64,000 nt of DNA from Nitrosopumilus sp. (GTDB taxonomy: Archaea > Thermoproteota > Nitrososphaeria > Nitrososphaerales > Nitrosopumilaceae): assembly GCA_965223425.1 (NCBI GenBank), contig OZ245003.1, positions 608,001 to 672,000 of the forward strand, read 5' to 3'. Made by a program: the position numbers and the translations under genes. This document shows, in pieces, positions 1 to 64,000 of the stretch (the stretch's first letter is position 1; every line of letters begins with the position of its first letter). The notes beneath the pieces were generated by a model that made no database searches, was not told the DNA's origin, and was given only the letters and a program-made list of their open reading frames with translations.

Positions 1-2
1 CA

Positions 3-674
3 ATTGCAGTCACTGCTGATTACAAAACCCTATCTGAGGAAGAACTTCGGACATCCAAACAAATATGCTCTGAGATAGGCATTTCACAATTATTCTTGGA
101 CTATAATGAACTTGAAAATGAAGAATTTGCAAAAAATGACTCAACTCGGTGTTTTCACTGCAGGATGGAACTGGGGGATCATCTGATCAAACTAGCACAA
201 AAACACAATATTCAGGTTATAGTTGATGGCACAAATGTTGATGATTTAGGTGAATATAGACCCGGAATTGAAGCCTTGAGACAAAACGGAATTAAAAGTC
301 CACTTGCAGAAATTAATTTCTCAAAATCTCAAATTCGAGACACTGCAAAACTGGTGGGACTATCCGTATATGACAAGCCATCAAACTCTTGTTTGGCATC
401 AAGAATTCCTTGGGGACAAAGAGTCACAGCTGAAAAATTAGCTAGAATTGAATTTGGTGAAACCATCGTTAAGCAACTTACAAAAATCAAACAAGTCCGA
501 GTTCGTGATTTGGATGGTTCTGCAAAAATTGAAGTTGAAAAAGAAATGATCTCAAAATTTAATGATGGTATCTTGAATCGACTAACTGAGAGATTAAAGA
601 TGATTGGTTTTTCTACAGTTGAAGTTGATGAGGATGGGTATAAACCAGGAAAAATTAACGTGATTGCAGATTGA
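3..674 (+). CDS. LarE-like PP-loop ATP-dependent sulfur transferase, 5' end outside window
   Basis: Motifs RCFHC, DGTNxDDLGEYRPG, KPSNSCLASRIP, QVRVR; frame open from window start. Confidence 0.8.
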   Translation: MAVTADYKTLSEEELRTSKQICSEIGISQLFLDYNELENEEFAKNDSTRCFHCRMELGDHLIKLAQKHNIQVIVDGTNVDDLGEYRPGIEALRQNGIKSPLAEINFSKSQIRDTAKLVGLSVYDKPSNSCLASRIPWGQRVTAEKLARIEFGETIVKQLTKIKQVRVRDLDGSAKIEVEKEMISKFNDGILNRLTERLKMIGFSTVEVDEDGYKPGKINVIAD

Positions 675-1840
675 TATACCTGGATAATGCAGCGTCTACC
701 CAAATTCATGGTGATGTTTTAGATTCAATGTTGCCTTTTCTCAGAGAGCAGTATGGTAATCCCTCATCCATACATCGCTATGGTAGATTAGCTCGTAAGG
801 CAGTTGAAAAAGCAAGAAAACAGATTGCATTTCTAATCAATGCAGATCCTTCTGAAATCCTGATTACTTCTGGTGGTACTGAGTCAAATAACACCGCATT
901 GAGAGGAATCTCTATGAAAAACCCCTCTGGTCAAATTATCACATCTTCTGTTGAACATGATGCAGTTTTAGAGCCGTGTAAAAAACTGGTTCAGAATGGG
1001 TTTGATGTTGATTATCTCTCAGTAAATCAATTCGGTATGATAGACCCTTCCGAGCTTGATGCGCTCATTTCCAAGAAAACCAGCCTTGTTTCAATAATGT
1101 TTGGAAATAATGAGGTTGGCACCATTCAGCCTATCTCTGAAATAGCAAAAATATGTAATGAGTATAGTGTTCCTTTTCACACTGATGCAGTACAAGCAGT
1201 TGGCAAAATCCCAATTGATGTCAAAGAATTAGGCATAGATTTGCTATCTATTTCTTCTCACAAACTTTATGGTCCTAAAGGTATTGGTGCGCTGTACGTC
1301 AAAAATGGTATCAAAATTGAACCTGTGATTTTGGGCGGTGGTCAAGAACATGGATTACGTTCTGGAACTGAAAATGTTGCAAACATTGTTGGGTTTGGCA
1401 AGGCATGTGAAATTGCAAAAAACAGTTTACATGAAAATATTTCTTATGTGGAAAAACTTCGCAACTCCCTGGCTGAAACTGTATTAAACGAAATCCCTGA
1501 GGTAACGTTGAATGGTCATGCCAAATCCAGATTACCTGGCAATGCACATTTTACTTTTCTTGGTATCAATGGAGAAGACTTGATTATCAAACTTGATGAA
1601 TATGGAATTGCGGCATCTACAGGTTCTGCATGCTCTGTCAATACACAAAAAGCTTCACATGTTTTAGAAGCAATGGGATTTTCACTTGAACAAATTACTG
1701 GCTCTCTTCGATTAACCGTAGGAATTTTTAATGATCAAAAAGAGATTGAACAGACAGTTAATATTCTCAAAAAAGTGGTTCAGGAACTTCGTTCAGTTTC
1801 TCCATTCAAAGAAAAATATTCTTTTGTCCCAAAAACTTAA
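671..1840 (+). CDS. iscS: Cysteine desulfurase (IscS/NifS group I)
   Basis: IYLDNAAST, HTDAVQ, SSHKLYGPKG PLP lysine, STGSACS catalytic Cys. Confidence 0.95.
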   Translation: MIYLDNAASTQIHGDVLDSMLPFLREQYGNPSSIHRYGRLARKAVEKARKQIAFLINADPSEILITSGGTESNNTALRGISMKNPSGQIITSSVEHDAVLEPCKKLVQNGFDVDYLSVNQFGMIDPSELDALISKKTSLVSIMFGNNEVGTIQPISEIAKICNEYSVPFHTDAVQAVGKIPIDVKELGIDLLSISSHKLYGPKGIGALYVKNGIKIEPVILGGGQEHGLRSGTENVANIVGFGKACEIAKNSLHENISYVEKLRNSLAETVLNEIPEVTLNGHAKSRLPGNAHFTFLGINGEDLIIKLDEYGIAASTGSACSVNTQKASHVLEAMGFSLEQITGSLRLTVGIFNDQKEIEQTVNILKKVVQELRSVSPFKEKYSFVPKT

Positions 1841-2640
1841 ACCTTAATTTGAAATTTGTTTCTAGAGAGTACAATTACTGTCATGATGCTTGCGATTAAT
1901 ATCATCATTGCAATCGCTCCAAATTCAGGAACTATATAAGTTCCAATGATCATAATGTCCGAATCTCCTTCTACAAAACTTATTGTTATTACTCTAGAAT
2001 CTGCAAGTACTACTGATTCCTGATAAGGCACATATATTCCATCAATGAGAATTATGAACGTGTCATCTTTCCCATCTTGTTTTTCTGCACCTATGAATTC
2101 TCTAGGCAAATCCAATGTAATGGTCCCCTCGTCTGGTGCTTCAATTTGTACTGTTATTGCAAAACTGTCTGAATTTACTGCCATGTCTTTAACTGAGCCT
2201 CCTTTAATGCTGTATTCTACATCAAATGTTCCATGATTTCCTGCATCCACTTCAAAAACTTTTTTGGTTTCTGGAACCTCTGTTTTTGGTGAATAAGTAA
2301 ACGTAGTTTTTACTGAATGTTCCTGATAGAATGCCATCACTGTGTATTTTCCAGCCTTTTGCCATATTGCCCCTTCTGCAAGGATTGTCTCTGTGAATAC
2401 ACCGTCCTGAGCTACCTCAAGTTGTGCAATATCTATTATTGTTGCGTTCCCTTGAATAATTTGTATCAAGACTGGTGTGTTGCCAATTACTGTACCCACA
2501 TTGCCTGATATGACAATTGTGTCTCCTTCGTCATAAGCACTGTCATCGGTTTGAACTGAAATTATTGACTCCTGAGCAAAAGCAGTTGTAGTTGAAATAA
2601 AAACTAAAAATATTATTCCATAAAATATTTTGGACTCCAC
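1837..2640 (-). CDS. PEFG-CTERM surface protein
   Basis: Signal peptide; C-terminal VPEFG + TM helix + basic tail. Confidence 0.9.
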   Translation of the reverse strand: MESKIFYGIIFLVFISTTTAFAQESIISVQTDDSAYDEGDTIVISGNVGTVIGNTPVLIQIIQGNATIIDIAQLEVAQDGVFTETILAEGAIWQKAGKYTVMAFYQEHSVKTTFTYSPKTEVPETKKVFEVDAGNHGTFDVEYSIKGGSVKDMAVNSDSFAITVQIEAPDEGTITLDLPREFIGAEKQDGKDDTFIILIDGIYVPYQESVVLADSRVITISFVEGDSDIMIIGTYIVPEFGAIAMMILIASIMTVIVLSRNKFQIKV

Positions 2641-2710
2641 AAGTTTTCAAATGTATGTTTGTATATTTCCTTTACTATCAAAAATGAAAAAATGAAAAAA
2701 AGTTGTGATT

Positions 2711-2812
2711 TTAGTATCTTGGTATGATGCAAAGTCTTGATTTTGCAGATACTGCAATTATTGATATAATTGCTACTGCTAGAATCATGGCTGCGATTGT
2801 ACCAAATTCTGG
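2711..2812. repeat. 102-bp near-identical PEFG-CTERM 3' repeat (other copies 3667-3768, 4672-4773)
   Basis: Direct comparison: 1-2 mismatches between copies. Confidence 0.95.
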
Positions 2813-3604
2813 AATCACCTTGGTACCAATAACTTCAATTTGTTCAGCGCCTGCTGGGAACATGATTGTTACTTGATTTGCATCAATTTCAGCATCATCC
2901 CATTCTTCTCCGTCAACTAGTACCATGAATGTACCTTCTTGAACTGTTGATTGGTCTATTGTTAACGTTCCATCATCTTCGGCGTTGATGTTAATGACAA
3001 TTGAGTTGTCATTAAAATTGAGCATTGCACTGGTTACCATTCCACCTGAAATACTGTATGGTATACATTGACCACTTGCAGATATATCATTAACACCACA
3101 TTTTACCGGCGTGTCTACTGTGGGTGTATCGTAGTTTGGTACGTATGCAACTCCACCAGTTAATTCAACCTTGGCACTGTTGCTTTTTTCAGCATTGCCG
3201 TAGTTTACTTTAATGGTGTAGGTACCATCGTATTTCCATATTGCACCTCCTGTATTTAGTCTAGTCTCAAAACTACCATCTTCTGCTACAACGAGTTGAT
3301 CAATTGTAATGATGGAGTTTAGCGGGCTTACAACAGTAACTGTAACTGGAAATCCGGATGTATTTGCTACTTGACCTTTTACCATAATTATGTCACTATG
3401 TCCATAATCTGTTTTGTCTGTCCAAACAGATATTGGAAGGTCTTCAAGCAACATTTCCTTTGCTGTTGCTCTGGCATCTTCCATAGAACATCCTACACAT
3501 GCTTTTGGATGATCATTTTCATATTCAGCATATGCTGATGACATGGTTAAAGTACTGACTGCAGTCAAAACGGCAAGTAGCGCGAACGACGTACGGTTGT
3601 TCAT
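2711..3604 (-). CDS. PEFG-CTERM surface protein
   Basis: Signal peptide; IPEFGTIAAMIL...PRY tail. Confidence 0.9.
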   Translation of the reverse strand: MNNRTSFALLAVLTAVSTLTMSSAYAEYENDHPKACVGCSMEDARATAKEMLLEDLPISVWTDKTDYGHSDIIMVKGQVANTSGFPVTVTVVSPLNSIITIDQLVVAEDGSFETRLNTGGAIWKYDGTYTIKVNYGNAEKSNSAKVELTGGVAYVPNYDTPTVDTPVKCGVNDISASGQCIPYSISGGMVTSAMLNFNDNSIVININAEDDGTLTIDQSTVQEGTFMVLVDGEEWDDAEIDANQVTIMFPAGAEQIEVIGTKVIPEFGTIAAMILAVAIISIIAVSAKSRLCIIPRY

Positions 3605-3666
3605 CTTGTTGCGATTTACACTTGTCTCTATTTATGTATATTTAAAAATGAAAAAAAGTTGTGATT

Positions 3667-4527
3667 TTAGTATCTTGGTATGATGCAAAGTCTTGATTTT
3701 GCAGATACTGCAATTATTGATATAATTGCCACTGCTAGAATCATGGCTGCGATTGTACCAAATTCTGGGATTACAACCCCGTCTTTGATATCCACCTCAG
3801 TTGAAGCAGTATATTTTGGATCATCAAACTGTTGTGCAGTTACAGTATAGAATCCATCCTGTTTCCATAATGATCCGCCTGTGGTGATTACAGTTGCAAA
3901 TTCTCCATCAAGTGCTGGTGGTATTTGACTGACTGTTACAACATTTCCGTTTGGAGCAGTCACAGTTACTGTGATGTCTTGGCTTACCCTGTCAGTTAAT
4001 CCGGTGACCTCAAACATTGTGGAGCCGTTCTCAATAACTATCGTATCAAGCTCAAGTCCTGCATCTTTAGCAACATTTGGTTCTGGATTAAAAATTCCTG
4101 TTTCTAAAGTGGATTCAGTTACAGAAGTTCTTTCAGCCATACCGTTTGTTACTTCAACAAGTACGTTCAAAGTATACAGTGAATTTGCATGTACAGCTTG
4201 CATGGCTGTAATTTCATAGAATCCATCTTCGGTCCATGTTGGACCTATTTTGAATTCCTTTACAAAGCCACCGTCGTCATCTGCTGGAATTTGATCAACA
4301 GCTACCACATTGTTTCCACTTGGTGATGTCACTCTAAATGTGACATCTGTGATATCTGAAATTGTCTTACCTGTGACAGTGATGGTGTCGGAGCCTTTAT
4401 CAGCCGTAGCTGTAATGGCCATTCCTAGAGTTTGAGCAAAAACATCTTGCTGAACTGAAGTCATCGAAACTAATGACAGTGCCATAAGGACTATTGCCAT
4501 TGATGTCGTAGAACGTTTAAAATTCAT
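3667..4527 (-). CDS. PEFG-CTERM surface protein
   Basis: Signal peptide; two similar beta-rich repeats; IPEFG tail. Confidence 0.9.
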   Translation of the reverse strand: MNFKRSTTSMAIVLMALSLVSMTSVQQDVFAQTLGMAITATADKGSDTITVTGKTISDITDVTFRVTSPSGNNVVAVDQIPADDDGGFVKEFKIGPTWTEDGFYEITAMQAVHANSLYTLNVLVEVTNGMAERTSVTESTLETGIFNPEPNVAKDAGLELDTIVIENGSTMFEVTGLTDRVSQDITVTVTAPNGNVVTVSQIPPALDGEFATVITTGGSLWKQDGFYTVTAQQFDDPKYTASTEVDIKDGVVIPEFGTIAAMILAVAIISIIAVSAKSRLCIIPRY

Positions 4528-4671
4528 CCTAATTCAACCCAGCTATCTTTGGTATTTATGTATACTTGTAAAGAATAATTTAGGTATCAAACCCTCATTT
4601 GGAAAAATAATAAACCAAAAGAAATTCTTTGGATGGTTTGCATGTATTTAAAAAGAGAAAAAAGATGAAAT

Positions 4672-5523
4672 TTAGTATCTTGGTATGATGCCAAGTCTTG
4701 ATTTTGCAGATACTGCAATTATTGATATAATTGCCACTGCTAGAATCATGGCTGCGATTGTACCAAATTCTGGGACTACGTACGTACCGATTATTTCGAT
4801 CTCTTCAGTTCCTGCCGGGAATTCTATGGTGAGCGTTCTGTGTGTTTCTGTTTTTGTTTCCTCAAAGTCTCCTGCTTCTTCACTGTCGATTAAGACAAAG
4901 AATTCATCGTCTCCACCGCTTTCAAGAACTGCATCCAACACGGATCTAGGGATTGTAAGGGTTATCGAACCGTCTTCTGTAGCATCAATAGAAACAATCA
5001 GTGACTTTGAACCCACATCAGGCGTAATACCTAGTAGTTTTCCACCTGTAATCTCATATCCTATCAAGTCACTAGAGCCCTGAACTAACACGGTTGTGCC
5101 AGTTACGGTAGAATCTCCACCATTCCCGTCTATTGTTGGTGGAACAACTGTAGAAGATCCGCCAAATTCAAATGATGCTGTTGCTGTTCGACTTTCGGCT
5201 CCGTATTGAACTTTGATAGTATAGGTTCCTTCCGTTTTCATTGTTCCGCCAGCAGTAATCTCGTAACTGAATTTTTTATCCGCGCCAACTGGTGGCTGTC
5301 CAATTGCTACTATGCTTCCATTGGGAGATGTAACAGTAATGCTAACTGGAACACCATACAGATCTTTGACTTCCCCTGTTACTAGAATTGCTTCACCCTC
5401 TGAATAGGATGTTTTATCTGTAGTAACAACAATCGAGTCTAGTATTTGTCCAAATGCTGGCGTCATACCAATACTTGCAATTAAAATTGCAGATAAGGCA
5501 AACGCCAATAGATGAGCTTTCAT
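4672..5523 (-). CDS. PEFG-CTERM surface protein
   Basis: ATG at 5523 (MKAHLLAFAL signal peptide); VPEFG tail. Confidence 0.9.
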   Translation of the reverse strand: MKAHLLAFALSAILIASIGMTPAFGQILDSIVVTTDKTSYSEGEAILVTGEVKDLYGVPVSITVTSPNGSIVAIGQPPVGADKKFSYEITAGGTMKTEGTYTIKVQYGAESRTATASFEFGGSSTVVPPTIDGNGGDSTVTGTTVLVQGSSDLIGYEITGGKLLGITPDVGSKSLIVSIDATEDGSITLTIPRSVLDAVLESGGDDEFFVLIDSEEAGDFEETKTETHRTLTIEFPAGTEEIEIIGTYVVPEFGTIAAMILAVAIISIIAVSAKSRLGIIPRY

Positions 5524-5704
5524 CAGTTTTACGCCTGAATTTGCACTATTTAAGGTTGTGAAAAAATTTGTTGACCAAAAAAGAAAAAACACTGCTTTTG
5601 ACGAATTTCAGATTAGATATATATTAACCTGAGCGTGAGATTTTGACAGTTTGTGTGTATTATTTATTGTTACATTTAATGTTCTATGTGGGGGAGTGCT
5701 GTAG

Positions 5705-5956
5705 ATGGCAACTAAGAAAAACCAAGTTTTAGTTCCTGATCATATCTATGTTCCAAAACATGAAATTATTTCAAAACAGGAAGCTGAGGAAGTTATAAAA
5801 AAATACAATTGCAAACCAACTGAATTGCCATTAATCTTTGTGACAGATCCTGCAATTTTGGGACTTGGTGTAAAACCAGGTGACATGATTAAGATCACTA
5901 GACAAAGCCCGACTGCAGGCAAAAGTCTCTATTACAGATATGTGGTGGAAGTATAA
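5705..5956 (+). CDS. rpoH: RNA polymerase subunit H (Rpo5)
   Basis: HIYVPKHEII, LPLIFVTDP, YYRYVV; position before rpoB. Confidence 0.97.
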   Translation: MATKKNQVLVPDHIYVPKHEIISKQEAEEVIKKYNCKPTELPLIFVTDPAILGLGVKPGDMIKITRQSPTAGKSLYYRYVVEV

Positions 5957-8900
5957 TGGCAGATCCATCTACAAAACGCTGGCCAGTAATTCAGGACATC
6001 TTAAAACGTGAAGGCATTGCACGTCAACATCTTAACTCTTTTGATGAATTCTTAGAAAGAGGACTTCAAAGTATTATCAACGAAGTTGGACAAATCGATA
6101 TTGAAAACGCTGAATATCCTTACAAAATTCAATTGGGCAAAGTTAAACTTCAACAACCACGTATGATGGAACTTGACGGTTCTATTACTCATATTACTCC
6201 GGCAGAAGCTAGGTTGAGAAATGTTTCATATTCTGCACCAGTGATGATGGAAGCCAGCGTTGTGGAAGATGGAAAAATTTTAGAATCTAGATTTGTTCAT
6301 ATTGGAGATGTTCCGGTTATGGTAAAATCAAATGCGTGCATTTTGCATAATTTCTCTACTCAAAAATTAGTTGAACACGGGGAAGATCCAAATGATCCAG
6401 GTGGTTACTTTATCATCAATGGTTCTGAAAGAGTAATTGTAGGATTGGAAGATCTTTCTTATAACAAAATTATTGTTGACAGAGAAACTGTAGGTGGAAA
6501 TATTGTTTTCAAAGCTAAAGTGTATTCTTCCATTGTGGGTTATCGTGCAAAATTAGAACTTGTCATGAAAAATGATGGATTAATTGTTGCCAGAATTCCC
6601 GGCTCACCTGTTGATATTCCAGTTGTCACATTGATTAGGGCACTTGGATTAGAATCTGACCGAGAAATAGCTGCAGTTGTTTCTTTAGTGGATGAACTTC
6701 AAGATGAATTAGAAGGTTCATTTGAAAAAGCAGGTGATGTCCCAACATCAAAAGATGCTATTGTCTATATTAGTAAAAGAATCGCACCTGGAATGTTAGA
6801 AGAATTCCAAATAAAACGCGCTGAGACTTTGTTGGATTGGGGACTGTTGCCTCACTTGGGTAAACATCCTGAAAATAGAAAAGAAAAAGCACAGTTTCTA
6901 GGCGAAGCTGCATGCAAATTATTAGAATTAAAACTTGGATGGATTTCCCCTGATGACAAGGATCACTATGGAAATAAGGTCATAAAGTTTGCAGGACAAA
7001 TGCTTGCAGATCTGTTTAGAACTGCATTTAGAAATCTAGTCAGAGATATGAAATACCAATTAGAGCGATCAGGCCAAAAACGTGGAATTAATGCCGTAGC
7101 TGCGGCAATTCGTCCAGGAATAATTACTGACAAACTAAACAATGCTATTGCAACTGGAAATTGGGGAAGAGGCCGTGTTGGTGTTACTCAATTACTTGAC
7201 AGAACCAATTATCTTTCCACAATCAGTCATCTTAGAAGAATTCAATCCCCTCTTAGCAGAACTCAACCAAACTTTGAAGCAAGAGACTTGCATGCAACCC
7301 ACTTTGGAAGAATTTGTCCAAGTGAAACACCGGAAGGCTCAAACTGTGGTCTGGTAAAAAATTTGGCATTATCTGGAATTATCTCTGTTAATGTTCCCTC
7401 TGAAGAAATTGTCGAAAAACTCTATGATCTAGGAACAGTACATTTCTTTGATGCCAAAGAAGACTTGAAAAAAGATGGTACCAGAATATTCGTTGATGGT
7501 CGTCTGATTGGATATTACAAAGATGGTGAACAACTATCTGAGTCACTTAGAGATCTTAGGAGAAATTCAAAGATTCATCCTCACGTTGGAGTTTCATTCC
7601 ACAAGTCTGAAATTGAGGGCTCAACAAAAAGACTTTATGTAAATTGTAATGCAGGACGAGTTTTACGACCTTTGATTGTTATCAGAGATGGCAAACCCAT
7701 GCTAACCCAAGAATTGTTAGATAAAATTTCAAAGAAATTACTCTCTTGGAATGATCTTTTGAGAATGAGCGTTTTAGAAATGATTGATGCAAATGAAGAA
7801 GAAAATTGCTATGTTACTTTAGATGAAAAAAATTCAAAGAAATACACTCACCTTGAAGTATTTCCACCAGCAATTCTGGGTGCTGGGGCTTCAATCATTC
7901 CATATCCTGAACATAATCAATCTCCAAGAAATACATACGAATCTGCAATGGCAAAACAAAGTTTAGGATTCTCTACCCCGATGATGAATACCAGTACATA
8001 TGTTAGACAACACTTTATGCTATATCCACAAACTCCAATTGTAAACACTAAGGCAATGAAGCTTTTAGGATTAGAAGATAGACCCGCCGGCCAGAACTGT
8101 GTTGTGGCAGTACTTCCATTTGATGGTTACAACATCGAAGATGCCATCGTACTTAGCAAATCATCTGTTGATAGGGGATTGGGTAGAACCTTCTTCTATA
8201 GAATCTATGATGCAGAAGCAAAACAATATCCAGGTGGAATGCGTGATAATTTTGAGATTCCTAACGCTGAGGATAACATTAGAGGATACAAAGGAGAGCG
8301 TGCATATCGATTGCTAGAGGAAGATGGTGTTGTTGCAGCAGAGGTTCCAATCAAAGGAGGAGATATCCTGATTGGCAAAACCAGTCCTCCGAGATTTATG
8401 GAAGAATATAGGGAATTTGAGTCCACCGGACCATATAGACGCGATACGTCTGTTGGTGTTAGACCATCTGAGGCAGGTGTTGTAGATACTGTTGTTCTGA
8501 CTCAATCAAACGAAGGGGGGAAAATGTACAAGATCAGAGCAAGAGACATGAGAATTCCTGAGATTGGTGACAAGTTTGCATCAAGACATGGACAAAAAGG
8601 CGTACTGGGAATTTTAGCTAAAGCAGAAGATTTACCATACACTGCAGATGGAATATCCCCAGATGTTTTGATTAATCCTCACGCTTTCCCTTCAAGAATG
8701 ACAGTTGGAATGATGATGGAATCCATTTGTGGAAAGGCCGCAGCACTGCGTGGAAAAAGATTTGATGGCTCTGCATTTGTGGGAGAAAAAATGGATGAAG
8801 TCAAAGAAGTAATGGATGCACATGGCTTCAAATATTCTGGTAAAGAAATTATGTATGATGGAAGAACTGGAAAATCATTCCCAGTTGAAGTCTTTATTGG

Positions 8901-9303
8901 AGTTGTATACTATCAAAAGCTTCACCACATGGTTGCAGACAAAATTCATGCAAGGGCACGTGGACAGGTTCAGATGTTAACCAAACAGCCAACTGAAGGA
9001 AGAGCAAGAGGAGGTGGATTAAGATTTGGTGAGATGGAAAGGGACTGCTTAATTGCTTATGGAGCTTCAATGATCCTAAAAGATAGACTGCTTGATGAAT
9101 CTGACAAATCTGATATCTTTGTCTGTGAAAGATGCGGTTTGGTAGCTTATCATGATGTTAAGCAAAGAAAATATGTTTGCAGAGTATGTGGAGACAAAGC
9201 CAAAGTGTCATCTGTATCAGTTGCATACGCATTCAAACTGCTCTTGCAAGAAATGCAGAGTCTGAATATTGCGCCACGACTGTTAATCAAGGAGAAAGTC
9301 TAA
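5956..9303 (+). CDS. rpoB: RNA polymerase subunit B (Rpo2, unsplit)
   Basis: GDKFASRHGQKG, GGLRFGEMERD, C-terminal Zn ribbon. Confidence 0.99.
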   Translation: MADPSTKRWPVIQDILKREGIARQHLNSFDEFLERGLQSIINEVGQIDIENAEYPYKIQLGKVKLQQPRMMELDGSITHITPAEARLRNVSYSAPVMMEASVVEDGKILESRFVHIGDVPVMVKSNACILHNFSTQKLVEHGEDPNDPGGYFIINGSERVIVGLEDLSYNKIIVDRETVGGNIVFKAKVYSSIVGYRAKLELVMKNDGLIVARIPGSPVDIPVVTLIRALGLESDREIAAVVSLVDELQDELEGSFEKAGDVPTSKDAIVYISKRIAPGMLEEFQIKRAETLLDWGLLPHLGKHPENRKEKAQFLGEAACKLLELKLGWISPDDKDHYGNKVIKFAGQMLADLFRTAFRNLVRDMKYQLERSGQKRGINAVAAAIRPGIITDKLNNAIATGNWGRGRVGVTQLLDRTNYLSTISHLRRIQSPLSRTQPNFEARDLHATHFGRICPSETPEGSNCGLVKNLALSGIISVNVPSEEIVEKLYDLGTVHFFDAKEDLKKDGTRIFVDGRLIGYYKDGEQLSESLRDLRRNSKIHPHVGVSFHKSEIEGSTKRLYVNCNAGRVLRPLIVIRDGKPMLTQELLDKISKKLLSWNDLLRMSVLEMIDANEEENCYVTLDEKNSKKYTHLEVFPPAILGAGASIIPYPEHNQSPRNTYESAMAKQSLGFSTPMMNTSTYVRQHFMLYPQTPIVNTKAMKLLGLEDRPAGQNCVVAVLPFDGYNIEDAIVLSKSSVDRGLGRTFFYRIYDAEAKQYPGGMRDNFEIPNAEDNIRGYKGERAYRLLEEDGVVAAEVPIKGGDILIGKTSPPRFMEEYREFESTGPYRRDTSVGVRPSEAGVVDTVVLTQSNEGGKMYKIRARDMRIPEIGDKFASRHGQKGVLGILAKAEDLPYTADGISPDVLINPHAFPSRMTVGMMMESICGKAAALRGKRFDGSAFVGEKMDEVKEVMDAHGFKYSGKEIMYDGRTGKSFPVEVFIGVVYYQKLHHMVADKIHARARGQVQMLTKQPTEGRARGGGLRFGEMERDCLIAYGASMILKDRLLDESDKSDIFVCERCGLVAYHDVKQRKYVCRVCGDKAKVSSVSVAYAFKLLLQEMQSLNIAPRLLIKEKV

Positions 9304-12300
9304 TGTCCATTCAAGCAATAAAATCCATTGATGGCATTAGATTTTCAGTGTGGTCTCCAACCGAAATCAGAAAATATTCTGTTGCTGAAATTACCGCCCC
9401 TGAAACCTATGACGAGGATGGAATGTCAGTTCAGGGAGGTCTTATGGATGGGAGATTAGGAACTTTGGAACCCGGACAAAAATGCCTGACATGTGGAAAT
9501 ACTGCAGCAAGATGTCCGGGACATTTTGGACACATAGAACTTGCAGAGCCTGTTCTACATATTGCATTTATCGATAACATTTACAAATTATTACAATCCA
9601 CATGTCGTTCTTGTGCAAGACTTAAAGTTCCCCAAGAGGATTTGGATGCATTCAAAAAAATCAAAGATAAGCACGCTGCTTATACTGTGATTTCCCAAAA
9701 ACGTATTCCAGAGCAGATCATAGAGAAAGCAAAAAAAGCAAAAGAATGCCCTCATTGTGGAAAAACACAATACGAATTAATCTTTACAAAACCAACCATC
9801 TTTGTCGAGAAAACAGAAATTGGCGAACACAGATTGCTCCCAATTACGATTAGGGAAAGGTTTTCACAAATACCTGATGGGGATTTAGAGTTGCTGTCAT
9901 ATGATCCTGTTACTGCCAGACCAGAATGGTTTATTCTTCAAGCCCTGCCTGTGCCGCCAGTAACTGTTAGACCATCAATCATTCTTGAAACTGGAATACG
10001 ATCGGAGGATGACTTGACACACAAAATGGTTGATATCATCAGAGTTAATCAAAGACTAAAAGAAAGTAAAGAGGCAGGTACTCCTCCACTGATTGTTCAG
10101 GACTTGGTGGATCTGCTACAATATCATACTACAACATATTTTGATAATGAGGTTTCTGGAATTCCACAAGCACATCACCGTTCTGGACGTCCACTAAAAA
10201 CATTAACTCAAAGATTAAAAGGAAAAGAAGGAAGGTTTAGGGGTTCTTTATCTGGAAAGAGAGTTGACTTTTCAAGCAGAACCGTTATCTCTCCTGACCC
10301 GAACTTGGATTTATCTGAAGTCGGGGTTCCCGTAACTGTCGCTACCAAACTGACAATTCCTGAAATTGTTACAGAATGGAATATTGAGAGGATGAGAAAG
10401 CTTGTGATTAATGGGCCTGAAACTTTTCCTGGTGTTAACTACATTGTAAGACCTGACGGTGTTAAGATTAGGTTGGACTTTGTAGAGGACCGTTCTACAA
10501 TTGCCGAGACGTTAGAAATTGGGTATCTTGTTGAAAGACATCTTACAGATGGTGATATTGTTATGTTTAACAGACAACCTTCCCTTCACCAAATGTCCAT
10601 TATGGCCCACTATGTCAGAGTGCTGCCAGGTAAGACTTTCAGATTACATCCTTCCGTATGTCCTCCATATAACGCAGACTTTGATGGTGATGAGATGAAT
10701 CTTCATGTACCTCAAAGTGAGGAAGCAAGAGCAGAGGCAATCCTTTTGATGAGAGTTCAGGATCAATTAATCTCTCCAAGATATGGAGGCCCAATTATTG
10801 GCGCACTAAGGGACTTTGTCACTGGTGCATATCTTCTAACTAAAGACGATACAACTCTTACCGTTCAAGAATTTTCAAACCTTGCAATGCTTGGCGGTTA
10901 TGCTGATTCACTTCCCAAACCTGCTACCAAAACAAAAGATGGCCCAGCATATACCGGAAAACAACTATTCTCGCTATTCCTTCCAAAAGACTTCAATTAT
11001 GTTATAACATCAAAATGGTCCAAGGGAACAAGCGGCCCTCAAAATGATGTCGTAATTAAGAATGGTGAACTAATCAGTGGTGTAATTGATAAAACATCCA
11101 TCGGTGCAGAAGAGCCCGAAAGCGTCTTGCACAGAATTGCAAAGGACTATGGCAATGCAGTTGGAAAAAACTTTCTAAACTCTATTCTAATTATGGTCAA
11201 GCAGTTCATTACTCATTACGGCTTCAGTTATGGTTTTGGTGATCTTGAAGTACCAGAAAAAGAAAAACAACAGATTCTAGATGATATTCAGGGAACTTAT
11301 GATACTGTCTCTGATTTGACTAAACAGTATGAAAAAGGCACTCTCAAACTCACACGAGGTATGAGGCCTCAAGAGGCCTTGGAGGCATACATCGTCAACG
11401 AACTAGGCAAGGCAAGAGACAAGGCAGGCTCTACTGCAAATGATTCTCTTGATGATGGTAATGCAGGTAAAATTATGGCCACTACTGGTGCTAGGGGTTC
11501 ATCTCTAAACGTAGGTCAGATGGCAGGTGCACTAGGACAGCAATCACGAAGAGGAAACAGGCTACATGATGGATACAATAATCGAGCTCTGACACATTAT
11601 CGGGAACATGACAATAATCCTGATGCACATGGGTTTGTAAAATCCAACTATAGGGAGGGACTCTCTGCTTTGGAATTTTTCTTTCATGCTATGGGAGGTC
11701 GTGAAGGACTTGTAGACACTGCAGTTAGGACACAACAAAGCGGTTACATGCAACGCAGGCTGATCAATGCATTAGAACACATTAGATTAGAATATGATGG
11801 AACAGTACGAGATCCACACGGTCACATTGTGCAGTTCCTTTATGGTGAGGATGGAATAGATGTGGCAAAAAGTGATCATGGTGAGGCATTTAACATTAAC
11901 AGATTAATTGAATCTCAAACTATTGTTGATTCTGGAAAGAAAGCTACAAAAGATGAGATTGATACCCTTGCCAAGAAATACACCAAGACGTTTAATCCGC
12001 GATTAACTTCACTTGTTACTGATGGCTTGCAAAACTCTGGGCTAAGTAAGGACGGTGCAGAAGCTGTATGTAAAAAAGGACTCACACTTTTCAATAAATC
12101 CAAAGTAGAGCCTGGACAGGCAGTAGGAATCATCACTGCCCAATCAATTGGCGAACCTGGCACTCAGATGACTTTGAGAACCTTCCACTTTGCAGGAATT
12201 AAAGAAAGAAACGTCACATTGGGCCTTCCAAGACTAATTGAGCTAGTTGATGCAAGAAAGAAACCTGTTACTCCAACTATGGATATTTATCTTGATGAGG

Positions 12301-13094
12301 AATCCAAGAAATCACGAGAAAAAACAATTGAAATTGCAAGAAACGTATTACAGACTAAAGTAAGCGCACTGATTGCTGACAGTGAAACTGATTATTCTAC
12401 TGAAATCAAATTAATTTTAAGTGAAAACAGACTCAGAGAGCGGGGATGCTCTATTGCAGAGGTTGAAGCGGCACTTTCATCAAATAAAAAATTCAAGATG
12501 GAAACAACTGGTGAATTAATTACTTTGACACTAATTGAGGAATCCGATACTGCAACTGTCATTGCAATTAGAAACAAGGTTCTTAATACTACTGTTAAGG
12601 GAGTTCCAGATATTGAGCGTGTAACTCTGGTTCAAAAAGATGATGAATGGGTTATTCAAACAACTGGTTCTAACATTGCTAGATTGCTTGAAGTTAAGGG
12701 CATTGACAAAAAAAATGTCAGAACAAACAATGTGTTTGAAATTGCGGGAACTTTGGGCATTGAAGCTGCAAGAAACGCATTGATTAATGAACTTAACAGT
12801 ACTTTGGAAGATCAAGGATTGGAAGTGGATAACAGGTACATCATGCTGGTATCTGACCTGATGTGCTCTAGAGGCTACATGCAACAAATTGGTAGACATG
12901 GAATTGCTGGCACTAAAGACAGTGTTCTTGCCAGAGCAGCATTCGAAATTACGGTACCAACCATTGCACATGCTGCACTTGGCGGTGAAGTTGAACAACT
13001 TAAGGGAATCACTGAAAATGTAATTGTTGGAAGCAACATTCCGATTGGAAGTGGCACTGTTGATCTATACATGCAAGTCTCCAAAAAGAAGTGA
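9303..13094 (+). CDS. rpoA1: RNA polymerase subunit A (Rpo1, A' and A'' in one chain)
   Basis: ATG 9303 overlaps rpoB stop; NADFDGD catalytic motif; A'' region (GEPGTQMTLRTFH) in same frame. Confidence 0.98.
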   Translation: MSIQAIKSIDGIRFSVWSPTEIRKYSVAEITAPETYDEDGMSVQGGLMDGRLGTLEPGQKCLTCGNTAARCPGHFGHIELAEPVLHIAFIDNIYKLLQSTCRSCARLKVPQEDLDAFKKIKDKHAAYTVISQKRIPEQIIEKAKKAKECPHCGKTQYELIFTKPTIFVEKTEIGEHRLLPITIRERFSQIPDGDLELLSYDPVTARPEWFILQALPVPPVTVRPSIILETGIRSEDDLTHKMVDIIRVNQRLKESKEAGTPPLIVQDLVDLLQYHTTTYFDNEVSGIPQAHHRSGRPLKTLTQRLKGKEGRFRGSLSGKRVDFSSRTVISPDPNLDLSEVGVPVTVATKLTIPEIVTEWNIERMRKLVINGPETFPGVNYIVRPDGVKIRLDFVEDRSTIAETLEIGYLVERHLTDGDIVMFNRQPSLHQMSIMAHYVRVLPGKTFRLHPSVCPPYNADFDGDEMNLHVPQSEEARAEAILLMRVQDQLISPRYGGPIIGALRDFVTGAYLLTKDDTTLTVQEFSNLAMLGGYADSLPKPATKTKDGPAYTGKQLFSLFLPKDFNYVITSKWSKGTSGPQNDVVIKNGELISGVIDKTSIGAEEPESVLHRIAKDYGNAVGKNFLNSILIMVKQFITHYGFSYGFGDLEVPEKEKQQILDDIQGTYDTVSDLTKQYEKGTLKLTRGMRPQEALEAYIVNELGKARDKAGSTANDSLDDGNAGKIMATTGARGSSLNVGQMAGALGQQSRRGNRLHDGYNNRALTHYREHDNNPDAHGFVKSNYREGLSALEFFFHAMGGREGLVDTAVRTQQSGYMQRRLINALEHIRLEYDGTVRDPHGHIVQFLYGEDGIDVAKSDHGEAFNINRLIESQTIVDSGKKATKDEIDTLAKKYTKTFNPRLTSLVTDGLQNSGLSKDGAEAVCKKGLTLFNKSKVEPGQAVGIITAQSIGEPGTQMTLRTFHFAGIKERNVTLGLPRLIELVDARKKPVTPTMDIYLDEESKKSREKTIEIARNVLQTKVSALIADSETDYSTEIKLILSENRLRERGCSIAEVEAALSSNKKFKMETTGELITLTLIEESDTATVIAIRNKVLNTTVKGVPDIERVTLVQKDDEWVIQTTGSNIARLLEVKGIDKKNVRTNNVFEIAGTLGIEAARNALINELNSTLEDQGLEVDNRYIMLVSDLMCSRGYMQQIGRHGIAGTKDSVLARAAFEITVPTIAHAALGGEVEQLKGITENVIVGSNIPIGSGTVDLYMQVSKKK

Positions 13095-13387
13095 CTTGCA
13101 CAAACAATCCTTTTCTAGTAAAATCCACAAAATCCAACTCTGGAATCAACTCACGTCCGAAGAAGAGAAGTCCTCTGTGAGAATAATGGATATGGCCACA
13201 GAGCGTCTCAATAAATGGATGGAAGAGAACAGAAAAGAAACGCGTTACATGGCTCTTTTTGATAAATTCAAGATGCCATCAAGTGCCGGCAAACAAATTG
13301 AAAGGATAATCAGGTAAAGGAAATGCTCTATTGGTCGCAGGGAGCGTGAGTTGCCACTGATATTGAACTGAAAAACGTGACAAAACC

Positions 13388-13431
13388 AGTTAAAATTTCG
13401 CATAATTGCGACTCGCATAAATGCGAAATAT
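13388..13431. repeat. 44-bp palindromic direct repeat, copy 1 (upstream of ATPase)
   Basis: AGTTAAAATTTCGCATAATTGCGACTCGCATAAATGCGAAATAT; 42/44 identical to 14592-14635. Confidence 0.95.
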
Positions 13432-13460
13432 TATATATTATTGTGCCTAAATTAGGCTAA

Positions 13461-14597
13461 ATGAAGACAAATCCCTTTGTATTTGGGACTATAGTTAGTG
13501 ATGAAAACTTTGCTGGTAGAAAAGACGAAATAAAAGAGATAACCCGTGATTTAGCAGGCAAAACCAATCTTATCATATTTTCTCCTAGACGATACGGGAA
13601 AACCTCTTTGATGTTTAAGGTGATAGACGAGTTGAAAAAGCAAGGAATAGTTTGTGTTTATGCTGATCTATATCCTGCAGTTACAAAAGAAAAATTTGCA
13701 AATATCCTTGCAAGCTCCATTGCAAAAGCAAAAGCTGGAAAAATAAATGAAATAATTCAAATAATTAAAGAGTTGATTCCGCCAATAAAACTTACCATGA
13801 GACCTGAAGAAGCTGAAAGCGGAATTGAATTAGAACTCTCAAAAGGGAAAGAAGACATTGACGCAAGTCTGACAAAACTTTATGACCTTCCTGAAAGAGT
13901 TGCCAAGAAAATGAAAAAGAAACTTGTAGTGGTATTTGATGAATTTCAAGAAATCACAAAACTTGATGGACAGGAAATAGAGATCAATATAAGATCAAAA
14001 CTGCAACAACACAAAAATGTTTCATACGTCTTTATGGGAAGTCAAAGACATTTGCTAGATCAGATGTTTAATGACAAAAATAGGCCACTTTATAGTGCTG
14101 GAAAGCTGTTTAATCTTAGCAGACTTTCTAAAGAAGAATTTTCCCGGTTCATAAAAGAACGATTCAAAACAGGTGGATTTACTGCATCAAAGGATGTGAT
14201 ATCTCAGATCCTACAACTAACACAATGTCATCCATACTATACACAACAACTTTGCCATGAAATATGGAATCAGTGTATATCGCAGGAAAAGAAAAGTGTG
14301 GAAGAAGAAGATATTACTCAAGCAAAAGAACAGGTATTAAAAAATCAAAACTATGCATATACTTCCATGTGGGATTTGACTAAAGGAAAACAGCGTGCGT
14401 TACTACATGCAATGGCAATATCTGATGAGAAGACTATTTTTTCAACAGATTTTCGAGAAAAATATCGTTTAGGTGCATCATCTACTGTGGCAAGAGCTGT
14501 TGAATATCTTGAAGAAAAAGGACTTGTTGGAAAAGATCGTAATGACTATGTCATCTCTGATGCTTTTTTCCAAGAATGGATAAAAAGAATTAGTTAA
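13461..14597 (+). CDS. Archaeal ATPase family P-loop NTPase with C-terminal winged helix
   Basis: NPF...FAGRKDE start, Walker A SPRRYGKTS, Walker B VVVFDEFQE, C-terminal wHTH-like segment. Confidence 0.85.
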   Translation: MKTNPFVFGTIVSDENFAGRKDEIKEITRDLAGKTNLIIFSPRRYGKTSLMFKVIDELKKQGIVCVYADLYPAVTKEKFANILASSIAKAKAGKINEIIQIIKELIPPIKLTMRPEEAESGIELELSKGKEDIDASLTKLYDLPERVAKKMKKKLVVVFDEFQEITKLDGQEIEINIRSKLQQHKNVSYVFMGSQRHLLDQMFNDKNRPLYSAGKLFNLSRLSKEEFSRFIKERFKTGGFTASKDVISQILQLTQCHPYYTQQLCHEIWNQCISQEKKSVEEEDITQAKEQVLKNQNYAYTSMWDLTKGKQRALLHAMAISDEKTIFSTDFREKYRLGASSTVARAVEYLEEKGLVGKDRNDYVISDAFFQEWIKRIS

Positions 14598-14635
14598 AAT
14601 TTCGCATATTTGCGACTCGCATAAATGTGAAATAT
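14592..14635. repeat. 44-bp palindromic direct repeat, copy 2 (overlaps ATPase stop)
   Basis: 42/44 identical to 13388-13431. Confidence 0.95.
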
Positions 14636-14681
14636 GGTTAAATTCATGATACATTACTGCATTTTTTTGAAAAATGATGCT

Positions 14682-15160
14682 CTAAGCTTGCCCGTCTGTT
14701 TCTTCAACCAAAGTCCAAATTTTCTTTAATGGCAATTCTGCTTTTATGGAATTGTCTAGTTTTTCATAATTTCGAAGAATTTCCTCAACAATCTTATCTT
14801 GATCCCATAATCGTATGGAAAAGAAAGAGCGAGCCATCTCTTGATCTGCTTTACTATTAATTCCGCCCCATGCAACCAGTAATCCATAATCTGCTTTGAA
14901 ATTTTTGATTACGCCTTCTAACTCTCTGACAATTCTTACATCAACTGGAGTTTGTGAGGATTTTACCTGTACGCAAGTTCTTGGACTTGCAAAACCTAGT
15001 GGACCAGAACCTACCAAAATATCTACTCCTCCATCTGGACCTGAAGGGGATAGTTTAGTGGAATAACCTTGGGATTTTAGAATTTCATTAATTAATCTGG
15101 ACAAATCATGTCCTGCAAATTTACGTTCAAGGAATTTTATGATTTGGTCTTTTGAATATT
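14682..15160 (-). pseudogene. mrr: Mrr-like type IV restriction endonuclease, N-terminus removed at IS end
   Basis: GPDGGVDIL...CVQVKS motif; frame stays open upstream (YSKDQIIKFLERKFAGHDL) to the IS TIR at 15161. Confidence 0.8.
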
Positions 15161-16682
15161 AGACTTTATGCATAATTGAATCATAAAAATTTTTCCGAAA
15201 GATTTAGATCCATTTTGATCGCCGCAACAGGTAATGGAATCTTCAGAACAGACTATACGCAGGCTGCAAAGGGAGCTCAAGCAAAAGGACACAGCAATCA
15301 GGCAAAAGGACACAGCAATCAGGCAAAAGGACACAGCAATCAAGCAGAACAACAGAGCAATCAAGCAGAACAACAGAGCAATCAAGCAGAACAACAGAGC
15401 AATCAAGCAAAAGGACGCAGCAATCAGCAGGCGCGAGAAGACGATTGGCCTGCTGCGCGAGCAGCTGCTGCTGCGCGAGGACAGCCTGTGGGCCGTTACA
15501 GATGCAGGCCGCTCTGATACGGACACGTCGCTGCTGCACATCAGGGAGGTGATCCACGGCATACTGCACAACAGCGCAAAGCTTGCAGGGATTACCGTAT
15601 GACCTTGACCAGTTTGACTACATCTGCAATGACTTTGTGGCAGAGTCAAAGAGGCACAACAAAGACGCGCCGCTCTTTTCAGAGGACGGGACACCGGATC
15701 CCGGAAACCGCTGCCTGCCTGGCCGCAGATCTGTTCTGCTCATGGCGCTGTTCTGCAAGCGCTCAAACGTGACGCAGGACGCTCTGGGGCACTGTTTGAT
15801 GTTGACCAGTCCACCGTGTGCAGGTACCTCAAGTTTGCAGATTCCGTGCTGGCAAAGATTCTGCCTACTGCAGACAGGATGACCCGTCTGGTAAAAAAGG
15901 CCGAGACATCAGAGCAGCTAGAGCAGCTAATGCCGGACAGAACCATCATAATTGACGGCACCGAGGTGGTGCCAAGGCAGCGTCCGCAGGACAAGGATAA
16001 AAGAAAAAACACGTACTCTGGCAAAAAGAAGCGCTTTACGATTAACACCGCCATAACAACAAACAAGGCAGGTCTGATACTTGCAGCAGGCAGGTCCTTT
16101 GAGGGCGGGACGCACGACCTTACCATGATAAGAGAGGATCCGACAGACTGGCAGGTGGTCTAAATCCATGTACAAAAAAGACACTCCGGAAAAGGACATG
16201 ATACGAGTACTTGCAGACAAGGGGTACCAGGGATGCCAATCACTACACGGGAATAGCACTTGAGATGCCGGAAAAAAAGAGGCCGCGGACGGAGCTGACG
16301 CAGCAGCAAAAGGACTCCAACAAAAGGATCAGCGCCAAGAGGGTAAAGGTGGAGCACTCTATTGGAAGAATAAAGCAGTGGGCAAGGATGACAGACCCGT
16401 ATGACGGCACGGTAGAGGAGTTTCGCGAGGAGCTGGCTGTGTGTACCGGCCTTGCGAACTTTCAACTGCTGTGGGATGCAAAGAAAAAGCGGCCGTCACT
16501 TGGTTATTGACGGCACAGCACAGGGTGCATGAGGCACTGCAAGAGTGCGCACGGATTTCTAATTTCTGCGAATTTACAATGATCTTTTGCGTCAAAATTA
16601 AATAATTTCCTGGACTGGCTTTGTGTGTCTTGGTAATGTATGCTGCAGAAAAAATTTGACGGGTCAATTATGCATAAAGTCT
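15161..16682 (+). mobile_element. IS5-superfamily (ISL2/DDE_Tnp_4-like) element, frameshifted transposase
   Basis: 19-bp TIR AGACTTTATGCATAATTGA at both ends; fragments IIDGTEV..RP, YSGKKKR, ADKGYQG, RVKVEHSIGRIK; no matching TSD. Confidence 0.9.
15281..15427 (+). repeat. About 7 x 21-bp tandem repeat encoding heptads (QKDTAIR/QNNRAIK)
   Basis: Visible GCAAAAGGACACAGCAATCAG / GCAGAACAACAGAGCAATCAA units. Confidence 0.9.
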
Positions 16683-16973
16683 GGTATTTGGGTTTGTGGT
16701 CTTTTAACTCTATGAGAAATCTTCTAATACCTGCTGTAATTCCGATTGTGGAACTAATGACAATTGATCCATAGAATAGATTCCTATAAACTTCATGAAC
16801 TGATTCAAGTGCGATGTGTAGTTCTTTTTGGTATATTTTGACTTGGTTGACTCCTCAAATAGTACCGTGCATCGTTGTTTTGATATGTTCAAGCGTTGTT
16901 TACTTGCAGAATTTTTATTTCTGTCTGTATGTCTAAAGGAATGGATTGTTTGATTTTTGTTTATACCGAGCAA
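16683..16973 (-). pseudogene. N-terminal fragment of a tyrosine integrase, truncated at IS
   Basis: LFEESTKSKYTKKNYTSHLNQFMKF...LQQVLED resembles the core-binding domain; no catalytic domain present. Confidence 0.6.
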
Positions 16974-17003
16974 AAATATTCATTCGTTTTAGCCCGGATT
17001 ATT

Positions 17004-17234
17004 TTACATAATCTTGTTGTAATCACTCATAAATTCCTCCCTAGTCATATTGATGTCTGCCAATATTCCTAATAACAATCCTGGTTTTATTATTTTATTT
17101 CCTGCAGGTACAATTGCAACTAGATTATTATGTCGAAGTTTAGTATGACTTCCGGTTCTGCCAGTTACTGAAAATTCTTTTTTGATCAAATATTTTATCA
17201 TAACATTACCAGAAATTTTTGGAATCTTTGCCAT
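17004..17234 (-). CDS. hicA: HicA-family toxin
   Basis: 76 aa, TGSH motif, VP...IKPGLLLGIL. Confidence 0.85.
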   Translation of the reverse strand: MAKIPKISGNVMIKYLIKKEFSVTGRTGSHTKLRHNNLVAIVPAGNKIIKPGLLLGILADINMTREEFMSDYNKIM

Positions 17235-17446
17235 TATTTTTGTACGACAAGTAGATTAAAGTCATCTACATTCTCAAAGTCTTCTAATGCAAGTTCTATG
17301 GCATCTTTCATATTTTCCATGATCTCGCCGTAGGTTTCTCCTTGAGAATTAGCATGTAATTCGGCACACCTACCAACAAATCCTCCTTCCTCCTCATCTT
17401 TAGTTATGACAACGGTGTATGTTTTTTTCTGGATTGTAGAGCTCAT
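17234..17446 (-). CDS. hicB: HicB-family antitoxin (short, no DNA-binding domain)
   Basis: EEGGFVGRCAEL..NSQGETYGE...DAI; coupled to hicA. Confidence 0.85.
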   Translation of the reverse strand: MSSTIQKKTYTVVITKDEEEGGFVGRCAELHANSQGETYGEIMENMKDAIELALEDFENVDDFNLLVVQK

Positions 17447-17524
17447 AACCTAGTATTATTGTATACAATATTAAATATATCGTAAGTTTTATGCACAAAA
17501 TAATCAAGATTGTGGAATTTGTGA

Positions 17525-17708
17525 TATTTTTCCATGCATCAACTCGTGACAGGATTGACGCAATTTGAGTTTGTTCAGATAATGTTGGAATACATATTTT
17601 TAATGTTTCAAATTTTTTACGAGAAATATATGGAATTGTAGTTCCTGAACTTATTGACTTAAGTTGATTAGTTTGAGTAAGAAGATAATAATAAAGAAAT
17701 TCATTATT
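17525..17708 (-). pseudogene. hsdS: Type I R-M specificity subunit (HsdS) fragment, not in ORF track
   Basis: Translates NNEFLYYYLL...SSGTTIPYISRKKFETLKICIPTLSEQTQIASILSRVDA; starts exactly at IS end. Confidence 0.8.
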
Positions 17709-19017
17709 TCAGTAGTTGGGATTGTACCGTTCCAAAACAGCCCACAAATCACCCGATAGGCGGTGGTGGCCACCTGGCATACACACATGCTGCAAACACG
17801 CAGATTATCCTGTTTAAAACACCGGCAAGTGGCACATGGTACCTTTGTCTGCCCACCGTGCGACGCAGGCCTATCCAGATATTGTTTAGCACCAGTGACA
17901 AAACAAACAAAAGCATCCGTACGGAGGGGTTCCTGCTGGCAGTGCGCGGGCGTATGCTCTTTGCAGACCTGTACCCCGTTTCAATTCCCCACCGCTTTTT
18001 GTACTGCTCTGGGATGTACTTGACAACGTCCATTTCGCTCTCGTATGGCAGCGACGTTGCAAATGCGTGGTACCTGTCAAACATGGTGCCGTCTTTTTTC
18101 CTGGCGTTGTCTCTGATCAGAACCAGGTTGAACGTGAACTTTTCGGAGCCGGACTGTATGGTGTACCGGGAGACATCACCGCGCTTTCCTTGGGCGTGCT
18201 GTACAATGGCACGCTTGATGCCGGCATCCTTTTTTGCCGGCATGATAAAATGCCTGTGAAGCGATCTGACAGTCTGCATCACGTCTGTTGCGTAAAACTC
18301 CCTGTCAAGAAGGTAGAGGCCGATTCCAAGGTGCAGCTTGGAGCATTTTTCGATGGTTTTACGCACGAATTCACCGTTGAAGATCCCCCGGGTGACTGGA
18401 CTGAAGCACAGGTTGACCTCCTTGCCGCCCTGCATATCTTGGATGTTATGTATGACTCACCTGTACGTTCCTGACTCGTATTTTGACTGTATGAGGTACC
18501 TGAGGTCGGGATTCCTGTCATGGTGCGGAATCTTGTGCTTGTCTATTGCAGCTACTGTCGTTTCGTTGCTGATGCGTCGCCTCATGCTGCGGCATGCCGC
18601 ATTGACAGTATCATGCATCATCTGGTCGCAGAAACAGCTCATCTTGTCCTGCTTTATGATGCGCAGCTTTTTGAGCAGCCAGCTGCCAGACTGCATGCGG
18701 ATGCCGGGAGAGCCGAGATCGCGTGCGCCGTTGGCGTATCCGTTGGAGATGGCCATGACCAGAAGAAGCATGTGCGCTGCATCCCTGAGGCAGTACAGCG
18801 TGTTGTGTCTTGTGCCAAAGGCAAGGCTCAGGCGCTGCAACGCAGACTGGAAGATTTTAAATTCCCTGATGTCTTGGTTCTGTTGGCGTGTTTGCCCATC
18901 TTTTCTGTGCAAGTCAAGGTGGGTGAGCATGCCTTGTATTTGGATCTGGTTGATCGTGTTTTGTTCTTAAAATGATCAGTTTGGCCTATATCCAAAATGT
19001 ACAGTCCCAACTACTGA
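17709..19017 (-). mobile_element. ISH3-type (IS4 superfamily) element, transposase frameshifted near 18457
   Basis: TIR TCAGTAGTTGGGAYTGTAC; LDREFY and YKKRWGIETGYR motifs; paralog of 44052 element; no TSD. Confidence 0.9.
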
Positions 19018-19929
19018 TAATGGCAGATATTCCGTTCTGATATCTGGATTGATGAATGTATTTCTAAGATCTTCTGGCACAGATAACGAATCTGGCCAAG
19101 ACATTTTTCCAATTTCACTATTTTGATCTTTTTCTGGATCTATTTTATTCCATATTGCTGCACAAAGATATCCTCTAGCTTTTGTTCTATAATTCAGATA
19201 AAGCAAGTCATCGTTATCATAATTCGTATGTTCACGTTGATAATCTGAATTTAGATCAGCAAGTGTTGAGTCGTATAATTTTACTCTTATTTGAGGTTGA
19301 AAAACCCTATGCTCTTCAGTTTGATTCTTGATAACATTGTACTCTGTCTTATTTTCTAAAAATATCTTGATAATCCATTTGTTGGTATTTTGTATCCTTC
19401 TTTTCAAAATATGGAGAAATACACCCGCATCATTTTCTAATTCTTTGACTAGAGAATCTGAAGAATTGTTTACAATGCACTCAGTTACAAAAAACTTTGG
19501 ATGCCGTTTGAACATTCGTGGAATATTACCAAATTGTTTGTCTTGCAAATATCTAGCCCATGTTACACATACTTTGAATCTTGGATTGTCACCTTCTAAA
19601 ACAAATGAGAGTCCAAGTGAAAAAGCGCCAGATTTGAGATCAAGTTCAGTATCCACTTCTTGACGTAAATTATTTGAATTCTGAGTATTTTCAATCATCG
19701 GTGAAACTAATTCTTCATCACTGACCTCTGTTGGATCTGGATTTATTTCAGAATCTAAAATTTGTTGGTTTACATCACTATTAGAATTCAGAGAAAAAGA
19801 TGAATTCAAAATACCTAATTCATATTTTAAAAAAGGTTCTGTAACGAGTTCTTCATTTCCGTATTGTGATCCAAGAAGATTCTCATAGAGAGATTTTATT
19901 AGATGTGTTCTAATCAATATTTGGATCAA
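19018..19929 (-). pseudogene. N-terminal part of DISARM DrmA-like helicase, truncated by ISH3
   Basis: Pattern FQPQIRV...LLY...ARGYLCAAIW...IRTEYLP; helicase motifs missing, frame runs into IS TIR. Confidence 0.6.
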
Positions 19930-19938
19930 ATAAGAATA

Positions 19939-20163
19939 TTAGATAAATGTATTAATTTTATAGTATGATTCCATCTTACGTAAAACTGCATGTATTTCTT
20001 CAATCTTATCTTTGCGAACCATTTCAAAAACGATAGATATGGCAGAATCTGAGATTCCTGCATATCTGGATTCTAAATCAACAAAAACATCATCATCTGA
20101 ATTGAACTTTTTATTGCGTTGTATTTTTTCATTTATTCGTTTTCCATTTTGATCAAATTTCAT
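19939..20163 (-). CDS. Small hypothetical protein
   Basis: 74-aa ATG ORF just upstream of drmA-like gene. Confidence 0.45.
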   Translation of the reverse strand: MKFDQNGKRINEKIQRNKKFNSDDDVFVDLESRYAGISDSAISIVFEMVRKDKIEEIHAVLRKMESYYKINTFI

Positions 20164-20281
20164 TAAAGTACAATTTAGTATATTTTTTTATTAGATTTAT
20201 TAGTTCATATTCATGTAAGGGTTATTGCAGTATAACCTGACATCATTAATCTTTTTATTTCATACTATTTGATAACACGTA

Positions 20282-21463
20282 TTGTACACACCAAAGATCC
20301 GTACCGTTCGTAAACAACAGAAACTACATTCCGTCCAACCATCAATAATATCCCTGTTTACTTGCGGAATGGGTTTGGATCTAGGATTCGAAAAGGCAGG
20401 ATTTTCTACAAAGTATGCCAATGATATTACAAAATCTGCCTGTGACACCATAAGGGAGAACAGACCCAACATATCGTGTGATGAGGGAGACATTACAGAG
20501 ATATCATCATCCGAGATACTCCGAAAATCATCTATAAAACAAGAAGTAGATGTGATCATAGGAGGCCCACCATGCCAGTCTTTCTCTACTGCAGGCAAAA
20601 GAAAAGGATTTAATGACAAGCGTGGCTTTGCTCTCTTACAGTATATACGAATAATAAACGACATAAAGCCCAAACTCTTTGTCTTTGAGAATGTTCCAGG
20701 TCTTGTATCTGCAGCCAAAAAACATGTCTCGTTTTATGATAGAATGTCTAGCTCCGGCAAAAAGATCACCAATGACCAAAAATACGGTTCACTTTTTGAA
20801 GAAATCATCAATGATTTTAGAAAAATAAATGGATACCAAATAAAATGGAAGATGTTAAACGCTGCAGATTATGGAGTACCACAAAAGCGCAAAAGACTCG
20901 TACTTATGGGATCCAGAGTATTGAACCCCAATGTGATTTTTGATGAGATTGAAAAAGCAGCAAAATTTGCCGACCCAAAAGAAGCCAAAACAATTGGCAA
21001 GAAACCGTGGAGAACCCTCCGAGATGCATTGGACGGATTAGAGGATCATGAAAAAGAGCACATCAATTTTCCAAAATGGGGTCAGTATCTCAAATATGTG
21101 CCAGCTGGAGGTTGCTGGATTGATCTACCTAAGCATCTTAAAGAGAAAGCGATGGGAGGAGCTGCTGACTCGTCTGACCCAAAGAAGAAGGGCAAACAAG
21201 GAGGACGTCGTGGATTTTATCGCAGACTGTCATGGGATGCACCAGCTCCTACACTCATTACATCTCCTGCACAGCTTGGAAGCTGTATCTGCCATCCAGA
21301 TGAACTGCGTCCGCTAACAGTCAAAGAATATGCCAGACTACAGGGATTTCCAGACACATGGAATTTTGTGGGATCAACTAATCAGAAATACAGGATGATA
21401 GGAGAGGCAGTACCAGTAGAGCTTGCAAGGATCATAGCTTCTGCGATAAAGAAATTCCTCTAG
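20282..21463 (+). CDS. C5-cytosine DNA methyltransferase (intact)
   Basis: SLFTCGMG, GGPPCQSFS, FENVPG, YGVPQKRKR, RLQGFP; TRD GGRRGFYRRLSWD resembles GGWCC/GGNCC-type enzymes. Confidence 0.95.
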   Translation: MYTPKIRTVRKQQKLHSVQPSIISLFTCGMGLDLGFEKAGFSTKYANDITKSACDTIRENRPNISCDEGDITEISSSEILRKSSIKQEVDVIIGGPPCQSFSTAGKRKGFNDKRGFALLQYIRIINDIKPKLFVFENVPGLVSAAKKHVSFYDRMSSSGKKITNDQKYGSLFEEIINDFRKINGYQIKWKMLNAADYGVPQKRKRLVLMGSRVLNPNVIFDEIEKAAKFADPKEAKTIGKKPWRTLRDALDGLEDHEKEHINFPKWGQYLKYVPAGGCWIDLPKHLKEKAMGGAADSSDPKKKGKQGGRRGFYRRLSWDAPAPTLITSPAQLGSCICHPDELRPLTVKEYARLQGFPDTWNFVGSTNQKYRMIGEAVPVELARIIASAIKKFL

Positions 21464-21487
21464 TCTGTTAAAATATTTTGTATATGG

Positions 21488-22141
21488 TCACAGTACAGAG
21501 TCTAGATATTTTTGCACGCCCTGTTCTCCTTTACCGTACAGTTCCTCAAACTGATCGGTAAGATCTGTTATGACCTTTTGTATCTCTTTTTCTATGGAGC
21601 TTTGATGTAAAATATCAGTTGCTGTGATGTCTATCCAGTTTAGAACCTGCAGGTGATAGTCCTTCTCATCACTTACAAAATCCCACAATTCGCGTCCTAC
21701 AAGCAGTCTCTTTTCCCAATCTTTCATGTATTTTCTGACCAGTCCCAAAGAGACGGTGTTCAGATCACGCTTGCCATATGTAATTCCAAGTCTGGCAAAG
21801 TTGCCTTTCTTTGATTCTGTGTCATCGAACTTTGTGTTGAATCTCTCTATCTGATCTCGATTGACATTGTTAGGGCCGCTTTTTACCTGTATCCAGTATG
21901 TAAGATCACCTGCCTCCTTGACAACATCATACCATTCCCCTCTTTCTCCCATGCGGGCTGTTCCACTGCTTCCGATCATATATTCAAGGGACATGCCCAT
22001 GCTAGTTACTATGGATCTGGTAACTGCTTGATACACGTTGAACCTGATCACCTCATCAGGTGTTTTGAGGTTGAGAACTCGGATTAGAAAGGGATTCATG
22101 TTTATCCTTTCCAACTTTGTGTTCTTCACATTGTGCATCAT
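21488..22141 (-). CDS. Type II restriction endonuclease (EcoO109I/PmeII-like), 5' end hit by MITE
   Basis: NPFL, TSMG..LE, D...IQVKSGPN PD-(D/E)XK motif; convergent with methylase. Confidence 0.7.
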   Translation of the reverse strand: MMHNVKNTKLERINMNPFLIRVLNLKTPDEVIRFNVYQAVTRSIVTSMGMSLEYMIGSSGTARMGERGEWYDVVKEAGDLTYWIQVKSGPNNVNRDQIERFNTKFDDTESKKGNFARLGITYGKRDLNTVSLGLVRKYMKDWEKRLLVGRELWDFVSDEKDYHLQVLNWIDITATDILHQSSIEKEIQKVITDLTDQFEELYGKGEQGVQKYLDSVL

Positions 22142-22152
22142 TTTATGGATTA

Positions 22153-22249
22153 GACCTTATGCGTAATCGACTAAGAATTCAAAATCAAATTGGTTTACTA
22201 AGGCAAAAATCATCTCGCAATATTAGTTTGATCGATTATGCATAAGGTC
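22153..22249. mobile_element. MITE related to ISL2-like element
   Basis: TIR GACCTTATGCRTAATCGA similar to TIR at 15161; TA on both sides. Confidence 0.85.
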
Positions 22250-22469
22250 TAATACTTCTTTAAAAAGACGCTGGCACAAAAAAATTGAAAATACTGCATC
22301 CTCTTGTCCAATTTGAAAATGCCTAAATATGGAAGAATCAGGTTGGAATTGTAGAAAAATTGCTCAATCTTTTAGTGTTTCCATTCAACAAGTATACGAA
22401 AACTTCCAACCTATACATGCAGGTAAGCAAGAAAAAATGAGGAAAGAATAACTTACCAAGTGAATAATT

Positions 22470-22700
22470 ATGGCTTATGAAATTTCAACTTTAATGACTA
22501 ATAGTAAAGAAAAAACTGTTTTACTTAGAATGAGAAACAGCAAAACTATTCAGGGAACTCTCAAAGACTTTGACATTCATATGAATCTGACTTTGGAAGA
22601 TACTGAAGACACAACTGATGAAACACCCGTAAAACTTGGAACTGTTTTGATACGTGGTGATAATATTTTAGCAGTTTCCATTCCTGTGGAAGAATCTTAA
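22470..22700 (+). CDS. Sm-like (Lsm) RNA-binding protein
   Basis: GTLKDFDIHMNLTL (Sm1), LIRGDNI (Sm2). Confidence 0.95.
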   Translation: MAYEISTLMTNSKEKTVLLRMRNSKTIQGTLKDFDIHMNLTLEDTEDTTDETPVKLGTVLIRGDNILAVSIPVEES

Positions 22701-22734
22701 CAAAAAATTATTCCTTAAACATTAAATTCAATCT

Positions 22735-23931
22735 TTGGTAAGTTTTATCATGCAACTATTTCTAGTGTTTTTTTCATTGATTCTTTTTCCAGCATTTGGA
22801 GAGCCAATCCCTGATTATGATAATCCCTATTCTCCAATTTTCACAGATAATCCAAAATATTCTTGGACTGACAAAATAAAAATGACTATTATATCTCCAA
22901 GTTGGAACAGTGACAGACATCTAATTGATTCAATCGGAGATACTGAAGACCATCCAATAAAAATTTCAACAAGGGATCATTCTCTAGAACCCTACCGGTT
23001 TACTGAAACAGACGTTAATTCAGGAATTTTTACTGCTGAGATTATTCTTACAGGTTTTTCACATGATGCTAATGGTGATGGCAATATTGATACCACTCCT
23101 AGAACAACTGGTAGTGGTCCGACAAGTGGATTTTTAGAAGTTGATAGAGATTCAGCTGTTACCATCTCTTTTGAATTTGCAGATGGGGTAGTATTGATTG
23201 AATCCGTTCCTGTAAGTTGGAATCTTGGTACGATCCAATTTTTAAATGAGATTTTTTTTACAGACGAGTCTGCAATGATTCGTGTAGTTGATTTTGATAT
23301 GAATCTAAATCCTGAGGCATTAGATACAGTCCAAATCAAACTTGTTTCAGATTCTGATGTTGCAGGAATTAAAGTTGATGCTATAGAAACATCTGAAAGC
23401 TCTGGATCATTTATTGCCACAATTTCTTTCTCCCAAACTTTGCCTTCTAGTGGAAATAGACTTTATGCTCTGCTTGGGGATGAAATAACTGCACAATATG
23501 ATGACCACACATTACCGAAACCATATTCTACATCAGATAATTTGACAATTAAAAATTTTGCAAAAGTTGATTCATCTATTCGTCCAATTGACAGATTAGA
23601 AAATCTTCCTGTTGTTTTCTCTGATGGTCTTGGTAACGAACTACAATCTTTTTCCACAAATAATCAAATGCAAATAGTTGGAACTATAGTAAATGAACAT
23701 GATTTTAAACAGAAATTTGTTTACCTCTTCCAAGTAAAAAATTCTACAAACTCTGTTGAATCAATTTCATGGGTTCAAGGCGAACTATCCCCAGACCAAA
23801 GTCTAGACATTTCGCAATCTTGGCTTCCTGAAAACTCTGGAACATATACAGTTGAAACTTTTGTTTGGAGTTCTTTTACTGATCCAACAGCATTGGCACG
23901 TTTAACATCTACTTCAATTACTGTTGATTAA
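22735..23931 (+). CDS. Secreted/surface hypothetical protein
   Basis: Signal peptide, ET..(N/S)SG.F repeats, C-terminal ETFVW Ig-like domain. Confidence 0.75.
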   Translation: MVSFIMQLFLVFFSLILFPAFGEPIPDYDNPYSPIFTDNPKYSWTDKIKMTIISPSWNSDRHLIDSIGDTEDHPIKISTRDHSLEPYRFTETDVNSGIFTAEIILTGFSHDANGDGNIDTTPRTTGSGPTSGFLEVDRDSAVTISFEFADGVVLIESVPVSWNLGTIQFLNEIFFTDESAMIRVVDFDMNLNPEALDTVQIKLVSDSDVAGIKVDAIETSESSGSFIATISFSQTLPSSGNRLYALLGDEITAQYDDHTLPKPYSTSDNLTIKNFAKVDSSIRPIDRLENLPVVFSDGLGNELQSFSTNNQMQIVGTIVNEHDFKQKFVYLFQVKNSTNSVESISWVQGELSPDQSLDISQSWLPENSGTYTVETFVWSSFTDPTALARLTSTSITVD

Positions 23932-24104
23932 AAAAGTATGATCTCTATGTGATTATTAAATAGAAAATTACGTTTTTACTCGTGTGTTAGGATGCCTGTT
24001 AGGAATAGATTAATGCTAACCGCTACCTCCTTTAATTTTTACAGAAGTTTTTGCCACCACGAAGACTGATATACAGCACATACGTACAATGTACGTGTGT
24101 TGAT

Positions 24105-24248
24105 ATGGTGTTAAGGGACGTAAAACCGTTAGATAAAAAGCAGTGGGACAGACTACAAGAACTCATGAAGAGGGGTTCTTCTAAAAAACAATTACAGACC
24201 ATTAAAGAATCCAATCAAAGCCTAAAAGACGTTAATGTGGAATTCTAA
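24105..24248 (+). CDS. Small putative antitoxin of GNAT TA pair
   Basis: LDKKQWDRLQELM resembles DUF1778-type antitoxin C-terminus; stop overlaps start position of GNAT gene. Confidence 0.5.
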   Translation: MVLRDVKPLDKKQWDRLQELMKRGSSKKQLQTIKESNQSLKDVNVEF

Positions 24249-24825
24249 TCTTTCTAGAAAAACTGTCTGAGCAGTTTCCAAGAATTGACTTTAACGATAA
24301 CGCCTTGGTTAGGTTCCAAAGAGTCAAAGATCCTAAAGACCTTGATGGATTTACTTCGGAGGTCGCAGAGTTCAATGATTACATTGGGCCAGAAATGATG
24401 TTCGATTTGGAACAACATCTTACAAAAATTTACAGCGTAAAGATTGCAGGACAGGTTGCAGGTTATTTTGATTTGGCCATGGCTTACCTTAAAAGTAATG
24501 CAACCCCTCAAATTGCAGAAAAGGCAATTACAAGTAACGTTCCGGCGCTGCTGATTAGCCGTCTTGCAGTCGACGTGGTGTTTCAGGGATATGGTGTCGG
24601 GAGGGCAATGATACATGTGGTTTTAAAAGAACTATAGTCCCAAAATTAAAAAAAATCTCAGGATGCAGATATCTGATGTTAAATCCCCGTGATGATGAAG
24701 GTGTGCGGGTTTTTTACACAAAGCTTGGATTTGAATATATTGAAAAACTCAAAGACGGTGGAGAGCCTGACAACGAATCTGATGCCTTTCTGTTTGATTT
24801 GATTGATGTCTCTGAAGAACCCTGA
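24248..24825 (+). pseudogene. GNAT acetyltransferase toxin, ATC at expected start, frameshift near 24625
   Basis: VPALLISRLAVD..FQGYGVG; continuation GCRYLMLNP...FYTKLGF in -1 frame. Confidence 0.8.
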
Positions 24826-24854
24826 TATCAGGATAGTTTTTAGAATTTGTTTGG

Positions 24855-25205
24855 GTGTATGTCGATAACCTGGCAGTACTAGCCACCACAATCGCAATAG
24901 CTGTAACGGCAGCTCTCTTTCTTTTTGTAACTCCTACCATGTTTTGTTGCCCAAGACAAATTAATAAAAATTATGCTTTTTGGATAAAACTCTTGGGTGA
25001 ACTATCTGATGTTGTTTTCCAATGTGATCACGACTGTGTGGGTTTTGCAAAGGACAACGGTTTGCGTTACAGCAAAAAAGGAGACATGCACACGCTGTCT
25101 GATATTGTAGCGTGGGCCAACAACAAGAACAGGGAGCCAAAGGGAGTAATTTCGATGGATCTAACAACCCTGCTTGAAGTGGAGCTGAAAAAGGTTTTGA
25201 TATGA
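24855..25205 (+). CDS. Hypothetical protein; C-terminal half weakly DUF3800/RNase H-like, probably a fragment
   Basis: FQCDHD and TLSDIVAWAN resemble acidic motifs of DUF3800; N-terminal DxSG motif absent. Confidence 0.35.
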   Translation: MYVDNLAVLATTIAIAVTAALFLFVTPTMFCCPRQINKNYAFWIKLLGELSDVVFQCDHDCVGFAKDNGLRYSKKGDMHTLSDIVAWANNKNREPKGVISMDLTTLLEVELKKVLI

Positions 25206-25211
25206 ATAGAG

Positions 25212-25279
25212 CCGTACTCACATGAGCCCTTGGTTCGCCAACTGGACTAACCCCGTTGACCCAAGGGATTCGAGTACGG
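25212..25279 (-). ncRNA. Candidate structured RNA convergent to ORF 24855-25205
   Basis: Nested stems CCGUACUC/GAGUACGG, CCCUUGG/CCAAGGG, GUCAAC/GUUGGC (G-U only on minus strand); BRE-TATA at 25316-25304. Confidence 0.55.
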
Positions 25280-25323
25280 ATATTACATATTGGTAGTTGA
25301 TGCTATAAACTTTTTTGTTGTTT

Positions 25324-25422
25324 CAGCTAAGCGAAATGTACCTCAAATCTGACACTAGATCAGCGGTTTGAACCTGCACATGAGAAGCGATTTCCTTAAT
25401 CATAGTACATTTCGCTTAGCTG
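25324..25422. mobile_element. MITE with CAG ends (ISH3/IS4-like)
   Basis: Perfect 18-bp TIR CAGCTAAGCGAAATGTAC; 5-bp TSD TGTTT. Confidence 0.9.
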
Positions 25423-25473
25423 TGTTTTAGGGTACATTCCTCAGATCCCCTGGCATGAGTCATGGATTCACAC

Positions 25474-25553
25474 GTATGACTTCACGTTCCCCTGAAATCA
25501 GGCGTAAATTTCATACGATAGATGTTTTTTACACAGGGTAGGTGAAGTCATAC
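25474..25553. mobile_element. IS66-derived MITE
   Basis: 12-bp TIR GTATGACTTCAC similar to IS66 ends at 31423/32980; 8-bp TSD ATTCACAC. Confidence 0.9.
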
Positions 25554-26116
25554 ATTCACACCTACATTTTGTTCAAATAGGTTCATTTGATCGTCAGTAT
25601 AAATAGGATCTGAGGATGTACGTTTTGAATCACTACCTTGGGAAATCTCTGAATTACTGGCCCATATTAAAAATACAAAAATAGCTCCGCGTACACCATA
25701 CCGTGTGACAGGATGGATAGGGAAATATCCAATACCCTCTGGCAGAAAATGTCTAGCCATGATTAGTCTAAACAAACAGACGGACGGGGGAATAACCAAT
25801 ATCCCGTAGGGCCAAGTGCTCTCATCATGGATGTCCTGTCACGCAAAATCTGTAAGCATTGATTTGGACTTGTCTTTCTTGAATTTGAAACACGGGTTCC
25901 CAAAGGTGGTAATGGTTACCGTTATTGGAGATGATATCATGATATACAACCACAAATATGGTGTGTGTAGATTCTCACTGTCCATACTACAGGACTACAG
26001 TTGTAATATATGGAAAGTAGGTCCGCTAGTCATCTGCATCTCTCTTCATCCATTTTGGGTCACTTTTTCTGATCGCTTCTGGTACTTTTTTGTTACTAAA
26101 TGCCTGCAATGGAACC

Positions 26117-27040
26117 TCAGTTCTCAATGTCCAGTGAAAAGTGCAGCCTTTTCTCGTTGTAATGGCCGACATACTTTCTCAGGCTCTCATAGTGCCATAT
26201 CTCATCTTCGATACTGCGGTGAAGGCGCTCCAGCTTCCGTTGGTCTGCAGTGGTACGGCCTGGAGTTATCAGTATGATGTCCTTTTGCAGAAGCTCCTCC
26301 TCAAAGGGGGTTGGTCTCCACGTTCTGCCTTCTTTTGATTTCTTCTTCTTCTTCCTGCCGTTCTGTCCTACAAAGCACGAGCCGTTATCAGACAGTATGG
26401 ATGCAGGCGCACCAAACCTCTTGATTGCAAGCCTGAGTGTCATTACCGCATTCTCTGAGGTGGCATGCTCAAACAATGCAGCACCAGTAATGCATCTTGA
26501 GGCATCATCAAGATACGTGACTAGCTGCAGTCCCTTAAAGCGCGGATCCTTCATGGCATGCCAGTCCACATGCCACATGGCATTGGAGTATTTTCGCTCA
26601 AAGCGGACGTACTTGCGCTTCTTTGACTTTGCAGCAGATGGTGCCACCATGCCGTTCTTTTTCATTATGCGGTATACTGCGCAGTAGCTTATGTCGTATT
26701 GTCCCTCAGTCTTTTTGCAGTGCGCAGAACCCCCACAGGGTCGTCCCGGTGCGCCCCAGTTACAAGGCGCATCTGGGCAGATGTGGCTGGGACATGCGGC
26801 CTGCCCATCTTCATGCGCGTTGTTCTGATTGTCGGAACCTGGCCCAGCCTTCGCACATGCCTTGCAGTGATGCCAAGATCTCGGGCTATCTGGGAGGGAA
26901 CGACTCCTTTTTTGCGCTGCCTGATTATGTGTTGCCGTGATTTTTCTGTCAGTCTTTTTGTCATGGATTTTTGTGATCGATACAGCCTGAAATAGTCAGC
27001 TGTTGTCCTTCTGATTTTAGGCGGACTGACTTTTCGTACA
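26117..27040 (-). mobile_element. IS481-family element, frameshifted and 3'-truncated
   Basis: YVRFERKYSNAMWHVD, YLDDASR, ILSDNGSCF, KLERLHRS; TGTA-type end at 27040. Confidence 0.85.
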
Positions 27041-27108
27041 ATTGATTGTACATCATTTTTCAATAAACCTATAAAGCCCCGTTAAGACGATCGTCATTAA
27101 GGTAAAAC

Positions 27109-27432
27109 ATGAGTAAGATACTTGAAAAATCATTGAAAGACTCCCTCAAAGAAGACAAATTGACAATGGGTGCTAAACAAGTTTTGAACTCTGTAAAAAA
27201 TTCCAAGCTAGTTGTATTGTCTCAATCAGTTGAAAAAGAAATGTTTGAGAAAATTGAATCAGATGCAAAAAAAGAAAAAATACCATTAGTGAACTTTCAA
27301 GGGACATCAGTCGCATTAGGCAGACTATGCGGCTTGCAATTTAGAATTTCAACAATTTCATTTACATCAATAACTGATGCAAACATCAAGTCCATTCTAA
27401 AAGATACAGAAGCTGAGGAAAAAAATGAGTAG
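27109..27432 (+). CDS. rpl30e: Ribosomal protein L30e
   Basis: L7Ae/L30e fold, GTSVALGRLCG; position before nusA. Confidence 0.92.
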   Translation: MSKILEKSLKDSLKEDKLTMGAKQVLNSVKNSKLVVLSQSVEKEMFEKIESDAKKEKIPLVNFQGTSVALGRLCGLQFRISTISFTSITDANIKSILKDTEAEEKNE

Positions 27433-27496
27433 TTGCATTTTATTTTATGAAAGTTTAAATGAGACATTTTTTGTTCGGAGATAAAAAGGAATTCTA

Positions 27497-27961
27497 ATGA
27501 CACAATCAATTAAACTAACAACTGATCAAATGCGTATGATGTCTCTTTTCCAAAATGTTACCGGCGCAACTGCACGAGACTGTATAGAAGATGAAAAACA
27601 AGACAGGGTAATTTTTGTAGTTAACTCAGGTAAAATGGGTCTGGCAATTGGCAAGGGCGGAACTCACATCAAATCATTACAAAACATTGTAAAGAGAAAT
27701 GTCGAATTGGTGGAATTTGATGACGATCCAGCAAAATTTTTGTCCGGTTTGCTTAATTCAAAACTAGTTTCTGAAGTAAAAATAAACACACGACCAGATG
27801 GGTCACAACAAGCAATTGTTACAGTGGATCCAAGAAAGAAAGGAATTGTCGTTGGAAGAGAGGGCAGAAATGCCGAAAAGGCAAGACTACTTGCAAAACG
27901 ATATTTCAACATTACACACGTATTGATTAACAGTCCCGAAAAAGCAACCTTGGAGATGTAA
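27497..27961 (+). CDS. nusA: NusA-like KH-domain transcription factor
   Basis: GLAIGKGG and VVGREG KH motifs; operon context. Confidence 0.95.
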   Translation: MTQSIKLTTDQMRMMSLFQNVTGATARDCIEDEKQDRVIFVVNSGKMGLAIGKGGTHIKSLQNIVKRNVELVEFDDDPAKFLSGLLNSKLVSEVKINTRPDGSQQAIVTVDPRKKGIVVGREGRNAEKARLLAKRYFNITHVLINSPEKATLEM

Positions 27962-27964
27962 GAT

Positions 27965-28402
27965 ATGAGAAAATCACCACTTGGGTTATTTGCAGGACGG
28001 GTTTTGACCGCTAAAAAAAAGAGACAGAGATGGGCAATTTCTACTTACAAAAGAAGAGAGCTTGGTATTGATAAGAAAGCTGATCCTCTTGGCGGTGCAC
28101 CGCAAGCCCGAGGTATTGTTTTAGAAAAAGTTGGCATTGCAGCAAAACAACCAAACTCTGCTGTAAGGAAATGTGTTAGAGTTCAATTGATTAAAAATGG
28201 CAAGACAGTTACGGCATTTTTGCCTCGAGATGGTGCAATGAACTTTATTGACGAACATGATGAAGTTCACATTCAGGGTATGGGTGCAACACAAGGTGGT
28301 GCAATGGGAGATATTCCTGGAGTCAGATTCAAAGTTTTCAAAGTTAATGGCACATCACTTCATGAACTAGTAATTGGTAAAAAGGAGAAACCAAGGAGAT
28401 AG
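27965..28402 (+). CDS. rps12: 30S ribosomal protein S12
   Basis: [25 protein letters not shown]. Confidence 0.99.
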
Positions 28403-28404
28403 AA

Positions 28405-29004
28405 ATGGCACAAACAAAGAATTTGCTATTATTTAGAAAGTGGGACTTGTCTGATATTGAGATTAAGGATCCGGGATTAAAAACTGCAATCTCGCTAAGA
28501 AAACAAATTTTACCTTATACGTACGGCCGTTCTGCACTCAAGCGATTCAATAAAGCTGATGTTAACATTGTTGAGCGATTGATTAACAAAACTATGCACT
28601 TTGGAAAAAAATATGCAAAAAACACCGGAAGGATGACTGGTAAAAAAACCAAAGTTCTTAACACCGTAAAAACAGCATTTGATATTATTGCACTTAAAAC
28701 TGGTCAAAACCCAGTTGAAGTTTTAGTTAGAGCAGTGGAATTCTCTGCTCCTAACGAAGATACTACTAGAATTGTTTATGGCGGAACAGTTTACCATGTT
28801 TCAGTTGATGTTGCCCCAATCCGACGAGTCGATTTGGCTCTGAAATTCATTTCAGATGCAATTAAAGAATCAACATTTTCCAATCCCAAGCCAATCGAAG
28901 AACATATGGCCGAACAACTTATCCTTTCGGCATCAAATGATCCTAATGCTCCTTCTGTAAAGAAGAAAAATGAGCTAGAACGCATAGCACAAGCATCCAG
29001 ATAG
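28405..29004 (+). CDS. rps7: 30S ribosomal protein S7
   Basis: VDVAPIRRVDLAL, KKNELERIA. Confidence 0.98.
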   Translation: MAQTKNLLLFRKWDLSDIEIKDPGLKTAISLRKQILPYTYGRSALKRFNKADVNIVERLINKTMHFGKKYAKNTGRMTGKKTKVLNTVKTAFDIIALKTGQNPVEVLVRAVEFSAPNEDTTRIVYGGTVYHVSVDVAPIRRVDLALKFISDAIKESTFSNPKPIEEHMAEQLILSASNDPNAPSVKKKNELERIAQASR

Positions 29005-29011
29005 GAATCAG

Positions 29012-29099
29012 TAGCCCGAGGCAGATTCGAACTGCCGTCTCTGCCTATCCACTCTTGAGATCCAGAGGGCAGAATCCTTGACCACTAGACTATCGGGCT
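29012..29099 (-). tRNA. tRNA-Gln(CTG) with about 15-nt intron at 37/38 (approx. 29047-29061)
   Basis: Acceptor AGCCCGA/TCGGGCT, anticodon stem CTGCC/GGCAG, T-loop TTCGAAT. Confidence 0.92.
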
Positions 29100-29144
29100 A
29101 CCAAAATAAATTCTGATGTTTTAGAATATATTCATTTATCGCAA

Positions 29145-29480
29145 TCATTTTTGTCTGACCTCGTGAATTACAGTTGCATAGTCACATTTAGCTTTTAGTC
29201 TCATGTATGGAATTAGCCTATAGTGAATCGAGTAGCCGTTATTTTCTTTTCGCAAAATCCCTTTCTGCATTAAAGATACTAATCCCCGTGATGGAATTGT
29301 AATTGAAATGTTCTTTTGTTTACAGATTTCATCACGCTTGTTTTGAAATTGTTTTAGTGAAAATTCAACATCATTAATTTCTAAAATTAAGGGCCAAACA
29401 ATTTCAGCCCATACAAACCTTCTATTCTCTGTGGCCGAAGCATATTTTCCTTTTTCACTCAACATTAATAACATCTGCAA
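29145..29480 (-). CDS. Hypothetical protein (possible winged helix)
   Basis: 111-aa ORF with host-like composition; start uncertain. Confidence 0.6.
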   Translation of the reverse strand: MQMLLMLSEKGKYASATENRRFVWAEIVWPLILEINDVEFSLKQFQNKRDEICKQKNISITIPSRGLVSLMQKGILRKENNGYSIHYRLIPYMRLKAKCDYATVIHEVRQK

Positions 29481-29497
29481 AAGATGTTATAACTTGA

Positions 29498-30202
29498 TTG
29501 TCTCAAAGTGAAATTAAAGAGTCCCTTGACTTGTTGCAAAAAGATTGGGATGTAGACCAAATTTTACGAAAATTTATGCTGGGGGAAATTACTGATGTCT
29601 CAGATTATCCAATCAAAGTCAGAAATGTAATTTTTCATGTTCCCTATCTAAATTCTGAAAAGAAATATATCTTGTGGAAATGCTTTTGGCCTGACTGCCA
29701 TAACTGCTGTGACAGACAGGGCAGACTCCCATTGACCTCTGATGATTTAATCACTATAGGAAAGGGTCTGAAATATCAAAAACACGCAGATTTTATAAAA
29801 AATGAGACACTTACCGTAACCTACCAGGAAGCGGGCCCTTCAAGACAAATAACAACAATGACTACTGTTAATCTAAAAAGAAAAAAAGATGAAACAGAGG
29901 CTGATGATGGAACTCATATCTCATGCAGGTTTTTAGATGAAAAAGGAGGCTGTAGCATGCATCCTGATAGACCCGGAGTGTGCTATCTTTATCCGTTTTC
30001 CACTTGGCTTGAAAATGAAAAGGGAACGGCACGCGTACATGCCACCTATCAATTTACAGGTGACTGTCCGGGATTTTATCTTGCAGAGAATTTAGAACCC
30101 ATGAAAGAAGAATTCAAGGAATACTCGAAAATTATTTACGATTACAATATGGCATCAAATAGAACTAGTCGAGAGGGATTCGGCTCAGTAAGTTTTGGTT
30201 AG
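29498..30202 (+). CDS. YkgJ-family cysteine-cluster protein
   Basis: C..CHNCC, CRFLD..GGCSMH..RP.VC.LYPF, CPG. Confidence 0.85.
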   Translation: MSQSEIKESLDLLQKDWDVDQILRKFMLGEITDVSDYPIKVRNVIFHVPYLNSEKKYILWKCFWPDCHNCCDRQGRLPLTSDDLITIGKGLKYQKHADFIKNETLTVTYQEAGPSRQITTMTTVNLKRKKDETEADDGTHISCRFLDEKGGCSMHPDRPGVCYLYPFSTWLENEKGTARVHATYQFTGDCPGFYLAENLEPMKEEFKEYSKIIYDYNMASNRTSREGFGSVSFG

Positions 30203-31248
30203 GCTTTGGCTACTTTCACCAAGTCGCCTATCTTGATATCCATGCCAAACCTGTCTTCGTGTTTTTTCATATAACGAAATATTGCGATAAAGTCAGGCAA
30301 TGCCTTGATAAACTTGAAATCCTTGTGAATTTTTGCCCTCACAAAATTAAACACTTTGGCATACACCTTATAGTGCCTCTCGACTGCTTTTTCATAAGCT
30401 TTGAAATCATGCATGTTCTCCAAGAAAATATCAACGCATTGCATTGATGGGATGATTCCTTCCCCCAGCAACGCATAAACGGTTCCAATTGACTCGCCAA
30501 CCCCGACCACTTTTCCTGAATAGTATGGCTTGCATCTATCGGGAGTTGCCAGCCTGATTGGGCGTCCTTTGGTTTGTATTACCTTGCCTCCGTGTTTTTC
30601 TAAAAACTCGTCTGTCTTTTTGATGTGGTTTTTGTTGTAATCTCCGGCACCAATGTGTGCCCATTTCTCACCTAATGGAAAATACCAAAAATATCCTGAC
30701 ATGCCAGGAAATGGTTCAATGTAAAAGTCATCATATGGAACCCCGTCTTCGTATTCTACTTTGTATTCATATGTTGGTAAGAAAAAATCCTCTTCTAACT
30801 TTGGCAGATAAATTCTATGAAAACCTGTACAATCAACTATCATGTCATATTCTTTTTCTAACTCTTCTATCTTTGGTGCTTGGCCATAATTCACGTTACA
30901 GTCTTTTATAAAATCTTGAATTAGTCCTAATTTGTCATACGTGCATAATCCTTTCAACCCGATATCAAATTTTACATCATTGTTCATCTTGACATGCATG
31001 TTTTTGCCATCATGAATTAGAAAGTCATCAAAGTTTCTACCGGTTTTTTCACAAAATTCTTCTAGCTCTGATTTTATTGTTCCCCATGCGCAAATAGAAT
31101 CATGTCTTTCTTGTGGCATCCTTTCATATCCTACAACTTTGTGCTCAGAGTCTTTCAATCTGGCCATGAGGTAAGAGCCTGCCACTCCCATTCCCATCAC
31201 TGCTATCTTCAAGATATTTTGCGATTCAACCACGCCTAATAAATACAC
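30199..31248 (-). CDS. FAD-dependent oxidoreductase, geranylgeranyl reductase-like
   Basis: GMGVAG dinucleotide motif, GYFWYFP, GEGI. Confidence 0.8.
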   Translation of the reverse strand: MYLLGVVESQNILKIAVMGMGVAGSYLMARLKDSEHKVVGYERMPQERHDSICAWGTIKSELEEFCEKTGRNFDDFLIHDGKNMHVKMNNDVKFDIGLKGLCTYDKLGLIQDFIKDCNVNYGQAPKIEELEKEYDMIVDCTGFHRIYLPKLEEDFFLPTYEYKVEYEDGVPYDDFYIEPFPGMSGYFWYFPLGEKWAHIGAGDYNKNHIKKTDEFLEKHGGKVIQTKGRPIRLATPDRCKPYYSGKVVGVGESIGTVYALLGEGIIPSMQCVDIFLENMHDFKAYEKAVERHYKVYAKVFNFVRAKIHKDFKFIKALPDFIAIFRYMKKHEDRFGMDIKIGDLVKVAKA

Positions 31249-31422
31249 TGTCTGAAAATATTCTTGAGAATATTGCGGATTTTATCAGAAACTTGCAACA
31301 AAATAATATTGGCATTATTTAATGCCGCTATCACAAATTTACGTTATGTGGAGGGGATTCTTCTTGATTGCATCATCTGGAGACATCCAACCAAGGATTA
31401 AAAATAATTCTAAAATCTTGAT

Positions 31423-32980
31423 GTGTGAGTTCACCTACCCTGCCTAATCAAAAAATTTGATCATCTGATCCATATATTGCCTGTTTGCTACCATTTTCAT
31501 GGGGTCAAGGCCGACAAACCGGGAGCTGCAAGAGGCCCTGCGTTCTGCCACAGACAGGATAGCAGCACTCCAGTCAAAATTTGATACAGCATTAAACAAA
31601 ATAGAACAGTTTGAAAGGGCCATCGAGTATTACCAGCGCATGTTATCATACTATCAAAATCCCAACACCCCGCCGTCTGCTGACTCGCTTGAATGGAAGA
31701 GGCAAAAGAAGTAGCGTGCACAGCAAAGAAAAGACGGGGAGGGCAACAACGACAACGACAACAACGGCAAGCCCGGCGGCAGGACAGGACACGCCGGAGT
31801 ATCGCGGCATCACAGCCCACAGAGAAGACAGCGGCACGACTTTGAGCGCAGACAATCAGGCAGAAGCGCCGCAAGGATCCTTCCAAGATGCAGGTGCGGC
31901 AAGGCCATGGTTTTGGGCGACCCCCGCGTACGGGACATCATAGAGATGGAGGTCACCGCACACGAGACCCGCCACCGCATAGAGACTGCAGTCTGCACGT
32001 CGTGCGGCCATACAGAGGAGAGGCGCCAAACGGCGACCTGCCAAGACTCGGATCGTACGGCAAGAACGCGGTGGGGTTCGTCTCTGAGCTGCGCGCCGCC
32101 CGCGTCCCGCTCAAGATCATACCGCGCATCATACACTCTGTTGCCGGAGTCAGCATGTCTGCCTCCACTGCAAACAGCATCATGGCACGCACCGCAGACG
32201 CGCTGGAAGGCCAGGCATCTGAGATAGCAAAGAACGTGGCCAAATCAGAAAGCGCCGGGTTTGACGAGACCATGCATCGCGACTGCGGCACCAAAAAGCA
32301 GACAAACGTGGCCCAGTCAGGAAACAACATCTCAATACAGATCAGCCCAAGCAGGGCCACCCTGATGCTTGATTCGATGGACTATGACGGCATAGCAGTA
32401 ACTGACGCATACAGGGGGTACGACAGGTTCAATGCAGAGGACAGACACCAGCTGTGCTGGTCGCACGACATACGCAGGGCAAAAACCCTGGCAGAAAAAT
32501 ACGATCCCCTCCCAGATGACGGCAGGCGGAAAAAACGGCGGCAGTACCTCGAGGACCTGCGGTTTGTGTTCGGGGAGGCAAAACACGTCGCACGGCTGGG
32601 GGCGCACACGCTGAGGCAGCGGCACGTCATGGAGGACACCTTGGCAGACGTTCTTGACCGGTACTGCGGCACGGGTGATGATGATGATGATGATGATGAT
32701 GATGCAGACCTGCACAAGCTTGTCATGATGATGTACCGGCACCTTCCGCACCTGTTTACGTTTGTCCAGTACGCCGGTGTGGAGCCGACTAACAACGCAT
32801 CAGAGAGGGCGCTGCGCTATATGGTGGTGTTCCGGAAGATAAGCGGGCAGACCAAGGGCGGCAGCAAGTCCATGAAGCGCCTTGGAGATTTTGTAAGCTG
32901 CGTCCTGACGTGGCAGAATCACGGCAAGAGCGTGGCGCAGGAGGTTGCCAGACTGATATAAGGGGCAGGTGAACTCATAC
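31423..32980 (+). mobile_element. IS66-family element, transposase frameshifted
   Basis: TIR GTRTGAGTTCACCTRCCC; NTPPS, FDET, TDAY..Y, HQLCWSH, EPTNNASERALR; (GAT)n poly-Asp tract. Confidence 0.92.
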
Positions 32981-33019
32981 GTGATATTTTTCTCCTTTTT
33001 TATAACATATTGACAGTAA

Positions 33020-33328
33020 TCAAAAATTGTATTCTTTCTTTTGTCTCTTTCTCTCAGACTGAATTATGCCATCTATCTCTTTTTCTGATAGTTCGCCATA
33101 TTTTGTGATCTTGGGATCTAATTTTTTGTAGAGGTTTTGCAGATCTTTTACAACGTCTGACACGTTCATTTTTTTCATGATAACTGCATCTTTGTATCCA
33201 TATACTAGCAGTTTTGTCTTTGTTGTGATTCCAAGTTTTTCTCGAATATCTTGGGGTATGACCACTTGGCCTTTTCCACTTACAATTGTTACATCAGCTT
33301 TATCTTGTTGAGCCATATTATGTCTCAA
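33020..33328 (-). CDS. AbrB/MazE/SpoVT antitoxin
   Basis: VSGKGQVVIPQDIREKLGI. Confidence 0.88.
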   Translation of the reverse strand: MRHNMAQQDKADVTIVSGKGQVVIPQDIREKLGITTKTKLLVYGYKDAVIMKKMNVSDVVKDLQNLYKKLDPKITKYGELSEKEIDGIIQSERKRQKKEYNF

Positions 33329-33369
33329 CTAATCTTACTTTCTTACTTATTTTAAATATTGCTGTTTTA

Positions 33370-33470
33370 GGTTCTGTGAAGTTGTCGTGTGTTGGGTATG
33401 AAATATGAGTTTTCTCTGAATTGAAAATTTTCTCTTAACACATGTTAACACACGATAACTTCACAGAGCC
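33370..33470. mobile_element. MITE with IS6-like ends
   Basis: 24-bp TIR GGYTCTGTGAAGTTRTCGTGTGTT (22/24); interior similar to 39928-39963; no TSD seen. Confidence 0.85.
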
Positions 33471-33511
33471 ATCCAGTCAAATTTTTAAAAAGGATTCCTG
33501 TTTGTAGAAAT

Positions 33512-33940
33512 ATGAGTAATTACGATACAAGTAAAAAAGGTAGAGATCATGTCAAAAAATCATTAGAAAAAGAAGGATGGAAAGTCAAAATCATAGGCAC
33601 AAAAGATGAATATTTTGAAATTGAAAAGAATTCAAAATCACGTCTGATCAAAGTTAAAACACTGACAAATAAAACCCATATTGCTTTTGGAAGCACTTCA
33701 GATGAATGGAAAAAAGCTGATTTTATGATCATTTGTAGATTCTTAGAAAACAAAAAACCTGAATTGTTTATTTCGAATATTGAACAAATAGTTTTAGGAA
33801 TTAATAGTAGACCTGATTATTCTGAATGGTTATCGTCTAAAATCTATGAAAAATTTGAAACCTCCTTGAGTGTATTAAATGGAGAATCTTTATTTCAAAA
33901 AATATTAAGATTGTCAAAAAAATTACGAATTAAATTTTAA
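33512..33940 (+). CDS. Hypothetical protein, possible degenerate PD-(D/E)XK fold
   Basis: LEKEGWKV...LIKVKT pattern; AT-rich. Confidence 0.5.
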   Translation: MSNYDTSKKGRDHVKKSLEKEGWKVKIIGTKDEYFEIEKNSKSRLIKVKTLTNKTHIAFGSTSDEWKKADFMIICRFLENKKPELFISNIEQIVLGINSRPDYSEWLSSKIYEKFETSLSVLNGESLFQKILRLSKKLRIKF

Positions 33941-34295
33941 CCAACGACTATCCTTGCCATTTGATAACCAACTAAACTGATGTAATCATAAAATATCATT
34001 AATTTCCCACCAAATGTGTTTATCAATCCACCTTTAAGAGTTATCTTAATCAGTCTTCCCAGAAGTACCGAGTTTTCCTCTGAACTGTAACCAGTAATTT
34101 GTGATTCTACAGATTCTGGACATGTGTGATTCTTTGCAGTAGAAAGTTTCTCCTCTTGGCAATCTCTGTGAAGTACTTCTGGGAAGACTGTTTATAATGT
34201 TCGGTTCAAGGTCATTGACATGTTTCTTGATCTCACTTAACATTTTTCTTAATTCTAAATTCTCGTCTTCTGGATCAATATCTAATTCATACCAT
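33936..34295 (-). pseudogene. Frameshifted hypothetical gene
   Basis: ORF 34046-34243 has open extensions on both sides (YELDIDPED...; IKITLKGGLINTFGG... in another frame). Confidence 0.45.
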
Positions 34296-34330
34296 TACTG
34301 AAATCTTACAAAAGGCAAAAGAATAATTTT

Positions 34331-37192
34331 TTATTCAATTAAAATTGCAGGCTTGAACGGTCTTGCATGCTTTGCTTTTCCCTTTGGATCATAAACATCT
34401 GAATCAGATTCAGAATAAACTTGAATCTCTGCTCCAAAATCTTTCTTACCAATAGAACTTAGCTCATTTGCGAGAAAACCCTTCTCATTAAGTTCATCTG
34501 TTTCAAGTTTTGTTTTTCTAATTTCAGTTGGTTCAGATAAGATATCTTTGATAGTCTTTTGAACAAAATCAGGAATCTTCTTGACATCTGATGTCTCTGG
34601 ATCACTGATTAGATCTTTCATGACCGCACCCATGTTTGTTTGTCCCTCCATCACTTTTTCTAAAATAGTGTGATACACTTTGGATTTGAACTGACTTGCA
34701 GTATAGATTGTAATCTTTTGTGGAGTCATCTTTGTGACTTTAAGAATATTTGCAACGTCGCCTATTGTTGATTTTAACAGTTCCTCAGATTGAATTGCAG
34801 CAGCATCTATGTTTTCTTGGATGAATTCTGGCCATTTTGATGTTGATACAAGTTCAGAATGACCAAGTTTCTCCCACATTTCTTCAGCAATATGTGGGGC
34901 AAATGGTGAAAGCATTGCAACACGTGTAGAGTTTATCTGATGCAGTATTCCTGAAATATTTTCTCTGTTTTTCGCCTTGACTCTTTTCATGTACCACCCC
35001 AAATCTGATTCAAATGAGAACAAAATATCATGTAGGGCCTCCCGCAACCTCATCTTTTCAATTGCAGCAGTTACCTGTGATACCATGCTTTGAGTTTTAG
35101 ATAAAATCCACCTGTCTTCGGCCTCTAGGTTCCCTATCTTTTCTGCTTTGAGTCTAGAACACTCGTCATACAGTGATTCTAGTTTATGCTTGACTCCGCC
35201 TACTGCTTCTAACTTAAAGTCAGCATCTTGTAATAACTCAGCTGATATGATAATTGCTAATCTTATTGGATCTGCCCCATGGTCTTGTATGGCTTGTCGT
35301 AATGGAATGATGTTTCCCATACTTTTTGACATTTTTTTGCCATCCATTAGTACAGAACCGTTAACTACAATTTGTTGCGGCCAATTCTCTTCAGGAAATA
35401 TTGCTACGTGGTTTAATACAAAAAATGTCAGGTGATTTGGAACCAAATCCCGACCCGAATGTCTCGAGTCAACTGGATAAAAATACGTAAACTCTTTTCT
35501 TATTTTCTCTACAATCTCAGCTGGAATGTCTGGTACTTTCTCAGCTGAACCCTCTCCTAAAAAGACATAATTAAAGAATTCTTTTGATAGATTCTCTGCC
35601 TTGACTGTTCCGTCATTGACAAATCTGGATATGGTATAATATGACATGTAAATTACAGAGTCAGACAAGCTCTCAACAATCCAGTCCTTATCCCATGGTA
35701 GTTTAGTGCCCAAACCATGTTGTCTTGCACAAGCTCGTTCTCGTAACCATCCAACTACGTAATGAAATTCGCCAACAATTTCATTTGGTAAAACACTCAT
35801 TGAATCAAAACACTTTGTAGCTTTTGATTTCCAATCTTTGTCCCCGTAATTGAGGAACCATTGATTTGATAAAATTTTAACAACACACTCGGCTCCACAA
35901 CGACACTTTACAGGAGTGTTTGTTAGTTCTAATAGGATGTCTGAATATTTTTTATCCTCTAACCACTCTTTGATGGCATCTTTAGCCTCATCTACTTTTT
36001 TTCCTGCAAACTGTCCACAGTTTTCTTTAAGAATGCCACCATAGAATTCTTTTCCGTAGACTTCGGTTGTAGCTTCCTCCAGCTTCGGATCATCCTGATT
36101 CTTTATCTCAAATTTCTCACAGGCCTCTTTTGCTGAGAAATCACCATATTCCTCAGTAGAAATAATTGAAACAGGCTTGATTAACTGCAGTTCTGAGCCC
36201 AGAGGCTGGTTTTTCTTAAAATCAACTAATGCCTGATAGTCAAATGGTGCATGTGCAGGAACTGACATTACAAGACCGGTTCCAGTAGCTGACTCTACAA
36301 AGCTTGCCTCTAACATCGGAATTGACTCGTTTTTATGTGGAATTGTAACATTTTTTCCAATTAAATCAGAACCTGCAATTTCACCATCACAAGTGATCTC
36401 CCTGTCCAAAAATTCTAACTTGTGTGCACACTCAGCTGATACAATCCATTTCTCACCATCAACAGTAATTTTCTTGTAAATCGTTTCAGGATTTACCCAA
36501 AGATTTGTCACACCAAAGATAGTTTCCGGACGTAATGTTGCAGTTGGTACTACATAACCGTCAAACTGAAATTTGATCAAGATGTATTCTGTAAAATCCG
36601 GCTCTACATCGCCTAGCGTATCATGCTGCGATACGGGATTTTGATCACGTGGACACCATCCTACGGGATGATTTCCCTGAATGATCAGGTTTCTCTCTCT
36701 TAAGGCATTGATTTGCCACTCAATAAATTTCTGATAAGCTGGAACTATGGTGGTAAACTCTCTTCTCCAATCAATGGAATAGCCCATCTCTATCATTCCA
36801 GCCTTGATCTCTTCATGAAAATAGTCTGCAATCTTTATTGGCTCAACAAATGTTTTGATGTCCTCTTCTGGAACGTGGTAGATGTTTCGAAGGCCGTCAA
36901 GAATTTCTTTATCTTGAGATTCCACTCTTTTTGCCATTCCAAGAATTGGTGTTCCGGTATAGTGAAATCCCATTGGAAACAGGACATTGTATCCCCGCAT
37001 TCTATAGAATCTTGCATGAACATCAGCAATGGTGTAAGTTCTGCCATGTCCAATATGTTGTGGTGAGTTTGGATATGGGTATGCTACTGTAATGAATTTT
37101 TTTGGTTTATCATTTGGGTTTGCCTCAAAGTCGCAAGTTTCTTGCCATCTGTTTCTCCACTTTGACTCAATCTCTTTCCAGTTAATTTCCAT
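34331..37192 (-). CDS. leuS: Leucyl-tRNA synthetase
   Basis: HIGH, ATLRPET editing domain, KMSKS. Confidence 0.97.
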   Translation of the reverse strand: MEINWKEIESKWRNRWQETCDFEANPNDKPKKFITVAYPYPNSPQHIGHGRTYTIADVHARFYRMRGYNVLFPMGFHYTGTPILGMAKRVESQDKEILDGLRNIYHVPEEDIKTFVEPIKIADYFHEEIKAGMIEMGYSIDWRREFTTIVPAYQKFIEWQINALRERNLIIQGNHPVGWCPRDQNPVSQHDTLGDVEPDFTEYILIKFQFDGYVVPTATLRPETIFGVTNLWVNPETIYKKITVDGEKWIVSAECAHKLEFLDREITCDGEIAGSDLIGKNVTIPHKNESIPMLEASFVESATGTGLVMSVPAHAPFDYQALVDFKKNQPLGSELQLIKPVSIISTEEYGDFSAKEACEKFEIKNQDDPKLEEATTEVYGKEFYGGILKENCGQFAGKKVDEAKDAIKEWLEDKKYSDILLELTNTPVKCRCGAECVVKILSNQWFLNYGDKDWKSKATKCFDSMSVLPNEIVGEFHYVVGWLRERACARQHGLGTKLPWDKDWIVESLSDSVIYMSYYTISRFVNDGTVKAENLSKEFFNYVFLGEGSAEKVPDIPAEIVEKIRKEFTYFYPVDSRHSGRDLVPNHLTFFVLNHVAIFPEENWPQQIVVNGSVLMDGKKMSKSMGNIIPLRQAIQDHGADPIRLAIIISAELLQDADFKLEAVGGVKHKLESLYDECSRLKAEKIGNLEAEDRWILSKTQSMVSQVTAAIEKMRLREALHDILFSFESDLGWYMKRVKAKNRENISGILHQINSTRVAMLSPFAPHIAEEMWEKLGHSELVSTSKWPEFIQENIDAAAIQSEELLKSTIGDVANILKVTKMTPQKITIYTASQFKSKVYHTILEKVMEGQTNMGAVMKDLISDPETSDVKKIPDFVQKTIKDILSEPTEIRKTKLETDELNEKGFLANELSSIGKKDFGAEIQVYSESDSDVYDPKGKAKHARPFKPAILIE

Positions 37193-39863
37193 AATCTTGT
37201 CCTAAAATCATTGATTTTGCCTTGGCTAATGCCTTGTCTTTTTTAGATGTGTCTTTTCCTCCACCTTGAGCAAATTTGGCATCTCCCCCTCCAGAACCGC
37301 CCAGAATTTCTGATATTTCCTTGGCAATTGAGCCTGCATTGATGCCTGATTGCTCACCTGAAAATACCATTATTCTGACTGTTGGGCCGGCCTCAAAGAT
37401 TCCACAATATGCAGCTTTTGAGTCTTGTACCAGTTTTTTGCCAAAGTTTTGATGAAAATACTCGTCATAATCACTACTCTCTGTAAGGCACAACTTGTCT
37501 TTGACATGGATTCCATCAAAATGTCCTGATTCTCCGGCTAGAATTTTTTCTAATAGAACGGGAATCTTTTTTCTTGCCTTTTGCTTGTTTTCTTCTCTTT
37601 GTCTTTCTATGATGTCTTTTTGAGCTGTTTCTTCAGCTAGTTCTGCTTGTTTTATTTCTTGGTCTTTGATGTATTGTTGTGCAGTTGGTCCTGACACAAA
37701 CTCAATTCTCACTACTCCGTCTTGAATTCGTTTTGTTTTTGTAATTTTGATTAATCCTATCTCTTTTGTTTTTTTGACATGTGTTCCGCCACATGCTTCT
37801 ACGTCAAAGTCTTCAATTGATACAATTCTAACTGATTTGACAGGAACTACCCCTCCTTGGTAGATCTTGAAACCGTATTTTTGCTCAGCAGTACCTCTAT
37901 CACAATTCTCAATTGATACGGACATGTCTTTTGCAACTATTTTATTTGCAGCTTTCTCAATCTGTGCCACTTGTTCCTCAGTTAGTGAAGAGTGATGAGT
38001 GATGTCTAGCCTGGCATGATCAGCTTCTTTGAATGCCGAATGCTGCCATATCCATGAACCTAATACTTTTCTGGCCGATGAGTTTAGAATATGTGTACTG
38101 GTGTGATTTTTTGTAATGTTTGCTCTACGTGTCTTATCAACCACACATGATACAGCATCTCCCTGTTTTGGAATTTCTCCATCTAACTTGTGCAAAATTA
38201 TGCCACCGTGTTTATTCACATCAACTACTTTTGAGCCTGAGATGGTGCCATGGTCTGGTTCTTGTCCTCCCCCTCTTGCATAAAACGAAGTCCTATCAAG
38301 CACTACCAAATCATCAATCACTCTAAGAACTCTGGCATCAAAATTCATTGGGTCATCTTTGTAAAACAGCGTCTCCGTATCTGGAAGATCTTCGATTGCT
38401 AGTTGTTCTGCAGTCTTTTTCTTATCTGATTGGTGCAAATCGGATAATTTTTCATAAAATGATGAAGGAATCTCCGAAATTGCCTCTATTTCTTTGAGAT
38501 ATTCGGGCGTAATTCCGTCTGACTCGTATAATGTAATTAGTTCGTCAACTGTCGGTATTCCTTTTTCGCGAATCTTGTCGGCTTTCTTCTTCATGTGTAC
38601 CTTGGATTCAACATATCTTTGTGACTCTAGTGTGAGAACCGTCTTGGCGTCTTGTCTTTTTCCATCAAGTTCCGGATGGGTGTCTCTAAGATAATCAACA
38701 TGCATGTCAACTAGCTCGTCAATGTCTATCTTGAGATTCATCCTATCGGCCGTTCCATTAATTCTCCGCAACATCATTCGAAGATTGTATCCTCCACCGA
38801 CATTACTTGGTAATGCACCATCAGTAATTGCAAATATCAAAGTTCGAAGATGGTCTGCAATTAGGTACACTCCTTCAAGTGGTGTGACGATTCTGCCAAT
38901 CTGATCTTCAGTTAATCCTGCAGAACTTACTGCATGTTTTCTAACGTCTATCAGATCATCATAAATCTCTAGATTCTTTGCAATTGCTGTAAAATAATTT
39001 GTTAGCATTTCAGAATCTGAATCAGCTCCTATTTTTTGCATGAGATGGTTGGTGATTGGACCAAAACAGCAATCATATGCAGTTGGGGTTCCGTTTGTAA
39101 TCCATGCAAAGCGCTCAAGGCCGGCGCCCATGTCAATTACCCTCTGATCAAGTGTGGTGTGTCTGCCTAACTCACCCTGAAATTCAGTAAATACTGCGTT
39201 TCCAAGCTCCAATCCTCTGACAAAATATTCCAATGATGAACCAAATGAACCACCGCCGGCCCAAACATCTTCAACAAACACAACTTCTTCCCTTTTTATT
39301 CCAAATTGGTCAGTTAGCAATCTGTAATCCAGATCAACGCATTCATCTTTCCAATACCCATCCTCATTTGGAACACTGTGTTGCCCTATCATGCAGAAAC
39401 TCGAAAAGTGACGTCCTGTCACCCCCACATTTTCTAAATCTTTGAAACGTAAACAAGTTTGTGGAACTACAAGTGGGTTTGCAGGAAACTCAAATACCAC
39501 TTTTGATCCCATTACCCTTTGAAAATCAACAATTGACGCAATTGTAAAGTACAAGTCATCACGCCACCTACAAACAACAGGATACCTGCTAACTGACGTG
39601 TGGTTATTTTTTACAAAAAATTCTTCAACCTGCTTCCAAGCTTGCGTATAATCAAATCGCTTTGTTGTTGGAGGCTCTCCAATGAATGAATAGGTGTCAT
39701 CTGCGTCTTCTGGACACATATCTCGTCCAGAATCCAAAGTCCAAAAGAATCTGCCACACTCTGAACACGGTTTTCTGACAAAACCCTGTTCTTCAAATAA
39801 TTTGACTTTATAGTATCTGTCAGAATCTGATGAAAATTCCTTTAAAATCTCTTTTTTATCCAA
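37182..39863 (-). CDS. alaS: Alanyl-tRNA synthetase
   Basis: IDMGAGLER, IADHLRT, HTSTH and EACGGTH editing motifs, GGGGDAKFAQGGG. Confidence 0.97.
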   Translation of the reverse strand: MDKKEILKEFSSDSDRYYKVKLFEEQGFVRKPCSECGRFFWTLDSGRDMCPEDADDTYSFIGEPPTTKRFDYTQAWKQVEEFFVKNNHTSVSRYPVVCRWRDDLYFTIASIVDFQRVMGSKVVFEFPANPLVVPQTCLRFKDLENVGVTGRHFSSFCMIGQHSVPNEDGYWKDECVDLDYRLLTDQFGIKREEVVFVEDVWAGGGSFGSSLEYFVRGLELGNAVFTEFQGELGRHTTLDQRVIDMGAGLERFAWITNGTPTAYDCCFGPITNHLMQKIGADSDSEMLTNYFTAIAKNLEIYDDLIDVRKHAVSSAGLTEDQIGRIVTPLEGVYLIADHLRTLIFAITDGALPSNVGGGYNLRMMLRRINGTADRMNLKIDIDELVDMHVDYLRDTHPELDGKRQDAKTVLTLESQRYVESKVHMKKKADKIREKGIPTVDELITLYESDGITPEYLKEIEAISEIPSSFYEKLSDLHQSDKKKTAEQLAIEDLPDTETLFYKDDPMNFDARVLRVIDDLVVLDRTSFYARGGGQEPDHGTISGSKVVDVNKHGGIILHKLDGEIPKQGDAVSCVVDKTRRANITKNHTSTHILNSSARKVLGSWIWQHSAFKEADHARLDITHHSSLTEEQVAQIEKAANKIVAKDMSVSIENCDRGTAEQKYGFKIYQGGVVPVKSVRIVSIEDFDVEACGGTHVKKTKEIGLIKITKTKRIQDGVVRIEFVSGPTAQQYIKDQEIKQAELAEETAQKDIIERQREENKQKARKKIPVLLEKILAGESGHFDGIHVKDKLCLTESSDYDEYFHQNFGKKLVQDSKAAYCGIFEAGPTVRIMVFSGEQSGINAGSIAKEISEILGGSGGGDAKFAQGGGKDTSKKDKALAKAKSMILGQDYGN

Positions 39864-39903
39864 CGATGAAGCATCTCCAATCCAATATTAAGAATTGTCT
39901 ATC

Positions 39904-40234
39904 GGGTTCTGTTGGGTTATAGTGATATGGGTATGAAATACGGATCTTCTCTGGATTGAAAATCATATCTAAACCAAATCCTTACTTAATGATGCATTCT
40001 GGATGATAGCCTTCCATTTGTTAGTCCCTTCAACAGTTATCCTTGAGGCCTGTGCTGGTGTCCTGCCCTTCAATGCACCGTACCAAACTCTGCCTTTTTC
40101 AGTGATTCCAGAGTTGCCTTGATGTGTTTGCAGTCGCCCTTGAAACCACAGTTGCAGGCAAGACCATTACCTGTAGAACTGACCTCATGATCACCAGCTT
40201 GATATTTGCCCAGATAGAGCTGTTTTGTTTTCAT
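39904..40234 (-). mobile_element. IS6-like element end plus internally deleted SWIM-domain transposase (39969-40234)
   Basis: TIR GGGTTCTGTTGGGTTAT; N-terminal CNC.....CKHI joined out of frame to C-terminal GALKGRTPAQASRITVEGTNKWKAIIQNAS. Confidence 0.7.
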
Positions 40235-40374
40235 GCGTACATTACCTCGAAAATTAATATGTTAGAAAATGAATCAAGAAGTGAGGGCTCAGATGTACTC
40301 ACTGTCATCACATTGATGTCAGATTGCACGCGGCTCATCATTGCCCTCATTTTTGTTTGATTCATATAATAGAT

Positions 40375-40435
40375 TAACAGCACGGTTATTTATTACTTAC
40401 TGTTAACAGAACTGTTATTAACAGATCTGTTAATA
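40375..40435. promoter_or_regulatory. Three TAACAGnnC(T/G)GTTA operator-like palindromes in a divergent promoter
   Basis: Copies at 40375-40388, 40404-40417 and perfect 20-bp TATTAACAGATCTGTTAATA at 40416-40435, next to TTTATAA. Confidence 0.7.
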
Positions 40436-40461
40436 TTTATAATACATGTATGTAATTCTAA

Positions 40462-40653
40462 ATGAAGTTGACACGCTGGAAAAAAAATGCTAAAGAATTT
40501 GATGTGAGTATTAGCCAAAGTAAGAACAAGGATGGCTCTCAAAGTCTCATCTGCCGTATTCCAAAACCTGTTGTGGAATCACTTGGAAATCCAGACTCGT
40601 TAGTTTTCAAGTTAGGCAAAAACAAAGTATCTGTAGAGGCTGGCAATAAATGA
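40462..40653 (+). CDS. Small AbrB-like DNA-binding protein
   Basis: SLICRIPKPVVESLG looped-hinge pattern; ATGA overlap with methylase. Confidence 0.65.
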   Translation: MKLTRWKKNAKEFDVSISQSKNKDGSQSLICRIPKPVVESLGNPDSLVFKLGKNKVSVEAGNK

Positions 40654-41110
40654 AACCAACTGTTGTCTCTCTGTTTTCTGGATGTGGTGGTATGGACTTG
40701 GGTTTTAAACTGGCAGGATTTGAAATTAAATGGGCAAATGACAACAACAAAGATGCTGTTAACACCTATATGAAAAATATAGGCAAGCATATTGTCTTGG
40801 GAGATATTACAAAGATACCAAGTCACAGCATACCTGACAATCCAGATGTGTTGTTAGGAGGTTTTTCATGTCAGGGGTTCTCAGTTGCAAACACAAAAAG
40901 AAATGTCAACGATCCACGAAATTTTCTTTACTTAGAAATGATTCGTATGATTAAAGATAAGAAGCCGTTGTTTTTTGTGGCTGAAAATGTAAAAGGCATA
41001 CTTTCAATTGGTAATGGAAAGTTTATCAAACGCCTTGTATCTGATTTCCGAAAATTAGGATATGACTTGAATTACCAACTGCTAAACTGTGCAGATTATG
41101 GGGTTCCACA
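40650..41110 (+). pseudogene. C5-cytosine methyltransferase, truncated by IS
   Basis: SLFSGCGG, GGFSCQGFS, ENVKG, YGVPQ then IS TIR. Confidence 0.92.
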
Positions 41111-42194
41111 GGGGGTTGTTGCCAAATTCACCCCCATGATCTAATTTTGTGATTTTTCACGCATATTGATCAGGGAGGATGTGAGTTCTCTAATGAGTGA
41201 TCATAAGAGACGTGATCAGTGCTGGAAGTACTATCACGATGCCCACACCCGAGAACCGGATTTTCTCACGTCCCACATAGTTTCTTTGATTGTGAAAAAT
41301 CCGTGTCCTGTCCGGGACAGACAGTCCGGTCCTGGACGCAACCGGGTTCACAGCAGGAGCAAGCTGGCATGCATCTGCATACTCACGGTGTGTCTCAACC
41401 ATACATACCGGGACATGGAGAACCTTGTATCCAAGCTTAAACTGCCGTGGGACGAACCCGTACCTGATCACACTACTGTCTCCAAGTTCATGCAAAAGAT
41501 TCCTGCTGCGTGGCTTGAGGACACGGTTGCCGTCACGGCAGCATCGTGCCTTGCAGGATTTGACGTCTCTGATCTCGCGCCGGCATCAGACAGACGGCAG
41601 CGGCGTTGCCACTGACAGGCATGAAAGAGTGCAAAAAAAGGCCAAAAACAGGCACAACAGGAGGCAAGGCGTCAAAGGAAGTATCTGAAATGGCACGCGG
41701 CCTCGGTACTGGGCCTGCAGGTCATACTCTCCTGCCGCATCACATCCAACAGGATGGCAGACACTGCAGTTTTGCCTCGCTGCTAAGGAAGATCAAAAAG
41801 ACAGGCATTGCCTTTGCAGGCAGGTTCAACGCAGACAGGGGGGGGGGGTATGATTCTGATAGGAACTGCAGGCCTGTCTTTGGTGCCGGCATGACCCCGA
41901 ACACAAAGCAGGGGGGCAATGCCGTGAACAGAACAAAAAAGTTCAGGAAAAAGGCCGCAGGGCTGTTTGACGGGGAGGTCTACAAAAAACGAGACTGACA
42001 GAGGGAATATTTGGAGCAGAGGAGACAGAGGGCCACCGGCTGCTGTGCAGGTTCAGAAAGACATCCACAAGAAGGCGGTTTGGACTGTGCAAGACAATAG
42101 GATGGAACCTTGAGGTGTTAAACCGTTTGGAGTGCGCCGCAAGGCGAAATATTCAGGCGGTGGCAGCTTAGATGTGAATTTGGCAACAACCCCC
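41111..42194 (+). mobile_element. IS5-family element, frameshifted
   Basis: 21-bp perfect TIR GGGGGTTGTTGCCAAATTCAC; VPDHTT, ADRGGGYDS motifs; no TSD. Confidence 0.9.
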
Positions 42195-42851
42195 TTCCCG
42201 GTCTTGGCAAGCGGCTCGGCTGCTGCCTGATCCGGCAGATCCCGCAGTACCGGCGAGTCGCCGGTTCTGCCGTCTGTGACTACGGCAGCCAGCATCGTGC
42301 CGGTGTCCGCATCTGCCGGCAGGTGCATCTTGACATATCCCCTGCGCACCACCGCCTTCCACTTGTCGCGTATCCGTTCTCCGCGGTTCCACTGTCTGAG
42401 TCCGGTGGCATCGGCCACCGGGGTTACGTGCCGGGATGCATCATGAACGTATATGGCGTTGCCGTGAATGCTAATGTCAAATTTCTCCATTCTTCTGCAC
42501 AGCGTGGTATGGTGCGGCGAGTCGCGTCCCTCAACATCATACCTGCCATCCCGGACTGCTGCCTGAATGGAGCGCCGAGGGCGGTTCTCAGTGCGGCTGT
42601 CATGTGATCATGGTGTCTGCATACTGGAACTGGGCCCCCTCCTCCTTGCCGCAGTTGGCCTGCCTTGCCTCGCAGCTCCAGTCGGGGTTGTACTGCACCA
42701 CCAGCTCTGCACCCCGCCGGACGTACCTTGCATTGTCGGTCAACACTTTGAGCATGCTGTCATGATCTAAAGCTTTTTCGGTCAGAAACATGTGTGTTTG
42801 TTGGTCAGTTTAAACTGCGTGGTAGATTTTAGGCGTGTTATGCAACAAGCT
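42195..42851 (-). mobile_element. Truncated IS5-family (IS903/ISH1-like) element
   Basis: DATGL...RRGYVKMH..D motif; GCTTGTTGCATAA end near 42850. Confidence 0.75.
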
Positions 42852-42852
42852 A

Positions 42853-43054
42853 GTGGAGCCGACTAACAACGCGTCGGAGAGGGCGCTGCGCTATCTGGCG
42901 GTGTTCCGGAAGATAAGCGGGCAGACCAAGGGCGGCAGCAAGTCCATGAAGCGCCTTGGAGATTTTGTAAGCTGCGTCCTGACGTGGCAGAATCACGGCA
43001 AGAGCGTGGTGCAAGAGGTTTCCCGACTGATATAAGGGGCAGGTGGAACCATAC
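42853..43054 (+). mobile_element. IS66 3'-end remnant
   Basis: Near-identical to about 32779-32980 including right end. Confidence 0.92.
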
Positions 43055-43100
43055 AGCCATTCAAACCAAAGACTATAATAGTTATTTTGACCTATATTAT

Positions 43101-43158
43101 GTGATTCCGCTTTGAAAGATAGGCTATGGGCGTCTGTAAGGACAGCCCAAGGAATCAC
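43101..43158 (+). ncRNA. Candidate DUF3800-associated structured RNA (3-way junction)
   Basis: GUGAUUCC/GGAAUCAC closing stem, UGGGC-GUC/GAC-A-GCCCA hairpin, GAAA-loop hairpin; TATA-like CTATAATA at 43073-43080. Confidence 0.65.
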
Positions 43159-43161
43159 CGA

Positions 43162-43923
43162 TTATAATACAACAAAACCTCGCTTGTTCCAGTCGCCATA
43201 TGGCAAATAATATCTGTCCTTGATCTCCTGCCACCGCGACTCTTTTCTGTTGCTTGTTACCATCTTGATATGTGGTGCATATACAAAAAAATCCGAAATC
43301 TGTAATGTTTTTTCCTTAGTTGGCTCGCCGTTGATTATACTGCCTTTAATTCTGTCCAGATTGGAAAAATATGGAAATGCGGTAATACTTCGTAATTTTT
43401 GCATCTCTCTGTACATTTTTCGCTGTAATCGTGTGGTCAGTTTTTCATAGATTACTATCCCATCATCATGTACTTCTTCAAGAAAATATTGGAAACGCTC
43501 CATACAAATCAGCAGTGTATAGGCCCGCATATCGATTGGCTGAGTATATTTGGCTATATGGCTGGGCTTGTGAATTGAGGCAGATACAAGTTTGCAATCA
43601 ATGGAATTAATCGAGTCAAATATTCGGCTTGCAATATTTTTACGTATGTCATCGGGCAGCTGATCATAGGGATGTTTTTTTGCCCTTGCGCTGTTGTAGT
43701 GTAATTTAAAGTCAGAAGGCAGTTTTATGCCTCGGTATGTAAAGCAATCCTTGATAATAGAATCAACTACCTGCTCGAATTTTGGTACGTTTGCCTCCTT
43801 TACTATCACTCCACCTGTGGTAAACCAGTTTGAATCAAGATTTTTTTCCTTGTTCTCTGATATGAGATTTTCAACTCCTGATTCATCAATGAACATGTAA
43901 TGCAAACAAGATATCTGTGGCAT
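43162..43923 (-). CDS. DUF3800 domain protein (RNase H-like)
   Basis: MFIDESG, ERFQYFL, IVIYE, LQISDFF. Confidence 0.9.
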   Translation of the reverse strand: MPQISCLHYMFIDESGVENLISENKEKNLDSNWFTTGGVIVKEANVPKFEQVVDSIIKDCFTYRGIKLPSDFKLHYNSARAKKHPYDQLPDDIRKNIASRIFDSINSIDCKLVSASIHKPSHIAKYTQPIDMRAYTLLICMERFQYFLEEVHDDGIVIYEKLTTRLQRKMYREMQKLRSITAFPYFSNLDRIKGSIINGEPTKEKTLQISDFFVYAPHIKMVTSNRKESRWQEIKDRYYLPYGDWNKRGFVVL

Positions 43924-44051
43924 CTGTGGTATTAAATTGTGTGTCTACAGTATTTAGAAAAAAAGGTAGGAATATTGTTAGCGTTCCAATCGCTTTCTGC
44001 CGTCATGTGAAAAAGGGATCAGAACCAACTGTGGGCTGTGACACCTTCCGG

Positions 44052-45290
44052 TCAGTAGTTGGGATTGTACATTTTGGATAGCCCAAGCTGATCATTTTGA
44101 GAGCAAAACACGATCAACCAGATCCAAATACAAGGCATGCTCACCCACCTTGACTTGCACAGAAAAGATGGGCAAACACACCAGCAGAACCAAGACATCA
44201 GAGGGCTTAAAATCTTCCAGTCCGCACTGCGGCGCCTGAACCTTGCCTTTGGCACAAGACACAACACGCTGTACGGCCTCGGGGATGCAGCTCACATGCT
44301 TCTTCTGGTCATGGCCAGCTCCAACGGATACGCCAACGGCGCGCGAGATCTCGGCTCTCCCGGCATCCGCATGCCGTCGGGCAGCTGGCTGCTCAAAAAG
44401 CTGCGCATCACAAGGCCGGACAAGATGAACCGCTTTTGTGACCAGATGATACACGATACGGCCAATGCGGCATGCCGCGACATGAGACGACGCGGCGGCA
44501 ACAGTGAAACGACGGCAGCTGCAATAGACAAGCACAGGATTCCGCACCATGACAAAAACCCCGACCTCAGACGCCTCATACAGTCAAAATACGAGTCAGG
44601 AACGTACAGGTTTGAGTCATACATGACATCCAAGATAGTGCAGGGCGGCAAGGAGGCCAACCTGTGCTTCAGTCCGGTTACCCGCGGCATCTTCAACGGC
44701 GAGTTCGTGCGTAAAACCGTCGAAAAATGCTCCAAGCTTCGCCTTGGAATCGGCCTCTGCCTTCTTGACAGGGAGTTTTACGCAACAGACGTGATGCAGG
44801 CCGTCAGATCACTTCACAGGCATTTTATCATGCCGGCAAAAAAGAATGCCGGCATCAAGCGCGCCATTGTACAGCACGCCCAAGGAAGGCGCGGCGATGT
44901 TTCACAGTACACCATGCAGTCAGGCTCCGAGAAGTTCACGTTCAACCTGGTTCTGATCAGGGATGATGCCGGGAAGAAAGACGGCACCAACATGTTTGAT
45001 AGGTACCGCGCATTTGCAACGTCGCTGCCATGCGAGAATGAAGGGGACGTTATCAGATACATCCCAGAACAGTACAAAAGACGGTGGGGGATGGAGGCAG
45101 GCTACAGGTCTGCAAAGAGCATACGCCCGCACACCTCCAGCAGGAACCCCTCCGTACGGATGCTTTTGTTTGTCTTGTCACTGGTGCTCAACAACATCTG
45201 GATAGGCCTGCGTCGCACGGCGGGCAGGCAAAGATATCATGTGACACTTGCCGGTATTTTAAACAGGATGATCCACGCGTTTGTAACATG
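44052..45290 (+). mobile_element. ISH3-type element, transposase 44137-45297, right end lost
   Basis: Same TIR as and high identity to 17709-19017; interrupted by next IS. Confidence 0.9.
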
Positions 45291-46663
45291 TCAGTAGTTC
45301 CCAGATGTAGATTTGTGCCCAGATGTATGCTTGTGCCCAGATGCCGGTGCGTTACCGCATATTGCAATGCAAAGATCTAGATTAGGTTACGGTGTGCAAG
45401 ACGTCATGAGCAATCAAACACACGACGATCCGATCGCACACCAGTACGACATAGCATCAAACCAGTTTAAAATCTTGCGCTCGTCGTTTCAAAAGCTTGG
45501 CATGCCAATGTCTGAGAGGCACAACGCCGTATACGGATGCGGCGACATACTGGACGTGCCAATCAGGGCGTCTGAGAGAAACACGTTTGTAGAATCCCTC
45601 GTACGGCGCAACAGGCTCCAAGACACGGGCGCACGTACGCCTGATGCAGACCTGGTCATGTCTGCAGTCCGTGGCGTCGAACCGGCAGACGTGCAGGACT
45701 GGTGCGCAAAGACATTGGCACGCACGGTGCGGCACGCCGGCCGTGCAGGAATGCTACAGGACATCGACGCCATTGCAATAGGCGTTACGGACATACCATA
45801 CCATGGGGAGCAGCTGCAGGAGCATACAGGAAAGTCGCGTCCAAGGGCAGGAACATCCACGTTTCTCTCGTATGTCGCAGTGCACGGAGTCGGCAGGGAC
45901 TCCTCGCAGGTTGTCCCAGAGTCGAAGCTGCTGCCGGCAAAGGAGAAACTGGCCGATTTTATCGCCAAAACACGCACGAAAATCCTCAGAGGAGGCGCAC
46001 ATTCAAAGACTGTGTTCCTGTACGACCGCGCCTTTTACAGCGCTGACTGCATGACAGAGGCAGGAAAGGGCGGGTGCCGCTACATCATGCCTGTCATCAT
46101 GAACTCCAAGATCAAGAGGATAGTCAAGCTGTACGAGGACGGAAAGGCAAACCAGGTATCGCAGTAGTCAATGACCAACAAGGACGGCGCAACTGTGACC
46201 TACAACCTTGTAATTGTCAAAAGAGACAGGAAGAAGAAAAAGAAGAAAGAGGAGGAGGAGGAGGAAGAGAAGGAGCAATACATTGCATTTGCAACAAACA
46301 TTCCCATCAGGAGTGCCAGAGCCATGACAGACATCATACCGGAGCAGTACCGCAAGAGATGGGGCATCGAGACGGGGTTTCGCGTCATAAAGAAAATCAT
46401 GGGCAGGACATGCAGCAACTCCCTGGCTGTGAGGCTGCTGATGTTTTACCTGCCGCTGCTTCTGTACAACCTGTGGAGGATTGCCAGGTTCTGCCTTGAT
46501 GCAGGAAAGATGTATGGAGGAGTGTCTTCTGCGGGAAAAAAACTTACCATGGCGTTGTTTATCGTGTACATTACAGGCAGGAACGAGCTGTTTGTCAATG
46601 ATCGAGGTAAGTAGAGCCGGTGCCAGTTGCGGTTGCGGTAAATCTACATCTGGGAACTACTGA
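45291..46663 (+). mobile_element. Second ISH3-type element, internal TAG at 46165-46167
   Basis: TIR TCAGTAGTTCCCAGATGTAGATTT; YDRAFYS and YRKRWGIETGFR; poly-K/poly-E tract; 18-bp tandem units at left end. Confidence 0.9.
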
Positions 46664-46808
46664 CATGGCAGTAACCCTTCAACTCTCAGGCCCAACAGCA
46701 ATGATACATCACAGGATATAGAAAAGATTTCGTATAACGTCTGTGAAGTTATCGGGGGTTACATGTCAATTCCTAAAATGTATAAACCTCTAAACCGTAA
46801 GATGTTCG

Positions 46809-48002
46809 TTGAAAGCGATAAAGTCAATATCACAGAAATATGCGCCGAACTCTGACCTAATGGATATGATGGTCACATTCACAAAGATGGTTGATCGTTG
46901 CATCAAGATAGGGTTAAAAGAAGACACACACAATATGAAAAGGTTATCATGTCTATGCTATCACGAATTGAGAGACTATGACATTTTATCGTCATACAAA
47001 CTAAATGCAATATCAAGGGCTGCTGGCATACTGGCAAACAGAAAACAGTCAATAAAACGTGGCATCAAGGTTAGATACCCAAAGATAACAAAGCCGTTTA
47101 TCACTAATTGTTACGGTATAAAACACAACGGTGCACTACTCACAATCCCATACAAGAGTAGAAATCCAATCAACGTCTTGTTAAACCCACACACCCAAAA
47201 AATCCTGTCGAATTCTGCCTTGACAGTACGCTCGTTTTCATTGACTGCCCTCAACATCAGTCTTTGTGTTTCCAAGGAAACTGAAAAGATAGAATGTACA
47301 AAGACAGTAGGAATCGATAGAAATTTGAGGAATGTTACATGTGGCAATGAGGGACAGGTAACATTTTACAAGACAAACAAACTGCTATCCATAAAGGAGA
47401 ACACCATGCACGCCAGAGCCGGATTCCGCAGAAATGATCGCAGAAAGAAAGGCCGATTCTGGAAGATAAAACAGCGAAGAATGGCCAATAGAACAAAACA
47501 ATACATACACAGAATATCAAAAGATATTGTGGATAATGCCGCCAAAGAAAAGGCTGTAATCGTTCTAGAAAACCTAAAAGGAATTAGAAAACTCTACAAA
47601 AAAGGAAATGGTCAAGGCAACAAGTATAGGCGCAGATTAAACGGATGGCAATTCTACGAGTTACAACGCCAAATAGAATACAAAGCCCAATGGGTCGGGC
47701 TCCCACCAGTCGAATATGTAGACCCAAAAAACACGAGCAAGATGTGTCCAAGATGCGGAAAGAAACTCCAAGAGGACATGCAACACAACAGTCGTAAAAT
47801 GTCGTGTAATAATTGCGGTTTGTTTATGGACAGGGATATTATCGCTGCCATGAACATATCACGCAAACTGTCCCCTAGGTTTAGGGATAGTAGAGATGAC
47901 ATAGGTGAAGCGCAGTCCGGTGTTTTTGAACCGGCGATGATGGAACCCTGCATACCAGTAATCCAGATAGTCGATATGTCAAAGTCGAGTTATAGGGGTT
48001 AG
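46809..48002 (+). CDS. tnpB: RNA-guided endonuclease TnpB
   Basis: RuvC-I VGIDRN, RuvC-II VLENL, Zn finger CPRC/CNNC, RuvC-III DRDIIAAMNI. Confidence 0.95.
   Translation: MKAIKSISQKYAPNSDLMDMMVTFTKMVDRCIKIGLKEDTHNMKRLSCLCYHELRDYDILSSYKLNAISRAAGILANRKQSIKRGIKVRYPKITKPFITNCYGIKHNGALLTIPYKSRNPINVLLNPHTQKILSNSALTVRSFSLTALNISLCVSKETEKIECTKTVGIDRNLRNVTCGNEGQVTFYKTNKLLSIKENTMHARAGFRRNDRRKKGRFWKIKQRRMANRTKQYIHRISKDIVDNAAKEKAVIVLENLKGIRKLYKKGNGQGNKYRRRLNGWQFYELQRQIEYKAQWVGLPPVEYVDPKNTSKMCPRCGKKLQEDMQHNSRKMSCNNCGLFMDRDIIAAMNISRKLSPRFRDSRDDIGEAQSGVFEPAMMEPCIPVIQIVDMSKSSYRG
47866..48000 (+). ncRNA. Predicted omegaRNA scaffold plus guide overlapping tnpB 3' end
   Basis: Stems ACUGUCCC/GGGAUAGU, UGACAUA/UAUGUCA, GCAG/CUGC, CCGGU/ACCGG; ends in TCAA at 47982; boundaries approximate. 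Confidence 0.6.
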
Positions 48003-48055
48003 CTCCCGATAACTTTACAGAACCCATTAAATACACTACACAATGCAATCTATTC

Positions 48056-48565
48056 ATGTTTGGAAAAAAGCCTACTTTGAAAGAAGGGGTTCATGTTTTT
48101 TCTACTAAAAAAAATGGAGATTATAATGACTTTATTTTTGGAGTAGTTACAGGTATAGATGATCGAAAAGTGGGAATCAACGGCATAATTGTCAATCCTG
48201 TTGGTCTCAAAAACAAGATAGAACAAGGAAAAACAGGAGAACGCTCATTAGAAATCCTTCAACATCCAACACCTGATAATGTTGTTTTAGCCCTAGTCTA
48301 TAGAATTGAGCATGAAAATTTTGCTGATGTAATTGACCTTGATGAAGACAAATGCGATCTTCTTCCCCCTCAAGTATATACAATGCTGGATGGCTGGATT
48401 CGAGAATCCCTGTCAGAATTTCTTAATACTGTATTATCACTGCCCCCCGGTTCAGAAAGAGATGAGGCAAAACGTGTTTTAAAACACCGAATGGAGACTT
48501 TGGTAGATAAAAACCTGAGAAGAACGCTTTATTCTGTTTGTCGAAGTCTTAAAGTCTTGAATTGA
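48056..48565 (+). CDS. Hypothetical protein (host-like)
   Basis: 169-aa ATG ORF with TATA-like element about 25-30 nt upstream. Confidence 0.75.
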   Translation: MFGKKPTLKEGVHVFSTKKNGDYNDFIFGVVTGIDDRKVGINGIIVNPVGLKNKIEQGKTGERSLEILQHPTPDNVVLALVYRIEHENFADVIDLDEDKCDLLPPQVYTMLDGWIRESLSEFLNTVLSLPPGSERDEAKRVLKHRMETLVDKNLRRTLYSVCRSLKVLN

Positions 48566-49123
48566 ACTTTCAATTTTTGGGCATTATTTCTGGTTCTGTT
48601 CCGTCATCGGCAGTTTTCTTCGTGTTACTTTTTGGTTGCTGATATTTCAAAAATAAAGAATGTTCGTATCATAATGGTGATACGGATTGTACAATATCCA
48701 TACATTGTTTGAGGGCTTCAGTATTTCCTGTTAATTCAGACAAAAAATTGGTTTCAATTTTGTTTGCTGTCCACATAATACCTACAATTATTCCACCGCT
48801 GCCTATAGGCAAATGATGTTTCAAACTATGGATCAGATATTTTCTGAGTTTTTTATTCATAAATTTAATGAAAACCTGTCAATATTTTAGAACCCTTTTA
48901 ACATGTTCTATAGATAGCGCTTAAAATTGTCCGATCAACTATGTTTTTGTTGTTCCTTAGGAATGTAATCTGCATATAACCAAGTGTTTTTTAAGATTGA
49001 AATGACCTTTGAAAAATATGGGACCTCACACCTTACATTATTGGGTTAGACATAAAGACGGATTTTTATTTTGTAGTTATTGTAAGAAAAAAAAAGAAGA
49101 ATCAACTTGAACCATATAGTTGT

Positions 49124-49203
49124 CGTAGTGGTTAGGATGGATAATCAACCATCTTGGATTCTTTTTAGTTGTCATGCACCGTCTTTTCGATCGTTTTGCA
49201 ATC
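49124..49203. repeat. 80-bp perfect direct repeat, copy 1
   Basis: Identical to 50461-50540; extends to 87 bp with one mismatch. Confidence 0.97.
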
Positions 49204-49536
49204 TTAATCACCACGCCCCAAATATGTCGAAAGATCTGAATAAGCATTTTTTCTATGTGAAATAGTATGAACAGTGATTATATTTTTAGGGTTATTCTCT
49301 TTAACTTCATACACTATTCTATAATCAAATTGGTTGATGTGTATAGAACGCATTCCTTTCAAATCTTGCTTTAATTCCTGCCCAAGATTTGGATTTATTT
49401 TCAATTGATCAATACTTTCATTAATTATTTTTAGTAATTTTGGATCGCATCGTTTTGCTAATTTTTTATAAGCTTTTTCACATCTGGGAGATAAAGATAT
49501 ATCACTTTCTACGTTGGAATTTTTATTTTTTTCCAC
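49204..49536 (-). CDS. RelE/ParE-family toxin
   Basis: NPNLGQELKQDLKGMRS...DYRIVYEV...HRKNAY. Confidence 0.9.
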   Translation of the reverse strand: MEKNKNSNVESDISLSPRCEKAYKKLAKRCDPKLLKIINESIDQLKINPNLGQELKQDLKGMRSIHINQFDYRIVYEVKENNPKNIITVHTISHRKNAYSDLSTYLGRGD

Positions 49537-49853
49537 CGTATTGTCCCATCTTTCTTTGTTGCTTTTTGACTTGCCTTAATTTCTTTCATTAGTTCTGAAT
49601 CGTTGAGAATTTCTAAGGTCTCTAAATCATCTGCGTTAACTTCAGGGATTACAATTTTTTTACTTTTAAAAACATCAATATGGATTTTTTCAATGTCTAC
49701 CTTTGGCCGTGCAGAACATGTTGCATCAGCTAACATGAAAAAAACTCCTGCATCATTAATGTTTAAAGTCTTGCGTAAAGTTGAGAAATCGTCTGAAAAA
49801 TTTCTTATTACTTTTTGCTGTGGAAACACTGTTTCTTTAACTTTTAATGACAT
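49509..49853 (-). CDS. Putative antitoxin
   Basis: C-terminal LETLEILNDSELMKEIKAS as in Phd/YefM-type neutralising helix; overlaps toxin start. Confidence 0.7.
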   Translation of the reverse strand: MSLKVKETVFPQQKVIRNFSDDFSTLRKTLNINDAGVFFMLADATCSARPKVDIEKIHIDVFKSKKIVIPEVNADDLETLEILNDSELMKEIKASQKATKKDGTIRWKKIKIPT

Positions 49854-50338
49854 TATACCAAATCCATATTTTTAAGTTCAATCCATGCATCTTCACATTG
49901 TTTTTTTGCAAAGTATTTTTGTTTATTCTTCACTTTACCAATAATATCAGCTTTTGACATATTGGGGTATATTTTTTTTAGAAAATGTATTGAAGCGAGA
50001 ATTTCAAGTCTGTCTGGATCATTCTTTTTATCTTCTATAAAATTAAGAAACCCTTCGAATTTTTTTTGTATACCTTTTTCAAATCTGCCTTTTGGTACCT
50101 TATCATAATTTTCTTGTAGTTGAAAACCTATACTTGCTAAATGAGATGAATAAGGACCACGAAGATACCATGAAAAATCATGTCCAATGTAAATGCCAAA
50201 TGCTTGCATAAGATAGATTGTTTTTTGTAAAGTTAATCTACCATGAAATGTAGACATATCAAAATTATCTATATTTTTCAAAATTAGTCCTAAAGTGAAT
50301 ACTTCTTCATTTATTGGATTTGTGTACAACTTACCCAT
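49853..50338 (-). CDS. YwgA/Panacea(SocA)-like protein
   Basis: RLTLQKTIYL...FSWYLRGPYSSHL, LEILASIHFL; TAATG coupling. Confidence 0.65.
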   Translation of the reverse strand: MGKLYTNPINEEVFTLGLILKNIDNFDMSTFHGRLTLQKTIYLMQAFGIYIGHDFSWYLRGPYSSHLASIGFQLQENYDKVPKGRFEKGIQKKFEGFLNFIEDKKNDPDRLEILASIHFLKKIYPNMSKADIIGKVKNKQKYFAKKQCEDAWIELKNMDLV

Positions 50339-50460
50339 TTTATCTCTGTTTTAAAGTGTAATTTAGTGTTATGTCTAGATTTTTTGAATCCAGAATGAAC
50401 ATTATTTTGGTTATATTTGAAAATAATTCAAATCAGGAACAATTGAACATGCTTTCTATC

Positions 50461-50540
50461 CGTAGTGGTTAGGATGGATAATCAACCATCTTGGATTCTT
50501 TTTAGTTGTCATGCACCGTCTTTTCGATCGTTTTGCAATC
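50461..50540. repeat. 80-bp perfect direct repeat, copy 2
   Basis: Identical to 49124-49203. Confidence 0.97.
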
Positions 50541-50600
50541 CTAATCATTACACCTGTTTCTCCATAGTTTTATATTATGCTCTAAGAAAATTTCGATACA

Positions 50601-50933
50601 ATGGAATATGTATACGCTGCCTTACTTCTTCACAAGCTAGAAAAGGAAGTCAACGAAGCAAACGTCAGCTCAGTTGTTAAAGCATCTGGAGCTGAGGTTA
50701 ACGAGTCTCAAGTTAAAGCACTAGTTGCAGCACTAGCCGATGTTGATATCGATGATGCAGTCAAGGCCGCACCTGTAGCCGCTGCAACAGCAGCAGCAGC
50801 CGCTGCCGCCGCGCCAGCAGCAGATGCAGCAGCAACAGCAGCCGGCGGTGAAGCAAAGAAAGAGAAAAAACCTAAAGACGATGGTAAAACCGAAGAAGCG
50901 GCCATGGAAGGATTGTCTTCTCTATTTGGCTAG
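50601..50933 (+). CDS. rpl12: 50S ribosomal protein L12 (P1/P2)
   Basis: MEYVYAALLLH, Ala hinge, GLSSLFG. Confidence 0.98.
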   Translation: MEYVYAALLLHKLEKEVNEANVSSVVKASGAEVNESQVKALVAALADVDIDDAVKAAPVAAATAAAAAAAAPAADAAATAAGGEAKKEKKPKDDGKTEEAAMEGLSSLFG

Positions 50934-50944
50934 ATAACTTTTCT

Positions 50945-52042
50945 TCAATTTAGTTTTCTAAATATAAACAAGTTTACCCCTTCCCAACCGTAATCCACAA
51001 AGCAGCCTGTCTGGTTTTTGGCAAGAGCCTTTCTGTTGATGCACTCGTTGATGAACTGTAGTGAGCTTACGGCGCCTGTGTTGCCTGTCATTTTCATCAA
51101 ATCATAACTGAGATCAATCCTTTCTTTATCGATTTGACATTTTGCAGAAACATAATCTACGAATCTATTTCCCGCAGTATGTAGTCCCCAGATCTTAATT
51201 CTCTTGAATTCAGACGGCATCTTTTTTTGCAGTATTTTGATATTTTGTGCAGAAAGGTCTGCTACCTGTTCTCTGAGCTTTGTTGGTTGTAGTTTCATAT
51301 CAAAGACTATTCTGTGCTTTTTGTCGGGAGACATCTTTATTGTGGCTTTTTTCACAGAATTTCTTGTGTCCTTTAGGGTAAGGATTGATTTTGAATCAAT
51401 CTGAATCTGTGTATTTTTTGTCTTTTTTTGTGATAGGATTGCAGATGCAGCAGCATCGCTGAAAACTAGAAAATAAATTAAATTGTAAAAATCGGCCCTG
51501 TCCTTTTTTGAGATGTGCCTTATCTGCTTTATTCTGTCTAAAAACCATGGAGTATAATGAGTTCCAATTAAAACAAATGCGTCTTCTTTTTCATTCATGA
51601 GAAAATATCCTGCAGAATTTAGCAGGGATTCTGAAAACGAGGAGCAGGCCAATCCTTGAAAGTTTTGCGCTCTGATGTCTTTTCTAAATGACAGCTTGGG
51701 AATCAGCTCAACTGTAGGCGAAGGATCAAGATATTGCTGATTGTCATTAATTGTAACAAATAGTCCTATTTTGTTGGGATTGATTCCACGAAGTGACTTT
51801 TTTGCAGTATTTACATACATCTCATTAATGCTGATATCTGGTTCGACAAAATCCCCCCTGTCAAAATCAATCTTTGAAAAATCGTATGATTTGTAGATAT
51901 AGTCTATTCCAAGCTCATTTTTTGCATACTCTCTGACATCCTTGTCCAGCTTTTTCTTTAGAAAGTCGTCTACAATCTCTGATATTGAATAACGAAACCT
52001 AGCTTTTGTTACTGCAATGTTTGACAAGTTAACAGATGGCAT
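50945..52042 (-). CDS. Type III polyketide synthase / KAS III-like condensing enzyme
   Basis: Cys (QGLACSS), FSDAAAS, His (LHTAG), Asn (GNTGAVSS), YGWEG; ATG 52042 overlaps upstream gene. Confidence 0.8.
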   Translation of the reverse strand: MPSVNLSNIAVTKARFRYSISEIVDDFLKKKLDKDVREYAKNELGIDYIYKSYDFSKIDFDRGDFVEPDISINEMYVNTAKKSLRGINPNKIGLFVTINDNQQYLDPSPTVELIPKLSFRKDIRAQNFQGLACSSFSESLLNSAGYFLMNEKEDAFVLIGTHYTPWFLDRIKQIRHISKKDRADFYNLIYFLVFSDAAASAILSQKKTKNTQIQIDSKSILTLKDTRNSVKKATIKMSPDKKHRIVFDMKLQPTKLREQVADLSAQNIKILQKKMPSEFKRIKIWGLHTAGNRFVDYVSAKCQIDKERIDLSYDLMKMTGNTGAVSSLQFINECINRKALAKNQTGCFVDYGWEGVNLFIFRKLN

Positions 52043-52967
52043 CTTTTTGAAGGCTCTTGAGCAATTTATCAAGCTTCTCAAAAAATTCGTCTGTATACTC
52101 GTATTCAGGAAGATCAAACCCCAAAATTATGGTTTGTAATTTTGAGTTTTCCCCCATTTTGATGATTTTCTCTTTACATTCCTCAACTGAGCCTGAAATT
52201 GTTAGTTCATCAGGCAGTTTATCCCCGACATTTTGAGCAGCATCCATTAATCCGACATTTTGAAAAGCATTCTTTATCCTCTCTACTTCGTACTGGAATC
52301 CCGCCTTTGCAAGTGAGACTGAATAAAACTCATTTGCACCAATGTAGCTAGCTAGTGTAATTTTTGCCTGACTGCTATCATCTGCAAAATAAGTAGGAAT
52401 TACTGACAGAACGTTAAACTCTCCTTTTTTATTCAAAGACTTTCGTGTAGAATTTATCATATCAATGTGGTCTGAAATTTGATCTCTGGGTTTTAGGAAA
52501 AAAATTGCACCATCTGCGTTTTTAGCTGCAAGCTTTGTGGTTTTCTCTCCAACTGCAGCCCAATAAACTGGGCCAGAGTACTTTGTTTTGATAAAACTTG
52601 AATAATCCCTTAGTCTGGAAAGTGGTTTTTTAAATTCCATATTCCACAAATTTTTAACTATTATGGGCGCGCTGGTTCCAATCCCCAAGACAAATTTTCC
52701 ACTCGTCTTTGTTTGAAGTTGATTTGCCGCACCAAGGATGTCCTCTTGTGTTCTTGAAAATACATTGATAATTCCTGTTCCAAGTTTTACATGCTTTACA
52801 CTCTCGCTGATTTTTGACAAGGCATCTAGTGCATCTACTCCAAAAAACTGTGGATGTGTTTCTGGCACGAAAAAACATTCCACTAAATTTTCATCTGCAA
52901 TCCGAGCCGCTCTTTTTATGGAATCCATTGTGGCCCTTATTCCAAGCTCTATTGCAATTTTAGTCAT
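52029..52967 (-). CDS. LLM-class flavin/F420-dependent oxidoreductase (Mer-like)
   Basis: VPETH, KLGTGIIN, FVLGIGTS, AAVGEKT..LAA..ADG. Confidence 0.88.
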   Translation of the reverse strand: MTKIAIELGIRATMDSIKRAARIADENLVECFFVPETHPQFFGVDALDALSKISESVKHVKLGTGIINVFSRTQEDILGAANQLQTKTSGKFVLGIGTSAPIIVKNLWNMEFKKPLSRLRDYSSFIKTKYSGPVYWAAVGEKTTKLAAKNADGAIFFLKPRDQISDHIDMINSTRKSLNKKGEFNVLSVIPTYFADDSSQAKITLASYIGANEFYSVSLAKAGFQYEVERIKNAFQNVGLMDAAQNVGDKLPDELTISGSVEECKEKIIKMGENSKLQTIILGFDLPEYEYTDEFFEKLDKLLKSLQKDAIC

Positions 52968-53001
52968 AAGATTCCTTCCAGTTTTCCCCCAGTATAAAAT
53001 C

Positions 53002-54306
53002 TTAGGAAGAGTGGATGTTTGTTCCATCCAAACTTCTTAATACGTCAACAAATGCCTCTGGAAGGGTTGGATGTGCATGAACTGTCTCAATCACATCTTT
53101 TGGTTTTAGTTTTAATTTTACAGCCAATGTAGCTTCTCCAATTATTTCACTTGCATGATCCCCGACAATGATTACCCCTTGCAAAATCCCATTTTCTTCA
53201 AAAACCTTGATGAACCCACGCGTATCTCCGAGGCAATTTGCCTTTGCATTGGCCACTAGTGGAAACTCTTTTGATCTTCCCTCAAATTTTCCAACAATTG
53301 CAACTTCAGGATATGTAAAAACACAAAATGGAACTACAGAATAATCCATCTGCCTTTTTTCTCCCAAAATGTTCTGTGCAGCAGTCTCTCCTTGGTATGA
53401 TGCAACATGTGCAAGCTCGTATTGCCCTGCAATGTCTCCAATTGCGTAAATATTTGATAGACTAGTCTGCATGTACTCATTTACAGTTATTCCATCATCG
53501 TCCCAATCAATTCCCAATTTGTCTAATTCATCAGTGCTATAGTTTGGAACTCTTCCTGTGCTGATTAGAATTTTTTCTGGATTTATTCCATCACCGTTGA
53601 CTGATACCTTGCTGCCATCTATTTTCATTGTAGATTTTGTCATAACAGAAACTCCGTCAAGCTTCATGTATTTCTCAATTGCAGATCCCACCTCCTTTGG
53701 CTGACCTGGCAAAAGAGAGTCTTCCATCTCCACTAGCCAAATTTTACATCCTAATGCATTAAGAATTGCTGCAAACTCACATCCGCTATATCCCCCACCC
53801 ACAATCAAGACTGATTCAGGAAGACTCTCTAAATCAAAAACAGAGTCTGTTGTCACAATCTTTTCAGCAAGAGTCTCTGTTTGAAATTTTTTGGGTTTAC
53901 TGCCAGTGGCCAGTACGATATTTTTTGTTTCTAAAGTTTTATCATTTACAGCAACCTTATTTGGAGACTTTATGGCCGCCTCCCCTTTGACTAATTCGAT
54001 TTCGTATTCTTTGAACAAAAAATCAATTCCTGCTGCAAGCTTTGAGACAGTTGATTTCATTTTTGAGTTGAGAACAGGATAATCAATCTCGATGTTGCTG
54101 TTGATTCCAAATTTTTTTGCAGATTTTGCCTTTCTGACAATACTTCCCATCGAATGGAGGTATTTTGTTGGAATGCAGCCTTTGTGGGTACATGTGCCTC
54201 CTAGGTCGTTTTTCTCAACAACGCAGACCTTTGCTCCTTGCCTTGCTAGGCTTATTGCGCAGACATAGCCTGCAGGTCCGGCACCAATTATTACTGCATC
54301 AAGCAT
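53002..54306 (-). CDS. lpdA: Dihydrolipoamide dehydrogenase (GCS L protein)
   Basis: GAGPAG, GGTCTHKGCIP, HAHPTLPE. Confidence 0.95.
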   Translation of the reverse strand: MLDAVIIGAGPAGYVCAISLARQGAKVCVVEKNDLGGTCTHKGCIPTKYLHSMGSIVRKAKSAKKFGINSNIEIDYPVLNSKMKSTVSKLAAGIDFLFKEYEIELVKGEAAIKSPNKVAVNDKTLETKNIVLATGSKPKKFQTETLAEKIVTTDSVFDLESLPESVLIVGGGYSGCEFAAILNALGCKIWLVEMEDSLLPGQPKEVGSAIEKYMKLDGVSVMTKSTMKIDGSKVSVNGDGINPEKILISTGRVPNYSTDELDKLGIDWDDDGITVNEYMQTSLSNIYAIGDIAGQYELAHVASYQGETAAQNILGEKRQMDYSVVPFCVFTYPEVAIVGKFEGRSKEFPLVANAKANCLGDTRGFIKVFEENGILQGVIIVGDHASEIIGEATLAVKLKLKPKDVIETVHAHPTLPEAFVDVLRSLDGTNIHSS

Positions 54307-54349
54307 GGGTTTGATGACATCTTAGGCTCAATAAATTTTATCAGGATCA

Positions 54350-55072
54350 TCATCTTCTAAACGTCCAATTTTCACTTGAAAACTTCTCATTGGCTAGTTT
54401 CTGGGATGATTCTAATTCATCCTGGGATAACTCGTAAGGGACAAGCTCACATCCAAAAACATCTTTTGCACTGTCTTTTAGAGCATCAGAAACCTGTTCA
54501 AATCTTTTTGAAATACCTGTCACCCTGTTTTTAACATCTGAAATTTTTTTGTCGCTTATTTTTTCTAACGGCACCTTTAACAACGAAAACATCTTTTCCA
54601 CATCTACTTCTAAAAGAACGGTTCCATGTTGCAACAAAGTATCGTTTTTTCTAGTTTGTGCATTTCCACAAACCTTCTTTCCATTTACAGTAACATCATT
54701 TAACGGTGAAAATTTGGCATCATGGCCGAGTTTTTTTAATGTTTGAATAACTATTTCACTTATTTGCTCATAAGATTCCAAAATATTTTGTGGATAGTCC
54801 TTTGTAACAAATGAGTATGTTAATTCCATGTCATGCAACACTGCCCCTCCTCCGGTAATTCTTCTAACCACATCTACATTCTCTTCTTTGCATTTTTTGT
54901 AATCTACTTCTTGTATGCTTTGAAAGTAGCCAATTGAAATGCAAGGATTTGACCATCCATAAATTCTCAAAATGGGCTCTTCGCAGCTGTATAGAAGTAC
55001 TTCATCAACTGCCATGTTCCATGATCCAGTACTGTCCCCCGTCTCTAAAATTCTAATTTTCTCGAATTTCAT
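54350..55072 (-). CDS. Lipoate-protein ligase / octanoyltransferase catalytic subunit
   Basis: VRRITGGGAVLHD, KKVCGNAQ, LQHGT. Confidence 0.92.
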   Translation of the reverse strand: MKFEKIRILETGDSTGSWNMAVDEVLLYSCEEPILRIYGWSNPCISIGYFQSIQEVDYKKCKEENVDVVRRITGGGAVLHDMELTYSFVTKDYPQNILESYEQISEIVIQTLKKLGHDAKFSPLNDVTVNGKKVCGNAQTRKNDTLLQHGTVLLEVDVEKMFSLLKVPLEKISDKKISDVKNRVTGISKRFEQVSDALKDSAKDVFGCELVPYELSQDELESSQKLANEKFSSENWTFRR

Positions 55073-55073
55073 T

Positions 55074-55367
55074 TCACTCACCTCCAAGTATGACATCAAC
55101 TAGCGAGTCTACGTCAAATCCAAAAACTTGTGAATCGTTTAAAACAGATTGAATCTTGTTTTTCAAGTCTCCTTTCTCTAATTTAACACCGCAAAGCTCT
55201 TTCTCTAGATGCTCGATTGACTCCTCAGGGTGGATGAAAAAGTCCCCTGTTATCTTGATTGACTGAATTAGTTTTGATTCTTTATTGTAGGCAATATCGA
55301 TTTCTACCATTTTGCCTAGCTTTGCAGATGTTTTGAGACTGACTATCTCGTCATGGCTGGAACTCAA
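55074..55367 (-). CDS. Lipoate ligase C-terminal accessory domain (LplB-like)
   Basis: IKITGDFFIHPEE.I..LE..L.G. Confidence 0.85.
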   Translation of the reverse strand: MSSSHDEIVSLKTSAKLGKMVEIDIAYNKESKLIQSIKITGDFFIHPEESIEHLEKELCGVKLEKGDLKNKIQSVLNDSQVFGFDVDSLVDVILGGE

Positions 55368-55368
55368 C

Positions 55369-56781
55369 TTATGATTCTCTAGGCACCCATCTTAGGTTTA
55401 ATTCACGTGCTGCCTTTACCTCATCTAGCCTTCCTGGGGTTGTATGAGGGGCATTTGTGACTAGTTCCGGGTCTTCTTTGAGCTCCTTGATGATAGTTTT
55501 GAGAATATTGGCAAACTTGTCTAGCGTCTCTTTGCTTTCTGTCTCTGTAGGCTCTATCATCAAGGCCTCCTTTACAATTAGGGGAAAGTAAATTGTTGGA
55601 GCATGAAAGCCATGATCTGTAATTCTTTTTGCAATGTTTGCAGCACTCTTTTCACCAAAGTTTTTTGCAGACAGAACAAATTCATGGGCACACCTTCTGT
55701 CATATGGTATGTCAAAATCTTCTTTTAGCAAGCTGAACAGATAATTGGCATTCAGAACCGCTATTTGTGATATTTTTTGAATGTTTGTGCCACAAGATTT
55801 TATGTATGATAGTGCACGAACAACAATTCCAAAATTTCCATAAAACGAATGCATCTTACCTACACTCTTTTCCTTATTGTTTTCAAAAGAAAACTGTTCG
55901 TTGTCTTTTTTAATTCTAGGCACTGGCAAATAATCCTCAAGAAACGAACGCACCCCCAAAGCTCCCCCGCCGGGTCCCCCACCACCATGCGGTGTTGAAA
56001 ATGTCTTATGCAAATTAAGATGGATCATGTCAAATCCTTGCTCAGCTGGCTTGCTAATTCCTAAAATTGCATTCATGTTTGCACCATCACAGTACATCAA
56101 TGCACCGTTTTCCTTTGCAACCTTTTGAATCTCTGACAAGCTCTCTTCATACAATCCCAGTGTGTTTGGATTTGTAATCATTACAACGGCAACATCTCTT
56201 CCTATCTTTTTTTTAAATTCATTGATATCCATGTTTCCACGATCATCTGTTGGAATTGTTATTGTTTGAAATTTGCACATCGCTGCAGTTGCAGGATTTG
56301 TCCCATGAGCAGAATCCGGAATAATAATCTTAGTTCTGTTTTCGTTTCTTTCTGCAAAATATTTCTTGGCAATCATCACTCCAAGTAATTCACATTGTGA
56401 TCCCGCAGCTGGTTGCAAAGAAACTGCATCCATGCCAGTGATCTCTTTTAGACACTCTTCTAGTTCCCAAATCACTTGTAGTGCTCCTTGAGCATGGCTA
56501 GTGGGCATGTGGGGATGCAGGCCTGAGAATCCCGGCAACCTGGCAATATCCTCGTTGACTCTGGGATTGTATTTCATAGTACATGAGCCTAGAGGATAGA
56601 AATTTGTGTCAATTCCGTAATTTTTCTTTGATAGTTCGGTGTAGTGTCTTATGATTTGAATCTCATTTACATCAGATAGTGGAAGAGAGTCTCTTCTTAG
56701 TTCTTCGGGCAGATCTACGTCCATCTCATCGCATGGGATGTGTTTGGAGTTTGATTGATAATAGTCAAAAATCAGTATCAT
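55369..56781 (-). CDS. gcvPB: Glycine dehydrogenase subunit 2
   Basis: PLGSCTMKYNP, AHGTNPA, LHKTFSTPHGGGGPG, IEPTETE. Confidence 0.97.
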   Translation of the reverse strand: MILIFDYYQSNSKHIPCDEMDVDLPEELRRDSLPLSDVNEIQIIRHYTELSKKNYGIDTNFYPLGSCTMKYNPRVNEDIARLPGFSGLHPHMPTSHAQGALQVIWELEECLKEITGMDAVSLQPAAGSQCELLGVMIAKKYFAERNENRTKIIIPDSAHGTNPATAAMCKFQTITIPTDDRGNMDINEFKKKIGRDVAVVMITNPNTLGLYEESLSEIQKVAKENGALMYCDGANMNAILGISKPAEQGFDMIHLNLHKTFSTPHGGGGPGGGALGVRSFLEDYLPVPRIKKDNEQFSFENNKEKSVGKMHSFYGNFGIVVRALSYIKSCGTNIQKISQIAVLNANYLFSLLKEDFDIPYDRRCAHEFVLSAKNFGEKSAANIAKRITDHGFHAPTIYFPLIVKEALMIEPTETESKETLDKFANILKTIIKELKEDPELVTNAPHTTPGRLDEVKAARELNLRWVPRES

Positions 56782-58031
56782 TTGCTCACCGCCGAAACAT
56801 ACGAGTCAATGTCTTGAAGCGAGTTTTTTTCTGTGCAACAAATCAATAGTTTGTTGCCTCCAACATCTATGCCTCCAAAAATATTCTCTTCTAACAGGTC
56901 GTCAATAATTTTTTGAGTTGATTTTGGCGCTTTAACTAAAAACTCGTTATAAAATGGATCTGAGTTAAGAGATTCAAAGCCGTTTTTTCTTAACTTCTCA
57001 TTTAGGATATGTGCTCTGTTGTATGATGCTTTTGCTACATTTTGAAGCCCTAATTTTCCAACTGATGCTAAATAAATTGTTGCAGTCAAAGCCAAAAGCG
57101 TTTGATTGGTTGTAATGTTGCTTGTGGCACGCTCTCTTCTGATAAATTGCTCTCTTGCCTGCAATGTTAATACAAATCCTTCATTGCCTTGGTTGTCTGT
57201 TGTCATTCCCACAATTCTTCCAGGCAGTTTTTTTGTCAAAAATTGTTTTACTGCAATGAATCCCAGATATGGCCCTCCAAAACTTTTTGGAATGCCAAAC
57301 GACTGTCCCTCCCCCGCCACAATATCTGCACCAAACTCTCCGGGTGTTTTAAGAATTGCCAAGGATGTAGGATCAGATATGCAATTAATGAAAAGTGAGC
57401 CGTTTTGATGCGCTTTTTCAATCAGACTTTGTGGATTTTTTATATTGCCAAAAAAGTCTGGTGTCTGTGAAATCACACATGCAGTGTTTTCATCAACTGT
57501 ATTTGTAATTTCAAGCTCTGTCCCATCACAGTATGTCTGAAGAACTTTGAGATATGATGGATTGAGTCCATCGTCGGCATAAACTCCTTTTCTTTTTGTA
57601 TGTGCACTTGACAGCAGCGCAGCCTCTGCCAAGGCTGAGGCTCCATCATAAAGGGATGCATTTGAGACATCCATGCCTGTAAGCAGGCACACAAATGACT
57701 GAAATTCGTATAAAATTTGCAAAATTCCTTGGCTGGCCTCTGGTTGGTAGGGCGTGTATGAAGTAAGAAGTTCCCCCCTTGAAACAAGATGGTTGATAAC
57801 AGCTGGAACAAAGTGATCATAAGAGCCTCCTCCTGCAAAGTATCTTAGTTGGGAATTTTTTTCTGATAGCGATGTCATGTAAGAAACCAGTTCCATTTCA
57901 CTTAACGGATCATCTAGCTTTAATTCCGAAAGTCTTGGCTTAAACTCAGAGATTAGCTCATCTAATGTTGGGCAACCAACAACTGAAAGCATTTTAGAAA
58001 TGTGCTCATCTGTGTGCGGGATAAAATCCAT
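56778..58031 (-). CDS. gcvPA: Glycine dehydrogenase subunit 1
   Basis: YTPYQPEASQG, NASLYDGASA, QAREQFIRRERATSNI. Confidence 0.97.
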   Translation of the reverse strand: MDFIPHTDEHISKMLSVVGCPTLDELISEFKPRLSELKLDDPLSEMELVSYMTSLSEKNSQLRYFAGGGSYDHFVPAVINHLVSRGELLTSYTPYQPEASQGILQILYEFQSFVCLLTGMDVSNASLYDGASALAEAALLSSAHTKRKGVYADDGLNPSYLKVLQTYCDGTELEITNTVDENTACVISQTPDFFGNIKNPQSLIEKAHQNGSLFINCISDPTSLAILKTPGEFGADIVAGEGQSFGIPKSFGGPYLGFIAVKQFLTKKLPGRIVGMTTDNQGNEGFVLTLQAREQFIRRERATSNITTNQTLLALTATIYLASVGKLGLQNVAKASYNRAHILNEKLRKNGFESLNSDPFYNEFLVKAPKSTQKIIDDLLEENIFGGIDVGGNKLLICCTEKNSLQDIDSYVSAVSK

Positions 58032-58034
58032 TGA

Positions 58035-58415
58035 TTATTCCTTGTTTTGGCCTACTATTTCATCATATTGTTCCTTGGAAAGTAAAGAGTCTATTTGTTC
58101 AGGACTGTCTGGTTTCATTTTTACAATCCAGCCTTCTTCGTATGGCGACTGGTTGATTAATTCTGGATGCTCTGATAGTTTATCATTAGTTTCAATCACT
58201 TCCCCGTCCACGGGGCAATAAATGTCAGAAGATGCTTTGACCGAGTCCATTATTGCCATTACGTCATTTTGTTTGAATGCGGTGGGGACTTGAGGCAACT
58301 CAATGGAAACAATATCTCCTAATTGCTCTTGAGCAAACTCTGTAATTCCAACAATTATGACTTGATCGCTTTTTTCAACCCATTCATGTTCTTTAGTAAA
58401 TTTTCTTTCTGCCAC
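58035..58415 (-). CDS. gcvH: Glycine cleavage H protein
   Basis: HEWV, GITEFAQEQLGD, DSVKASSD lipoyl lysine. Confidence 0.97.
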   Translation of the reverse strand: MAERKFTKEHEWVEKSDQVIIVGITEFAQEQLGDIVSIELPQVPTAFKQNDVMAIMDSVKASSDIYCPVDGEVIETNDKLSEHPELINQSPYEEGWIVKMKPDSPEQIDSLLSKEQYDEIVGQNKE

Positions 58416-58452
58416 GGGAACCTCTGAAATAATCTCTTTAAAAAAAGTTGTT

Positions 58453-59508
58453 TTATCTTTTGTAAAACCTGGTGGATGTTAATTTGCTCTCATAGAATTT
58501 ATCGCCAATGCCGATCCTGATTTCTCCATCTAATGGGAATTCTACAGGTACAAAACAATATCCGATTGGTTTGCCAAGTGTAGGGGAAAAACCACCTGAT
58601 GTGACAACCCCAATCCCGTTTTCCTCGTTGTAAACCTTGTTATTTTTTCTTGCAACTCGTTTTGTTTCAGTAATTTCAAAACCCCTCATTTTCCTTTCTA
58701 CTTTCTTCTGCTCTAGGGCCGCCTTTCCGATAAACTCTGTTTCAAATTTGACTGCCCATTTTAGAGGCGCCTCAAGAGGTGTGACTGTATCATCAATGTC
58801 ATTGCCATAAAGCATCATTCCTGCCTCCAGTCTTAGCGAGTCGCGAGCCCCCAAACCGATGGGCTTTATTCCATATTTTGAGCCTATTTCAAGTAATTTT
58901 CCCCAAACTTGTACTTGTTTTGAATCAAAAAACAACTCAAATCCATCCTCACCTGTGTACCCAGTTCTTGAAATAGCGCAATTAACACCATCAAGTTTTG
59001 CTTCAAGTAAATGAAATGACTTTAGATTTTCTATATTTTCAATTCCTGCATCTTTTAGGATGTTCTCAGCTTTGGGACCCTGAAGTGCAAGCAGCGCATA
59101 ATCATCAGTAACATTTTGAACTTTACATGATTTTGCATTATCTGTAATCCACTGAAAATCTTTTTGGATGTTTGATGAGTTTACAACGATTATGAATTCA
59201 TTTGAATTTATTTTGCTAACTATGACATCATCTACAATCCCCCCGTCCTCGTTGCACATTGGGGAGTAAACACAGCAATTATCGCTAATCTTTGAAATAT
59301 CGTTTGTAATCAAATTTTGAATCTGTGATTCTGCATCTCCGGTGATCTTAACTCTGCCCATATGAGACACATCAAACAGCCCAACATTTTCCCTGACACA
59401 TTTGTGTTCATCAATTATTCCAGAATACTGCAATGGCATCTCCCATCCGTGAAAGTCAACCATTTTAGCTTTTGATTCTAAATGATTCTTAAAAAACGGT
59501 GATCGCAT
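58453..59508 (-). CDS. gcvT: Glycine cleavage aminomethyltransferase T
   Basis: FDVSHMG, RTGYTGEDGFE, GLGARDSLRLEAG. Confidence 0.97.
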   Translation of the reverse strand: MRSPFFKNHLESKAKMVDFHGWEMPLQYSGIIDEHKCVRENVGLFDVSHMGRVKITGDAESQIQNLITNDISKISDNCCVYSPMCNEDGGIVDDVIVSKINSNEFIIVVNSSNIQKDFQWITDNAKSCKVQNVTDDYALLALQGPKAENILKDAGIENIENLKSFHLLEAKLDGVNCAISRTGYTGEDGFELFFDSKQVQVWGKLLEIGSKYGIKPIGLGARDSLRLEAGMMLYGNDIDDTVTPLEAPLKWAVKFETEFIGKAALEQKKVERKMRGFEITETKRVARKNNKVYNEENGIGVVTSGGFSPTLGKPIGYCFVPVEFPLDGEIRIGIGDKFYESKLTSTRFYKR

Positions 59509-59535
59509 GTAAAGTAAAATGTTTTTATTCGTTAT

Positions 59536-60414
59536 ATGTTCATTGAACCGATGAGCTTAATTCGACCAGATTGGCTGAAGATGAAAATTCCTTCAGGTGA
59601 AAGCTATGTCAAAGTAAGAAGGACTTTGCAAAAATATAACTTGCATACTGTTTGTGAGGAGGCCTCCTGCCCTAACGTCTCTGAGTGCTGGGGCGTTGGA
59701 ACCGCAACGCTGATGATCATGGGCGATACTTGCTCACGTGGATGTAAGTTTTGTAATGTTGATACTGGAAAGCCCTTGGAGTTAGACCAAAATGAGCCTA
59801 AAAATGTGGCCAAGGCAGTTAAAGACTGGAATCTTCGCTATGTGGTAATCACGTCTGTCTGCAGGGATGATCTTCCTGATGAAGGTTCTGAGCATTTTGC
59901 AAAAACCATCCAGCACATCAAATCTGGATGTCCAAATACAATAGTAGAGTCATTGATTCCTGATTTTAGTGGAAACGACAAGTTTCTCAAAGAAATAGTC
60001 AAAGCAAAACCAGATGTAATAGGGCACAATGTTGAGACTGTCAAACGACTTGGTCCATCTGTTAGAGATCCTCGTGCAAACTACAAACAGTCGTTGAAGG
60101 TTTTAAAAGATGTAAAAGAATTTGATTCCAGTATTTTTACAAAATCTTCTTTGATGCTGGGATTAGGCGAGTCCGAAGAGGAGATAATTCAAGCAGCACA
60201 AGAACTTAGAGATGTCAATGTTGATATGATCACTCTTGGCCAGTACTTGCAGCCATCCCAACTGCATCTTCCAGTAAAAGAGTTTGTGACACCAGAAAAA
60301 TTTTATCAATTAAAGACTGATTTGAAAAGATTGGGATTCCTGCATGTGGAGTCTGGTCCATTTGTTAGAAGCTCATTTCGGGCATCAGATGTGATTGAAC
60401 TAATTACTAGATAG
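59536..60414 (+). CDS. lipA: Lipoyl synthase
   Basis: CEEASCPNVSEC, CSRGCKFC, VRSSF. Confidence 0.97.
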   Translation: MFIEPMSLIRPDWLKMKIPSGESYVKVRRTLQKYNLHTVCEEASCPNVSECWGVGTATLMIMGDTCSRGCKFCNVDTGKPLELDQNEPKNVAKAVKDWNLRYVVITSVCRDDLPDEGSEHFAKTIQHIKSGCPNTIVESLIPDFSGNDKFLKEIVKAKPDVIGHNVETVKRLGPSVRDPRANYKQSLKVLKDVKEFDSSIFTKSSLMLGLGESEEEIIQAAQELRDVNVDMITLGQYLQPSQLHLPVKEFVTPEKFYQLKTDLKRLGFLHVESGPFVRSSFRASDVIELITR

Positions 60415-60437
60415 GATCCTAAATTATTTTTCTAGGT

Positions 60438-61304
60438 TCATGCAGGTGTGTAATCTTTTGCCTGTCCGGCAACTGCTCTTGCTTGGGAATCTGCTTTTTG
60501 CAAAATCTGCTCTTTTGTTTCGTCAGTCATAAAGCCTGATTCGACTGATACAGAACGTGCAGATTGTGCTGCCTTGCTGAGTATTTGTGGAATGTTCTCT
60601 GGTGTGACATATGCTGCTTCAATAGACAGTGAAACTGCTTCTTGATGTGCCTGTGCAAACTCGTTTCTGATCTTCTCGATATCAATTATCATCTCTTCCT
60701 GAGCATACTTGAGCCCACCTTCTAATGCCGTGTAAAGTGTAATTCCTGCTTCTACAGGTTTGATGTCTAATTTACCTAGAATTACTGCTAATTTTTCATC
60801 GATGGCTTCTCCTTTTAGTACTGGCGTGCTATCCTTTGCAATCCAAATTGTTCCCTGATCAATTTTAGTTGGAATTCCTGCTTCTTTGAATTCAGTAAGC
60901 ATTGGCCCTGGCGCAATTCCTGTGTTTTTTGCAGGTACTACAATGTCCACACTTGCAATGTCTCCTCCTCTTGCAGCCATCATGATCTTATTTTTGGCCA
61001 GAAGAACATTTAGCTTGAATGGTGACATGTTCGTAAACATGAACATGCATTGTCCTTTGAGCTCTCCAACCATGTTCTTGATTCCTGGCACGTCAGTTCC
61101 CTCCAGTGCCTTTTGGGCAATTTTGTCTTTGATACTTACAAATTCGACATCATCCTTGAGAGTTTTTCTTAACGGCAATATCTGTGTGGAACGTACTTTG
61201 CTCATTTTGATTATTGCTAGAACTTTGTATTTTTTTGGCAGTTCTTGTAATTGTTGATACATCTGAGCTTTTCTTTTAGGATAGGATGTTCTGTTTTCAT
61301 GCAT
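60438..61304 (-). CDS. rpl10: 50S ribosomal protein L10 (P0)
   Basis: NTGIAPGPML..F...GIPTKI; follows rpl1. Confidence 0.96.
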   Translation of the reverse strand: MHENRTSYPKRKAQMYQQLQELPKKYKVLAIIKMSKVRSTQILPLRKTLKDDVEFVSIKDKIAQKALEGTDVPGIKNMVGELKGQCMFMFTNMSPFKLNVLLAKNKIMMAARGGDIASVDIVVPAKNTGIAPGPMLTEFKEAGIPTKIDQGTIWIAKDSTPVLKGEAIDEKLAVILGKLDIKPVEAGITLYTALEGGLKYAQEEMIIDIEKIRNEFAQAHQEAVSLSIEAAYVTPENIPQILSKAAQSARSVSVESGFMTDETKEQILQKADSQARAVAGQAKDYTPA

Positions 61305-61959
61305 ATTTCTTCTTAACCTCTTGTACTTGTTTTACTGGTTTACCCATTGTTGTTTTCATCATGATTCTTTTGATGTTTCTCTCCCCATTTGGCAATTTCT
61401 TTTCAACTGCGCTAAGGACAGTGTGTGCGTTTGTTGCCAAATCTGCGTCTTCCATAGACTCGTCTCCAATTTTACATGCCATGGACAAAGATGCTCTTGT
61501 TCTAACTTTGATTGATGATCTAAATCTTTGTAAAAATGATTCGATAGGCGCATTAAATGGTACTGGTGTTGGCATTTTTCCTCTAGGACCTAAAAGCTGA
61601 CCCAAAGTTTTTCCGACAACTGGCATGACTTGTGTGTCTGCCAAAAAGAAATCATATTTGTTAATAAATTTTCGAGATTCTCTTTTGTTGGCTGCAAATT
61701 TGTCTAACTCACTAGTTCCAATAACCGAGTCCGCATTTGCCTGTTTTGCTTTCTGACCCATATCCCCCGTGGCCATAACACAGACAGTCGCCGGAGAACT
61801 TGTTTTTGGAAGCTGAACCACGTCGTTGAGTGCAAATCCCTTCTTAACATCAATATCTTTGAAGTTTATGATCAACTCTATTGATTGTTTGAATTTTCTC
61901 TGTTTGGCTGTAGTCTTGACTTTTTTAATCATTTCAGCAAGTTCTGTCTCTGTAATCAT
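61297..61959 (-). CDS. rpl1: 50S ribosomal protein L1
   Basis: RKFKQSIEL, LGPRGKMP, KTTMG. Confidence 0.97.
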   Translation of the reverse strand: MITETELAEMIKKVKTTAKQRKFKQSIELIINFKDIDVKKGFALNDVVQLPKTSSPATVCVMATGDMGQKAKQANADSVIGTSELDKFAANKRESRKFINKYDFFLADTQVMPVVGKTLGQLLGPRGKMPTPVPFNAPIESFLQRFRSSIKVRTRASLSMACKIGDESMEDADLATNAHTVLSAVEKKLPNGERNIKRIMMKTTMGKPVKQVQEVKKKYA

Positions 61960-62125
61960 TACGAACATTTTCGAAAAAGCCTACTTAAAATCGTTTAGAG
62001 ATTCGGTTTCTGATAATGATGTATTTTAAAAAAATCATACTTTTTTTACAAAATAGTTGTAATTTCAAATGAAATTCCTCCCAAAACCTACATATATTAA
62101 ATCACAATCTAAATTCCCTAATACG

Positions 62126-62581
62126 ATGCACAGATTCGACGATCTTGACATGAAACTGCTTTATGAGTTGACCAAAGATGGATCTATCTCTGTTCCTACC
62201 TTATCAAAGAAACTTGGGATTAATGCATCTGTGCTGTACAGCAGAATCAAGAGATTGATGAAGAAAAAGCTGATCAAAAAGTTTACCGTCGAAATTGATG
62301 ACTCTTTGTTGGGCATTGGTGTGAAGGCATCTGTTGGAATCAACCGAGATCCTAAATTCAAGGATTCGATTCATAAAAAATTCATGGAAACGCCGGAAGT
62401 TGCCTCAATTTCAGAAATCACTGGCAGGTTCGATATCATGATTCAGGTTTACGCTAAGAATCTTGAAACTCTTCATTCTGTGGTGATTGAGAAGATTGGA
62501 AAAATCGAAGGGATTCAAAATACTGAAACCTTTGTAGAGTTACAAAAAACCGATAAAGATCCTGTTTACCTAATTCAATAA
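62126..62581 (+). CDS. Lrp/AsnC transcriptional regulator
   Basis: DDLDMKLL HTH, ITGRFDI RAM domain. Confidence 0.93.
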   Translation: MHRFDDLDMKLLYELTKDGSISVPTLSKKLGINASVLYSRIKRLMKKKLIKKFTVEIDDSLLGIGVKASVGINRDPKFKDSIHKKFMETPEVASISEITGRFDIMIQVYAKNLETLHSVVIEKIGKIEGIQNTETFVELQKTDKDPVYLIQ

Positions 62582-63061
62582 TTATTGGAATTTTTCATCC
62601 CATTTGCCATCATTGATTTCGGCAGTAATTTCTTTTGGAGTTTTTCCTTCAACTTTTACTCCTAATGCCACACATGTGCCGATGATAGTTTTTGCAACTG
62701 ATTTTAATGAAGAGGCATAAGATTTCTCAAGTTTTGTATTTGCCACTTTGACAATAGAATCCATTGTAACATCTCCTGCCCAATCAGTACCTGACGTGCC
62801 TGAACCTTTTTGGATTCCTGCTTCCTTCATAATTAGTGCCGCGGCAGATGGAATGCCAATTTCAATTTCATACTTTTTTGTATCGCTATCAACAACTACG
62901 GTTACAGGAACCTTCATTCCTTCAAAATCCTTTGTTTTGTCATTAATTGCATTAATAACTTCCATAATGTTTACCCCTAGAGGTCCCAATGCAGGTCCTA
63001 ATGGCGGCCCTGCAGATGCTCCTCCTCCGGTCACAAGCGATGATATTTTTTGTTCTCCCAT
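62582..63061 (-). CDS. rpl11: 50S ribosomal protein L11
   Basis: GPPLGPALGPLG. Confidence 0.98.
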   Translation of the reverse strand: MGEQKISSLVTGGGASAGPPLGPALGPLGVNIMEVINAINDKTKDFEGMKVPVTVVVDSDTKKYEIEIGIPSAAALIMKEAGIQKGSGTSGTDWAGDVTMDSIVKVANTKLEKSYASSLKSVAKTIIGTCVALGVKVEGKTPKEITAEINDGKWDEKFQ

Positions 63062-63096
63062 GTTTTATTCACTTTATATGAAAAATTTAATCCTTC

Positions 63097-63555
63097 CTAA
63101 GCCCCACTTGATAGTTTTAGGTAGTTTGCGTCTACTGTTACCGGTAATTGGTATGATGCATCTAACAAAACCACCGTTGCTTCCTCTTTTTCAACGTCTA
63201 TTCTTGTAATTGTTGCCTTCATTCCCTTGAATGGGCCTCCTGTGATTTCCACTACGTTGTCTACTGCTAATTGTGAAACCGTTGATTTCTTAATTAGATA
63301 TCCTTCAATATCTTTGAATTCTAATTCTCCTCTTAATTGACCCCGAATGTGTCTTATCCCTTCCACTGCCATGTATGCATCACTTGGATTGATTGCCTCA
63401 ATTACGACATAGCCTTTTAGATTATCAACTAACAAAACTGATTGAATGTTAATTTTGTTTGTACTTGCTTTTGCTTCTAATAACCTCATTACCACTTTTT
63501 CTTGTCCTCCAGTGGTTCTAATTGCAAACAAGTGTGATTTTACTTCTTCAGACAT
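63097..63555 (-). CDS. spt5: Transcription elongation factor Spt5/NusG
   Basis: RTTGGQE, KGYVVIEA, KOW motif GGPFKG. Confidence 0.96.
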   Translation of the reverse strand: MSEEVKSHLFAIRTTGGQEKVVMRLLEAKASTNKINIQSVLLVDNLKGYVVIEAINPSDAYMAVEGIRHIRGQLRGELEFKDIEGYLIKKSTVSQLAVDNVVEITGGPFKGMKATITRIDVEKEEATVVLLDASYQLPVTVDANYLKLSSGA

Positions 63556-63556
63556 T

Positions 63557-63730
63557 TTACCTACCAAATGTTATTACCGAAAAGACAAATTGAATTGTAA
63601 ATCCGATTGCGCCAACTCCTGCTATTCCCAGTAATACCAATCTAAGGTGCTGTTGATACTCATCTTTGTCTGGTTTTTTGGCCATTTTCATAGTATTGGC
63701 CATATTTTTCAAAGTCTGTCTAGGGTTCAT
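63557..63730 (-). CDS. secE: Protein translocase SecE/Sec61-gamma (not in ORF track)
   Basis: 57 aa: MAKKPDKDEY...GIAGVGAIGF; upstream of spt5. Confidence 0.93.
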   Translation of the reverse strand: MNPRQTLKNMANTMKMAKKPDKDEYQQHLRLVLLGIAGVGAIGFTIQFVFSVITFGR

Positions 63731-63769
63731 TGCTGGAAATTAATAAGGTGTCCTTATATCTCTTATCTC

Positions 63770-64000
63770 ATGGAACTACTGGTTGCGTATCACGATGACC
63801 CAGCTGGTCATAATATGGCAAAATTTCTTTCAAAAGAAATGACTCTAGAAGGTGATATTTTTCGTGGTAAATATTATGATCTGGTGATAATTCCCACTCC
63901 GGCAATTTCTGCTGATTGGTTAGAAGAAAAATATGATTATGATGGGTTTGTATTTCTTTCAAAACATGCCGCCGAATCCGGAGTATTGGCCTTGACTTGT
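63770..64000 (+). CDS. dtdA: D-aminoacyl-tRNA deacylase (archaeal DtdA), runs off window
   Basis: DPAGHNM...FVFLSKHAAESG..ALTC. Confidence 0.85.
   Translation, partial: MELLVAYHDDPAGHNMAKFLSKEMTLEGDIFRGKYYDLVIIPTPAISADWLEEKYDYDGFVFLSKHAAESGVLALTC

Follow-up and report, generated by a model that had tools for sequence, protein, structure and literature searches.

The accepted role of the RNA-guided nuclease TnpB is to cut the empty donor site and so to restore a copy of an IS200/IS605 element that has been excised. Classical members of the IS1341 group have neither inverted terminal repeats (TIRs) nor target duplications (TSDs), go with a Y1 or serine TnpA, and have their TAM directly against the left end. 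TnpB has also been described inside inverted-terminal-repeat transposons, in the branches DDE-1 to DDE-6 of Altae-Tran et al. (2023, PNAS, PMC10691335). In the account given there in the main text, the 3' end of TnpB in the DDE branches lies at most 250 bp from the transposon end, and solo TnpBs that carry identical ends are regarded as being moved in trans, a situation that resembles the one described here. A 2026 review (PMC13565253) names ISL2, IS630 and IS1031 for DDE-associated TnpB and, in the portions on which we draw, does not mention IS6; it points out that the restoration role known from IS200/IS605 pays off in no obvious way for target-duplicating transposons that are not known to excise. 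We analysed a stretch of 64,000 nucleotides from Nitrosopumilus sp. (hereafter, the window) in which a tnpB gene lies between repeats of the IS6 type, and we compared it with its copies in the same and in other genomes.

The tnpB unit and its mobile copies

The window copy is a slightly damaged non-autonomous transposon of ~1.29 kb, the sole cargo of which is an intact tnpB and, overlapping its 3' end, an omegaRNA-like scaffold (Table 1). The protein passes the thresholds of the profiles Cas12f1-like_TNB of Pfam (PF07282; 76.5 bits, cut-off 26.3) and guided_TnpB of NCBIfam (NF040570; 130.1 bits, cut-off 100) and matches TnpB/Cas12f entries of the PDB (best E 2.8e-13). It has the CxxC...CxxC zinc finger and the RuvC D-E-D triad (D170, E254 and the DRD at 341-343), which an earlier note on this DNA had rightly called intact. 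In an alignment of nine sequences that reaches down to 37% identity, D170, D341, R342, D343 and the four cysteines are invariant.

The same note had placed the gene between 22-bp inverted repeats matching at 19 of 22 positions. We obtain this count when TCTGTGAAGTTATCGGGGGTTA (46740-46761) is aligned with 48003-48024 in reverse complement, but the full TIR of the family, which is perfect in sister copies, is 25 bp long (GGTTCTGTGAAGTTATCGGGAGTTA), and the left TIR of the window copy lacks its first 3 nt. The ~82-bp repeat that flanks it at this point, continuing into ...ACGTCTGT, recurs at C1:2062574-2062655 (97.6%) and also abuts the tnpB-element copy at C1:783913 (94%). This copy and the window copy are the only genomic ones that start with CGTCTGTG in place of GGTTCTGTG. 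The left repeat had further been said to share 15 bp with the end of a MITE, and the 15-mer TCTGTGAAGTTATCG indeed recurs exactly at 33453-33467 (minus strand), and with one mismatch at 33373-33387 and at 48007-48021. When up to three mismatches are allowed, it has seven matches where 2.16 are expected, a number that none of 100 shuffles reaches. The resemblance claimed for an end near 39904 holds as well: the sequence GGTTCTGTTGGGTTATAG at 39905 marks an end of this type.

Table 1. Features of the window, in order of position.
Feature	Position	Strand	Remarks
101-bp MITE	33370..33470		same IS6-type termini, no tnpB
Remnant of an IS6-like element	39905..40365		end GGTTCTGTTGGGTTATAG; 74-77% identity to the element holding the L002 transposase
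Segment of unrelated repeat	46663..46739		takes the place of the first 3 nt of the left TIR and of the left flank that the copy once had (candidate TAM and left TSD)
Non-autonomous element, window copy	46740-48024		tnpB and scaffold between IS6-type inverted repeats
Left TIR, IS6-type	46740..46761	+	22 nt of a 25-nt family consensus that starts GGTTCTGT...; from sequence reading and comparison of sister copies
tnpB ORF, intact	46809..48002	+	397 aa from TTG; first ATG at 46861
RuvC-I aspartate D170 (VGIDRN)	47316..47318	+	invariant alignment column
RuvC-II glutamate E254 (IVLENL)	47568..47570	+	E kept in 13/13 alignable genomic copies
RuvC-III DRD (D341-R342-D343)	47829..47837	+	preceded by the CxxC...CxxC zinc finger (C313, C316, C333, C336)
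omegaRNA-like stem 1	47867..47891	+	8 bp, loop containing AGGTT; RNAalifold, 22 sequences: 7/8 pairs with compensatory changes; helix 98.4% paired
omegaRNA-like stem 2	47917..47934	+	5 bp, loop NYTTTTGA; both sides altered in 5/5 pairs; 97.5% paired
Scaffold block with the highest nucleotide conservation	47957..47984	+	GGTAATCC-N4-AGTCGAT...CAAAG; retained at 37-46% protein identity
Terminal hairpin	47984..48018	+	5' arm, the 'guide' of the earlier note; 3' arm, inner right TIR
Right TIR	48000..48024	-	last 6 nt AGAACC (48019-48024) predicted unpaired (MFE fold)
Predicted guide template	48025..48040	+	right TSD copy CATTAAAT (48025-48032) and the next 8 nt of flank; predicted from the geometry

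The unit is multi-copy and precisely bounded, and it inserts with 8-bp duplications. Its own genome holds about 13 copies of ~1.29 kb with perfect 25-bp TIRs and 8-bp TSDs. With BLAST, ten matches are full length (element positions 1-1285/1286), two are nearly so, and others are interrupted copies; 11 of the 22 TnpB protein matches are full length and free of stops. Seven of 14 elements have perfect 8-bp TSDs and one has a TSD matching at 7/8 positions; two carry reciprocally swapped TSDs, which indicates an inversion. Empty sites were found in relatives: the flanks of the copy at C1:2033639 abut with an 8-bp overlap in five of them (one, G004, reads ...catTTG/GGTTGATT/ACC...), and the site of the window copy itself is empty in two (G049 and G007, ATA/AATTAAAT/ACACTAC). 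More than 30 copies that keep TIRs and TSDs are present in a second Nitrosopumilus genome (G031), in which a search for the MITE pattern gave no match, and relatives of the unit occur in Nitrososphaerales, Bathyarchaeia and metagenomes. Members of this TnpB clade in other phyla, down to an identity of about 37-46%, still have IS6-type termini, and at least six different TIR families carry TnpB of the same clade. In 400 kb of another genome (G002, GC 52.7%), we found no IS6-type elements and no scaffold core. The earlier note had proposed that nuclease and scaffold travel as one TIR-bounded unit mobilised by a DDE transposase. Copy number, TSDs and empty sites bear this out, and the sister copies, to which it had pointed as the decisive comparison, have both TIRs and stay alike beyond TCAA.

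The transposase is probably encoded elsewhere. The absence of tnpA next to the gene, already remarked on, extends to the whole genome: at 99.99% completeness, it gave no match to the Y1 TnpA profile (PF01797), and the same search matched 6 of 14 control genomes. In the own genome, PF13610 passes its cut-off in four of eight matched places; loci L001 and L002 score 52.6 and 44.7 bits against a cut-off of 27. NF033587 was the best match, with full coverage, yet its scores of 102.8-121.9 bits (121.9 and 111.1 for the same two loci) stay below its cut-off of 125. Since the genome encodes IS6-like DDE transposases but no Y1 TnpA, we infer that the former move the tnpB unit in trans. The unit itself has the 8-bp TSD and a TIR start like GG(T/C)TCTG, which we take to be typical of IS6 (IS26, IS257). 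In the second genome, an intact IS6-like element of 1970 bp with the TSD CTATTGTG encodes a transposase of 378 aa at L231:6963-8099 and has the first 18 nt of its TIR in common with three TnpB elements (L013, L032 and L037). In the own genome, the ends of transposase elements and TnpB elements agree over the outer 14-17 nt only.

The scaffold and its predicted terminal hairpin

The two stems of the scaffold are together 98.1% paired, with changes on both sides in 11 of 13 pairs, and none of 500 shuffles reaches the observed values. Stem 2 is restricted to the Nitrosopumilus lineage, being missing or misaligned in distant relatives. Rfam returned nothing relevant over 46600-48200 (two chance matches, E 4.3 and 5.9). 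As the earlier note had placed it, ...TATGTCAA finishes at 47982, and the 17 nt that separate it from the right TIR, AGTCGAGTTATAGGGGT (47983-47999), are a degenerate internal copy of the TIR, conserved between copies and co-varying with the TIR of each family, the first ~8 nt (GTC-R-AGT) being alike across families. About 10 of 16 MFE folds contain a terminal hairpin that includes the TIR. Arms of the same family pair on average at 8.9 of 12 positions, compared with 7.4 of 12 for non-cognate arms, a cognate mean that none of 5000 permutations reaches, although pairing falls short of complete (6-11 of 12) and is fairly good between non-cognate arms too. This suggests that the inner right TIR and the degenerate internal copy may form the last hairpin of the covariation-supported omegaRNA-like scaffold.

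Between the conserved core (...TCAAAG) and the end of the element lie 33-104 nt of family-specific sequence. Such a stretch after the scaffold core is unusual among TnpB scaffolds and counts against the guide model set out below.

Two RNA-library runs, with a small share (0.08), contain assembled contigs of related copies (at least 85% likeness). One contig of 291 nt spans 47849-48033 and passes the TIR by 9 letters, where 31 would be needed for bridging; as assembled contigs, these data cannot show RNA ends or levels, and their depths cannot rank the parts of the gene.

The motif beside the insertion sites

The flanks of the elements follow a common rule. A uniform scan of the own genome (nine elements) and of 1.2 of the 2.21 Mb of the second one (23 elements) showed the motif W-T-R (TTG, TTA, ATG or ATA) directly 5' of the left TSD in all 32 scaffold-bearing elements (9/9 and 23/23); downstream, it was present in only 1/9 and 4/23. 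The survey of 48 insertion sites gave T-R in 44 and W-T-R in 41 directly before the left TSD, with background frequencies of 0.129 and 0.078, respectively, and no pattern after the right TSD. Among 80 metagenome loci, 46 had no detected TIR pair (owing to a short contig or an undetected left end), 21 had a TSD with more than one mismatch, and 13 were intact, representing 12 unique sites. W-T-R precedes the TSD in 12/12 of these unique sites, where the TSD has at most one mismatch, and T-R is found in 13 of the 21 loci with poorer TSDs, the element boundaries of which may be wrong. As for single loci, the site of L041 reads TTA and that of L052, a distant relative from Thermoplasmatota, reads GAT, which is not T-R. 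IS6-type elements that lack the scaffold behave differently: in the uniform scan, T-R occurs on one side in 5 of 10 (about 2.4 expected by chance), and it stands at 9 of 42 non-TnpB IS6-type ends picked by hand among those listed, a set that the scan supersedes. The intact autonomous element of the second genome has T-R on neither side.

A W-T-R that stands before the left end at a distance of one TSD is the geometry to be expected if the motif were the TAM and the guide consisted of the right TSD copy and the flank behind it. We consider it probable, if far from certain, that the unit is an IS6-type tnpB element with a W-T-R TAM and a guide read through the TIR into the right TSD and flank. 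The earlier note had seen in the unit a logic different from that of homing; its flanks suggest, on the contrary, that it still draws its guide from the adjoining DNA. The omegaRNA would continue across the right TIR and use its inner part to close the last scaffold hairpin, and the guide would comprise the right TSD copy and about 8-12 nt of flank. The candidate TAM would lie immediately 5' of the 8 bp that are later duplicated. An uninserted allele should then be cleavable because TAM, TSD and flank stand together there. The filled allele should be immune because ...ACC precedes the right TSD copy and the left copy agrees with the guide over no more than 8 nt, after which the TIR begins. Empty alleles would be cut, and recombinational repair would copy the element into them. 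This would be the usual homing logic of TnpB, offset by one TSD length and adapted to a transposon that makes TSDs. Elements of the IS6 family move replicatively and are not known to excise, so classical restorative homing would bring them no benefit and another pay-off, such as invasive homing, must be assumed.

The near-universal adjacency of surviving copies to the TAM may reflect homing selection, a preference of the transposase, or targeting assisted by TnpB. The second of these would make W-T-R an asymmetric target preference intrinsic to the IS6-like transposase and unrelated to any TAM, with TnpB as a passenger. The asymmetry could stem from an extra TIR-like binding site inside the right end, where a third, internal TIR-like copy does exist, and because half of the scaffold-less elements carry T-R on one side, about twice the number expected, a weak preference of this kind may operate. 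We nevertheless find it unlikely as the main cause, given the contrast between all 32 scaffold-bearing elements and at most 5 of 10 scaffold-less ones, the autonomous element lacking the motif on both sides, and the constancy of the motif over at least six TIR families in which TnpB is the constant part. Its position is, moreover, exactly the one predicted by a guide made of TSD and flank. Tentatively, and with rather low confidence, TnpB could through its TAM decide where an IS6-type transposon ends up, either because the transposase is recruited or licensed at TAM sites (so that the staggered cut begins directly behind the TAM) or because an RNA-guided gene drive copies only TAM-adjacent insertions into empty alleles; if true, this would amount to a natural alliance of TnpB and a DDE transposase that follows a TAM-TSD-guide rule of its own. 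The narrower idea that TnpB helps to choose or license the insertion site by recognising the TAM, in a CAST-like coupling that is guide-independent or partly guided, would have insertions made beside the TAM instead of filtered afterwards. The motif is indeed almost universal and exactly placed in scaffold-bearing elements, more so than a simple post-insertion filter might give, and weak or absent in scaffold-less ones. Yet there is no sign of a physical coupling, the transposase is encoded elsewhere, and a 344-bp derivative that has lost tnpB and retains the scaffold follows the rule too (TTG and a TSD at its site), although TnpB could be supplied in trans. We also know of no precedent for an insertion inside the would-be protospacer, and we give this narrower idea little credit.

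Two other readings were raised by the earlier note. One is a fixed guide within the TIRs: the scaffold would stop at 47982 and the next ~16-17 nt, AGTCGAGTTATAGGGG, would aim at a constant target. These 16 nt come right after the most conserved block, they are nearly identical among A-type copies, and each TIR family has its own version of the segment. They have, however, no match at two mismatches or fewer in the genome outside the elements and no exact match in viral contigs. The segment is the 5' arm of the hairpin, a degenerate copy of the family's TIR that pairs with the right TIR, and the conservation of its beginning across families is unlike that of a free guide. A fixed guide, which would also leave the W-T-R-N8 geometry unexplained, thus appears very improbable. 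The other reading is a one-off nesting: an IS1341-type element of the classical kind would have landed 3' of TTAC in a tiny MITE, and the presence of TIRs would be a coincidence. In A-type copies, the sequence is ...GGAGTTAC/ATGTCAA on the left and ...ATGTCAA/AGTCG on the right, which resembles the cleavage sites of IS608, TTAC and TCAA. Against it, about 13 copies in this genome and more than 30 in another all have TIRs and TSDs, TTAC/ATGTCAA is missing from B-type copies and from the other families, and the clade carries its IS6-type termini in other phyla. In addition, the genome, which has no Y1 TnpA, showed no empty 68-bp MITE (left TIR joined directly to the right end) among its 85 TIR-core matches. 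The sister copies refute the one-off event, to which we give hardly any weight; an ancient nesting could still be the ultimate origin of the unit.

Comparison with known systems

Intact TnpB modules in IS6-type elements, nearly every copy of which stands beside a TAM-like motif at the offset that the model predicts, make up a large natural data set. The adaptation of an RNA-guided nuclease to DDE transposons, and the bias of insertion or inheritance that may follow, can thereby be tested directly. A further yield of the locus is an archaeal TnpB of compact size (397 aa) for which the scaffold is defined and a short TAM, TTR/ATR, is predicted. TnpB in DDE/TIR elements has already been published, but we did not find the link with IS6 or the TAM-TSD geometry in print. 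By title or abstract, nothing relevant connected TnpB with IS6, and there was no TnpB in the papers found on Nitrosopumilus, Thaumarchaeota, Nitrososphaerota or sponge symbionts. The geometry is described neither in the portions of PMC10691335 nor in those of PMC13565253 used here, and the sole passage of PMC10530073 that came up with TSD terms concerns Helitron-associated Fanzors.

The DDE-1 to DDE-6 branches are alike in having TnpB inside TIR transposons, but their main text names only IS630 (DDE-6); the archaeal clade may itself be one of DDE-1 to DDE-5. The IS1341 group of IS200/IS605, e.g., ISDra2 TnpB (PDB 8exa/8h1j, E 1.5e-9), belongs to the same protein family and has the same catalytic motifs, a scaffold overlapping the 3' end of the gene and, by our reading, the same layout, a TAM left of the element and a guide to its right. 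The unit departs from this group by its 25-bp TIRs and 8-bp TSDs, by a genome without Y1 TnpA, and by a putative TAM that is offset by 8 bp. With the IS6 family, its MITEs and mobile insertion cassettes, the unit shares ends starting with GGTTCTG, 8-bp TSDs, transposases matching PF13610 and, below its cut-off, NF033587, and the presence in one genome of MITEs that end in the same way. It differs in that the cargo is an RNA-guided nuclease module and in that the transposases, at 343-378 aa and with a zinc-binding part at the N-terminus, are long and fall just under the NCBIfam cut-off for IS6.

The closest parallel to the proposed guide is found in eukaryotes, in the TIR/TSD DNA transposons that carry Fanzor1 (Yoon et al. 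2023, NAR, PMC10711439). As the relevant part of that paper describes them, the TIR lies within the guide-RNA scaffold and the RNA runs into the flank: TIR and TSD are predicted to be parts of the reRNA scaffold, and the reRNA reaches ~15 nt past the TSD. The TSD of Fanzor1 elements is a short fixed sequence, absorbed into scaffold and TAM. In the prokaryotic (archaeal) unit described here, by contrast, the TSD is 8 bp long and arbitrary in sequence, and it would have to provide the half of the guide nearest to the TAM; the TAM itself would stand one TSD length ahead of the left end.

A multicopy tnpB element bounded by TIRs

The product of the tnpB gene in the window (see table) matches Pfam Cas12f1-like_TNB (76.5 bits) and NCBIfam guided_TnpB (130.1 bits, cut-off 100), and its PDB matches are TnpB and Cas12f chains (best E 2.8e-13). 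It retains the catalytic motifs VGIDRN (D170), IVLENL (E254) and DRD (341-343), as well as two CxxC pairs. As the earlier note had it, the gene is enclosed by inverted repeats (19/22 matching positions), and a 15-mer of the left repeat is found again at both ends of a MITE of 101 bp (33370-33470) and, in variant form, at 39905.

BLAST of the 1286-bp element against its own genome (2.64 Mb, 2 contigs; the window is C1:608001-672000) gave 10 full-length matches, 2 that start at position 63 and reach the end, 2 copies split by ~1.1-1.3-kb insertions, and fragments; 11 of the 22 protein matches are full length without stops. Aligned with their flanks, the sister copies open with GGTTCTGTGAAGTTATCGGGAGTTA, whose exact reverse complement closes them (25-bp TIR), and likeness among them ends at the TIR boundary. 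Perfect 8-bp direct repeats flank 7 of 14 elements; one has a 7/8 match and four have none. The other two (2/14), in opposite orientation, carry reciprocally swapped target-site duplications (TSDs), a sign that the ~126 kb separating them was inverted when the two elements recombined. Both flanks of the copy at C1:2033639 abut with an 8-bp overlap in five relatives (G003, G004, G012, G014, G017): the empty site in G004 reads ...catTTG GGTTGATT ACC... and the filled site ...catTTG GGTTTATT, element, GGTTTATT ACC.... Sister copies are thus precisely bounded by TIRs and 8-bp repeats, with an empty site, and do not diverge past TCAA without TIRs, as a one-off insertion into a MITE would have it.

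The body of the window copy is of the B family (95.7% to C1:2433612), its ends of the A family. On the left, ~77 bp from another repeat takes the place of its three outermost nucleotides and its flank, a junction also found at copy C1:783913. It is probably no longer mobile; its tnpB ORF and right end are intact. Two RNA libraries labelled sponge metagenome contain contigs of related copies, 85-99% alike to 46500-48300 and including another TIR family (a loose end matches the L033-type right end); these contigs indicate presence only and carry no information on RNA ends or levels.

Features of the window and related places in the same genome (bare coordinates are window positions; C1 and C2, contigs)
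Feature	Position	Description
tnpB ORF	46809-48002	397 aa; TnpB by profile and structure-database matches
omegaRNA-like stem	47867-47891	paired, covarying
omegaRNA-like stem	47917-47934	paired, covarying
Nested repeats, at least five besides the tnpB element	41501-46667	directly upstream of the window element; the copies of its two transposase ORFs (next rows) have 13-15 shared boundaries at 44053, 45291, 46663
IS4/IS5-type (DDE_Tnp_1) transposase ORF	44137-45297	in the nest; many genomic copies
IS4/IS5-type (DDE_Tnp_1) transposase ORF	45313-46614	in the nest; split at 46167/46171; many genomic copies
C-5 cytosine DNA methyltransferase ORF	20282-21463	PF00145, 249 bits
Adjoining ORF	22735-23931	398 aa; no Pfam match
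Interrupted tnpB copy	C1:2292571-2294969	~1.1-kb insertion within tnpB
Interrupted tnpB copy	C1:594234-596770	~1.27-kb insertion within tnpB
Elements with swapped TSDs	C1:1325308-1326598; C1:1451399-1452689	TAGAAACT and TTATGTTA
344-bp derivative	C1:1199933-1200276	both TIRs; TSD AATTATCC; most of tnpB gone, omegaRNA-like 3' region kept; possibly a guide-RNA-only mini-element served by TnpB in trans
Long tandem arrays met in the TIR-core scan	C1:2107253-2113579; C1:679643-679811	one array has a ~222-bp period and about 30 units; the other repeats the 12-nt GGTTCTGGTGTC and is probably coding; both unrelated to the transposon
Three clustered, distant TnpB-like matches	C2:36379-47341	25-33% identity to the window TnpB; C2 is 123 kb, GC 46.9% vs 41.2%

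Mobilisation and spread among relatives

The Y1 TnpA profile PF01797 had 0 matches in this genome and hit 6 out of 14 genomes used as controls. IS6-like DDE transposases are encoded at several places: PF13610 scores above cut-off at 4 of 8 matched places, and two ORFs, L001 (343 aa) and L002 (358 aa), span the NCBIfam IS6 model end to end at 121.9 and 111.1 bits, just below the cut-off of 125. Both lie inside elements with GGTTCTGT... ends and 8-bp TSDs. In this genome the TIR match to a transposase-bearing element is limited to the outer 14-17 nt. A second, TnpB-rich genome, G031 (titled 'Nitrosopumilus sp.' MAG, loci L009-L042), holds an intact 1970-bp IS6-like element with a 378-aa transposase, perfect TIRs and the TSD CTATTGTG. 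Over the first 18 nucleotides its TIR is identical to that of the TnpB elements L013, L032 and L037 of the same genome, which makes mobilisation in trans by IS6-like transposases a well-supported reading. The proposal that nuclease and scaffold move as one DDE-mobilised, TIR-bounded unit is supported by the multiple copies, the TSDs and the presence of IS6-like transposases.

A search for related loci returned 73, with about 32 full elements from G031, mostly with perfect 8-bp TSDs; these fall into at least six TIR families that have in common only GGTTCTGT...ACAGAACC. IS6-type termini are retained in relatives of 37-61% identity from another Nitrosopumilus MAG (L038), Nitrososphaera/Nitrososphaerales (L043, L046, L047), Bathyarchaeia (L044, L049, L050) and a Thermoplasmatota MAG (L052). 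Among metagenome loci, a TIR pair was detected in 34 of 80 and an intact TSD in 13 of 80. This recurrence of IS6-type ends argues that their association with the TnpB clade is an old one, and a single nesting event was rejected since such distant relatives share the termini.

Covarying RNA stems and the supposed guide

The two omegaRNA-like stems are 98.1% paired over 16 distinct sequences (24-52% in slid controls), with 11 of 13 pairs changing on both sides, values that 0 of 500 shuffles reach; RNAalifold recovered stem 1 in a 22-sequence set with distant relatives. The data thus give good support to a structured RNA, with predicted ends, that overlaps the 3' end of tnpB and continues into the TIR. 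Past the most conserved block (GGTAATCC-N4-AGTCGATATGTCAAAG), 33-104 nt of family-specific sequence lead to the element end. The first part of this stretch, GTC-R-AGT..., is a degenerate copy of the family's own TIR from about position 7 onward. It is predicted to pair with inner sequence of the right TIR: MFE folds of about 10 of the 16 representatives have this terminal hairpin, followed by an AGAACC tail of 6-9 nt that stays unpaired. Cognate arms pair at 8.9 of 12 positions vs 7.4 for non-cognate ones; none of 5000 permutations gave a mean as high as the cognate one.

The earlier note had taken the ~17 nt between ...TCAA (47982) and the right TIR for a fixed guide enclosed by the TIRs. This was not borne out: the segment is the hairpin arm that pairs with the right TIR, and a search with its 16-mer, allowing up to 2 mismatches, found no further site in the genome; viral contigs gave no match either.

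A W-T-R motif one TSD length upstream of the element

The three nucleotides directly before the left TSD are W-T-R (TTG, TTA, ATG or ATA). At 48 sites (13 from this genome, 35 from others), the last two letters, T-R, occur in 44 and the whole motif in 41, against genome backgrounds of 0.129 and 0.078, respectively; the base counts are T 44 at -2, G 28 and A 17 at -1, and T 35 and A 9 at -3. Two loci have offset boundaries in this count, and their upstream triplets are TTA (L041) and GAT (L052). Nothing comparable follows the right TSD at these sites. With a uniform detector, T-R lies upstream of tnpB in 23/23 scaffold-bearing elements of G031 (1.2 of 2.21 Mb) and 9/9 of this genome, and on the other side in 4/23 and 1/9. 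Metagenome loci have W-T-R at 12/12 unique sites with intact TSDs, and T-R in 13/21 where TSDs are poor. The tnpB-less 344-bp derivative, which keeps the scaffold region, sits at TTG plus TSD. Since the left flank of the window copy is lost, its site was read from the two closest of the relatives in which it is empty (G049 at 86%, G007 at 83%): ATA, AATTAAAT, ACACTAC, i.e., W-T-R and then a 15/16 match to the right flank of the window copy. The more distant G009 reads TAC there.

IS200/IS605 elements have the TAM directly against their left end and take the guide from the DNA that follows their right end; an empty site thus consists of TAM plus target. For an element duplicating 8 bp, the empty site would be X, the 8 bp and the right flank, whereas only the 8 bp and the flank would follow the right end of an inserted copy. 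A guide made of the right TSD copy and flank would thus need X, the sequence bordering the left TSD on its 5' side, to be the TAM, and W-T-R lies exactly there, on the strand the model needs. The filled site would be protected, the right TSD copy following ...ACC and the left copy reaching the TIR after 8 nt. Because the motif sits where this geometry predicts, the most likely reading is ordinary TnpB logic at work in an IS6-type transposon whose TIR has become part of the scaffold; W-T-R would be the TAM of TnpB, transcription would read through the TIR, and cleavage and homing would occur.

Three candidate reasons for the near-universal TAM adjacency remain. Selection could produce it if drive into empty alleles or sister chromosomes is open to TAM-adjacent insertions alone, and TnpB could itself assist the targeting of insertion. 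The transposase could also have a preference that TnpB matches, as TnpA and TnpB do in IS605; this is consistent with one-sided T-R in 5 of 10 IS6-type elements without scaffold, but the other 5 have it on neither side, and the intact autonomous element of G031 has the motif on neither side.

The association of TnpB with DDE/TIR transposons is already published: Altae-Tran et al. 2023 (PMC10691335) describe six DDE-associated TnpB branches in which inverted terminal repeats bound the transposon and the 3' end of TnpB lies close to the transposon end; solo TnpBs are described as being mobilised in trans. A review (PMC13565253) names ISL2, IS630 and IS1031 as TnpB-linked, and holds that only transposons that excise gain from restorative homing. 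Judging by titles and abstracts, we found no paper linking TnpB with IS6; among the papers retrieved, none links it with Nitrosopumilus or its phylum or describes a TAM offset by the TSD. The fixed-guide idea, which had made the element look like a category of its own, does not hold. Fanzor1 offers a precedent (PMC10711439): TIR and TSD are predicted to belong to its reRNA scaffold, with the RNA reaching ~15 nt past the TSD; the TIR would thus be part of the guide-RNA scaffold in both systems, whereas the TSD of the archaeal element is arbitrary sequence and would have to be the TAM-proximal part of the guide. The remaining case is a clean, testable instance of TnpB fitted to a TSD-making DDE transposon.
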